In this document: positions 1 to 64,000 of the stretch, piece by piece | Layout of the letters: each line of letters opens with the position of its first letter | Position numbering within the stretch: position 1 is the first letter of the stretch | NCBI GenBank assembly: GCA_951406725.2 | Contig: OX597816.1 | Coordinates: 177,072,001 to 177,136,000, forward strand | Origin: Octopus vulgaris | Lineage: Eukaryota | Length of the DNA: 64,000 nucleotides | Direction of reading: 5' to 3' | Program-made: the position numbers and the translations under genes | Notes under the pieces: model-generated | What the model was told of the DNA's origin: nothing | Seen by the model: the letters and a program-made list of their open reading frames with translations, nothing else | Databases searched by the model: none

Positions 1-107
1 TATTGGTGCAACTATGAATTTTAATTACGATCAACCAATTAGTATATCTCGTAAATCAAAGAATTTGATGTTACTTGGAATTAGAGTTGGGAAATTTGGG
101 TAATTTT

Positions 108-155
108 AGCCAATCAACAGACAGTGAGGCATTAACAGCTTGTTACCATGACAAC
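108..155. promoter_or_regulatory. CCAAT (NF-Y) box plus RFX X-box-like motif
   Basis: AGCCAATCA at 108-116 and quasi-palindromic GTTACCATGACAAC at 142-155 in non-repetitive-looking DNA; motif match only. Confidence 0.25.
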
Positions 156-1534
156 CACACACTGTATTGAGTTCAACCCACATGTTTTGTTTTTATAAAA
201 ATTTATATTTATCAATTAGAAAATCTGAGCAAAATTAAAGGGGGCTCATTTTACGAATGTAAAAGACTAGATCCTAATTTTGTTGTTACATCATGTAAAT
301 TGTGTTTGTATATATGGGGAACAGCTTTTCTTTTAAACATATTTCATTAAATGCACAACTGTGTTCAAATTCTATCTTCTTTATTTTAGATTTATCATAT
401 TCTCTTATTAGTTTTCAACTGCTTATTTGGGAAAAAATAAAGTTTATTATATATATTTCTTGCAAGTTGTCTTAATATTTTACATATTTTCCATATATAG
501 CAAATGTTGTTTGCAATGTTTATACAGTTTCTTCATATTATGAAGGTGAATGGAATATGTGAACTTAGTACAGATAATTTGACATTATTTTTGAATTTTG
601 CATACAAAACATACAAGATACATATATTCTTTTTCTTGGGACAAAGTTTTTGCTGACCAATGCTATTCTTTTCATAGTTTACAAATCCAAGCATGAAAAC
701 ATTACTCAGCTTTGAAATTTTGGAGTGAGACGCCCCCTTTTCACAAACACACATACACATACATGCACTTATAATATTAATGATGTACACAAATATATGA
801 CAGGTAATCATAATACTGAAATACGTATAAAGTAAACACATGCAGACAAATATATTAATATTACAAATTAAAAAAAAAAGAAACAATACATACAATCCAA
901 AAAACCCAGTAAAATGATACATGTTGATTTTATTAGGTATTTCTGTTTATTTAGAAACCCACAATGAAGTGGTCATTTCACAGATGCTAAACTATAAATT
1001 TCACAGGGTACAACCTTAATGTTGACACTGTTCCACTAAACGCAGAAAATTGTCTTGCTATTGGCTATAAATACAGTTTTTTTTTTATTTTTAAACCCCT
1101 GTAACTTTTTCCTCCAATTTTTGTCTCCCCAACATCATACCTTCATAGCAATTAAACTCGAAAACTTCAATATTATAGCTGATTTTCAGATTTTTTACTG
1201 TCTTTTATATTTTGTCAATGAAAAAACTAGATCCCAAAACTACACAAGAATTCCAGAAGAATTTGTTGAACTGCATGCAAATGCAGCAACTGAAGACATA
1301 GAAAATATAAAAGTTGAAATTATTCAGTAAAAGAAAGAAATTGGTAAAAAAAGTGATAAAATATACGAAACTACATAGAAAGTATTCTCAATAAAATGCA
1401 TTAGATACAAGATAATGAATCTAAATAAAAAGAAAATTGCTCTACCCTACAAAAATAAAAAAAATTTTTTAACTGATCAAAACATACACTTAACATCAAC
1501 CAAATCACACTCCTCGGCCTTGGTACCGACTTAA

Positions 1535-1756
1535 CCCTTTCGTTACTAACCCGGCTGAAACCGGCTCTGGCTCTTTAGTACAAATGTCTGGTTTTCAAAA
1601 GTTCTGAATTAAAACCTTCCACCAAACCTTAGTCACAATTTATGTCCCTAACACTAGCTGAATGATAACTAAGTTTATTTTACTTAATTCTTTGTTATAT
1701 TTTAAATAATTGGAAGAAACACTGAACATCTCAAAATAAATTCAGTAAAGAAAGGG
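1535..1756. mobile_element. piggyBac-like MITE (family 1)
   Basis: TTAA at 1531-1534 and 1757-1760; TIRs CCCTTTCGTTACT / AGTAAAGAAAGGG (12/13 match). Confidence 0.85.
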
Positions 1757-2048
1757 TTAAACCAACAACCAAAACATAACTGAAACAAGGTACAAGCTGA
1801 AATCAAACTACTATCTCAAAACTCTAAAAACCTGAACACACACACACCTATGTATGGCTCAGAAAACAATTTACAAACAAAACAAACCCCTGAGATTCAT
1901 AAATATTCCTACACATTCAATTGGCAAATAAACGGACAGTGTTACTAAAAAATACACACTAGAAATCAATATGATAGGCATCATCTTCACCTTAGATATG
2001 TCTATACACATGTGTATGTGAGTATATAACAGGATTGAATTACACATA

Positions 2049-2559
2049 TCTATATATATAAAACTGTAGTTGTGTGAGTGTCTGTCTCCTACGATTTAGA
2101 TTCCTAACTACTCCCACATTTTGCGGTGCAGTTTAACCAAATTCGGGTATCTTATAGTCGTGATTCATATCGAGCCCGTCTGGCTATTAGCGCGTGTCTA
2201 AGATGAGTCTACGATTTTAAAAATAATTTAACATCATTTTTTATTCCATTTTAATGCATAATTTTTCGTGTGTCGATGGCGGCGGAGTTGGCGCCCATGG
2301 TCACACCTGCACCTTTTGCTTCTCCCCTTCTTCCCTCCCTCGTGAAGCTGTGGGGAAGGGAGTTTAAGGAAATCAACGTCGTAAAGCGTTGTCAAGGAGA
2401 CCAGCGTTCTTTTAGAACAACGACTTCATGGCTTGAAGACATCAAAACAGAAATGGCTAAGAAAGCCCGAATTGGCATCTATAAAGGAAGTAACTCTCTA
2501 AAAATGCTTATATAGTTATTTCCCTTACAAACCCGAGCAACGCCGGGCGATACTGCTAG
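2049..2559 (+). mobile_element. Non-autonomous Helitron, long form with ~200-bp GC-richer insert
   Basis: A|TC start (TCTATATATATAAA), subterminal hairpin CCCGAGCAACGCCGGG, CTAG|T end, no TSD; near-identical copy at 21753-22263. Confidence 0.9.
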
Positions 2560-4009
2560 TTTGTATATACACAAACAAATATTTCTCTTTTTTATATACA
2601 AATATCAAATATTTTTGTCTCTTAATTTAAATCATCTTTAGACATCTAGTCAATCATAAGATTCTTTTAGCATTTGCTTTTATTTCCTGAATATTTCTTT
2701 CAATGATTGCCAACTTTATTGTTTAAGTTTTATTTGGGAATTGGAGAAGTGAAACTCTCAAAATCTGAACTTTTAGTTTTAGAAATATGATATATTTTGA
2801 TACTCTGTTTTTAGAATTGATTATTCACTTTTCTTTTTATCTCCACTCTGAAATTTTTGCATTTAAGCATTCATTCACTCTCACTCACACACACGAGTAC
2901 TCACACACACACACACACACACACATGGATAGCTAAGTGGTTAAGAAGTCTGCTTCAGAATCATATGGTTTAAGGTTCACTCTAACTGTATGGAACCATC
3001 AGCTTGTGTCTTTTGCAACAACTGTGTGTTGACCAATGTCTTTTGAATGAAATGGAACACTGGAAGAAGTCCATCATATATAAGTGTGAGTGAATTCCCT
3101 TGACTTCATATGTGTATGTAAATTGTAAACAAAGGTCATCACACAAAAACTATTGCAATCTTTCAAATAACATATCCAGCCATTGAGCAGTTCATTATTT
3201 AAAGAACTAGGGAAAATGTTAAGTGACTTGGAAACAAAAGAGGTTGTAGCGAGTTGGTGAAACATTTTATGCCAATCAGTGAGGTGGTCCTTCTGTGGAT
3301 ATAAAGCCTGTGTGTGTATCAGCACTACCATCTCAGATGTGGGAGCATACTCCCCCACAAGACTCATCTGAACTTTGTAGAAGGGTTTTACTATTTTCTG
3401 AGCCCGAAGATGGAGAAGGCCAGTCTTTGTAATGTAGTCTTTACTTTTGAGACCTTACTCTTTATAGTGTTGATTAATATTCTTTGAATAAATTTCACTT
3501 TATGAAAATAGATTTTAGATGAATTTTTGTAAGATCTTGCAGCCTTAAAATTGATCTTTGACTCCATGTTTTGACTCCATTTGATCAAAAGTGTACATCC
3601 TCTGACATGGGACAAAAAAAAACTATGTGATTACATTTCCATTGCTAAGTCAAAATGTAATCCAAATGTATATTTCGTTTATATTATTTATCAATTATGT
3701 ATAAAGTATGACCCAATTAGAGTAAAATGTTATACTTATGAATTCAGATCAAATTATACAACATGTAGCAACTGTTTTTGCTTTTCCCATTTTCATTTCG
3801 AATGAAATTTCTTTTCATTAGATAAAATACCTACATTTGTAGAGAAAATATTTGCATTATTACAAGTTCTTCCTTCTTTTTTAATCAAACCTTTATGAAT
3901 GAAAAACAGCTCCTTATTGGTGTTGAACATAATGATGCATTGAAAAGCACAAAGGATTTAGTCTACTTCTTTAATTGTTTTGGCATTATCTCCACCCAAC
4001 CTTATAAAG

Positions 4010-4190
4010 TGGGGTTCTAGCAGAGACATTAGAACATTCGATAGAATGTCTTGTATTTGTTCTGGCTCTTTGTGCTTTGAGTTCAAATTCCACTGCAGTT
4101 AACTTTGTCTTTAAACCTTTTAAAGTGAATAAATAAGTACCAGTCAAGTACTGGAGTTGATTTCCTTGCTCTATCTCTCCCTCTCAAAAT
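4010..4190 (+). mobile_element. Decayed SINE, group X
   Basis: GAGTTCAAATTCC B-box followed by diverged CTTTG..TTT..AATAAGTACCAG domain shared with younger copies; ends approximate. Confidence 0.6.
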
Positions 4191-6052
4191 TGACTATGCA
4201 ACACTGCCAGGGACCATACACAATGTCTATGATTTTAGGAATAATAGAACCTATTGACATAATTTAAAATCTCTATTAGGCCTGGGAAATGTCCCTCACA
4301 TTCCAAGAATTAGTAGTTGCAGATGCTGACCTCCAGCTTTGTATAACAACAACAACAACAGTAATAGTGCCAGTGCACACAATTTTATCAATTCCAAACA
4401 ATAAAAGGCAAAGATAATTCCAATAAGATTTGAATTCAGAACATAAATGGATGTATCTAAATACTAAAAGGTAATTATCCTATTTGGTGCTCCAATGATT
4501 CTGCCGAATTTGTAGGGTTGTGTAGTATAGAAATATATTACTGGTATTTATTCATCAATCCTAGAGAGATAAAAAGTGAAGTCAACTCTGATGAGATTTG
4601 AACTTTGAATACAAAAAGATGAAGATATTATTAGGTCAAACCTCTACGGCTGTACCCTTGGTATCACTTCACTTCTTTTATTTTGTTATCTACAGTTTTA
4701 TGGTCTGGTGATAAGATCTCAATTTTTTTTCCTTTTCTCCAAAAAAGGACAAACATCCAAATCTTTAGTCCTCTCTTCTTTCTCATGTCATAAAATTTAT
4801 TTCACTGTTTGAACTATTTGTATTACTTTCTGCCAACACAGACCATGACTAGTTTTTCCCAGATTCTGCTGTTTTATTATGTATTGCTAAGCATTTAATG
4901 TGTTGTTGTTCTATTCTAGTCAGTTTGCAGCCTTAAAGGCAATTTCTGTTGGCTGTGCTTTAAAGTCTCAGGCTTTCAGGGGATGAAAATAAGGTTTTCT
5001 GAGACTCATAATTTTTTTTCCCCAAGTGCACTAGTAGTATAAATTAATCAAAATAGATTGTAACAATAATTGAAACTGCATCCCCAGCATGTAAGAAATT
5101 TACTATTTAATTTGCAGCATTAATAAAAATGGTTGGTAAAACAAAAGAACAAATATTGTAGCTATTGATAACCAAACAAATAAATCAATATTAAAAAGGT
5201 TTCTAATTGAATTAAATTCTCTTCGCTCTTTTTAATGATAAATAATATCTTTCCTTTAACTAGACACAACGTAAATTTGAAGAAGAGAAGGAAGTTATCA
5301 ATTCAGTCTGCCTATAAGTAATGGTATTAATTTTCTGTATAATGTATTACACAGAAAATTAATTTTAAGTGTGGAAACATATTTAATCTTGCTGTAATTT
5401 CATCCCTAAACTCACTGCTTATTTAGACACTCAGAAAACCAATTTTTGACATGGTTTCAACTCTTGCTTATAGATTTTCCTTTAATTTCCTTCAAAAGTT
5501 TCTTTGGAAAAGGCATGAATGTCTTTACTCAAATTTCCTAATGTCAAATATTTAAAGCTTTAAGTTAAACTGAAGGGATTAACTGCTTACTCCTCTTATA
5601 TATGCCGAAGTATTCAGTATGGTCTTCCAGCTAGCTGAGACATAATACATGTCACACACATTACATTTGTGGTCTCCCTTAATCTTTTGACCTATACATA
5701 CATCCACCGGCCTAAATAAATCAGGACTGACCTTGGGCTACACAACAATGAAAAAATCCTTAGAACAAATCTGAAAAATTAAGATCAAAACATATTTTAT
5801 ATACGACATCATATAAAATGCGATATTCGTGTTACTACATAAGGCTATATGATCCCCATACACTGTAAAGTGATCTTTGTTCCAATTTTGATTAATGAAA
5901 TTTATTAATTTCAAACACATCTGTTCAAACACATAAACATACACACCCTCAAGCTCACACACACACACACATACACACACATACAGCATATACACATGCA
6001 CAAAATATTAATTTGTGCAAGATTTATTTATTGTTTTTTATTCTTAAGTTAT

Positions 6053-6406
6053 AGCGGACTCGCGGTCATAGGATCACGGTTTCGATTCCCAGACCGGGCG
6101 TTGTGAGTGTTTATTGAGCGAAAACACCTAAAGCTCCATGAGGCTCCGGCAGGGGATGGTGGTGATCCCTGCTGTACTCTTTCACTACAACTTTCTCTCA
6201 CTCTTACTTCCTGTTTCTGTTGTACCTGTATTTCAAAGGGCTGGCCTTGTCACTCTCTGTGTCACGCTGAATATCCCCGAGAACTACGTTAAGGGTACAC
6301 GTGTCTGTGGAGTGCTCAGCCACTTACACGTTAATTTCACGAGCAGGCTGTTCCATTGATTCGGATCAACCGGAACCCTCGTCGTTGTAACCGACGGAGT
6401 GCTTCC
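6053..6406 (+). mobile_element. tRNA-derived SINE group A (tail type 1), 5'-truncated
   Basis: GGTTTCGATTCCC B-box; body matches 15757-16149, 23018-23408 and 26212-26563. Confidence 0.9.
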
Positions 6407-7575
6407 ATTACATCCACAAGTCTAGAACATAGGTAAAAATGACTTATAGCGTTTAGTTATGCTTCTTTACATTCTAATTTGCCTTTCATCTTTCCAAAGT
6501 GACAAGATAAATGCCAGTCAGCAACTAAGGTGAGTTTTAATCAAATCCAGCCATCCTCTAAATTTAAGATTCTATGTTTATATCAGAAATCAACATTGTG
6601 TACCCCTTCCTCCATATTAATCCAATTAGTGTATGTACTTCACAACTGCATAGTTTAGGGTTTGGTCCCACTGTGTAACATCTTGAGCAAGTGGCTGGCT
6701 ATTGTCTTGTGAATGAAACTGGTAGATTAACACATTTGTAGACCCCAATTATATATGTGAGTATGTGTGTGCGTGTGTATCCAAATCATTTATCTTTTAC
6801 TTGTTTCGGTCATTAGACTGCGGCAGGGGCATCCAGCTGTAGAAACCATGCCAAAGCTGATGACTGGAACCTGGTGCAGCCTTCTGACTTGCTTGTTTCT
6901 GTCAAATTGAGTGGTACTTTGCTCCAGTTTCTTGATAAGCAGATTAGAGATACATATACCCACTAGATATGATAGCAATTTATCTCAGAGAATATTCCCA
7001 GAGGAGCTGATACCAATTCAACAGTTAGGTGAACTGAATAGCAAAGAATTAAGTGTACTGCCTGGTTTCACAAGGAAATGCTGGTCACAGAGTTGAATAC
7101 TAAGACCTATTAGCTGATAAGGCTTGTGAAACATTTCATTTTTCATAGGGAATTTCTATATTCATTGAATCAGAAGATGAATGAACTTACAAATTCTGAT
7201 ATTTCAACAGAAACCGCGGAGGAATTCTTTTCATTAAATTTTTTTTTTTATAAGAGATTATCTTTTTTCATTTCCAAGCACTTATGGTGTGGCTGTTTTA
7301 GTCTTAGGTCAATTCTAATAATGCAAATCTACGGTCACAGGCTTCCAACCATGGCTTCAGCATCTTTGTTTCAGACGTAGTGTATCTAAGAATACATTAT
7401 TTAATGTGCCCTTCCATTTTCTAAACAAGATGTGATTTGAGGGAGATTTGGCTGCTGTTTTGAGCTATGACCAAGAACATTCTAGTCATGGCCCGTCCAT
7501 CTTTTTCAAAATGTATGTAGGTCTACATTATCTAAAGTGCCTCCTATTTTTTTTTAATGACGACAGATATCCACA

Positions 7576-7792
7576 TTGCCAAAGTCCACTCAGCTAGTAA
7601 AAATCAGTCTTGCTTGTATTTCAAAGGGCCAGCCTTGTCATATTCTGTGTCATACTGAATCTCTCTTAGAACTATGTTTAAGGGTATGCATGTCTGTGGA
7701 GTGCTTGGCCACTTGCACATTAATTTCACGAGTAGGCTGTTCTGTTGATCGGCTCTACTGGAACTCTCGTCATCGCAACCGACCGAGTGCCA
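7576..7792 (+). mobile_element. Older SINE fragment with group A type-1 tail
   Basis: TGTATTTCAAAGGGCCAGCCTTGTC...ACCGA tail preceded by AGTCCACTCAGCT motif also seen in 41451-41632. Confidence 0.65.
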
Positions 7793-8317
7793 GCTATCAG
7801 AGTGATTGTAGCTAATTAGATAGATGTAGCTAATTAGATAGATCTATGATGAAAGACATTGCAAATGTGTCTATCCTGTCTGTCTTTAATTTTCTGTCAC
7901 ACTATACCTAAAACTACACTCTCAATGGGTTTTCATTCTTATTATGCTGGAAGGGTGTTATTCGAAGAATATTCAAATCTTAGCTGTTTCTAAGAAAGCC
8001 GTTCTCTCAGTCACTTGTAGAAGGATGATGATAACAATGATGATGAAGATATAAAACATTTGTGTGCTAGGTGAAAAGCAAGATAAAGAAGAGGGAGATG
8101 CCCATAATAAACCAAGGGAATAGTATTTCACATTCTGATGATGTTAATCACTGGGTATGATAAAATGTAATTAATAACCCTTTAATAAGTGGATATTTAT
8201 ATTTTTGTCTTGATGAACAGATTGTAAATATAATTAGAATATCAGGATAGCAAAGAGGGAAAGAATCAGTGAGATAGCTGGCTGGATAATGTGCATGTGT
8301 GAGTGTAAGTGATGATG

Positions 8318-8348
<31 letters not shown>

Positions 8349-8361
8349 TGTATATGATATA

Positions 8362-8759
8362 TCTTTATATAGAAAAGAGAAGTTGTGTGTCTGTCTCCTA
8401 CGATTTAGATTCCTAACTACTCCCACATTTTGCAGTGCAGTTTAACCAAAAGTGGGTATCTTATAGTTGTGATTTATATCGAGCCCTTTTGAGTATTAGC
8501 ACACGTCTACGATGAGTCTATGATTTAAAAAAAAATTTACCATCATTTTTTTCCATTTTAATGCATTTTTTCGCTATTATATAAGGGAAGTAACTCTCTA
8601 AAAATGTCTACGATGAGTCAACGATTTAAAAAAAAATTTACCATAATTTTTTTTCCATTTTTAATGCATATTTTTGCTATTTTTTGGCTATAACTCTCTA
8701 AAAATGCTTATATAGTTATTTCTCTTACAAACCTGAGCAACGCCAGGCGATACTGCTAG
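8362..8759 (+). mobile_element. Non-autonomous Helitron with two internal ~100-bp units
   Basis: A|TC start, hairpin CCTGAGCAACGCCAGG, CTAG|T end. Confidence 0.9.
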
Positions 8760-8767
8760 TATATATA

Positions 8768-8814
<47 letters not shown>

Positions 8815-10090
8815 CATATACACACTCGTATAATATCATCATCAATTTAATGTCTACTTTACCATGCTTAAACACACACCCAACCACAATGACGATGATG
8901 ATGTTGTTGTTGTTTTGAGATTCCTTACTTAATTCTTCTGATATCAAACCTGCCTGAAATATGATACAAAACCTGAAGTGTTCATATTTTAATTAAAACC
9001 ATCAAAAATAGTATTAGGTGAGAATCATTCTAGTAAGCAGTAATGAACAAAACACAGATCTCTGTAACTTAATTGTTTGGCAAAAGAGACTGACAGAGTA
9101 AGTATGAGACCTAGGAAAATAAGTGCTAGGATTGATTTGTTTTCACTGAAACCCTTGAAGGCTATGCCCCGGCATGACTGCAGTCCAATGACTGAAGCAA
9201 GTAACAAAATAAAGGATAATATATAAGCAGTATACTTCATTACAAACCTGATCACAAAAGAGTCAAATATCCACCTTCCCACAAACACGTGTCTACACAC
9301 AAAAGACAATTTTATCTATAGATTAGATTGCATTTAAATCTGAAATAAAACTTGTATAAATTGCTAAAGTAACAGTTGTTCTAGACTGGCTCCATAAATG
9401 CAAATATATTCCTTTATATATAACTTTGTGTGTGTAAGTGTATCGGTATCCAAGTATGTGTGTGTGTATATATCTATCTATGTATGTATGTATGTATAGA
9501 TGTTTTCATTAATAAGCAAACATACATGCACTCTTAAAATTTCACAAACTTGTGTTCTCTTGGCATCAGAAAGAAGTCTTTGAGTACAAAGAGAATCACA
9601 AGCCGGATTAGAGACAGTCATGTACATTATCTGGTACAATACAGAAAACCTGTTGTATTATTGCACCTGATGTCGATTAGCACTTGTCATCATGCACCTG
9701 CCACTCAACTGAACTGCAATCAAACAAACAAATTAAACAGTAAAGAAATAATGTAAGTTGTGACTTTGAGGCATAAATTAACACCCACTTGAAGGATGGA
9801 AATATTGGAACCACTCCAGCAACTACACCTCACTACCACACTCTCACATATTATTTATCAAAAAAAAAAAAAAAAAAGCTAAGGTAAAAAAAAACAACAA
9901 AAACCTAACACACCATGATGTCACAATTTATTTAGAAACAACTGCGTATTTTATCTGTCACTATTCTGTTAGGCTTTTTGTAACAACAAACAACACAATA
10001 ATAATATCTCTTTTGATCAGAAAACCTGGACATGGCAATCTATGTGACACCCCAACCCCATGTGTGTGTGGTTTTGTCTCTAATTAATAT

Positions 10091-10321
<231 letters not shown>

Positions 10322-10499
10322 GGGAACCTTAGACAATGTGTCAACACAAACATGAAGTATGTTTTTTAACCTAGCATAGTCAGTGCAGTTCTAAGACATA
10401 TGTCTGTGTGTGTGTGTGAGAGAGAGAGAGAGAAAAAAAGAAAGAGAGAGAGAGGGGGAGGAAGAAAGAGAGAGTGTCTACTAGCAAGATGAAGGTTAC

Positions 10500-10545
10500 T
10501 TCAAAAGTGGGTCTTTGCTGTGCCAAAGTTGGCAGGTAGCTATTT
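10500..10545 (-). other. Candidate 46-nt exon of an unidentified minus-strand transcript
   Basis: Long AG-free T-rich tract then TTTTTACCTGCAG| acceptor; GAA|GTAACC donor (weak); reads NSYLPTLAQQRPTFE. Confidence 0.15.
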
Positions 10546-10938
10546 CTGCAGGTAAAAATCATTATTGGACCAATGGTAAAAGACAACAATGAAATAAAAC
10601 AGAAATAAAAAATCACTGAAGAGTCAAGTATTGATATTAATGTACACAAATCTATTCAGGCCTAGATACACACATATATATGTATAGGAAGCACACATAC
10701 TTGCACAATACACACACAATAAATAACAAACAGATGGATTATATGATAGACACTTCAATTACACACCACACATCCCTTTACACAGCACAAATATACATAA
10801 ATATTTAGTATATATGCATTTATATAACACTTAAAATATCACTATTGCTAATGTCATGTAGAAAGCACCCATTTACACTCTGTAAAATGGTTGGCATTAG
10901 GAAGGACACTTAGCCATAGAAATGATGTCAAAGTAGAT

Positions 10939-11190
10939 AGGCGCAGGAGTGGCTGTGTGGTAAGTAGCTTGCTAACCAACCACATGGTTCCGGGTTCACA
11001 TACACATATATATATATACATATATACGACAGGCTTCTTTCAGTTTCCGTCTACCAAATCCACTCACAAGGCATTGGTCGGCCCGGGGCTATAGCAGAAG
11101 ACACTTGCCCAAGATGCCACGCAGTGGGACTGAACCCGGAACCATGTGGCTGGTAAGCAAGCTACTTACCACACAGCCACTCCTGCGCCT
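10939..11190. mobile_element. Fold-back group Y SINE: forward head plus inverted 5' half
   Basis: 10939-10998 is the reverse complement of 11131-11190 (58/60 identical). Confidence 0.9.
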
Positions 11191-12068
11191 GTTATATTTA
11201 TTTATTTTCATCTTGGATTACTTTTTTTAATCGCAGTTTCATCTCATGTAATAATCTCAGTCAAATGTCATCAATCAAACAAGAATCAAAATCTGAATAA
11301 GTCTTTAAAATAATCTGATCTTGAGATGTTAGGGTTATCACTTAAATTAATATCAATTTAGAAAAGCAATGTGCTTTCCTATTATTCTATTTCTGATAAA
11401 TAAATAAAATACATAAGCCAGGAACAACAAATAAAAACTATCTGAAACATAATTTTTTTCATTTGTTGTTTATTTTTAGTGTAAATGCATTTAAAAATAA
11501 AACAAAAAAATGAGGTTTTTATCCTGTTTCAAAATAAAACAGAAATGAACTAGTTTTAGTCTAAAATATATCCGGCATCAAGTTATTTCTCCTGACTATT
11601 TACTGCTTCAATTGAAATGGTTATTTATTATTTTGTTCTTTTTTTTTCACATAATTATTTAAACTACAAGTTACTAAACTCTTCAAAAAATATGTCGTTT
11701 GTGCCGTCTTTTTACTGGTACATTATGCAGCAAATATGGTGATAGAAATATTTAACATAGCAGCTTGCTCTAAATAGCAGCAATTTTTAATATTATTTTA
11801 TGGCTTTGAGAAAAAAAAAAAATATAACAAAATGTATAATTCATGTTTAAAGAAATTTTTAAACAGTTTGAATTCATCACAAGCAAATTGCAAAATAGGT
11901 TAACTTTTTAGCTTAAATATGTATGCGAGTGCGCGGGCACACACGCATTGACACAGACACACCTATGTGAACACACACACACATATATATATATACACGC
12001 ATATAAATTTATGTGTATGTATATGCATGTATACACTCATAAACATGTTTAAATATATATATACACAC

Positions 12069-12113
<45 letters not shown>

Positions 12114-12630
12114 TATACATATATGCATATGCACACATATACACACACACACACCCATATACATATACAGGTCAATAAAAATGCCGCCAAATTGATATAA
12201 AAGTGACTGTTTAGTAAATGTGTTTACTTTATCTTTGCACCATTCTCCTCCTGAGTCAATCATAAATATTTAGGTTGGAGATTCCTTCACAATTTCAGGC
12301 CATTAACAGCAGAACTATTTTCTACATGTGTTTGTGTGCTTGTGTGTGTGTGTGTGCATGTGTAAGTGTTTTCTTTTTTAATGGTACCACTGTGATACAA
12401 CTAAGACATCAACACAATGTAACAAACTTTTCTTCTCAAATAACTGGAGTTTTCTGAAATAATTCCAGGTCAACATTTAATTTACATATATATGCATAGA
12501 CACATGTATAGATGAATATTTAAAATGTACACCCGCAAACATATTGATAAAGTTAGTAACTATGGTGGCGTACCTAGAGGTTTCACTGCCCAGGGAAGCT
12601 CCTCAGCTTTGCATCCTACTTTATGATAAA

Positions 12631-12927
12631 CTAGCAGTATCGCCCGGCGTTGCTCGGGTTTGTAAGGGAAATAACTATATAAGCATTTTTAGAGAGTTAT
12701 AGCCAAAAAATAGCAAAAAAATGCATTAAAAATGGAAAAAAAATGATGGTAAATTTCTTTAAAAATCGTAGACTCATCGTAGACGCGCGCTAATACCCAG
12801 AAGGGCTCGATATGAATCACGACTATAAGATACCCGCTTTTGGTTACACTGCACCGCAAAATGTGGGAGTAGTTAGGAATCTAAATCGTAGGAGACAGAC
12901 ACACAACTTCACTTTTATATATAAAGA
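12631..12927 (-). mobile_element. Non-autonomous Helitron, shortest form (one internal unit)
   Basis: A|CTAG plus hairpin at left end, GA|T at right end. Confidence 0.9.
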
Positions 12928-13047
12928 TATGATACATCTCAAAACTGCTGCCCAAAGTGGAATATCTCCCTTTTACATATACAAGTGAATAATATATTAA
13001 CATTTCTGAACACAAAAAACACACACACAATTGTTGTTACTAAATAA

Positions 13048-13202
13048 TGGCTGTGTGGTAAGTAGCTTGCTTACCAACCACATGGTTCCGGGTTCAGTCC
13101 CACTGCGTGGCACCTTGGGCAAGTGTCTTCTACTATAGCCTCGGGCCGACCAAAGCCTTGTGAGTGGATTTGGTAGACGGAAACTGAAAGAAGCCCGTCG
13201 TA

Positions 13203-13283
<81 letters not shown>

Positions 13284-13500
13284 GTGCATGTGTGTGTTTG
13301 TGTGTCTGTGTTTGTCCCCCCACCATTGCTTGACAACCGATGCTGGTGTGCTTATGTCCCCGTTACTTAGCGGTTCGGCAAAAGAGACCGATAGAATAAG
13401 TACTGGGCTTACAAAAGAATAAGTCCCGGGGTCGAGTTGCTCGATTAAAGGCAGTGCTCCAGCATGGCCGCAGTCAAATGACTGAAAAAAGTAAAAGAGT
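13048..13500 (+). mobile_element. tRNA-derived SINE group Y
   Basis: TGGCTGTGTGG A-box, GGTTCAGTCCC B-box, CCTTGGGCAAGT CORE-like motif, internal (TA)n(TG)n, GTAAAAGA tail. Confidence 0.92.
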
Positions 13501-13695
13501 AAATAATCTTAGTTGAAGGAAGAGGAGGAGATGTGTCCATGACCTTTGAAGGCCCATCCAGACTAGAGAGAAGGACAGGGACTGATAAACAGCCACAAAT
13601 GTTATCAACAACTGCAGTGAAACCCAAAGTCACCAAAGTACCAGGTTTAGGTGCTGAATTGAGCCGAGAGTTATTAGATATAGCACCATAAATGC

Positions 13696-14045
13696 AGGCA
13701 TGGCTTCCCAACCACATGGTTCTTGGTTCAGTCTCACAACATGGCACCTTGGGGTAACCCCAAGTCAACCAAAGCCCTCTGAGTGGATTTGGTGGATGGA
13801 AAATGAAAGAAGCTTGTTGTGTGTATCTTTATGTTTGTCTTCCACCTCTGCTTGAAAATGATGTTGGTTTGTTTACATTCTTGTAACTTAGCATGTTCAG
13901 CAAAAAAAACCCCCCCAAAAACCCAAAGAATAAGTAGCAGGTTTTAAAAAATAAGTATTGGCATTGATTAGTTTGAGAAAACCTTATAAAGTGCTGCCCC
14001 AGGATGGTCAGAGTCCAATGACTGAAACAAATAAAATATAAAAGA
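13696..14045 (+). mobile_element. Older group Y SINE
   Basis: Diverged but collinear with 13048-13500. Confidence 0.75.
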
Positions 14046-14909
14046 TATAAACTACCAAAAATTGAATTAATGATGTAACTACTACATAATAGTTCAATTT
14101 TCTAGAAATAGCAGTTAAATCGACCTCAAATAAAAAAACATATATTATGCAATGTAGTCTCCGATCTGCTCAGCCAGGACTGAATAGGGACTAAACAGCA
14201 ATAATGCAATTGTCATAGTCTGAGAGAGCCTCTACATAGTTGCTGAAGCTGTCAAGGGCAGCAGTCAAATCTCTCTCAAATCACCACTTTTAACATCTTA
14301 AAAAAAATTGGAGTAATGTCTGAAAATAAGACAAGATTGTCACAGCAGGAATACCTTTGACAATAGGCCTGCTTGTCCTTTGGCTGATATGGGGGTTAAT
14401 TGATAACACCAACACCACACACACACACACACACAATTACCTAAAAAGACCTTGACCTGAAACTGTAAATGAAACTAGGATTTATAAATCCTTGGGTTAC
14501 AATTATCACTTACTTAAGATTATACATATTATAATTGATCCATGGAGTAGATTACATTCAATTAAGTGGTGGTGATGGTCGGCACTAATACAGTAGATAC
14601 TTGACCTGAAAGCAATGGCATGAGTTTCATTGTCACAGATACTCAATTTCTCATTGAACTCTTAGTCCATATCATTAAATCCAGTCTTCATGGAGACAAT
14701 GTTTTCTACACTAACTATTGTTTGCCTAATCCTTTAGTGATTTGCTATAGTTTCACACAGTGTGAAAGTTTCTGTTTAAATTCATTTTTAATTGTTATTG
14801 GACTATGCACATGGATGAAGCCAAGTTAAAGGAGACATGTTATAGTGTTGGCTAACTAACTAGATTGTATATGGTTTGGTATAAATTTTTATACTATTTA
14901 TTTTGTTAA

Positions 14910-15121
14910 CCCTTCAACATTTAAATAGACCATATCTGACCAAAATATGCTACTTGTTTTATGTTCTTACTAGCCAGATCCAGCCTATCATACTCGTCCT
15001 TCAATGCCAATTATAAAATATACAATCAAAATTTCAAAAATACAAATTAATGCAGGATTAATTAAAAACAATATGAATGAAAAAGCATTACATTCAACAG
15101 AATAATCTGAATGCTAAAGGG
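14910..15121 (+). mobile_element. piggyBac-like MITE (family 2)
   Basis: TTAA|CCCTTCAACATT...AATGCTAAAGGG|TTAA; body shared with 25952, 28945, 59592 and 60727 copies. Confidence 0.85.
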
Positions 15122-15756
15122 TTAACCTATAATTGAGGTGGTTGTTGTTTAACCCTTGGTCAGACATGATAAAAGTAGGCTTATGATCAAAGACATTCCA
15201 GTCTTGACCAAGTTACCTTCCTACCCACTAGATATAGTGTCTTATGAGTTCTTCATTTTTTTAAATGGTTGATGTATGATTTAAAGAATCATCCCTCGGG
15301 ATGCCTCAAACACATGGATTCATTGTACATACTATAGGAGTCACAAGGCACTGCTCCATGTGGTCCCGCAGTTTCCATGTAACTAGGAATATTAGGGTCT
15401 CATCCGTTGTCTTGTATTCAAGATCCTTTACATGACATCCTGTTAGTTCAAAACCATGAATCTGATCTGTTAGGTCCTGCCAATAACTAAATCCACACCC
15501 TGCTGCCAATGCTTCAATTAATTGTCATTGAGGTTTAATCCTCTAATGGTTAAGGTTTTGTCTGTCTCCTACCCTTTGACCACTCCACAATGCAGGTATG
15601 AATTATTCTTCAAATTAGAGAAATCAACACCTTTCTCACCAGATTATATAGAATATTCATAAGAATTTATTCTTTACATAGACATTCTGACAAAAGTTGT
15701 GATATAAATGCTTTTGCTGTGACTATCCTCAAGCAATGTTGCATGATATGTACATT

Positions 15757-16149
15757 TATGGGAATGGAAGCACTCCGTCGGTTCCGACGACGAGGGTTCC
15801 GGTTGATCCGAATCAACGGAACAGCCTGCTCGTGAAATTAACGTGTAAGTGGCTGAGCACTCCACAGACACGTGTACCCTTAACGTAGTTCTCGGGGATA
15901 TCCAGCGTGACACAGAAAGTGACAAGGCCGGCCCCTTGAAATACAGGTACAACAGAAACAGGAAGTAAGAGTGAGAGAAAGTTGTGGTGAAAGAGTACAG
16001 CAGGGATCACCACCATCCCCTGCCGGAGCCTCGTGGAGCTTTAGGTGTTTTCACTCAATAAACACTCACAACGCCCGGTCTGGGAATCGAAACCGCGATC
16101 CTATGACCGCGAGTCCGCTGCCCTAACCACTGGGCCATTGTGCCTCCAC
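15757..16149 (-). mobile_element. Full-length SINE group A (tail type 1)
   Basis: A and B boxes; 11-bp TSD ATATGTACATT at 15746-15756 and 16150-16160. Confidence 0.95.
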
Positions 16150-16364
16150 ATATGTACATTAATAGAGATTTGAAGTAAGATGTATCAATTCCAAAAATGA
16201 ACAATGATGCTGTGGTTATTTGAGTGTTGAATGTCTGAATGTTTTTATGTGTTTGTTACAAATAACGAGCTTTCTGAATGACAGGTACAGTGGCATAACG
16301 AGTTGGTGTTGATATATTTAGGTTTGTGAAAATTAAGAAGACAAAATTTCATGGACTGTGAGGC

Positions 16365-16497
16365 CACTGGTTCTCAACCGGGAGCCATATGGCTTCTGAG
16401 GGCCCATATAAGATTTTGCAGGGTCCACACAACAAAATAGTAAATTGGGAATCCACAATGGTATTTTAAGGGACCCTGAAAAAATTTTGCTTCAGAT

Positions 16498-16549
<52 letters not shown>

Positions 16550-16798
16550 CATTATTATTATCATTATTATTATTTTTATTATCATTGTTGTTGTTGTTGT
16601 TGATAAGGCGGCGAGAAAGCAGAATAATTAGCGACTGGGCGAAAAGCTTACCAGTACTGCACCCGATGCTACGCTTTGAGTTCAAATTCCGCCGAGGTCA
16701 ACTTTGCCTTTCATCCTTTTGGGTATTGATTAAATAAGTACCAGTTATGCACTCGAGTCGATCCCCTCCCCAATGCTACCCTTGAGGTAAAATCATCA

Positions 16799-16847
<49 letters not shown>

Positions 16848-17056
16848 CATTATTATTATGTATTTGTATGTATTACAAGAAACAACGTTTTTTTCTCTAA
16901 CATTATACAAGTTACACAAGTTAATATATAAAAAATAAAATAGGAATTTAAAAAGAAGTATCTATAAAACTAGATTTTAAACATCAAATGGTGATGGGGA
17001 TCCACCAGAATAAAATAGTAACCAAAGGGGTCCATAGACAAACAATGGTTGAGAAG
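16365..17056 (+). mobile_element. hAT (Charlie-like) MITE interrupted by (ATT)n and a SINE
   Basis: CACTGGTTCTCAACC...GGTTGAGAA termini; body collinear with uninterrupted copy 53323-53654. Confidence 0.75.
16606..16775 (+). mobile_element. SINE group X nested in (ATT)n
   Basis: AGGCGGCGAG head, GAGTTCAAATTCC, GCCTTTCATCCTTT domain. Confidence 0.85.
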
Positions 17057-17060
17057 CAGA

Positions 17061-17495
17061 CCCTGTGTCAAAGGCCTCTCCGAAAAGATACAAAAGATAT
17101 GCGGCCCATATGACATCAGGACAGTATTCAAGAGTAATAAAACACTTTGCAAATATGTCCTTTGAGTAAAACCACCAATAGAAGAGAATATGACCAAAGA
17201 CTGCGTGTACTCCATCCCATGCAGCTGTGGTAGATCGTACCAAGGGGAAACATGCCGCCCCCTCCAAATAAGGGTAGAAGAACATCACTAAACTGTGACA
17301 TAGTCGTCGTCATCGTCGTTGTCATCGTCATCGTCATCATCATCATCATCATCGAAAAATACCTTAGGAGTGAGAACCCAGGTTCGAAATTTCCCCAAGA
17401 CACCTGATGAAGGCGGGAGGGTATATCAGCCGAAACATTGTGTTAACAACAAACAAGATGATGACAAATATCCGTCAATTGTAAATAATGTAAAT
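17061..17495 (+). mobile_element. Penelope-like retroelement fragment: GIY-YIG endonuclease remnant plus pseudo-LTR
   Basis: Frame from 17061 reads PCVKGLSEKIQKICGPYDIRTVFKSNKTLCKYVL*VKPPIEENMTKDCVYSIPCSCGRSYQGETCRPLQIRVEEH (VYxIPC..YxGET..RxxEH); hammerhead downstream. Confidence 0.85.
17399..17444 (+). ncRNA. Minimal type I hammerhead ribozyme (slightly decayed)
   Basis: Stem I GACAC/GTGTT, core CTGATGA 17404-17410, stem II GGCGG/CAGCC, GAAAC 17432-17436; helix III ACAT is probably CpG-decayed ACGT. Confidence 0.75.
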
Positions 17496-17578
17496 AAATA
17501 TATGATTTCTTTATTACCCACTAGGGGCGAATAAATATATGTAAATAAATATATGATTAATTCAAAACAATGAAAATA

Positions 17579-18868
17579 CGAGGGGCGTTCAATAAGTAAT
17601 GCCTCTGACCCACTTCCCATAGCAGTAGAGCTACGAAACTTGGCACAGTTATTAGTCTTTTTCTACATAGGAACCACCCAGAGTTACACATTTCTCCCAT
17701 CGTTTGATGCAGCTCTGCAGACCGTTTTTGTAGAAGACCCCAGCTTGGTCCTCCAACCACGACGTGACTTCAGAAATCAAGGCTGCATCATCTGGGAAAC
17801 GCTTTCCTTTCAAAAACAACTTCATAGCTGGGAAGAGGTGAAAATCAGAGGGTGCAAGGTCAGGAGAGTAGGGGGGATGAGGGAGGAGTTCATAGCCACA
17901 GGCCTGTGCTTCTGATCTGGCGACACACAAGTTGTGGACCGGAGTGTTGTCCTGCAGGAGGAGGATGCCTTTGCTGATCTTGCCCCGCCTCTTGATTTTG
18001 ATAGCTTCTCTTAATTTCTTCAAAAGTGAAGCATAATAGGCTCCTGTAATTGTGGTACCCTTTGCCAGGAAATCTGTCATCACTACTCCATCCTGGTCCC
18101 AGAAGACTGTGAGCATGACCTTGCCAGAGGAGGGCTGCACCCTTGCCTTCTTTGGAGGAGGTGAGTCACGGTGCTTCCACTGCATTGACTGGGCTTTGGT
18201 CTCTGGATCATAGTGATGGACCCAGGTTTCATTCTGTGCAATCAGTCTTTTGAAAAATTTTGACTCATCTTCTTGGCACATCTCCAAATTCATCCTCGAA
18301 CACTCGACGCGTTCTTGCTTCTGGAAAGGTGTGAGCAACCTGGGAATCCATCTGGCAGACACCTTTTGCATATGCAAATGGTCATGAATGATAGTTTCCA
18401 CAGACCCGGTACTAATCTTGACCTCATGGGCTATTTGGGGAATAGTTATGCGTCGATCTTCCAAAATGGCAGCCTCAACTTGATGGACAATGGCAGAAGG
18501 GGGGGCGACCAGATCTGGAAGCTGTTTCCACAGAGTTCCGACCATGTTTGAATTCACGATGCCAGCGTTTTACAAGGTCATATGATGGGGCATCATCACC
18601 ATAAGTTACTTTCATTTCATCAAAAGTCTCTCGTGGTGTGCGTCCTTTCAAATACAAAAACCGGATCACTGCTCGACACTCAACAGGCTCCATTTCACAC
18701 TTGACTCTGTTCAAACACCTGTAAATCAGAAACCACAATTAGTTCAGAGCTGTAATTTGCCACTTAATCTATAGAGATATAAATAATTGCACATTATTTA
18801 TCTAGATCAATCAGCTAGATCAATCAACTGCAAGTGGGTCAGGGGCATTACTTATTGAACGTCTCTTG
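17579..18868 (-). mobile_element. Full-length mariner (DD34D), irritans-like termini
   Basis: TA TSD at 17577-17578 and 18869-18870; 37-bp TIRs with 4 mismatches; 1290 bp; inserted in a family 2 MITE remnant. Confidence 0.95.
17652..18693 (-). pseudogene. Mariner transposase with one frameshift and first catalytic Asp changed to Asn
   Basis: MEPVECRAVIRFL start; frameshift at the G-run near 18500; motifs WIPRLL, AQNETW (normally DETW), QDN, YSPDLAPSDF with 34-aa spacing. Confidence 0.92.
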
Positions 18869-19891
18869 TAAATAAGCAATGAATTTGAGAGAGTAATCTG
18901 AATGTTAGAGGGTTAAACTGATTAGCGAAGATCTTCTGCTAACTAAAACCATATTTTTCTTCATTAAATTTTAAAAACTGATAAATGAAAGTAAAAATAA
19001 AAATATAAATACACTGTTGATAAATGAAAATTCATTGAGTGTTTTCATTAAAACAATAACCAAAATGCAATAGTGAATATTTATCTGTACTATAACCCCC
19101 ACCCCTCAAAAAAACAAAACAAGATAATTTCAATATCCATTGTCAAATAGCAAAGACTTAAATTACTATCTGTTGTTAATCCTAAGCCATGATTTAAATC
19201 AACAAGCTCAACTAAATCCATTATGTTATTGCTTTAAAACCTTCAGAATGGTAATTATCTAGAGTTACAATTATTTTTTAGGTGTAACAAATCCAACAAG
19301 TTGCAGTTCAATGAGGAAATCCAGTATGAAAAAATGAATAAAGGTAGAAATAATTTCCACTTTCAATACATAGATTCATGGAGAAGTGCTTTAAATAGAA
19401 ACATAAAAATCAATAAAATGATAATTTTTCTCTGAAGTTAGGACATGCAATTCATTGAGTCTTTTTTTGTATATCTTATTTTGTACGGTGCTACTTCAAA
19501 ATAAACCATTCACAAATATACAAACATGTACAGTATGCATAAATGGCGGTTCTTTTAGTTTGCAGATGGCAGGAGTGCAGACAAGTAGACGTATGACCAA
19601 GATATCTATGGTTTCTCAGAGATATGGCTATGGCAATGGATGTAAAGGTACATTTATGTGTATATATGTCATCATCATCATTTAGCATCTGCTTTCTATG
19701 CTGGCATGAGTTAGATGGTTTGACTGGAACTGGTAAGCCAGGGAGCTGTAACAGGTTCTAGTCTGATTTTGGCTTGGTTTCTACACTAACCAATGTAGTG
19801 TAGTGGGTGCTTTTTGCGTGTCACTGGCACAGGTGCCTTTCTATATATATCTAAATAAGTGAATGCATCTCACTACACCACATACCTCATT

Positions 19892-19994
<103 letters not shown>

Positions 19995-20438
19995 ACACAC
20001 ACACATACACTAGTGTGAACATGCTATCTTTAAGACAGTATGTTTTACATTGGTTTGATGATATCATTGTATCATATATTCCTATTGTGTATATGTTTAA
20101 GTATGCATATGGTATGCATATGCATGTGGGAAGAATGCTGGCAAAACATGCAACATGAATAAAGCTTGGACATCAATAATGAAAAAGATAAAGTAGAGCA
20201 ATAAGATGAAATGCAATTATGCTAAAAGGACAGGCATTTAAAAAGCAATGAGAAATTACAACCTAATTACTGCCAATAAATATATAATGGAAAAATTATA
20301 CAAAATGCATAAATAGAAGATGAGTAAAGCAGCGGCAGAGTTTAGGTTGCTAGTTATCTGTAGATTTACTCCAGGAACTTTGCAGAGGTGGTTGGGGTGA
20401 CAGTATTAATTAAATAGGAGATAGAATGTGTATTAGAC

Positions 20439-20500
20439 TTTATTGAGTACAACACATATTTTGAGCCATTGTTCTGGGTCTTTTCTGGTACATCAATAAA
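20439..20500 (-). ncRNA. Decayed type I hammerhead, left arm
   Basis: Minus strand TTTATTGATGTAC-CAGAAAA-GACCCA-GAACAA-TGGCTC-AAAATATGT-GTT-GTACTCAATAAA; stem I intact, core mutated. Confidence 0.5.
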
Positions 20501-20639
20501 AAAAGTCACCCTAGAGACTTGTTGTGTTGGCTTGCTTACTGCTGTCCATCAAATTTGAGAATGAATAAAAAAACAAAGAAAAATTATTGAAACACGAATC
20601 TATGCACATATTTATGTATGTTATGTATGTATATTTATG

Positions 20640-20690
<51 letters not shown>

Positions 20691-20694
<4 letters not shown>

Positions 20695-21035
20695 TGGCAT
20701 GTAAGAGAACTTTCCGTTTCGCGACCGTTGCCAGTACCGCCCCGTTTCGTGTCCGTTGCCAGCCTCGCCTGGCCCTCGTGCCGGTGGCACATAAAAAGCA
20801 CCATCCGTTCGTGGCCGTTTGCCAGCTCTGTCTGGCACCAGTGCAGGTGGCACGTAAAAAGCACCCACTACACTCACGGAGTGGTTGGCGTTAGGAAGGG
20901 CATCCAGCCGTAGAAACACTGCCAGATTTGACTAGGCCTGATGAAGCCTTCTGGCTTCACAGACCCCAGTAGAACCGTCCAACCCATGCTAGCATGGAAA
21001 ACGGACGCTAAACGATGATGATGATGATGATGATG

Positions 21036-21036
<1 letters not shown>
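20691..21036 (+). mobile_element. 3' UTR of an RTE-clade LINE
   Basis: Tandem GGTGGCAC(G/A)TAAAAAGCACC units, GTTAGGAAGGGCATCCAGC, CCAACCCATGCTAGCATGG, (GAT)n tail; the same tail follows RTE coding remnants at 48437-48760. Confidence 0.8.
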
Positions 21037-21071
<35 letters not shown>

Positions 21072-21074
<3 letters not shown>

Positions 21075-21243
21075 TGCAGGAGTGGCTGTGTGGTAGGTAG
21101 CTCGCTAACCAACCACATGGTTCTGGGTTCAATCCTACTGCGTGGCATCTTGGGCAAGTGTCTTCTGCTATAGCCCCAGGCCGACCAATGCCTTGTGAGT
21201 GGATTTGGTAGATGGAAACTGAAAGAAGCCTGTCGTATATATG

Positions 21244-21278
<35 letters not shown>

Positions 21279-21490
21279 TTGTGTGTCTGTGTTTGTCCCC
21301 CTAGCATTGCTTGACAACCGATGCTGGTGTGTGTTTACGTCCCCGTCACTTAGCGGTTTGGCAAAAGAGACTGATAGAATAAGTACTGGGCTTACAAAGA
21401 ATAAGTCCCGGGGTCGATTTGCTCCACTAAAAGGCGGTGCTCCAGCATGGCTGCAGTCAAATGACTGAAACAAGTAAAAGAGTAAAAGAG
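21072..21490 (+). mobile_element. Full-length SINE group Y
   Basis: Same structure as 13048-13500. Confidence 0.93.
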
Positions 21491-21752
21491 TATATGCACA
21501 TGTGTACCTGTATATATGAGTTTGTATACATCTATACGTCCATATGTGTGTATGTGCATGTATCTAGATGTATGTATATGCATATGTGGAAGTGTGCATG
21601 TATATGTCTGTATATATATATATGTGTGTGTATGTGTGTCTATATCTCTGTGCATGTATGCATCTACACATGAACACAAAAAATTTGTCTATTATCTTCC
21701 TTTCGCCTTTTACGTTCTTTTTTCTTTCTCAGCATAAGCTGATTATATATAA

Positions 21753-22263
21753 CTAGCAGTATCGCCCGGCGTTGCTCGGGTTTGTAAGGGAAATAACTAT
21801 ATAAGCATTTTTAGAGAGTTACTTCCTTTATAGATGCCAATTCGGGCTTTCTTAGCCATTTCTGTTTTGATGTCTTCAAGCCATGAAGTCGTTGTTCTAA
21901 AAGAACGCTGGTCTCCTTGACAATGCTTTACGACGTTGATTTCCTTACACTCCCTTCCCCACAGCTTCACGAGGGAGGGAAGAAGGGGGAGAAGCAAACA
22001 GGTGCAGCTGTGAGCGTGGACGCCAACTCCGCCGCCATCGACACACGAAAAATTATGCATTAAAATGGAATAAAAAATGATGTTAAATTATTTTTAAAAT
22101 CGTAGACTCATCGTTGACGCGCTAATACCCAGACGGGCTCGATATGAATCACGACTATAAGATACCCGAATTTGGTTAAACTGCACCGCAAAATGTGGGA
22201 GGAGTTAGGAATCTAAATCGAAGGGGACAGACACTCACACAACTAGAGTTTTATATATATAGA
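21753..22263 (-). mobile_element. Non-autonomous Helitron, long form
   Basis: A|CTAG and hairpin, GA|T; same length (511 bp) and same insert as 2049-2559. Confidence 0.9.
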
Positions 22264-22409
22264 TTTTATCTAAACTGGAATGTATACATTCCATGCTCAT
22301 ATTTGAATATTTTGCATCTCAATAATTTTTCTTTGCTTTTATTCATCCTCAAATTTGACGGGCATATAGCAGTAAGCAAGCCAACACAAGGAATCTCTTG
22401 TGCGACATT

Positions 22410-22469
22410 TTTATTGATGTACCTAATGAGACACAGAACAATGGGTTGAAATGTGTTATACTTGATAAA
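22410..22469 (+). ncRNA. Decayed type I hammerhead, right arm
   Basis: TTTATTGATGTAC-CTAATGA-GACACA-GAACAA-TGGGTT-GAAATGT-GTT-ATACTTGATAAA; core one change from CTGATGA. Confidence 0.6.
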
Positions 22470-22518
22470 GTCTAATACACATTCTATCTCCTATTTTATT
22501 AATACTATATATATACAC

Positions 22519-22822
22519 GGAGGTGCAATGGCCTCGTGGTTAGGGCAGCGGACTCGCGGTCGCAGGATCGCGGTTTCGATTCCCAGACCAGACGTTGTGT
22601 GTGTTTATTGAGCGAAAACACCTAAAAGCTCCACGAGGCTCCGGCAGGGGGTGGTGATCCCTGCTGTACTCTTTCACCACTCTTTCTCCCACTCTTTCTT
22701 CTGTTGGCCTGCTCGCTTAGCCAGCGGGGTGGCGTCATTCAAAGGCTAAAACAATGCGAACGCATTGTGACCAGCGATGTGTAACAACATCTGATGGTCT
22801 GGTCGGTCACATGATCACGTGA
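22519..22822 (+). mobile_element. SINE group A, tail type 2
   Basis: Same tRNA-like head as type 1 but a different 3' half ending TCACATGATCACGTGA next to (TA)n. Confidence 0.9.
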
Positions 22823-23017
22823 TATATATATACACACATACACACACACACACACACACAAGCACTACAATGCATTTTTAATAGAATTAAACACAATATC
22901 ATTGTAAATATCGTTATTCTATTTACATACATGTGCAGTGAAAAATTATCTGCATCTACATACATACATACATAGAAAGAATTAATTCCACTTCCTCAAT
23001 GGTACTTTGTCTTTCAT

Positions 23018-23408
23018 TGGATGGATGGAAGCACTCCGTCGGTTATGACGACGAGGGTTCCGGTTGATCCGAATCAATAGAACAGCCTGCTCGTGAAATT
23101 AACGTGTAAGTGGCTGAGCACTCCACAGACACGTGTACCCTTAACGTAGTTCTCGGGGATATTCAGCGTGACACAGAGAGTGACAAGGCCGGCCCCTTGA
23201 AATACAGGTACAACAGAAATAGGAAGTAAGAGTGAGAGAAAGTTGTGGTAAAAGAGTACAGCAGGGATCACCACCATCCCCTGCCGGAGACTCGTGGAGC
23301 TTTAGGTGTTTACGCTCAATAAACACTCACAATGCCTGGTCTGGGAATCGAAACCGCGATCCTATGACTGCGAGTCCGCTGCCCTAACCACTGGGCCATT
23401 GCACCTCC
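23018..23408 (-). mobile_element. SINE group A, tail type 1
   Basis: Collinear with 15757-16149. Confidence 0.93.
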
Positions 23409-23644
23409 TCTACACATACTAAGCATTGAAAAACACAAACATGTAGGCCACTTCATTTAAATATGGATAATAATTCCATAATGATGTTACAATAACTGCA
23501 GTGGATTCTTTGTGTTTCTTAGGTTTGATTCTAACCTAATGTAATTCAACGTATTGTAAATCTGTTTGAAACGAAGGAATTGCGTTATAAGGTAACCAAG
23601 TTTGAATTGAGTTTCAACTAAGATTTTCACAACTTCTTAGACTC

Positions 23645-23671
23645 CTAACCACTGGGCCATTGCGCCTCCAC
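23645..23671 (-). mobile_element. Isolated 27-bp 5' tip of a group A SINE
   Basis: CTAACCACTGGGCCATTGCGCCTCCAC, identical to the head of 35306-35629. Confidence 0.7.
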
Positions 23672-24880
23672 GTCTTTCATTATACCATAATCAAGAAAGT
23701 CATTCTTCAGCTGATTGAAACCAAGAATGCAGAGAGCTGGAACAAATCCTAATATAATGACTCTGCTGATTCCTTTAATAATGTATTCTGGTTCTGTTAA
23801 AGTAATTGTAACCCCCATCACTACAATTTCTGGTCTTACGCTGAAGTGACAAAATATTATTACTGCCACAGTTATGTCACTAAAGACTGAGTCTTAAGTT
23901 TTCCTCGTGCCACATTCTAGACTATAAGATTTCTAAGCTGTTTCTAGGTTCCTTATTAGCTAAATTTAGGCTTTCTGGTGTAAAAACATAGTTTACATAA
24001 TTGATATATTTATTCTTCACTAGATTACACAGAAGACATTAAGAATGTGAGGTGTCAATCATCTCAACCAACCATTCAACTGTATACTAAGGATCCAGTT
24101 ATATAAACATCTATCACTCAGAACACAACACTTCTTTATCAAGAAACAATACCTAACTTATTACATAATAACTGACAACCAACAAAATTCTAGATATTCT
24201 CTTAACCTTACAAAATAGTTTAAAGAAACCCATTGGACAATATCTGTGTGTCTGTACTATGCCTAACTAATGAGGTTTGTACACATTTTGAGGTTCAAGT
24301 TTCTTAAAAAATATGTGTTTATAATTAAGCTGGTGTTTTCATTTAAGCCCAGGATAGTGCTGATGGAGGCAGCAATTAGCAGAGTCATTACAGAGCCAGA
24401 TAAAATCTCTCTTGCAATATTTGTTCTGACTCTTGGTGCTCAGAGTTTATATCCTACCTTGGTCAACTTAGCCTTTCATCCTTTCACATCCCAAGATGTC
24501 ATACAGAGGAATTGAATCTACGACCCCATTATTATGAATCAAACAACTTAACCATTCAGCCATACTGTGTGCAATAACATGTCTAGAACTACATCATTTA
24601 ATGTGTCCCTTTTTTGAGGATGGTAGGATATGATAGAGAAATTTGGTTACTATTTCTAGTAGGTCAAGCCATCGCTTAGAAGCTCCTTCATAAACATGTG
24701 TATTCGTTTCACTAACGTAATGATTTCTGTTGTTCACTATTTTCTCATGAAGATTTTAATGATATAAATATTTGTGAAAAATTACTTCACCTTTTTGTTT
24801 TAAATGATTGGACATTTAATGTGTTTCTTCACCTATATTTGAATGTATGCATGAGTAAATATATATTGCAGACATATATT

Positions 24881-25295
24881 GCGCAGGAGTGGCTGTGTGG
24901 TAAGTAGCTTGCTAACCAACCACATGGTTCCGGGTTCAGTCCCACTGCGTGGCATCTTGGGCAAGTGTCTTCTGCTATAGCCCCGGGCCGACCAATGCCT
25001 TGTGAGTGGATTTGGTAGATGGAAACTGAAAGAAGCCTGTCGTATATATGTATATATATATGTGTGTTTGTGTGTCTGTGTTTGTCCCCCTAGCATTGCT
25101 TGACAACCGATGCTGGTGTGTTTATGTCCCCGTCATTTAGTGGTTCGACAAAAGAGACCGATAGAATAAGTACTGGGCTTACAATGAATAAGTCCCGGGG
25201 TCGATTTGCTCGACTAAAGGTGGTGCTCCAGCATGGTCGCAGTCAAATGACTGCAACAAGTAAAAGAGTAAAAAGAGTAAAAGAGTAAAAGAGTA
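24881..25295 (+). mobile_element. SINE group Y
   Basis: Full body and (GTAAAAGA)n tail. Confidence 0.93.
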
Positions 25296-25546
25296 TATCT
25301 GTGTAACTATTATATAATTACATATATAGATGAAATGTTTGAACAAATGTAAAAGTTTATTTTTATTTTATATTCTTAAGGAGACAAAAACGGTCAAGCA
25401 CTTACATATGACGTTAAATCATTTATGAGTGATGTTACATAAATGTAAACATAAATATTATGTGAAGATAAAAGCCCTTTCTATATATCTTTTACAACTG
25501 TTTCAAAAATTCAGTAGTTGGTTGATGCTATAGAATGTATAATACA

Positions 25547-25817
25547 GACACTTGCTGCCAACCGCTCATCCTGGCGCAGCGCAATCACCGTGGGAGCAGG
25601 GACAGCCGAGGAGGGACGGATTTGGTCAGCGGAGCAGAAACGTCAGATGTGTAAAGTCAGAGCCGCCTGCACCAGTAGCACTGCCCCTACCCACTTCTGC
25701 CCCACCTGTGGGAGGGGCTTCCTTGCCCGGATTGGCCTCACCAGCCACCTCCGGTCTCATGGCGGCAGTTCCATCAGATGATGTCAGTTGGTCATCTTCG
25801 AACCGAAGGACGAACAT
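25547..25817 (+). mobile_element. 5'-truncated RTE (BovB-like) LINE 3' end with C-terminal C2H2 finger
   Basis: LAANRSSWR...CPTCGRGFLARIGLTSHLRSH; TSD TATAATACA at 25538-25546 and 25818-25826. Confidence 0.85.
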
Positions 25818-25951
25818 TATAATACAAACAAGTATACATACTGATGCCATAATACACATCAACACATAAACACAACATAGTAGTGTGGTTAAATTGGAAG
25901 TGTTGAAGTGCCAAATTTTCTCTTCATAAGGATGGGTGACAAAATGATTAA

Positions 25952-26156
25952 CCCTTTAGCTTTCATATTACTCTGTCAAATGTAATGCTTATTGTTTTCA
26001 ACTAATCAATTATCAACTTGTAGCCTTGAGATTTCAATGATATGATTGTATATTTTCAAAATGACACTGTAGGTGTGAGAGGCAGGATCTGACCACTTTG
26101 AACATAAGATAGGTAGAATATTTAGGCTGGATATGGCCAGATTAAATGCTAAAGTG
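25952..26156 (-). mobile_element. piggyBac-like MITE (family 2)
   Basis: TTAA on both sides; reverse orientation of 14910-15121. Confidence 0.85.
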
Positions 26157-26211
26157 TTAAATACCATATATAAATGTTTGCCCATCTTTTGTCTTTATTA
26201 TACATTAGAGT

Positions 26212-26563
26212 GGAAGTGCAATGGCCCAGTGGTTAGGGCAGCGTACTCACGGTCGTAGGATCGCGGTTTCGATTCCCAGACCGGGCATTGTGAGTGTTTA
26301 TTGAGCGAAAACACCTAAAGCTTCATGAGGCTCCTGCAGGGGGTGGTGGTGAACCCTGCTGTACTCTTTCACCACAACTTTCTCTCACTCTTTCTTCCTG
26401 TTTCTGTTGTACCTGTATTTCAAAGGGCCAGCCTTGTCATACTCTGTGTCATGCTGAATCTCCTCGAGAACTATGTTAAGGGTACACGTGTCTGTGAGCA
26501 AGCTGTTCCGTTGATCGTATCAGCTGGGACCCTCATTGTCGTAACCGACGGAGTGCTCCTATA
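26212..26563 (+). mobile_element. SINE group A type 1 with internal deletion
   Basis: 13-bp TSD TATACATTAGAGT at 26199-26211 and 26564-26576. Confidence 0.92.
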
Positions 26564-27081
26564 TATACATTAGAGTTACACATTTTTTATATCCAACTCT
26601 TGTTCTGTAGGACTATTTTGACTCTAAGATGTTGAATTTTAAGAATCTGGAACAGATGGCACTGACTGCTCTTCTTGCATTATATGCTTATAGTAGCATC
26701 TTCTAGCACATTGGATATTTGTATTCTTAGAAATGTTCGAATAAAAGAACAATGGTTATGTCACTGGGATTTAACTTGAACAACAACTGGTTCAAGTTTC
26801 ATACCAAACTTTAGAGAAGTTTTGAATTAGTACAAAACTTAAATAAGCAGGCGAATAAATGTGTATGCTGTACACACACACATGCATGTACAATGAATCA
26901 CCAGTGTATCTATGTGATTAAGTTTGATTTGTAGTCACCTGGTTTTAAGTTCTGTCCCACTGCATAGCAGCTTTGACAAGTGTCTTCTGCACATAACCTT
27001 GGAATGACTAATGCTTTGCAAATGAAAGTTTGAAACACAATCTATGAAAACAACACATTATATATATATATATATATATAT

Positions 27082-27268
27082 GTACCAAATCCCAAAAAAT
27101 GAAGAACACAAAAAAAAAAACCCCAACAACGTGAGGACACTCAGGGAAGGAAAGAAAGATGGTTTAACATTTCGAGCAAAGCTCTTCTACAGAAACAGAG
27201 GAAAGTCCAATAGAAAAGGAAGACAGAGGAAAAAAATCACCAACGATTCACATGTGGATACATTTTGA
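27082..27268 (-). mobile_element. Short Penelope-like pseudo-LTR element abutting (TA)n
   Basis: Related to 61748-61865; contains a hammerhead-like motif. Confidence 0.6.
27162..27196 (-). ncRNA. Hammerhead-like motif with U at core position 6
   Basis: Minus strand GTTT-CTGTAGA-A-GAGC-TTT-GCTC-GAAATGT-T-AAAC: stems I and II perfect. Confidence 0.55.
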
Positions 27269-27871
27269 AAAAAGGTAAGAGAAGAAATAGAGCAACATTG
27301 CACAATTAGAAGTTGATCGTTAGTATTGAATGATCATAGTTTAATTATCGTTAAGATAACATTTACAGCTGTTTCAGTTTATTTTTGAGGTAAACTTGTG
27401 TTTATCTCGTTCCATGTAACAAACATCATCAGAATGATTTGAACTTTACCTGAGGAATATTGACAGATCGAAAGTTGAAAGGAGAAGAAAGGAAAAAAGA
27501 AAAGGAAAAGAAAAATGAAAAGGCCATTAGGTCTTTAGGCTTACATTTTTGTATCCTTAAAAGATGGCACGTGTGTGAACAGTTGCTTGAAGCAATTGTA
27601 CACACATATACACAAATCTGTCCCTGAAAGAATTGTTGGTTGTACAAATTCATTATTAAAACAAGTAATTTTTTTCTTTGTTTATTCGTAAGTATTTCTC
27701 TGTTGATGAAAACCATTTCATACATCCTCTTTTTAGAGACAAAAATGTTTTATATTTTCCGAAAATAAGGTCAAAATCTCAATGAATAAGATGTATCAGG
27801 GTGAAAATTTGAGAAAGGTCAATTTCCATATATGCAGTTGGGAGCACAAATTATACAAGTAATATTATCAA

Positions 27872-28254
27872 TTGTATTTTTTCTCCATTTTCAGAAATAA
27901 ATATCAGTGAATATTTTGGTAAATGATACTATGATGAGAGCCACAAGAGTTGTGTAAATTTTTGATGAACAGTGTGTTTGTGAGTGTGTAACAACATTCG
28001 GTATGTTTACCAAATACAGCTATACCACTTAGTTCCTTAATTGCTTTGGGGAAAATCATGAACAACACAACTCCTGTTCTTGTATCCTGTTGAATCAGTT
28101 AGGCTTGTTGTTCTGTTGCATATAATGATTATTTATTCACGTTGTTTTGAATTAATTATGATTTGAGATTTTGATGCTGTGTGTATATATTTTTCAAATG
28201 ACATTGTAGGATAGATGTGAGAGGCCGTATCTGGCTAGTTAGAACATAAGATAG
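27872..28254 (+). repeat. Donor of a local inverted duplication (unique DNA plus part of a family 2 MITE)
   Basis: Reverse complement present at 31716-32056. Confidence 0.92.
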
Positions 28255-28944
28255 GTAGAATATTTAGGATGGATATGGACGGTTTAAATGTTAAAAGGTT
28301 AAAACAAAAAAATCAAGTAATTTGCCATTTGCTTACTCACTGAAAAAGTGATAATTTGAGTGACACACTTAATCTATCATCCAATTTAACACCTGAACCT
28401 GGTTCTTAGGAAATACCTTTCTATTGCAAGGTCTGAAGAAGGAACTTCCTTCTTACCTCTCCTGCAAGGGCTGGAAACCTCAAAATGGGTCATGAGTATT
28501 TTCCTTTATCTTCTAATAAACCAAAACTTCTCATGCTTATTCACACTGAGATGGTTGGGAAAGGACTGAAACATTTGGTTCTTCACCTCTCATAGCCAGC
28601 ATTTGAACTTAGACTCTTTTTAGAACTCATTGAATTTGCTATTTATTCCATTAGCTTTGATCAGGTCAAATGAAAAATTATTTACTACTGGTAATATGTA
28701 AACCAGTACCACTGTTTCACGGTTAGGCTGCTTGGGACCAAACAACTAATACCACTCTAATACCACTCTAATGGTGGCAGGAGGAGGATGGATGGCCACC
28801 CTGAGAGAAAAAAATCCAAAACTATCCAATGGGCTTAGAAATAGAATACAACACTGCAGATTCCCTTGGTGTTTGTCTGTCTTTCAGATACACTGGCCTT
28901 ACTTTTCTTTTAACTCAGAGGGACTTGGGTGAGAAGAAACTCCT

Positions 28945-29155
28945 TTTAAACCGGCCATATCCGGCCAAAACTATTCTGCCTGTTTTATGTTCAAACTGGC
29001 CAGATCTGGTCTCTCACACCAACCCTACAATATCGTTTTAAAAATTAACAGCTATCTCATCAAAATCTCATAGCTACAAGATAATACCTGATTAGTTCAA
29101 AACAATGTGGATAAAAAAGGATTCATTTTGGCAGAATAATGTGAACACTAAAGGG
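28945..29155 (+). mobile_element. piggyBac-like MITE (family 2), left TIR lost
   Basis: Body match; AAAGGG|TTAA right end. Confidence 0.8.
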
Positions 29156-30342
29156 TTAAATATGAAGACCACCAGCAGTGTCTTAAATCAGTCCTGGCTA
29201 AGATTATCACCATCTCATTATGCATTGTTGGAAATAGCAGACACAGATCACTTGCACTAACTAGCTTGTGAGATAAATATTCACTATTACAAATAATATA
29301 ACGATGTATGCATTCAGAAAGGATAATACTACAACTGAAGCAATTTTAAAATAATCATTGCCACACTAATTATTTTTTATGTTGATTTGAATTTCCTTAA
29401 TTGCTCCAAATTAAAAAGCATAGGTTTCTGTTTCATATTATTCTTTAATCATTAGTCTTGCACTTTCAGAATGTTTACGACAACAGATTTATAGTTTCAC
29501 ACACTATACTGTTTCCCAAAACCAAATAACTTAGTATTACTTAACTCTCAGAATTCTATATTCATATTAATTTAATAAAAACTCCAACAAATCAAAGATA
29601 ATTTTAGTTATGATTAACTTCATAACAGATTAATTATGTAAAGCAAGAGAGTTGTACAGACCACAATGATATAGTTTCATTAAAATATTGTTAAATGCTT
29701 TGTTGTAGAACTGCGTTAATTTCAGGTCAAATAATTGACCAATTATAAAAGATAATTTACAAACTATCACATAGACGCAATCATGGCTGTTGCAGTTAAG
29801 AAGTTAGGGTCCCAGCCTCTTGGTTTCAGGTTTTCCCCCTCGATCACATTGCATTGTATCTGAAGTGTTTTTCACTGTAGTTTTGGGCTGATCAAATCCC
29901 TTGTGAGTGAGATTTGATAGACAGACACTGTGTGGAAGCCTGTTGTTTATTCATCATCATCATCGTTATTTTCACATCCACTTTTCCATGCTCGCATGGG
30001 TTGGATGGAATTATTAAGGCAGATTTCAATGCCTTTTGTTGTGTTAGCCCTCATCTGTTTCCAAGCAAGATGATATTTCCCCAGACATGTTTTCACAGAA
30101 TATTAGAAACAAATGACACTGATTATAGGACAGTGACACAAAGATACCCTCCTACATGTGTGTGTGTGTAATGGCTTCTTCCAGTTTCTGTCTGCTAAAT
30201 CTATTCATAAGGCTTTGGTTAACCTGGTGCTCTAGTAGAAGACACTTGCCCAAATGTGTGGTTGAGAAGCAAGTTTCTTAACCACAGTCATGCCTATCTA
30301 TACCTACTTATACACCTTTCTCCCTCCTCCTCCTCTCTCTCA

Positions 30343-30377
<35 letters not shown>

Positions 30378-30466
30378 GTGTATGTCCATGTGTGTACTGT
30401 CAAGACTGTAACTGAATAGTTTGAGAAACAAATTTTGATAAAATTGAAACAAGTGTTGGGGTAGAT

Positions 30467-30646
30467 CTCCTCTGGAAGCCATCTACTCATGATACCAGAG
30501 AGTGCACACTCTCCTACCCTGATGTAATCTCCAGGGATACAGGCATCCAGCAACAGGACCTCCGTAATGCTATGATGGACCGTGAAGTCTGGCGTAGCAT
30601 AGTAAATTCCATTGTCTCGACCACGGTCGAACAATGATGATGATGA
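30467..30646 (+). mobile_element. RTE-type LINE 3' end
   Basis: LLWKPSTHDTRECTLSYPDVISRDTG...AMMDREVWRSIV* then (TGA)n tail. Confidence 0.8.
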
Positions 30647-31547
30647 GATATATTTGATGAAATAAAAGAAATACCCTTGCAGGAGGAGTCCCAGTATGAC
30701 CACAACCAATGATAAATAAAAACCAGCAAAAGAATATCATTAAAAAAATTAAAGCATAACCATTTTAATACAGTAGTAAACTGTTTATTATTTAAAATGG
30801 ATATTCGATTAAATCAGACATAAGCTAATATTTTTTATTAAAAACAAATGTTTTTCAGTAATTTCATTTTGATTCCACACCTAATTCTCAGCTAAATACA
30901 TAGCTGCAGTAAAAGCATCCAGTTCTGAAAACAATTGCTCCATCAGAATGCATATGCATAACAGAAAACATCCCATATAAACTAGTGTGGTTATAAAAAA
31001 AAAGTAAAGCAGCAGTGATAAAAAGAATTAATAATTCAAGTATAAAATAGGAATAGAGCCTATTTTATTAACTTATTAATTAAATCATAATGAATCAATA
31101 GTTAACATTTTACATAAATTAAATTAATTGACTTCACCTCTGATGCAATATTTACATATGCTGTTTTTCATAAGCATAAGTGGTCAATATGGGATGGAAA
31201 AACTAAATGTTCTTCAGGGCTGAGAAGAACTTGATGCAGTTTGAAATAGAAGTTTGTTAATCATGCAAAACAAAAGAGAACTTTAATGTATTTCATTTTA
31301 CTAATAATTTAAACAAGGAAATCATCATCCTTCAATGTCCATTTTTTCAAGCTTGCAGAGGTAGGTTTTTTTCTATGGTCAGATGCCCTTCCTCTTTCCA
31401 AGAAAAGGAATATCCCCATGTCCAGTCATGCCTTTTGCAGAATTCTGAAAATAAATAACACTGCTTGTTTGGCTGTGGCACTCATTTACAACTACCACGT
31501 GATGCCAAAGCAAGGAGATAACACACAAACATACATATGTATGTAAG

Positions 31548-32115
31548 AGGTATCAGATGTAGAGTGCAACAGAGAAGACTGTTCTGATATGGTCAGATGT
31601 GTATGGATGAGGACAGCTGTGTAAAGCAGTACTGGTCTCTAACTGTGGAGAGAACCTGTGGGAGAATGGGATGAGATGGTAAAATATGATCTTCAGTTGT
31701 TGAGCCTCATGGAGGCTATTTTATGTTCTAACTAGCCAGATCTGGCCTCTCACATCTATCCTACAATGTCATTTGAAAAATATATACACACAGCATCAAA
31801 ATCTCAAATCATAATTAATTCAAAACAACGTGAATAAATAATCATTATATGCAATCAGTCTAACTGATTCAACAGGATACAAGAATAGGAGTTGTGTTGT
31901 TCATGATTTTCCCCAAAGCAATTAAGGAACTAAGTGGTATAGCTATATTTGGTAAACATACCCAATGTTGTTACACACTCACAAACACACTGTTCATAGA
32001 AAATTTACACAAAATATTCACTGATATTTATTTCTGAAAATGGAGAAAAGATACAAGTGACCAAGACTTCTGGCAATTTGTTGTGCTTGAGAAGACACGT
32101 CAAGCTAAGTGAATT
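31548..32115 (+). mobile_element. Decayed RTE C-terminal fragment split by an inverted duplication
   Basis: Flanks match the RTE family at 34330-34479 and 48437-48580; 31716-32056 is the inserted copy. Confidence 0.75.
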
Positions 32116-32122
32116 GTGTTGA

Positions 32123-32485
32123 TTGTAAGGGAAATAACTATATAAGCATTTTTAGAGATGTAAAGTATAATAGCCATCTCAATATGGCTAACCACAAAGG
32201 TTTTTACGTTCTGTAGCTTTTTACGTTCTGAGATTTAATAATAAACTTTTAGAGAGTTACTTCCCTTATATATGCCAAAAATGCATTAAAAATGGAAAAA
32301 ATTGATGGTAAATTTTTTTTAAATCGTAGACTCATCGTAGACGTGCGCTAATACCCAGAAGGGCTCGATATGAATCACGACTATAAGATACCTGGTTTTG
32401 GTTAAACTGCACCACCAAATGTGGGAGTAGTTAGGAATCTAAATCGTAGGAGACAGACAGCACACAACCTTACTTTTATATATAT
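32123..32485 (-). mobile_element. Helitron lacking its 3' hairpin and CTAG, with a different internal insert
   Basis: Shared body; extra ~90 bp at about 32158-32247. Confidence 0.8.
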
Positions 32486-33139
32486 CATATATTACAATAC
32501 ATTATAAACAATTCATTACGGTAGATTTAATTTTATAAATTTTAAACCCACAATCAATACAAACAGATACAATATTGTTCTTCTTCATACACACAAGTCC
32601 ATGCGTGTGGGCAACAAATAGAAGCAACATGTGCATATATATACATACGTTCAAATATACACTAATATCTATATAAGGATTTTTTCTTTACGTCACAGTT
32701 AAATTATACATATATGTATGTTTGTCCATCGAATTAATATGATTTCAGAGAATATTTTTATAGAATATTTCATAAAAAGAAAACATTTGTTAAGAAATAA
32801 TAGATTAGCTATAAGAGCCATGTTATATGTTGTATATTAATATTTTAGAATTTCAAAATTATTGGGGGTTAGGGAGCGATTATTTTTAATCATAAGCTAT
32901 ATCCAATTGGTTAACAAATTGGAATTTCTATGTCTCAGTTACGGTTAGTTAATAGAAGACCGAATGATTAAGTAAATATACCGTGTTAAACTCTCGTAAT
33001 TACAATGTATATTCTTAAATTAACTTTCAAATATTAATCGTAAACAAAGAATTCTTACAATAAGCAATACAAGTGTAATTTAATATATGAGAATTTATCT
33101 ACAAAATTTAATAAAGCATATAAAAATTCAACCATATGT

Positions 33140-33157
33140 TATATAGATTTTATATAT

Positions 33158-33233
<76 letters not shown>

Positions 33234-33382
33234 CATATGTACAGACACACACACACATATATATACATATACATATATATACACCCACGCACATATATAT
33301 AAATATACATGTATACATATATATTGATATATTCTTACACAAAGCCACAGATACATATATACAGTCATACCTAAAATATATG

Positions 33383-33432
<50 letters not shown>

Positions 33433-33886
33433 CACATACATTTATACATCAACATATCAACATATAAATCAATATATACAAACACATACATATCCACACA
33501 CTTATATACATTTAGGTCTCCAATTGAACAAATAAACTAATAATAAGTTAAATAATCATATACCCAATATTTTCATTAAATAAATAAATGAGAAGTTACC
33601 TATGTCTATAAATACATTTGTATAGACACAATACATTCTCCATACATACGATATTACTTGATATACATACATACCTATATATATCTCCACACATAATATA
33701 TATTTATATATACATATATATGCATATATAAATATACCCATACATTCACAAGCATATACATGTATGTACACACATTACATTCTTCCACACATGAGAATAC
33801 ATATGTACACTCAAAGAACCTCCATATACACATACATACAAATATACATATGTAAGCACATATTTACATACCACCCACACACACAT

Positions 33887-33979
<93 letters not shown>

Positions 33980-34147
33980 CTTATATACACATGTATACAT
34001 ACATACACATACATATTCAAAAGTAAATATATCCACACACATAAAAATACAACCATACATACTTGCGTGTACAGATAACCACACAGGTAATTATATACCC
34101 TAATTTAAATATATAAATACACATATATCTACATAAGTATAAACTAG

Positions 34148-34213
<66 letters not shown>

Positions 34214-34260
34214 CATATTTATATACATATATATATATACATATATACATATATATACAC
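33140..34260. repeat. Degenerate (TA)/(CA)/(TACA) microsatellite field
   Basis: Directly visible. Confidence 0.9.
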
Positions 34261-34329
34261 ATTCACCTACCTATAAGACTTAATATACATAATTAATAAC
34301 ATAAAACAATAACTAAAAACTTATACATA

Positions 34330-34734
34330 CATGTGACGAAAATGGATGAAGATAGTTGTGTGAAAAAGTGCCACACCCTAGCGGTTGAGAGAACCTGTGG
34401 AAGAGGCAGACCCAGGAAAACCTGGGATGAGGTGGTGAAGCACGACCTTCGAACTTTAGGTCTCACCGAGGAAATGACTTACACTCAGTCGAGTATGCAC
34501 ACTGACATTACACATCCATCCGATCATACTGGCTTCATTCCTTGCAAGCTTACGCCTGTCCTCAGCAGTCACAGCCCACATTTCGGTGCCATGCAGCGTG
34601 GCTGTTCGTACACGTGCGTCATACAGTCTACCTTTTACTCTGAGCGAGAGGCCCTTTGTCACTAGCAGAGGTAAGAGCTCTCTGAACTTTGCCCAGGCTA
34701 TTCTTATTCTAGCAGCTACACTTTCAGCGCACCC
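34330..34734. mobile_element. Rearranged RTE ORF fragment: two pieces joined tail-to-tail
   Basis: Plus 34330-34479 HVTKMDED..GRGRPRKTW..EEMT; minus 34480-34734 [28 protein letters not shown]. Confidence 0.85.
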
Positions 34735-34794
34735 ATATATATATACATACACACATCTATATGTATGTATACACACACACACACACATATATAT

Positions 34795-34851
<57 letters not shown>

Positions 34852-34864
34852 TCTATATATACAT

Positions 34865-34901
<37 letters not shown>

Positions 34902-35225
34902 TGTTTGTTTTTATGCCAAGTTATATATAAAAACAATTTAACATCAAACTGTTTGTTCGACAATTACAAAATGGCTGATGACAACTTTGGAATTATGGCT
35001 TACTAGCCTTCAGCTGTTTGACCAAGGTAAACTGGCCCAAGTCATTGCCCTATTTATGTGTGCACATATGTATGCTTAAGTATACAAAGACAAAATAAGT
35101 ACTCAATACATGTATCTGAACTGAGGTTCCACTCTATGAAGAATGAAATTACTTTGAGACATTTGCAGCAGTAATGGAGAGAAACCTCAGCTTTGGTTAA
35201 ATGAATACATACAGATGTATATGTA

Positions 35226-35305
<80 letters not shown>

Positions 35306-35312
<7 letters not shown>

Positions 35313-35625
35313 ATCACGTGACCGACCAGATGTGGTTACACATCGCTGGTCACAATGCGTTCGCATTGTTTTAGCCTTTGAATGACACCACCCCGCTGGC
35401 TAAGCGAGCAGGCCAACAGAAGAAGAAAGAGTGGGAGAAAGAGTGGTGAAAGAGTACACTTAAAAGCTCCACGAGGCTCCGGCAGGGGGTGGTGATCCCT
35501 GCTGGAGCCTCGTGGAGCTTTTAGGTGTTTTCGCTCAATAAACACGCACAACGCCCGGTCTGGGAATTGAAACCGCAATCCTCCGACCGCGAGTCCGCTG
35601 CCCTAACCACTGGGCCATTGCGCCT

Positions 35626-35629
<4 letters not shown>
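35306..35629 (-). mobile_element. SINE group A type 2 with internal fold-back
   Basis: Terminal palindrome TCACGTGATCACGTGA beside (TA)n; hairpin at 35461-35523. Confidence 0.9.
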
Positions 35630-35698
<69 letters not shown>

Positions 35699-35975
35699 TA
35701 GAGAGAGAGAGATAATAGATGTAAGCCTATGTATATATACACACACATACATATATTCAGCTATAAATAAGTGTGTCATATTTGTCTGTAACAAATGTTT
35801 CTGAGTGGAATGGTTGCACTGGTAACGCCTCTAGAATAATTTAGAATGTTTCAGTAGTAGGGTGTCAAATTCCAGCCACAAAATCACAGAGTTTCTTTAG
35901 TCCAGTGATGTGTCCCAAGAGAATATCATATTGTCAAACATAGGAAGCTTTCTGAAGATGTACCTCAAATTTTTC

Positions 35976-36013
<38 letters not shown>

Positions 36014-36846
36014 TACATACATACATTCATACACACATACACATAAACATTTATAGATATACATACATATATTCATACATGCATTCATACACACACACAC
36101 ACACACACATTCATGCTTCTAGGGTAGTGTCTAGAGAATGAATATGTATGGGTTCAATGAAGCCATGAACTAGCAGCCCTAGAAATGTTGATTTTTAAGT
36201 GACTGAATCAGTGACTAATGGTTGAATGCCAAAATTCTCTGCAAACACTCTTTAGTTATATGTGTGCGTGTGTGTAAAACTCTCATTAATTTTTCCATGT
36301 TTTTCCATGCTTGTATGGGATGGAGAAATATGTTGTTTGGGATATTGTTCTACAGGCAGATGCCCTTCCTGAAACTAACCCTTACAACCCTTCAGATAAG
36401 AGATCACTTACTTCACATGACTTCCATGGCACAAAGCATTCGTCAACAATTTATTGGTAAGAGAAACTGATAGCAACACCATGCACCATACTTTCGTATA
36501 AATAAGTGAAGGTGTAAACGCACGAGCACATTCCTGTATCTACACACAATGCACACAGATGCACACAGGTCTTCTTTTAGTTTCTCTCTATCCACCAAAT
36601 CTGATCACAAGGCTTTGGTTGGCCTAGTGATATAGTAGAAATTTGCTCAAGGTGCAGTACAGTGGGATTGAACTTAAAACTACATGGTAAGGAATCAAAC
36701 TTTCTCACCCCACTCTGCCACTAACATATACACAAACAATTTCTATTAATCAAGGTTGTTGAAGTGTCTGCACTAAGAAAGTTTCTCTCTGGAGAGCAAA
36801 CCTGAACAAGATTTAGTGATAAATTTATTTTACTAAATTCATCATT

Positions 36847-37236
36847 AGGCGCAGGAGTGGCTGTGTGGTAAGTAACTTGTTAACCAACCACATGATTCTG
36901 GGTTCAGTCCCACTGCGTGGCACCTTGTGCAAGTGTCTTCTACTATAGCCTCGGGCCAACCAAAGCCTTGTGAGTGGATTTGGTAGACGGAAACTGAAAG
37001 AAGCCTGTCGTCTATATGTATATATATATATGTTTGTGTGTCTGTATTTGTCCCCCTAGCATTGCTTGACAACCGATGCTGGTGTGTTTACGTTCCCATC
37101 ACTTAGCGGTTCGGCAAAAAGAGACCGATATAATAAGTACTGGGCTTACAAAGAATAAGTCCCGGGGTCAAGTTGCTCGATTAAAGGCGGTGCTCCAGCA
37201 TGGCCGCAGTCAAATGACTGAAACAAGTAAAAGAGT
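36847..37236 (+). mobile_element. SINE group Y
   Basis: Full body. Confidence 0.93.
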
Positions 37237-37298
37237 ATTATTTTCAAAGTTAATTAAAATGAAGTCAGAATTTTTTTTTAACAAAAATATGCTAACAC

Positions 37299-37697
37299 AG
37301 GTGCAGATATGGTTGGTCGTGTGGTAAGAAGTTTGCTTCTTAATCACATAGTTTTGAGTTCAGTCCCACTGCACAGCACCTTGGGCAAGTGTCTTCTACT
37401 ATAGCTCTGGGCCAACGAAAGCCTTGTGAGAGGATTTGGAAGATGGAAACTGAAAGAAGCCTGTAATGTGTGTGTGTGTGTGTGTGTTTGTCCCCCACCA
37501 CCATTTGACAACTGGTGCTGGTTTGTTTATATTCCTATAACTTAGCTGTTCAGCATTAGAGACCAATAAAATAATTACTAGGCTTAAACAAAACCAAAAT
37601 AAAGTACTGGGTTGATTATTTGTTTGACTAAATGCCTTGAGGTAGTGCCCCAGCATGGCAGCAGTCCAATGACTGAAATAAGTAAAAGATGAAAAGA
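37299..37697 (+). mobile_element. Older SINE group Y
   Basis: Diverged full body. Confidence 0.85.
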
Positions 37698-38832
37698 TAA
37701 CAAAAAAGGGTTAAATTTTTTCAGCACTTTCACAAACAAAGATATGGATGCAGGCTGTTTTGTCTTCTCATTAATAAAGAAGTAGGGGGATCAGAAAGCT
37801 TCAGTAATATTTTGATGGAGGGGAGAGGACCAAGTATTTATTAGTTTGAGAACTGCTGGGCAAGCCACACTAGTGTTTTTGATTATCTCATTCTGCATTT
37901 GCGAGAAATTTACTTTGTCAAGTCATCATATTTATTCTAAGATTTTTGCAATCTCGAGCACTACTGATGTGTATGTATACAGTCTTTTATCAAGAGCCTA
38001 TTATATAAAAGATATCATTCTACAACAGTATCTAAGTAGTTTTTTTCCCCCCCATTTTTTTGCTCTTTTTAATTATAATCATCAAATTATTTAATCATAA
38101 CTGTTTGTTTAGAAAAAAATATTTAATTATCCATGCAGTCATTCAAATAATAAAAATCAAAGAGAAATTTCTATTCTGCTATTACTTAAAGCTAAAACTT
38201 CCTTTTATCCTGCTGTGAGCATGCTGAGATATTTATCACAAATACATCTGTGGAAAAGGGACACTTAAAAAGCAGATGACATTACATATAAACAAGAAAA
38301 TCAGTGGCAATGTCAAGCATAGCATGACATGGTTGTTTCCCTGACTAACCATAGCACTTGTTTAAAACACATTGCAGACATTAAAAACTTATCTTCTACT
38401 ATTTTTTAACATTCAGTTTTAAAAAAAAGAAAGAGAGAGGTGAATCCTTAAAAATGAAAATCAAAAAAAAACCAAAAAAAAAACCAGGAACTGGGTGTAT
38501 TAAGAATAAAATTTAATATGAAATTAATTCTTATTTAATATGTATGTATATGCATGTGTATATATATGTTTATTTATATGTATATCTAAATGTATGTTTG
38601 TATATGTATATGAGTGTATGCATGTATATAGGCTCAATGTTTATATCTAAATCACAATGCTCTGATTCCAAACCCTCTATATGGCATCTTGGGATATGAG
38701 TTTAATGTATACACACACACACACAATGTGTGTGTGTGCATGTAAGCTTATTTCAATAAAACAATAAGACTAATTTTCTTTCCTTCAAGAACTTAAGTAA
38801 CTGAAAAATTATGCCAACCACACACGCACGCG

Positions 38833-38867
<35 letters not shown>

Positions 38868-38872
38868 GTTAC

Positions 38873-39103
38873 CTTGATGCTTTGTCTCTTTGATTCATAC
38901 TAATTCGAAATTTATCCAAGTCATTCTATTTTCACTGCTACGATACCAGAGAAAGCGTAGTTCAAATGAATTATTTTTGTGGTAAATTAGTGGAACAAAT
39001 CGAGAAGTTATAAACATTACAGGTGGAAGACTTGAACCATAAAATGATTCCATTGAGAGAAAATACCATAATTTCTGATATGAAAATGTATTCTTTTGAT
39101 GAA
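38873..39103 (-). other. Candidate 231-nt exon (UTR or start-codon exon)
   Basis: CTTTTTTCTTCTTCAG| acceptor and AAG|GTAACT donor; stops in all frames but ends with ATG..MNQRDKAS in phase 2. Confidence 0.3.
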
Positions 39104-39243
39104 CTGAAGAAGAAAAAAGTTTCTATGGGTTGGTTTGTATTGTAAAGATAACTGGTGAGGCAGCCAGTGCAGATATTGAAACACCTAAAGCAGTCACTGA
39201 AAAATTCTTTATTTATTATATATTAAAGGTTAAGAGATACAAA

Positions 39244-39287
<44 letters not shown>

Positions 39288-39447
39288 GAGCATTTTTCAG
39301 TTTTTGTCTACCAAACCCACTCACAAGGATCTTGTTCAATCAAAGAGATACTTGCTCAAGGTAATATGCAATGGAACTGAACTTGGAACCATATGTTGGG
39401 AAATTGAACCTCTTAGCTGCACAGCCATGCCTGTACCTATATATATA

Positions 39448-39849
39448 TAGGCACAGGAGTGGCTGTGTGGTAAATAACTTGTTTACCAACCACATGGTTC
39501 TGGGTTCAATCCCACTGCGTGGCACCTTGGGCAAATGTCTTCTACTATAGCCTCGGGCCGACCAAAGCCTTGTGAGTGGATTTAGTAGACGGAAACTGAA
39601 AAAGAAGCCCATTGTATATACGTATATATATATATATGTGTGTGTGTGTTTGTGTGTCTGTATTTGTCCCCTTAGCATTGCTTGACAACCGATGCTGGTG
39701 TGTTTATGTCCCCGTTACTTAGCGGTTCAGCAAAAGAGACCGATAGAATAAGTACTGGGCTTACAAAAGAATAAGTCCCAGGGTCGAGTTGCTCGATTAA
39801 AAGCAGTGCTCCAGCATGGCTGCAGTCAAATGACTGAAACAAGTAAAAA

Positions 39850-39850
<1 letters not shown>
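39448..39850 (+). mobile_element. SINE group Y
   Basis: Full body. Confidence 0.93.
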
Positions 39851-39914
<64 letters not shown>

Positions 39915-40087
39915 AATATATATATATATATAGACAAATTCTGTAATGTTGAAAATAAGATTTGAATGTCTTTATCCCTGATTATCATCAGTTAATATGT
40001 GAATAAATTTTTTCTATTCACAAGAAGTCAATATGGAAAACATTTCAAAGTTCTGAGTGCTGCATATGAATAGAAACACCTGTAATA

Positions 40088-40310
40088 TTGGTTTCAAATT
40101 TTAACACAATGCCAGCAACTTCAGGGGAGGGGGTTTATATAATTTGTTTATATCGTCCTCAGTGTTCAACTGGTACTTATTTATCAATCCCGAGAGGGAT
40201 GAAAGCCAAAGTCGGCTTCAATGGAATTTGAACTAAGCAGTACAGATGGGCAAAATGCCACTAAGCATTTTGCTTGGTGTGCCGCCAACAATTCTACCAG
40301 CTCACTGTCT
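40088..40310 (-). mobile_element. Older SINE group X (alternative tail)
   Basis: Collinear with 54511-54726. Confidence 0.75.
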
Positions 40311-40427
40311 TAGAGACATTAGTAATATTCCAAATCAAATATATTAATTTCTTGAAACTCTCTCTCTCTCTCTCTCTCTCTCACTCACACACACAACATC
40401 CATCCACCCACACAGATATATAAATTA

Positions 40428-40825
40428 CTAGCAGTATCGCCCGGCGTTGCTCGGGTTTGTAAGGGAAATAACTATATAAGCATTTTTAGAGAGTTATAGC
40501 CAAAAAATAGCAAAAAAATGCATCAAAAATGGAAAAAAAATTATGGTAAATTTTTTAAAAAATCGTTGACACATCGTAGATATTTTTAGAGAGTTACTTC
40601 CCTTATATAATAGCAAAAAAATGCATTAAAATGGAAAAAAATGATGGTAAATTTTTTTTTAAATCGTAGACTCATCATAGATGTGCGCTAATTAACAGAA
40701 GGTCTCAATATGAATCACGACTATAAGATACCCGGTTTTGGTTAAACTGCACTGCAAAATGTGGGAGTAGTTAGGAATCTAAATCGTAGAAGACAGACAC
40801 ACAACCTCACTTTCATATATAAAGA
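40428..40825 (-). mobile_element. Non-autonomous Helitron, two-unit form
   Basis: A|CTAG, hairpin, GA|T. Confidence 0.9.
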
Positions 40826-41033
40826 TGTGGAAGAAACATTACATATATAATAACAGCATGTATGTGTGTAAGGTGGGTAAAGTAGAAAGCAACTGTGGAA
40901 GGGAAAGACAAAGACAGAGGCATAAGTGGTAAAAGCTGAACTCAGGATTTGAGCTTTGTGCAAAAGACGATGAAAGAACATGTAGCAAGATGGCCAGGAC
41001 CCAGCCAACCAAAGCTGGAAGTTGTATAGAGAA

Positions 41034-41405
41034 CTAGCAGTATCACCCGGCGTTGCTCGGGTTTGTAAGGGAAATAACTATAAAGCATTTTTAGAGAGTT
41101 ATAGCCAAAAAATGGAAAAAAAATTATGGTAAATTTTTTTTTTAGTTAAAAAGGTCGAGTTGCGTCCCCTAGACAGTCTGTGGCTTGTGTTTCTGATTCT
41201 CGTCCCCATGTCGAATTTATCGATTTTTTTCAGAACTGGGGGAACTTTTCAAAATTTTCGCTGCGTTAGTTTTGAATTATGACATTGGGCTATGTGTGAG
41301 TCAAGTTTCATCAGAATCGGTTGAAAGCCGTGGTCAGGGTGAGGGTACAACCTGACAGACACACAGAAACACGCACAGACAAACTGCCGTTTATATAGAG
41401 AGAGA
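41034..41405 (-). mobile_element. Chimeric Helitron: shared 3' end, unrelated 5' two-thirds
   Basis: Minus strand starts A|TCTCTCTCTATATAAACGGCAG; about 41034-41143 matches the other copies; ends hairpin plus CTAG|T. Confidence 0.85.
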
Positions 41406-41450
41406 TAAGTATTCACACATTCAAATATACTGAATGTATTCAGTTACATG

Positions 41451-41632
41451 TGGAGGTGCATGGCTTGTAGTTAGGGTGTTGCACTTATGATTGTAAAACT
41501 ATGCTTATGATTCTTGGACCCAGTAATGTGCTCTAATCTGAGCAAAACACTTCATATCATGTTGCTCCAGTCCACTCAGCTGATGAAAATGAGTAATCCT
41601 GCAATGGGTCAGTGTCTTCCTGTTCAAGGGGT
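41451..41632 (+). mobile_element. Old tRNA-headed SINE with Meta/CORE-like central domain
   Basis: GAGCAAAACACTT..GCTCCAGTCCACTCAGCTG..AATGAGTA; second copy about 52615-52785; domain name from memory. Confidence 0.6.
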
Positions 41633-42057
41633 GGCGAAAAATATATGCCACAGAATTTGGGAAATCAGCCTTAAGAACCCTTGACCCTTTTTTTTTTATT
41701 CAGTTACATTAATGCTAATATAATAATTATCAGCTAAAAGTTAATTTACTACACACACACACACACATATTTATATATATATGTATATGTACAGTGGGTT
41801 TTAGAGTCCGTATAAGTAGGGTATATCTTATGTGTTGCAATTATACCTGCATTCACACATAGGTCATTTAAACAAACACAAATACTTATACTTAAACTGA
41901 ATATGTCACACTTGAGTCATGAGAAAGGAATTCAGTTTAAATAAATTGTATACTCATCAACATGAATTGCGTATTCATATCATGATTCCTTGAGAAAGGC
42001 AACAGTTGAATATATTTTATACTATGTGTGTGTGTGTGTGTGCGTGTATGTATTTAC

Positions 42058-42108
42058 ATTATCACTTTTCCATGTAGTTCTCAGATTTGATAGAAATGAC
42101 GAGTACTT
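42058..42108 (-). other. Candidate 51-nt in-frame exon
   Basis: TTTCTTCAGTTTTACAG| KYSSFLSNLRTTWKSDN |GTAAAT; no recognisable homology. Confidence 0.15.
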
Positions 42109-42899
42109 CTGTAAAACTGAAGAAATTAATATAATAATCACTAAATATTATTTTGCATTAAATCCTTTAATGCATGTCTAGTCTGTTTAATCTTTGGATT
42201 AAGATAGCCAATATAATGTCTATACATGTATGCATGTATGTGTGTATGTATTTGGGTAAAGAAACAGGGGAAACGATACTCAAAAAATGTAGCAGAGTTT
42301 ATCTGTTAGTTTCAAGGTCAATGATTGACCTCAACACAACTTAGAGTTTCTTAACATGTGCAAGTCCTTCAGAAGATCTTTTTGTCACCTGATGGATCAT
42401 ATCTGGAAAGAAACTCCAAGTAGCAGTGTACATCAATCGCCAACTTCAAGCACACACACACACACATCTCTGTATTTCTTATTACTCTATATTATATACT
42501 TATTTATCTGACTTGAAGGCAGACCTACCATTCTGCTTCTGCTATGTTTTCACCAATGTCATTTAAACCTTGGTTCATTCAAACAGAAATTTGTTGAAAG
42601 GGTTTAGAAAATCAATTGCAATCCATACAGAATCATAATTTTTTTTTTTTGAAAGCCCTTTCAAGAATTGTAATATTTTCCTCCAAGTAATATATCTAAG
42701 AACAAAAATGATAATTAGCAGGTGAAGCTCTTTGATTCTGTTAACCAAAGGTAAAACACAAAGATGTCATTGACTAGAACATTCTAATTTTTAGCCTGTT
42801 TCCAGAACTGAATCAAAGAATAAGACAATTTCTAAGGATAAGGGTGGTGGATTAGAAGAACTTTTAAGGAAAGGACTTTAATTCAACATTCAACTTGTA

Positions 42900-44194
42900 C
42901 AGGGTGGGGCAGAGAGGACGGATGTTTTTGAAAAGGCCCCAGTGGGAAGGACAAATGTCTGACAAGTACCATGCACTCCATGGTGGCTTAGCATTTTCTT
43001 TTTTCAAGTGAAGCCATGATGCTGTGGATGATAGAGCATCGTATGTTTGCCTCTGACAGTTACATGAAGAATAATGAGTCTGTCACAGAAGTTCCGCATG
43101 AGTTTCGTTGCCACTTCGACATTCACCGAAATTAGGCTGTTCCCACCCTTAACACAATCTTATATTGGGTGAATGCACTTCATACATGTGGTACACTAAT
43201 GAATAGGAGACTGGTGGGGGCACCACAAATGGTAGAGATCCTGGAAAATGTGGAATGTGTGAGACAAGCTGAATTGCTCTGCTCAGAGGCATTCCACTGA
43301 ACTTTCATTGGTAATCGATCGGTAAGTCTTATTTTGCATGAAATCATGCATTTCCACCAATACAAATTGGGTAGCAGTTGAAACCATGGGACTATGCACA
43401 GTGGTTTAACTTGGCATGTCAGATGGAAGCAATTTTTGAGGCAAATGACAACCTCATTTTGATAATGAGTGATGAGACTCATTTTCATCTCCATGGCATG
43501 GGGAACCAACAGAACTACTGTTATTGGGCTCTTGAGAATCTGAGAGAACTGCACGAAAACCACTGCACAGCCCAAAAGTGATGATCTGGTGTGCTGTTGG
43601 AAAAGCTGCTGCCATTGGTCCTTACTTTTTTGAAGACAATAATGGAAATGCTGTTACTCCAAGTGTTACATCGAGATGGTAAACAACTTCTTTGTGCCTG
43701 AATCACGATGAAAATGTATGCCTATTCAATGTCTGTGGTCTCAACAGGATGGAGCAATGGCCCACATAGCTAGAGCACCAATGGATGTTCTTCACCCTCT
43801 TTTCAGTGACTGCTTCATTTCCAGGTTTACTGACATTCCTTGACCCTCTCAGTCCCCTGACTTGTCCATGTGTGATTATTTCTTGTAGGGAAACCTCAAG
43901 GCATGTGCATATACACATAAGCCCCAGACATTGGATGATTTGAAAAAAGCTATTTGCGTGGAAGTTGCCCAAATCGACAGAGCACTGCTGGAAAGAGTGG
44001 AGGCTAACTTCTAAGAATGCCTTCAGAAATGCATCAATGAAAACGGACACCACATGATGGATGTTGTTTCCCACACTTGATTTTAACAAATGCTAATTTA
44101 ATACATACACACTGATGTCAATAATATTTGTTTGTAGCTAAAATTAATGATTTTTTGAATTTTTCAAAAAGTCCATCCTCTCTGCCCCACCCTA
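42900..44194 (+). mobile_element. Tc1/mariner DD41D (rosa/Visitor-type) element, decayed
   Basis: TA|CAGGGTGGGGCAGAGAGGA TIR and its complement at 44161-44193; ~1.3 kb. Confidence 0.9.
43016..44080 (+). pseudogene. DD41D transposase pseudogene
   Basis: N-terminal HTH-like region, MSDETHFHL, QQDGAMAH, SPDLSMCDYFL with 41 codons between second and third Asp; several stops and frameshifts. Confidence 0.9.
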
Positions 44195-44507
44195 AATTTA
44201 GTTTCTATCACAAAAACAAAGCTGACAACCAAACTATTTTTGTTGCAAGCAAAATCTTTTTAATAAAGTTAGGTTTTCTGCTCCAAGAAAATATTTCATC
44301 TTAGTCAAAAAATATTTATTTCTAACATAGTCAATTGATACTTATTTTAACAAATGTGGAAGGATAAAAGAATCAAGGGTTATGAAGTCAGAAGGAAAAG
44401 GTAGATGAGTAAAATATTTCAAGGCATTTTCTCTCTCATCCGATTGATTAAGCTAATCCACTGTCCTTTATAGTGTTTCTCAAATATATTGCTAGCTATA
44501 ACATATA

Positions 44508-44902
44508 TCTTTATATATAAAAGAGGTTGTGTGTCTGTCTCCTACGATTTAGATTCCTAGCTACTCCCACATTTTGCGGTGCAGTTTAACCAAAACCGGG
44601 TATCTTATAGTCGTGATTCATATCGAGCCCTTCTGGGTATTAGTGCGCGTCTACGATGAGTCTACGATTTAAAAAAAAATTTACCATCATTTTTTTCCAT
44701 TTTAATGCATTTTTTCGCTATTATATAAGGGAAGTAACTCTCTAAAAATGTCTACGATGAGTTAACGATTTTTTAAAAAAATGACCATAATTTTTTTCCA
44801 TTTTTAATGCATTTTTTTGCTATTTTTTGGCTATAACTCTCTAAAAATGCTTATATAGTTATTTCCCTTACAAACCCGAGCAACGCCGGGCGATACTGCT
44901 AG
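44508..44902 (+). mobile_element. Non-autonomous Helitron, two-unit form
   Basis: A|TC, hairpin, CTAG|T. Confidence 0.9.
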
Positions 44903-44939
44903 TATGTTATAAACTATGAAGGTATACACAACATAAACA

Positions 44940-45283
44940 TGGATGCTGAGTGTTAGAGAGGCAGTGGCAAGTGACAGGGACTTCTGGTGAATTGCTGTGC
45001 TTGAGAAGACACATCAAGCTGAGAGAAAACCTGGTGATGGCCAGTGTTGCTGATACGTAAATAGCACCCATGTCAGTGACACGTAAAAGGTACCCATGCT
45101 GGTGACACGTAGAAGGCACACATGGCAGTGATACATAAAAGGTACTTGTGCATTGGAAAGAACATCCAGCTATGAAAACCAAACCAAAATAAACTGAATT
45201 TCTGGCTTAGCATCTCTAGTTGAGCTGTTTAACCCATGCCAGAATGGAAAAAGGATGTTAAGTGATGACGATAATGAGGATGA
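44940..45283 (+). mobile_element. Decayed RTE 3' end
   Basis: GTGCTTGAGAAGAC, repeated CACGTAAAA units, AACCCATGCCAG, (GAT)n-like tail. Confidence 0.7.
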
Positions 45284-45783
45284 GAAACACGTCTATGTTA
45301 TATTCATATCACCATAACTATGGTATCAGTTGTATCCACCTCTAAGAAGCAAAATTATCATAGATACCGTCCCTTATCTTACAACTAACTAAAAATGTAA
45401 AATCTATCCTCTGGCTGACTTATTATGGATTAAAACACATCTTAGGTTGAAAGCTTTTGTAATCTTGGACAAAAAACATGACACAGAAAGGATAATCACA
45501 ACATTTATAAAAATGTAATTTCTTCACCAGATTTAAAAGTTGTGTGTTTTTGTTAGTAGTTTACTGGTATAGATTATTTTTATAAGCTTTTTGGCAATTT
45601 ACATATATTAGTGTTGACCCAGACATGACTGGCAGATATTCGGCAATTCAAAATCAATAATAAAGTAATTTACCAATCAACTAACAAATTTTCTGATTAA
45701 AATCTAAAAGAGATCAGTGTTGAGGATTTTTTGCTATAAATCTACTTAAACAAACACTAGAAGGTTATCTAGAAACATTAAAC

Positions 45784-48031
45784 TGCTCTTCACCACAACT
45801 CCTGAAGTGGTTATCAATTGCACTACGGAGGAACCTCTAGGTGACTCTGATCATGCTATGATCATCGCCAATCTGGCTCTTGCGGGCAACAAAAACCTGA
45901 ACCATCTCCAATCTGTTTCCTTCGATTGGAAGAGAGCAGATTGGAACCTGTACCATACTGAACTACAGCACCCAAACTGGCGTGAATTCTACAACTCTGG
46001 AGATGTGAATACTATACTCCAGAGTATCCTGGACTCAATATGGGCAGCATGTGCAGCATCAGTGCCACGTAAACAGAAAAAGAAGAACCGCCCCAAAAGG
46101 GCAATTTGGGAAACTTCAGCGGTCCGACTTGCCAGGAAGGAACGTCGGACTGCTGAACAGGAATACAAGTTGCATAAATATATCTTCCGACCATCTCAAG
46201 CAAGTGAAAAAAAAAGCAGTGCTTGAATTTGAACAGTGCATAGCAGCCAATCCTGATAGCAAGGTTTTCTGGAAATATGTGCATTCAAAGCAGAGACCTC
46301 ACTCTCCAGTGGGCCCTCTTTGCAACCCTCACACAAACCAGATCACTGACGACCCCAAGGAATGCGCAGAACTCATTGCCGAGTGCTATGCAAACATATT
46401 CACTGTTGAAAGTCAAAATGTACCATCTTCACCATCACTAACAGCAAATTCCATAACAACTATGGAATTTACACCTGCATTGCTGCGACATCACCTTCAA
46501 AATAAGTGCAACTATGCCTCCCCTGGTCTTGATGGAGTTACATACCTGCTTCTCAAACGTGGCAGGTACTTCCTTTTACACCAGCTTTCTATTTTCTTCC
46601 AGTACTGTCTCAACAATGGTGCTACTCCGGAGCAGTGGAAAACTGCCAGTGTCATTCCTCTGTTCAAAAAGGGCGACCGCACATCACCTGTCAACTATCG
46701 CCCAGTCAGTCTCACTAGCTGTATTGCAAAACTGATGGAATCGTGTGTCAGAGAAACACTTTGGAACTTCTGGAGCTCTCACAGTCTCATCCGACCCTCA
46801 CAATATGGATTTGTCCCTAACTCCAGCTGCAGTGATCAGCTTGTCGAGTTCCTTGAGGACATAACTCAAATCACTGACAGTGGCTCATGGGTGGATGTTG
46901 TCTACCTTGACTTTGCTAAGGCTTTTAATTCTGTGCCACACAAAAGGCTTATGGTGAAACTCTCTGCAATGGGTGTGAGGGATGACCTTTTTAACTGGTT
47001 GAAATCCTTCATTCTCAGCCGAAAGGAGGTAGTCACAGTTCTAGGACAGTATTCTACACCATATGAGATGTCATCGGGTGTACCACAGGGATCTGTCCTT
47101 GGTCCCCTCTTGTTTGTGGCATACATTAATGACATAGATGCCAATTTAAAGAATGCCACAGTATTGAACTAGGCAGACGACATCAAGCTGTACCTTGAAA
47201 TCAAGAGGACAGATCCTGATGTCTACAACTCTTTCCTGCAATCAGACCTAGACACAATGCAGTAATGGATCACAGACTGGCAACTGAAACTGGCTGTGGA
47301 CAAGTGTACCACCATGCATTTTGGGAGAAAAAACCCTGCGTCCACATACTTCCTCCACAACACTGATATCAAGAAATCCTCTTGCGAGCGTAACCTAGGC
47401 ATCACTGTCAGCAGTGATTTGCGTTGGACAAAGCATATCTCTAAAATTGTCAAGAAGGCCGAGGGTGTCTTGGCATCACTCTACAAGACTTTTGTTAGCC
47501 GCTCTCCAGCCATCTATTTAAAACTGTATACAGCTATGGTACGACCACACTTGGAATTCGCATCATCAGTTTGGAAACCCTATCTTGCTCAGAACATTGA
47601 CCTCCTGGAATCTGTCCAGAGACGTGCAACCAAACGCATACCCTCCATCAGACACCTACCATATTCTGAGCGCCTTGTTTCCCTGGGCATGGATTCACTG
47701 AAGCTCCGGCGTCTGGCGACGGACTTGGTAAACACCCACAAGGTTATCAACCACCTCACCAACAACAACACTGAACACCTTTTTGATCTCCATGTGTCTA
47801 ACACATGTGGACATGCCTACAAAGTCAGAAAACAGCACAGCTCCCATGACTTTCGGAAACATTTTTTCACGCTCAGAGTTGCTGAAGCATGGAACAAACT
47901 GCCTGCGTCAGTTGTTGACTGCCATGACACTGCATCCTTTAAGGCCCTCATGCTTTCCGAAATCCACCGAAACTACACCTGATTATATATACACTTTAGA
48001 TGAGTTGTAGTGCACCTGAGCACTGTACACA

Positions 48032-48076
<45 letters not shown>
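45784..48076 (+). mobile_element. 5'-truncated CR1-clade LINE
   Basis: APE end (LGDSDH), full RT, C-terminal CR1 motifs (RPHLEF..W.P, LESVQRRATK, FFTLRV..WNKLP), (ATT)n tail, possible TSD TTAAAC at 45778-45783 and 48077-48082. Confidence 0.95.
45786..47982 (+). pseudogene. LINE ORF2 (endonuclease-reverse transcriptase) pseudogene
   Basis: NYRPVSLTS, QYGF, YLDFAKAF, GVPQGSVLGP; YADD reads *ADD (TAG 47170-47172); frameshift near 46190 and a further stop near 47263. Confidence 0.93.
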
Positions 48077-48436
48077 TTAAACAGAGGTATGAAGGACATT
48101 TATACTTAGGACTACAAATAAATGCTTCTGTTTGTTTATAAAAAAAAAATCACAATAAAGCATAACTTGCTGATTCTCATGACATTACTGATCATGTGGT
48201 CTTCTATGCCACCCCAATGTACAGTCCCCAGTGTACATGTGGAAATGCACCAATGAGGAATAAGGATGGTTTACATCTCTTCATAGAGAAGAAAATAACA
48301 TGAAGCACTCAAATAACATTTTAGTAAGTTTTTAAACTATCTCTTAAATTCTCCTGAATCTCTTGACTGTATTCCATAAATTTCGGAAGGTATCAGTTTG
48401 GATTGACTATCCAAAATGCAGGAGCTAGTAACTGTC

Positions 48437-48760
48437 ATCCTATGGAAGGGGTAGACCCAGGAAGATGTGGGGTGAAGTAATGAGAAAGGATCTTCAGATG
48501 CTGGGCCTCACTGAAGAGATGACAAAGGACTGGGACCTGTGGCAATTTTCTGTACCTGAGAAGACGTGTCAAGCTAAGTAAAATGCATCCAAAAAGACTC
48601 TGTAAAGTGGTTGGCATGTTAGGAAGGACACTCAGCAGTAGAAAGCATGCCGAAACAGACAATTCGAGTCTGGACAGCTCCTGTTAATCTGTCCAACCCA
48701 TGCCAGCATGGAAAATGGATGTTAAATGATGAAACGATGAGGACGATGATTATGATGAAA
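48437..48760 (+). mobile_element. Decayed RTE C-terminus and 3' UTR
   Basis: GRGRPRKMW motif then the family 3' UTR and (GAT)n-like tail. Confidence 0.75.
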
Positions 48761-48859
48761 CAAAATCAGAGAAACCCCCTGGTGTCAACAGCATCTATCA
48801 CTAAAAAATGATGTGTATATATTTGTGAACATTTTTTTGCTTATGACTTAGCTCTTAGT

Positions 48860-49150
48860 GGCTCATTTCCAACACGATAGTCAGAAGATTATACACCATT
48901 TTGAAAATGTGGCATGTTTCCAACATGACAATAGATGTGGAAAAGATTGAAATCTTGAATCCAACTAAAGCCAAACAACTGGAACAGGAAATCAAACCAT
49001 CAGGATTACAAATCAGTCTTTCTCTCAGGATGGTGAAAAAGTTCACATATTTATTTAGCCAGCATGATTTCTGATGACAGCAGCCTGGATATGGAAGTGG
49101 ACCACTGCATATAGTCAGATAAAATAGAATCGAAGAAGACTAGGTGGTCT
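48860..49150 (+). mobile_element. Old RTE reverse transcriptase fragment
   Basis: KIEIL...VKKFTYL...ISDDSSLDMEV resembles the post-RT region of RTE LINEs. Confidence 0.55.
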
Positions 49151-50265
49151 CTGTTGGCAAGACTTACTGTTATTTAGAAAAAGTAACATAAAAAGTAAAG
49201 TGAAATTGTTGTGGTGAGTGGAGGATCCAACATTTCAAAGAAAGTTCTTCTGGGTTATGATGACAGACGATTAAAAAACACAGAAAGACACAATGTATGT
49301 ATGTGTGTATTTATATATAAACATATGTGTATGTGTTGTACCCATGCCTTGTGTTCTGTTTATAGTAATTTACCTTTTTTTATGTTCCATAATTTAGCAG
49401 TTTGACAAATGGATAACAATAAAATAAGAAGTGGACTTAAAAAAGAAAATAAACACTATTGTGGATTTGACCAGCTAAACCTTTGAAGGTGATACCTCTG
49501 AATGGTTGTAGTTCAATGATGGATATTAGTAATAGAATAGTTTTATTTATGAAATGTACATAGTAACAGAATAGGAAGTTTTACTTCTAAGAATAAGTAT
49601 AACAACATTTGTATCACAAAGGCTACTGGTACTTATTTATGCAACAGTTGTTTAGTGCTCCTTTCAAAAGAGCACTATAACCCATTAATTACAAAAAAGG
49701 TCCCTAGTTCAAATCCAGTCAATTTGCACACATCCAGAAATAAGACACTTGACAATGATGCTCAGAAAATAAATGAAGATTAGCAATTTAGATGTATTAT
49801 ATAAGTGATATTATTATAAGTTGTTTCCTCCCCAAAGATGAAGTTTATGGTCCGAAAAGAAAAGAAAAACAAAAGTATAATGCTATTGATAATACTGCAT
49901 CTTAAGCATTCAACATCTTAAAATATCTTATATAATTCTTTGGAATGATAATTGCTATGTACATGTATATATAGTTGTAATAAGTATGTAAATAATAAAG
50001 ACAGTTTGAAGTACAATAAAAACAGGTAGGTCAGATATATAGTTATGTATTTGGTAGGTATGACTGGTTGACACAAGTTCGTGATTTAAAATGAATTTTA
50101 AGGCCATATGCCATGCAACGAGTGCTGTATACTAAATATATTAATCATATGAGCTGGAACACAACTAGAAAGATTAAATAAGAAAATGAATTGTATAGCA
50201 TGTTTAAATTTTCAGATAAATTAAGTCAACTAAGATCAAGTATAGAATTACACACACACACACAC

Positions 50266-50760
50266 AGGATTTGATAGACAGAAACTGAAAGAAGCCTGTC
50301 ACATATATATATTTCTTTACTACCCACAAGGGGCTAAACACAGAAGGGACAAACAAGGACAGACAAAGAGATCAAGTCGATTACATCTACCCCAGAGCTT
50401 AACTGGTACTTAATTTATTGACCCCGAAAGGATGAAAGGCAAAGTCAACCTCGGCGGAATTTGAACTTGGAACGTAACGACAGACGAAATACGGCTACAC
50501 ATTTCGCCCGGCATGCTAACGTTTCTACCAGCTCGTCGCCTATCACATATATATGTGTGTGTTTGTGTTTGTCCTCTACCACTACTTGACAACTGGTACG
50601 GGTGTGTTTACATCCCCTAACTTTGCAATTCGGCAAAAGTGACAGGTAGAGTGAGTATCAAGCTTAAAAAAAACAGTTCTGGGGTCAATGCATTTGACTA
50701 AAATTCTTGAAGGTAGTGCCCCAGCATGGCCACAGTCAAATGACTGAGACAAGCAAAAGA
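50266..50760 (+). mobile_element. Older group Y SINE 3' part hosting a group X SINE
   Basis: Group Y sequence continues on both sides of the insertion. Confidence 0.8.
50311..50542 (-). mobile_element. SINE group X (Nin/Deu-like domain)
   Basis: 12-bp TSD TCACATATATAT; GCCTTTCATCCTTTCGGGGTC domain on minus strand; domain name from memory. Confidence 0.93.
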
Positions 50761-50968
50761 CAAAATAATTTTCTTTTACAGCATTATGAAAGTATGGCCT
50801 TTACAATGTGGTTGGCATGCTAACAATTATTGTTTAAAATATTTGTCATTGATATTGTTTGTTATCTGAATGTATGTAAAGGATTAAATAGAAAAATAAA
50901 CATATCGATAGACAAACCAAACCATGTATCATTATTATTAAAGGAATAAAAACTGAATTGATACTTAC

Positions 50969-51062
50969 TTTGGAGAACATTTTCATTTAGTATCATGGTT
51001 ATTGGAATATTATTTTATGATAACTATCAACTTCAGAAAGATCTCCTGGTAGTAAACATATA
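50969..51062 (-). other. Candidate 94-nt exon
   Basis: TTTCACTTCAG| acceptor and AA|GTAAGTAT donor; stops in all frames, ends ATG..MILNENVLQ. Confidence 0.2.
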
Positions 51063-51812
51063 CTGAAGTGAAATAGTATAGTCCCAAACTAATGACTTTG
51101 CATATCAAATACTAATTAGCTAGTTATTCCCAATGTGTGTGGCTAAAAAACAAAAACATTAAAAAAAAACCCCATAGATTTGTATAATCCTACTAAGTAA
51201 TCACCTTTGCTGACCTGGTAATCTTAAATAAGTTTTACATATTATGAAGGTGGTTTACTAGCTAACACTGCGAGTAATCATATATGATTTCCTGTCAGAA
51301 ATTTTAAAGATATTGAAGTGAAATAACCTGCTAAAATAAAATGCCACGTCAGATCCTTCTGTGTTTATGTATTCAGTAACAACTACAATAAGTTATGTAT
51401 ATCATTTTAAACATGCAAATGATATGAAGGTAGTTGCATGATTAGCTTTTACAGAAAATTAATACAATAGAATTTTCTTTCTAATTAATAACAACAACAA
51501 AGTCAGTAATTATAATTATTTATATAAACAAAGTAAAATATCCAGATTTCTATCTTCTTAAAATAGCTTTGTGCATAATAGTTAATAGACTGTGAAAGAC
51601 AAAAATAACTTGATACTACATATGAATGGGATCGAAGCTTTCAGAAGTTAAGCAAATTAACCTGATTCACTGCTTTTATCCTCTTCACCTTATACTCACA
51701 CACCTAACTTTCTGTGTGGTGGTGGTATCAGAGATAGTAGAATGTAGTCTTTGTCAGAATTTGAGAGATATGTGGTTCAATTCCACCAGATATATTTTAC
51801 ACACATATATAT

Positions 51813-51984
51813 AGGCGCAGGAGTGGCTGTGTGGTAAGTAGCTTGCTAACCAACCACATGGTTCCAGGTTCAGTCCCACTGCGTGGCACCTTGAGCAAGT
51901 GTCTTCTACTATAGCCTCGGGCTGACCAAAGCCTTGTGAGTGGATTTGGTAGACGGAAACTGAAAGAAGCCTGTCGTATATATG

Positions 51985-52031
<47 letters not shown>

Positions 52032-52250
52032 TTGTGTGTCTGTGTTTGTCCCCCTAGCATTTCTTGACAACCGATGCTGGTGTGTTTACGTCCCCGTCAC
52101 TTAGCAGTTCGGCAAAACAGACCGATAGAATAAGTACTAGGCTTACAAAGAATAAGTCCCAGGGTCGATCTGCTCGACTAAAGGCGGTGCTCCAGCATGG
52201 CCGCAGTCAAATGACTGAAACAAGTAAAAGAGTAAAGAGAGTAAAGAGAG
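51813..52250 (+). mobile_element. SINE group Y
   Basis: Full body and tail. Confidence 0.93.
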
Positions 52251-53232
52251 TATACTTGCTTTTCATTGTCATTGTTGTTTAACCAAAACAGAACTGACAG
52301 AGCAAACCTATGATCAAAGTCAGTCTAGCCTTGACCATCATGACTGTTTGTATGCCTAAAACTATACATTATAAAATGTACCTTTCTTTTAAGATAGTTG
52401 AGTATGATTTGAAGGAATCTAGGTACTACTTTTAGTAGCTCACATGACCATGTAGGGGCACTTCAGTTCACTTGATGTTACTCATATGTTTGGTTTGTAT
52501 ACAAACATTACTAACTTACAACCTATCATATGCTAACAGAGCTAACCTTTAAAATCAGACATCAGCTTTATACTGTATACATGGTTTATACAAGCAAATA
52601 CTTAAGTGATGTTAAGGTACTTAGCCTTGGGGTTAATGTGTTTGGCTCATGATCACAAGGACGTAGATTTAATTCCTGGACTGGGTAGCATATTTTATCT
52701 TTGAGCAAGGCACTTTATTTCATTTTATTCCAGTCCATTTTGCTACAATGAGTGCTAGCCAGCTATTGGTGGATTCCTGTCTTGAATATTCCACTGACTA
52801 ACAAGGCATCTATGATTGCTCACAAATACAGATATCTAAAGCAATTGGTGAAAGCATCATACATGTTATTTAACCATACTCAATCCCAAGTGTTAGCTGG
52901 CTGTCCTTTTTTCACTTGGAGCACGTCCACCATTTTCGGAATCCATATGATGTTCCAGTCTTTTTCAGGAGAAGTTCATTACTTGGAGATCAGGATGCAA
53001 CTAATCCATTAGCATCAGCTTCTTTAGTCAAACCTTTATTTCAATCTTCCACATAAGATATAGTAAGTTTCCACATAACAGTTCTACGTTTTACTGCTGT
53101 ACTACTTACACATGTATTCGGGCACAAAGTAACTTAAGCCTTGTCATAACTAAAGACTTTGTTTAGTATGAGTTAATACTCCCTCGGAAAGAATGATAGA
53201 CAGGCAGATGGAAACAGAGAAAGAAAAGTAGC

Positions 53233-53236
<4 letters not shown>

Positions 53237-53304
<68 letters not shown>
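53237..53304. repeat. (GA)n microsatellite
   Basis: Directly visible. Confidence 0.98.
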
Positions 53305-53306
<2 letters not shown>

Positions 53307-53322
53307 ATTAGACACAATAGAC

Positions 53323-53654
53323 CAATGGCTCTTAACTGGGGTCCATATAAGATTTTTTTGGGTCCATACAAACGAAATAGTAAATTGGGGATCCACAATA
53401 GTATTTTAAGGGTCCCTGAAGACATATTGCTTTAAATCTATGTATTGTTATGTATTGCAAGAAGTAGCTGGGTTTGTTTCTCTAACACTTTACATAGATC
53501 TGCCTACACAAGTTAATGTATGAAAAACAAAGTAGGAATTTTGAAAGAAGTTTCTATAAAACTTATTTATAAACATCGAATGGTTTTGGGCGTTCACCAG
53601 AATTAAGTAGTATTTCAAAGGGGTCCAGAGTTTAAAAATGGTTGAGGACCCCTG
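53323..53654 (+). mobile_element. hAT-like MITE
   Basis: CAATGGCTCTTAAC..GGTTGAGGACCCCTG; 8-bp flanks CAATAGAC / CTATATAC (6/8 match). Confidence 0.75.
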
Positions 53655-53844
53655 CTATATACAATAGTATATATTCTTTACTTATTTACTGGTTTCAATC
53701 ATTGGACTGCTGCCTCTCAAATTTCATCAGCTTGTTATATTTTACTCGAATTACATACATTTTGGAGTGTTATCCTCCTTTTGTGGACTGAAAATATGCT
53801 GTAGGACTTAAATCAATATAAACAGACACACAAGGTAATCTTTA

Positions 53845-54218
53845 ATCTGTTACTTGTTTCAGTCATTAGACTGTTGCCATGCTGGAGCAGCACCTTGAAG
53901 AATTTTAGTTGAAGAAATTGACTCTGGAATTTGTTTTTAAAGGCTACTACTTATTCTTTCAGTCACTGTCTCTGAAATGCTAAGTGACTAGGACATAAAC
54001 ACACCAACACTGGTTGTCAAGTGGCAGTGATGAGACAAACACAGATACACACACACACAAGATGGGCTTCTTTCAATTTCTGTCAACCAAATCCATTTGC
54101 TTTCATTGGCCTGAGGCTATAATAGAAGACACTTGCTCAAGGTGCCATGCAGTGGGACTGAACCCAGAACCATCTGGTTGGGAAGCAAACTTCTTACCTT
54201 ACAGCTATGCCAGCACCT
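53845..54218 (-). mobile_element. Older SINE group Y
   Basis: Diverged full body. Confidence 0.8.
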
Positions 54219-54510
54219 AAGTGTGACAAAATTAAATGCTTGGTAATTCTTGACTGGAGATATCCATCCATAGAGGATTAACCCAAACATCAAAATAGAG
54301 CAACTGAATGTAGCCAGGTACATAACATGCAGACTAACACTAACTAAAAACATAAATGTTTCCCTTCCTCAAAATACTGTAATCTTGAAGACATCAGGTG
54401 CTTCACTTAATTAGACTCCAATTTTTCTGACGATGAACCAGTAAATCACAGAGCATTAACAATTTAATTCTGCCAAAAGAATATGTAGAACTGAAATAAT
54501 CCACAAATAA

Positions 54511-54726
54511 ACTTTTCTACTCTAAGCACAAGGCCCAAAATGTTTGAGGAGGGGTGCCAGTTAATTAGATTGACCCCAGTATGCAACTGGTACTTATCTA
54601 TCGACCCCGAAAGGATGAAAGGCAAAGTCGACCTCGGCGGAATTTGAACTCAGAATGTAAAGACAAACAAAATAGCACTAAACATTTCACCCGGTCTGCC
54701 AACATTTCTGCCAGTTCACCACCTTC
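54511..54726 (-). mobile_element. SINE group X, alternative tail
   Basis: 15-bp TSD ATAATCCACAAATAA at 54496-54510 and 54727-54741. Confidence 0.92.
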
Positions 54727-55006
54727 ATAATCCACAAATAATATTAGATCAATTCTATAATTGATATTTCATGTAGGAATTTATGTAACAACCTCAAGAA
54801 ACTGATCCAGCAGTCAGTATTCATAGTCTATTGCAAATTGTAGCTAACACATTAATAATATAACTAATGCTCTCAGGTGGGGTGGGCAGCTGACAGAAGT
54901 GATAACTATTGATGGATATGCTCAATCACAAAATATAACACATTTTACTATTTTTTTTTTAATTAGCAGAAGCAACATAAAAGTGTGCAAGTAGCCTGCT
55001 GCATAT

Positions 55007-55008
<2 letters not shown>

Positions 55009-55085
<77 letters not shown>

Positions 55086-55098
55086 TGTATGTGTGTAT

Positions 55099-55139
<41 letters not shown>

Positions 55140-55149
55140 TATGTGTGTG
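55009..55149. repeat. (TG)n microsatellite
   Basis: Directly visible. Confidence 0.98.
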
Positions 55150-55553
55150 TACTTCCTTGTCTGGGCCTCAAGTGCTTATTACTAACAAATGATCTTGTTG
55201 CACAAAAAGAAACAATTTTTGTTTTGCAAACATGCGCAGATATTGGACTGTTCATGTTTGAAGGAGTTACGGGAAATAGTATCTTGCTTGGAAAGATTTT
55301 GATAGGAGTTGGCCAGGCAGAAGCCTGCACCAGATTTCTGTAACTGTTTTGACAGGATTTTAACAGCTGGATGCCCTTCCTAACACCAACCACTCAGCAG
55401 AGTGGACTTTGTGCTTTTTATGTGGCACTAGCACAGGCAAGGTCAATTTTGGCAAGGTTTTTACAGCTGGACACCCTTCCAGATGTCAACCACTTTACAG
55501 TGTGGACTGGATGCTTTTTAAGTGACACTGCACTGACAGATGCTAATCTTTAC

Positions 55554-55657
55554 CTGTTTTTTATCTGAAGTATCCCTTATTCCACACACTTTCAAAGGAT
55601 TGCAGAGAGAAGAAATTGACAACACCTCCACCCACTGTGCCGTAATATTGATTGCGT
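55554..55657 (-). other. Candidate 104-nt exon
   Basis: CCTGTCTCTATGTTTACAG| acceptor and CAG|GTAAAG donor; one open frame AINITAQWVEVLSISSLCNPLKVCGIRDTSDKKQ. Confidence 0.25.
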
Positions 55658-55767
55658 CTGTAAACATAGAGACAGGCATGCATGCAGGCAAGGGCAGGTG
55701 TGCACACACATATAAGATGGTCTTCTTTTAGCTGCTGCCAGCAAATCCAACCACAAGCTTTTGGTCA

Positions 55768-55892
55768 GCAATAAAGAAGAGAACTGCCCAAGGCAATAAA
55801 GAAGAGAACTGCCCAAGGCAATAAAGAAGAGAACTGCCCAAGGCAATAAAGAAGAGAACTGCCCAAGGCAATAAAGAAGAGAACTGCCCAAG
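55768..55892. repeat. 25-bp minisatellite, five perfect copies
   Basis: GCAATAAAGAAGAGAACTGCCCAAG x5 inside a decayed minus-strand group Y SINE. Confidence 0.97.
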
Positions 55893-56359
55893 TCACTGCA
55901 TTGAGTGATTGAACCTGAAACCATTTGGCTGGAAACATACTAAAAACATGGCTAAAACACACAACACACTTAGAAACTAAATGACATGCAATGCAACTAA
56001 CTGGATAGCAACAACTGACCAACTGCTCTATCAGCTTTCTCTGTACCATAAATCTGTTTGATTGGAGTTTTGCTGTGCTACTGAACAATACCTTAAATTT
56101 CTATTCCTAGGAAAGCATGGATCATGAAATATCCTGCATCTGAATATCAAAATATCCAAAGACAGCCAGCACAAAAATGAAGGATGAGCATGCCTTTAAA
56201 AAATGAGAAAAAAAAAAGGGACTAGACAGGACAGCTAAGTACAATGATCAGATCGAGATCTTTATTAGCATCTCTTGTAAAAGTTATGTTTGAGGCTATC
56301 ATATCAACCAACCAGTTAGCTAGAGATTATTAGTAAAAAAAATTTGATATATTTAATTT

Positions 56360-56758
56360 ACTCTTTACTCTTTTACTCTTTTACTTGTTTCAGTCATTTG
56401 ACTGTGGCCATGCTGGAGCACCGCCTTTAGTCAAGCAAATCGACCCCGGGACTTATTCTTTGTAAGCCCAGTACTTCACGGTCTCTTTTGCCGAACCGCT
56501 AGGTAACGGGGACGTAAACACACCAGCATCGGTTGTCAAGCAATGCTAGGGGGACAAACACAGACACACACATACATATATATATACATATATACGACGG
56601 GCTTCTTTCAGTTTCCGTCTACCAAATCCACTCACAAGGCATTGGTCGGCCCGGGGCTATAGCAGAAGACACTTGCCCAAGATGCCACGCAGTGGGACTG
56701 AACCCGGAACCATGTGGTTGGTTAGCAAGCTACTTACCACACAGCCACTCCTCCGCCT
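56360..56758 (-). mobile_element. SINE group Y
   Basis: Full body and tail. Confidence 0.93.
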
Positions 56759-57254
56759 AATTGGACATTTTAAGTACCACAAAGTGTAAGCAATAAATTC
56801 AATATGAACTTATTTCTTGTTTATTCTATATATTTACTTGCGATAATCCCATCTTCAGCGCACTTCTTAACATACTGCTTAATCATGGTAAAAAGCAAGT
56901 GTTTCTATATTTCTACGAAATAGACTGAAGCAAATAAAAACAATGTTTCATGTTTCTGCTGGTATGAAAACAACAGAGAGTCTTCACACTTCAAGGCTGA
57001 ATGATTAGCAAAAGGAAAAAACAAAAAGAGATTCTTAACTGAAAAACCATCAGCCTTTACACACATATTCCTAAATTAGCAAAAAAATAGATGTGCTCTA
57101 TTTGAGTGCTGACCCATTCTAACAGAGAAAAAGACATAGATATGTCTATGTTATATATATATATATATATTTATATAATAAATATTAGGGAATAAATCCA
57201 AACTTACAAGGAAAAATCAGATTTAGTATTGAATCCAATTTTATAGTAAAATAT

Positions 57255-57389
57255 TATATTATATTAAATTAGAGATAAAACCACTATTAGGCAAATCATA
57301 CAATGAAAAACTTAAGCCAATAAAAATATTGGCTTAAGTTTTTCATTGTATGATTTGCCTAATAGTGGTTTTATCTCTAATTTAATATA

Positions 57390-57394
<5 letters not shown>
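57255..57394. repeat. Perfect palindrome, 68-bp arms with 4-nt spacer
   Basis: 57255-57322 is the exact reverse complement of 57327-57394; part of an element from about 57178 flanked by (TA)n. Confidence 0.97.
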
Positions 57395-57443
<49 letters not shown>

Positions 57444-57815
57444 ACAAGCATGGCTCTGTGGTTGAGATGTTTGCTTTTTAACCATATGGCTTTGGGTTCA
57501 GACCCACCTGAAGTGCAAGTATTTTCTACTATAGCTCTGGGATAACCAGTCTGGTGAGTGGATTTAGTAGACAAAAACTGAAAGAAGACTATGTGTGTTT
57601 ACTCACATCCGTCATTGTTTGTTCAAAAGTACAGCAGTGATTGTTGTTGCCAGCTTAGGCACTTTGTACCATCAAAGCCATGTGGAATAAGAGATCTGTT
57701 GTTTGAAAACAGGTATGGGTGGGCACCAAGAAGAGCATCCATCTAAAAATAAAATATTCATCCAACCCATGCAAGCATGGAAAAACAGATGCTAACTGAA
57801 CACACACTCACATTA

Positions 57816-58273
57816 GTGTGTATAATATATATAATGTGGAATGACACTAGCTGTAATATTTTGTCTCAGAGAAAGATCTCAAATAGACTGTTGTGTTAAA
57901 AACACAGGGCCTTATTCAGAACATCAGTGGATTGCCAGACACAGTGTTTCAATCTCAATAGGCCTCCTCAGTGGTAAATACTCCAGCTGTTCTAAGCTAA
58001 GCTGACAAATCTTGGCTGGCTTGTGTGACACAAATCAGTGAATGTTTTGTTTATTGACTTCTAAATAAAAACAAACATTTGTTGGCTGAACCCATTACAT
58101 CCAGAATATTTGTCACATGGATCAGGTCAAAACATGTGCTCTGGCAATCAACCAAGATTTTGAGTAAAGCTCTAAGTTTTTAACATAAATCTATATGAAC
58201 TGCTTCTCTGAGACAAAACTTTTCAGCTAGTGTCTTTCTACAGTTGTACACACATTATATATATTATATACAC
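57816..58273. mobile_element. Degenerate palindromic element with a hammerhead remnant in each arm
   Basis: About 57816-58011 aligns to the reverse complement of about 58073-58273. Confidence 0.75.
57932..57977 (-). ncRNA. Type I hammerhead ribozyme with canonical core and GUC triplet
   Basis: Minus strand TTACCA-CTGAGGA-GGCCT-ATTG-AGATT-GAAACA-CTG-TGTC-TGGCAA; stem II weakened. Confidence 0.7.
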
Positions 58274-58584
58274 CAGGTTGTTTCAAATGTGTATGTGATC
58301 TCATTTCTGTTTTCCATCCACATTTCCAAGCTTGCATGAGTCAGAATTTGTTGAGGTGGATTGGATTTTCTACAACCAGATGCCCTTCCTGTCAGTCACT
58401 CACACCTATTTCTAGGTAAAGTAATAAATCCCCAAGATGAGACATGTTTTCATGGAAGATTGGAAACAAAGAACACTTTTCTATGCTTCCACACACACAA
58501 ACTGAAATCTTATCATATGAAAGATTGCAAAGCATGAAACTTAAGTACTGACCAAAACCTCAATTTATGTCTACAACATATATT

Positions 58585-58805
58585 TATTTCTTTATTGCCC
58601 ACAAGGGGCTAAACATAGAGGGGACAAACAATGGCAGACAAACGGATTAAGTCGATTATATCGACCCAGTGCGAAACTGGTACTTTATTTATCGACCCTG
58701 AGAGGATGAAAGACAAAGTTGACCCCGGCGGAATTTGAACTCAGAACGTAACGACAGACGAAATACAGCTAAGCATTTCGCCCGGCGCGCTAACGTTTCT
58801 GCCAG
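58585..58805 (-). mobile_element. SINE group X
   Basis: TSD CATATATT; matches 50311-50542. Confidence 0.92.
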
Positions 58806-59591
58806 CATATATTGAGTACTAGTTCCATCTTCCACTTAGATTGTAGCATCTGTGTATGTATACATACACAAACACACTCCCTCTCTCACCCACACACAAA
58901 TTAACTGTTATCCACTACCTGGTATGTACGAATGTATAAATTCAAAATTTGAAATCGAAAATTAATGGAATTTTAAGATATTTTTCTAAAAAGCTTTTCT
59001 TCCTGATTTGTAAAATGTATGAACAGAATCACTTAAAATATCATTCATATGTATAAAAATAACACAAAACTACATCTGTGATGTGCTTCATAGGATTTTT
59101 AAAACATGTTATTGTTATTTAGCCCTGAGCACCAAACAGATCATAGGATCAAAGGAACTCCAACTGTGATAATCCTGCTCCTTTGGGAGTGTTTATGACA
59201 AAATTGTTTAAGATGTCTTTATTTAAAATGATGGGGTACAAATTGAAGGAGATTTGTTTGCTATCTGTATCAGATCATGAGATCATATAGAGACTCCCCT
59301 TAAGTTGATTAACTAGAAAGATTTTAAAAACAACATAAAGTATTTGAAACTGAGTGTATTATATAACAGGAACAATATATCTACTTTTAAATGTTGAACG
59401 TATTGTGGTGATTGTTCATGACAGACAAGACAAGATTAAATCTGAATACCTTGTTGTTGTTTACTCCCAGATTAGTCACTATTGAGCAGAACCTCCTATG
59501 AACAAATGCATTCAAGCTCAGACCATCCCATATTTTTTGAATATCTAGGTCTATATTGTTTAACTGTTAAGTCACATCCAATCTGTTTTAA

Positions 59592-59800
59592 CCCTTTAGT
59601 ATTTAAACCGGCCAAAATAGTTAATCTGTTTTATGTTCAAACTGACCAGATCCAGGCTCTCACACCTACCCTACAATGTTATTCTACATTAAGTAATTAC
59701 ACCATCAAGATCTTGAAGATATGAGATAATGCATGATTAATTCAAATCAATGGGAATCAATAAGCATTATGTTTGATAGGATAATCTGAACACTGAAGGG
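59592..59800 (+). mobile_element. piggyBac-like MITE (family 2) nested in an older repeat
   Basis: TTAA on both sides; host repeat resembles 59110-59300 and 52275-52460. Confidence 0.85.
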
Positions 59801-60399
59801 TTAAGAAGGTTGGGTGTGATTTGAGGGTGCTTGGCTGCTTTATCAAGCAATTCCTCCTTATTGATTCAATATCATTTCCTTTTAATTGATTCAATATCAA
59901 GCATTTCCTCTTCATTGATTCAAAATCAAAACATTTTTTTGAAATGAGACACATATAAGTAGGACAGTTAAAACTGCCATACACTGACATTTAGTTGTTT
60001 GAAAATCTATAATAGGAAGTCAAGCTAAAACTCAAAACCCAAACTTGGTTCACAGATAATCAGAAATCCTGGCATTTTTGCAAAGATTTTATGGGAAAAT
60101 ACCAGCAAATATTTTCTGCTATTTTGTTTATTATCAATACAAAGTTTATTTATTTGTGCTAAGCTGACCAATCAAATATGTCTACTTGACTTTTGTTAAA
60201 TTGCTTTCATGACCCTTCCTTGTAAGGATTAAAAAAATTTTTAAAAAAAAACCAAAAAAGAAGGAAAAGAAGAGTCATTCAGGACTGGTTGTTCAATGAG
60301 AAACATCTGAACAGAATGCTTTATCAAATCATTGTTTTTAGCCAATAGCAGCAACAACTATTCATGGCTGCTGGTGACAACAACCAGCCATAATATACC

Positions 60400-60630
60400 T
60401 ATTTCATTACTACCCACAAGGGGCCAGACACAGAGGTGACAAACCAGGATAGACATAGGTATTAAGTCGATTACATCGACCCCAGTGTGTAACTGGTACT
60501 TAATTTATCGACCTCGAAAGGATGAAAGACAAAGTTGACCTCGGCGGAATTTGAACTCACAACGTAACGACAGACGAAATACGGCTACGCATTTCGCCCG
60601 GCGTGCTAACGATTCTGCCAGCTTGCTGCC
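60400..60630 (-). mobile_element. SINE group X
   Basis: TSD ATAATATACC at 60390-60399 and 60631-60640. Confidence 0.93.
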
Positions 60631-60726
60631 ATAATATACCATACCATTAAACACATACACACACACATATGGGCTTCAATGCATATACATCAACAAAAAG
60701 GTTTTCACATATACATGCATGCTTAA

Positions 60727-60927
60727 CCCTTTAGCATTGAAACCAGCCATATCTGTTCAAAATGTTCTGCCTGTTTTATGTTAAAGCTGGCCAGGTCTGG
60801 CTTTTACAAAACTACTTTATAGTGTCATTCTAAAAATCAAACAAAATCTTGAAGCTACAAGATAATACATGATTAATTCAAAACAATGTGAATAAAAAAG
60901 TATTGCCTTTGGCAGAGTAACCTGAAC
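60727..60927 (+). mobile_element. piggyBac-like MITE (family 2), right TIR lost
   Basis: TTAA|CCCTTTAGCATT start and body match. Confidence 0.8.
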
Positions 60928-61020
60928 TACTATTACATAACATATTCTATAAACTACCGTTGACCAAAAATATTTTTTCACTGCTCTCCAACAAACACTG
61001 TGTCTGAGGCAACTGTAGTC

Positions 61021-61237
61021 TTTACTCTCTTTTACTCTCTTTTACTTGTTTCAGTCATTTGACTGCGGCCATGCTGGAGCACCACCTTTAGTCGAGCAAA
61101 CCGACCCCGGGACTTATTCTTTGTAAGCCCAGTACTTATTCTATCGGTCTCTTTTGCCGAACCGCTAAGTGACGGTGACGTAAACACATCAGCATTGGTT
61201 GTCAAGCAATGCTAGGGGGACAAACACAGACACACAA

Positions 61238-61268
<31 letters not shown>

Positions 61269-61440
61269 CATATATACGACAGGCTTCTTTCAGTTTTCGT
61301 CTAACAAATCCACTCACAAGGCATTGGTCGGCCCGGGGCTATAGCAGAAGACACTTGCCCAAGATGCCACGCAGTGGGACTGAACCCGGAACCATGTGGT
61401 TGTTTAGCAAGCTACTTACCACACAGCCACTCCTGCGCCT
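61021..61440 (-). mobile_element. SINE group Y
   Basis: Full body and tail. Confidence 0.93.
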
Positions 61441-61487
61441 ATCTATAATGTTTTAGAAAGTTGGAGCTTTATATATATATATACATA

Positions 61488-61680
61488 TCGCCATGATAGA
61501 TAGCTAGCCACTAAACCTTTTTCTATTTTCTCTCTCTGTTTACTTCTGTGTTTCTTTCTGTCGAAGAGCACAGGCTTGAAATGTAAAAAACTTTCTCACT
61601 TCCTGAGCGTTAAACTAATACATCTGTTTGTTGTTTACACAGCCATCTTCGTTTTTTGCTTTTTTGTAAATTCTCATGAT
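61488..61680 (+). mobile_element. Short Penelope-like pseudo-LTR element between (TA)n tracts, with hammerhead-like motif at 61553-61590
   Basis: TCTTT-CTGTCGA-A-GAGC-ACAG-GCTT-GAAATGT-A-AAAAA; shares TTCCTGAGCGT with the opposite-strand element at 61748-61865. Confidence 0.6.
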
Positions 61681-61704
61681 ATATATATATATATCTGTAA
61701 GTAT

Positions 61705-61747
<43 letters not shown>

Positions 61748-61751
<4 letters not shown>

Positions 61752-61865
61752 TAATCCAAACAAGAAAACACAAAAAAACAAAACAAAAAAACACAACAAC
61801 GCGAGGATGTGGAACAAATAAAGTATTATTGGACGCTCAGGAAAGAAGGAAAGAAGAAGGGTTTA
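61748..61865 (-). mobile_element. Truncated copy of the 27082-27268 family
   Basis: Shared CAACAACG(C/T)GAGGA..CTCAGG..GAAGGAAAGAA..GGTTTA; stops just before the hammerhead. Confidence 0.6.
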
Positions 61866-64000
61866 TATATATAAGACAGAAACAATTCCAATTTATACAG
61901 GAGTCATTTGTGTCTTTGTCTCCTCAGCTATATTGTACAAGAAGCAATGTTACTCAAATGCCAACTCTGGGAACAAATGCTTCAATTCACTGATGGTTTG
62001 ATATGGTTTTAGGTTTGAATTAAAGTTAGGATTAATATATGTTTATTAAGGACAAAATAATTATGATTGAAGACTTAAGCTTACAAAACACTCATCGATT
62101 ACACAGCACTTCAGCTGCTCCCACAAGTGGGAGAATATTTCTTTGTTGGTAAAATTGTTGGGAGGAATGGGTCCCTGTCAAGGAAAGAGCATTACATCAG
62201 TAATGAGAAAATGGCTCTGTTGGTTTATTTGTCATGTGATTGAGTCTGTAAATATCCATATTTTCACATTATTTTACTTTAGTCAATGCATAGCATCATA
62301 TTAAAAGTAAAATGTGACTTTTTTTTTTCAAGTTATTACCACTTGACTTTAATAGCAAAGATCAGTTTACTCACATTTACACAACCCTACTAGATCTTCT
62401 GTATTGATATCATTTAAATCAAACTGTTTAAATTTCACCACAGCCACTCCCATTACCATTAGCAGCATCACCCTCACCACCACCACCACCACCACCATGC
62501 TTCAGCAATCATATGAGGATTACTCTCACCAGCAATCCATTTCCAACTTAAGCTTTCTTCTTTCAGTGTAGTTTCAAAGTCTAATTTCTCCTTTGGCAAA
62601 TATAACACAATTTAACGAAATTAGAATTTTGGAAAATTGATATATAGCTTTGCAAAGAATTTTAATACTAATAACAAAAATATTTTGTTCTGGTTTAACA
62701 AAACACTATAAGTTAATTAATTTAACATTCCTGTGATAAGATGAAGCAGATCATCGATGTATTTTAATTAACTTTGAAAATAATGAAGAAATTGAAGGGA
62801 ATTAGTAAAATACGAAACTTTTCTACATTGGCAGAATTTAATGTAAATTTAAACCCATTAAATATGTATTAGTTGTTCTTGGTATTCATAATGTATTGTC
62901 TTTGTCATTATCAAACATTCACATTTATTATCATATCTTATTTAAATAACTGACCTTTCATTTCAAAATTTTATACTCAATATATCTATAAAATAGGGGC
63001 AGCATGACATAGGTACTGTGTAAATGTCCTTGGGGAACATATAAAACAATTTTACCAACTTTGCTCCAACTACTTAAGGAATAAGTATCAGGCAGAGCTG
63101 AAAGTTGAGAAAGGCAGCAAGCTATAAAAATATCTGGTTTATGTATAAGTGGAAATACTTAAAATTGCAAACCCAGATTTTCTTTCATTAGAGTTCCATT
63201 ACAATAATGATGATAATAGTGACTCCAGTTTTTCACAATTATCAGTTTATCAATGCTCAGGAAGACAAAAAGCAAAGTTGCCTTTGGCAAGATTTGAACT
63301 CAGATCACAAAGATATCTAACCAAATACTACAAGGCATTTAGTTGGAGACTCTAAAAATTCTGCTAATCCACTGCCATGATAATAATGATGACTTCTTAC
63401 ATGAGCAGAAGGCCAAATTTGTGAGAAGAAAACAATTGATTATATTGATCAACACTAGTACTTGACGGTACTTATTTCTTCACCCATCCAGAGGGTACCA
63501 AACACAAAGTCAAGCTCAGCAACATTTGAACTAAGAATGAATAGGTAGTATGAGCATACCACAAGAAATTTTGATGGACTGTCTACCAGTTGTGTCTGCA
63601 AAGACTGTGAACACTACTTGTTTCCCTAACTAATCCACAAAAAATATCTTAAAGGATGTCATTACAGCTTTGCAAAATCCACACTAATAGTACTCTGATG
63701 CTACTTTTGGAATTTGTAATGGCCTTTAACCCTTAACACATTTGTCTCCTCTTCTTTCACTTCCACTTTTTGTCCAATCTCGTACGCTCTGCACTAAACT
63801 CCTATTGAACACTTTCATCAGGTACATTGGTCGTCCAGAATTATTTCCTAGCACGTCTTTTCAACAATCATCAACAACAGTTTAAGCAGAATGATAATCT
63901 CACTGGTCTTGAAAGGCCTGTAAAGGACATGGATACAACTTTCACACCATTATGGTAAAAAAAAAAAATTAAAGATTAAAACTAACAACAACAAATTCCA

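Follow-up and report, generated by a model that had tools for sequence, protein, structure and literature searches.

A decayed head-to-head pair of hammerhead repeats with a Penelope-type insertion layout in Octopus vulgaris

Introduction

The closest described counterparts of the locus treated here come from Penelope-like elements (PLEs) and from retrozymes. PLE insertions often include an inverted 5′-truncated copy, carry a tail of 30-40 bp at one end only, and favor (TA)n (PMC8557442); in Adineta, a 31-bp tail sits on one inverted pLTR, head-to-head arrangements form the majority, and palindromes are described at pLTR 5′ ends and at inverted junctions (PMC3846280). In vitro work on a PLE protein showed cleavage of both strands of AT-rich DNA and initiation of reverse transcription within its RNA (PMC11167929). 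Pairs of hammerheads on opposite strands, 100-700 bp apart, were reported from Schistosoma in 2014 (PMC4209133). For animals in general, canonical type I hammerheads are found mostly in non-coding retrozymes, and the canonical form tied to these has a stem II of 4-5 bp, a 2-bp stem III, and a long stem I (PMC7229834). Retrozymes, of which monomers are known, are derived from PLEs in a recent preprint (bioRxiv 10.64898/2026.07.22.740005).

A sequence-only reading of 64 kb of Octopus vulgaris DNA (the whole stretch analyzed, here called the window) had picked out an inverted-repeat element with two outward-facing hammerheads, and had proposed for it an ancestor in the form of a ribozyme-bearing fold-back unit. 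Here, we set the locus against the systems above.

Results

Two inverted arms, each with a damaged hammerhead

The arms and the ribozyme remnants within them are as follows.

20402..20594, minus strand: left arm, a decayed copy of the hammerhead repeat, 3′ end outward (from the arm alignment)
22265..22506, plus strand: right arm, a decayed copy of the hammerhead repeat, 3′ end outward (from the arm alignment and family contigs)
20439..20500, minus strand: left type I hammerhead, damaged, with U4, G8, G12, C15.2, and one stem II pair altered
22410..22469, plus strand: right type I hammerhead, damaged, with G5 changed, two stem III bases missing, and one pair each of stems I and II lost

BLASTN aligns 22319-22506 (plus strand) with 20590-20402 (minus strand) at 83.4% identity over 193 columns (E 5e-52), which bears out the claim of inverted arms of about 200 bp some 1.7 kb apart; no third copy of the arm was found by BLASTN in the 64-kb window. 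The limits first given for the arms were too narrow: at the left, sequence of the same family extends to 20372 or beyond, and at the right it extends inward as far as 22265. Differences occupy 23 of the 184 gap-free arm positions, 14 of them transitions. The GC content of the arms is 31-34%, and stop codons fall in all six frames of each. The right arm retains 2 CpG dinucleotides against 5.7 expected and the left arm none against 6.3, while the Helitron-like element nested between them holds 26 against 23 expected; among the sites listed at which the family majority described below departs from the arm, CpG is regained at 6 of 22. By this comparison many of the arm lesions are CpG decay, though the window as a whole is CpG-poor too (842 observed, 2019 expected).

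Both hammerheads read outward, and the damage to them is mostly different, as had been claimed. On the right, the core reads CTAATGA (G5 to A) and GAAA is intact; 11 of 12 stem I pairs and 5 of 6 stem II pairs are kept, and the predicted cut falls after 22457. On the left, the core reads CAGAAAA, with U4 and G8 changed, and AAAA stands in place of GAAA; stem I is complete (12/12) and stem II again has 5 of 6 pairs. C15.2 is kept in neither arm. A descriptor modeled on the arm motif itself, and hence generous to it, was run with 12 shuffled windows as the control. With at most one core mismatch it gave a single match in the window (22423, in the right arm) against 0 in the 12 shuffled windows, and with at most three mismatches it gave 5, namely both arms and 3 others, against 0-1 per shuffled window. 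The 3 others (18918 and 38215 on the plus strand, 45695 on the minus strand) are unconvincing as hammerheads and look like chance. A strict motif scan of the window found no intact hammerhead, and Rfam returned none at gathering score across the whole window; for 20000-23000 with E values up to 10, it gave microsatellite-driven chance matches and no hammerhead. Folded alone with about 100 nt of context, neither arm formed the hammerhead in the predicted structure. Just downstream of the hammerhead, a segment within 22448-22484 (plus strand) is well conserved and identical in both arms. It can pair with the strand that holds GAAA, stem III, and the cut site, and this hairpin is the lowest-energy one predicted in both arms. 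The segment may be an off-switch built into the family ribozyme, or decay may have produced it.

A dispersed family and its restored hammerhead

Family letters were taken from contigs of the public runs X1 and X15 aligned to the right-arm stretch 22265-22512, using 39 of the 40 family-versus-arm difference rows listed and leaving out a minor second letter at 22407. Run X1 supplied 96 contigs on the right arm, giving depth in all 28 bins from 22265 onward; 1 of them is at least 99% identical to the arm, 9 are 95-99% identical, 24 are 90-95% identical, and 62 fall below 90%. Run X15 supplied 17 further contigs. The right arm is thus a copy of a dispersed family.

The family letters mend what the arms have lost. 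They are G at 22425 (62% of depth), A at 22427, the N7 position (80%), C at 22424, the U4 position (53%), and G at 22458 (85%), and 5 X1 contigs insert C or AC behind 22450; the loose ends of X15 contigs read CCGAAGA-GACC...GGTC-GAAAC and ACGT-GTT-GTAC. The family hammerhead thus read has a C(C/T)GAAGA core, a stem II of 4-5 bp, a 2-bp stem III, a palindromic ACGT tetraloop, and a GUU cut triplet. Cores and stems I-III are all restored in this consensus, and on its letters the family ancestor carried an intact-looking type I hammerhead. With its 2-bp stem III and palindromic tetraloop, this is the canonical metazoan type I form (PMC4209133). U4C is a known natural hammerhead variant of lower activity (PMC3088659). 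Merging the two arms, as the sequence-only reading had done, thus came close and was right about an intact-looking ancestor, but its CTGATGA core gives way to C(C/T)GAAGA, as the merge took the minority T at N7 and lacked C15.2. The complementary lesions of the arms are to be expected of two copies that decayed separately, in good part at CpG sites.

One contig from X1/X15 holds 272 more letters upstream of 22265. Depth climbs toward the 3′ end, and values of about 400-1600 give way to about 2600-4400 over the final 45 nt. The peak at 22463-22507 could come from copies that start near the cut site or from clipping at the right-arm mismatches 22458-22464; the X15 loose ends show such clipping for at least 4 contigs, and nothing is concluded from the peak. 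A switch of strand inside family sequence is seen in two of the 96 X1 contigs, from 22404 and 22408 to 22467, which are the two ends of stem I, although the contigs do not tell the relative orientation. Two other family contigs lack the hammerhead, jumping over 95 nt (22376 to 22472) and 119 nt (22345 to 22465).

Metagenome scans with two short motifs gave 0 matches. In the literature on octopus hammerheads, cephalopod retrozymes, and hammerhead fold-back transposons, no paper on the family was found; the supplements of bioRxiv 10.64898/2026.07.22.740005 could list relatives. The family may be unnamed so far, while the kind of element and its layout are already in print.

Unequal ends and their flanks

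Three stretches border the arms.

20372..20401, minus strand: family sequence on the left only, a candidate PLE-type tail, beyond the first left limit and absent from the right arm
20595..20692, no strand: low-complexity, TA-rich tract bordering the left arm on its inner side (sequence reading)
22507..22860, no strand: (TA)n/(CA)n microsatellite at the end of the right arm, holding a SINE-like insertion (22519 to about 22813; sequence reading)

Past 22506, the family contigs continue with a GC-richer stretch. The 30-nt consensus of this run-on matches the window at 24 of 30 positions starting exactly at 20401 on the minus strand, the next best of 127,942 positions matching at 18 of 30. The outer end of the left arm is therefore at least 30 nt longer than that of the right arm, which stops at 22506 against the TA/CA microsatellite. 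On the inner side it is the right arm that runs on, with 54 nt of further family sequence (22265-22318) up to the Helitron-like element. Each arm, then, holds family sequence that is missing from the other. A weak likeness between 20591-20640 and 22282-22317 was reached by 8 of 300 shuffles, uncorrected.

A target-site duplication (TSD) is not visible in the flanks, nor is there a TA tract on the outer side of the left arm; the two outer flanks are unlike each other (143 of 300 shuffles reach the score). Resumption of the right arm after the SINE at 22519 was considered and rejected for lack of likeness, the score being reached by 143 of 300 shuffles. A tandem unit of about 360 nt at the locus was rejected as well, the left flank being unlike both 21655-21745 (180/300) and 22265-22330 (153/300), and no tandem units of about 150-450 nt were found at the locus. 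In the upstream family part of the right arm, 22276-22293 is a perfect 18-nt palindrome.

Nested repeats between the arms

The sequence-only reading had described the pair as masked by nested insertions, and so it is.

20693..21037, plus strand: nested fragment of a repeat, closed by (GAT)n and holding a 63-nt internal duplication (short window paralogs, 69-89%); presumably RTE
21071..21492, plus strand: nested SINE-like repeat, up to 93% identical to others of its many copies in the window; we take it to be a SINE
21493..21743, no strand: residual spacer, a TG/TA-rich stretch and then about 85 nt (21660-21743) that are possibly more right arm; no likeness to the arms or the left flank
21744..22264, minus strand: nested non-autonomous Helitron-like element abutting right-arm family sequence, with 5′ TC and a 3′ hairpin plus CTAG

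The Helitron-like element shares 96.4% identity with 2048-2569. Both it and the SINE-like repeat differ less from their paralogs than one arm does from the other, and so are probably younger than the arms. Without the nested repeats the spacer comes to 382 nt, mostly microsatellite.

The neighborhood holds further repeats. Helitron-like copies in the window fall into two subfamilies with common ends and different interiors, one made up of 2048-2569 and 21744-22264 and the other of 8338-8770, 12614-12931, 32123-32506, 40414-40849, and 44484-44919, the latter with an internal repeat of about 100 nt. An open frame of 305 amino acids on the minus strand (17652-18569), with the words WIPRLL and YSPDLAP, is transposase-like, and we take it to be of the mariner DD34D kind. 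Three overlapping or adjacent frames on the plus strand (45750-47982) make up a frameshifted LINE ORF2 with the endonuclease end and reverse transcriptase (RT), presumably CR1/L2-like. Upstream of the Helitron-like element and the right arm, 21680-21743 (plus strand) is a pyrimidine-rich tract that ends in CAG and looks like a splice acceptor. Introns are known from PLEs, close to the hammerhead. By eye, no ORF for RT or GIY-YIG endonuclease joined to the arms was recognized at the locus.

Predicted folding of the whole pair

The native 2147-nt stretch was folded as RNA for both strands. The predicted structures hold 167 arm-arm pairs on the plus strand and 172 on the minus strand, so that transcription of the locus, if it occurs, is predicted to give a long dsRNA. 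The sense hammerhead has 53 (plus) and 48 (minus) of its bases paired with the opposite arm in these predictions, and 0 intra-hammerhead pairs either way. Predicted energies are -63 and -56 kcal/mol for the duplex and -7 and -11 kcal/mol for the hammerhead folding by itself.

Discussion

From the perspective of PLE insertions, the layout of this locus is familiar. The 3′ ends point outward and a hammerhead lies near the end, as in the inverted insertions described in PMC8557442 and PMC3846280; the extension of at least 30 nt at one end may correspond to their tail, and the (TA)n beside the right arm to their preferred target. Unlike those, the octopus pair has no recognized RT/GIY-YIG ORF, no direct pLTR pair, and no visible TSD, although TSDs are often not discernible in insertions of this type. 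Moreover, in the PLE papers, the inverted copy is immediately adjacent, whereas here the arms are parted by nested repeats and would still be separated by 382 nt if these were removed. With that spacing, the pair resembles the Cercyon PLEs of Schistosoma, in which two hammerheads on opposite strands likewise lie a few hundred bases apart; but the Cercyon hammerheads are of the minimal form with a long stem II, and the octopus arms are canonical with an extended, bulged stem I (PMC4209133). The motif itself leads to the metazoan non-LTR retrozymes, with which the family shares its dispersal, a GC content below 50%, its apparently non-coding character (as judged from the part seen), and the canonical type I hammerhead; it differs from them (PMC7229834) in having no tandem array at the locus and C at U4 in about half of the family depth. 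Because no tandem unit is seen at the locus, the family is at most a candidate retrozyme.

On balance, and with moderate confidence, we favor the reading that the arms are decayed head-to-head copies of a dispersed, likely non-coding, retrozyme-like type I hammerhead repeat, likely written in one event by PLE enzymes and now likely inactive. The window shows no PLE ORF connected with the arms, and the enzyme is accordingly something we infer. The parent RNA would have come from tandem transcripts cut by the hammerhead, probably helped by dimer folding through the palindromic stem III loop. A PLE GIY-YIG endonuclease would have cut AT-rich DNA, and a PLE reverse transcriptase would have copied the retrozyme-like RNA twice, in opposite orientations, one copy ending at 22506 and the other running at least 30 nt further and so leaving the tail. 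Later insertions and microsatellite growth would have pushed the arms to their present distance, and CpG deamination along with other mutation would have broken both ribozymes. The inverted pair would then be a by-product of insertion and not a working device.

This last point is where we part from the idea of a dedicated fold-back element with fixed inverted termini, from which a transcript in either direction would yield one active sense hammerhead and a long dsRNA. Some of what it calls for is present, as the arms are real, both hammerheads face outward, and the long duplex is predicted. The fixed symmetric termini of a fold-back or MITE-type DNA element are absent: the ends are unequal on both sides, the outer ones by at least 30 nt, no TSD is visible, and the layout is that of the published PLE footprint (PMC8557442, PMC3846280, and PMC4209133). 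The ribozyme half of the idea fails in silico, the predicted duplex sequestering the sense hammerhead, and the pair would silence its ribozyme rather than display it. The antisense arm would, besides, be transcribed first in both directions, and a short palindromic stem III usually needs two sense copies (PMC4209133). Hence a ribozyme-plus-dsRNA design is unlikely, and the fold-back element as a whole is very improbable.

A different proposal keeps the insertion geometry and changes what was inserted, making the arms the 5′-truncated ends (pLTRs) of a protein-coding PLE. PLE pLTRs do contain hammerheads, and the motifs found in genomes are for the most part truncated remnants of PLEs (PMC4209133); the rise of contig depth toward the 3′ end and the contig reaching further upstream of 22265 would also suit it. 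The motif, however, is the canonical type tied to retrozymes in PMC7229834 and not the minimal form with a long stem II, and the 242 nt of the right arm hold no ORF remnant. Identity with the octopus element Hydra-1_Obim was rejected: the hammerhead of the latter (PMC8557442 supplement) is different in sequence, and three arm or family motifs of 10-11 nt gave 0 matches in that supplement file. We regard a coding parent as rather unlikely. Whatever the parent, the pair could have arisen in two steps, either by independent insertions close to each other or by later local inverted duplication of one copy, and here the arms do lie apart, no TSD frames the pair, and TA-rich tracts at this locus attract repeated insertions. 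With a genome size that we assume to be 2.5 Gb, chance alone would give, genome-wide, 0.0004-0.04 head-to-head pairs as close as this one if there were 100-500 copies, 0.2-0.7 with 2000, and 4-18 with 10,000, the copy number being an assumption; the expectation thus stays below 1 up to about 2000 copies, and in its 64 kb the window holds only 2 copies, which lie head-to-head within 1.7 kb of each other. A duplication would be expected to bring host flank along, yet the outer flanks are without likeness, and each arm has family sequence that the other lacks. The letters of the arms bear on their age as well. Of the 18 listed sites at which the right arm departs from the family majority, 11 show the family letter in the left arm, 5 show the right-arm letter there, and 2 show neither; the 5 common letters, 3 of them at CpG sites, may simply mark a subfamily. 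Private changes are about equal in the two arms (roughly 12 and 10 by hand count), which fits two near-identical copies of one age. Two steps therefore seem improbable to us, and the pair is, on these comparisons, probably the outcome of one event rather than of two chance insertions; a single insertion is favored, not proven.

Within the favored reading of one PLE-type insertion, an intriguing possibility is that the extended stem I sets where the copying enzyme turns round; the folded ribozyme would then have a second role in making inverted insertions, as a site of fold-back priming or template switching. It is suggested by the two family contigs that change strand exactly at both ends of stem I, and we put it forward as a doubtful idea that would, if true, supply a testable rule for how Penelope-type inversions form. 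The locus itself is old debris and matters little alone. What it adds is one case of a retrozyme-like hammerhead repeat with a Penelope insertion footprint, in keeping with the idea, already in print, that repeats of this sort are mobilized by PLE enzymes.
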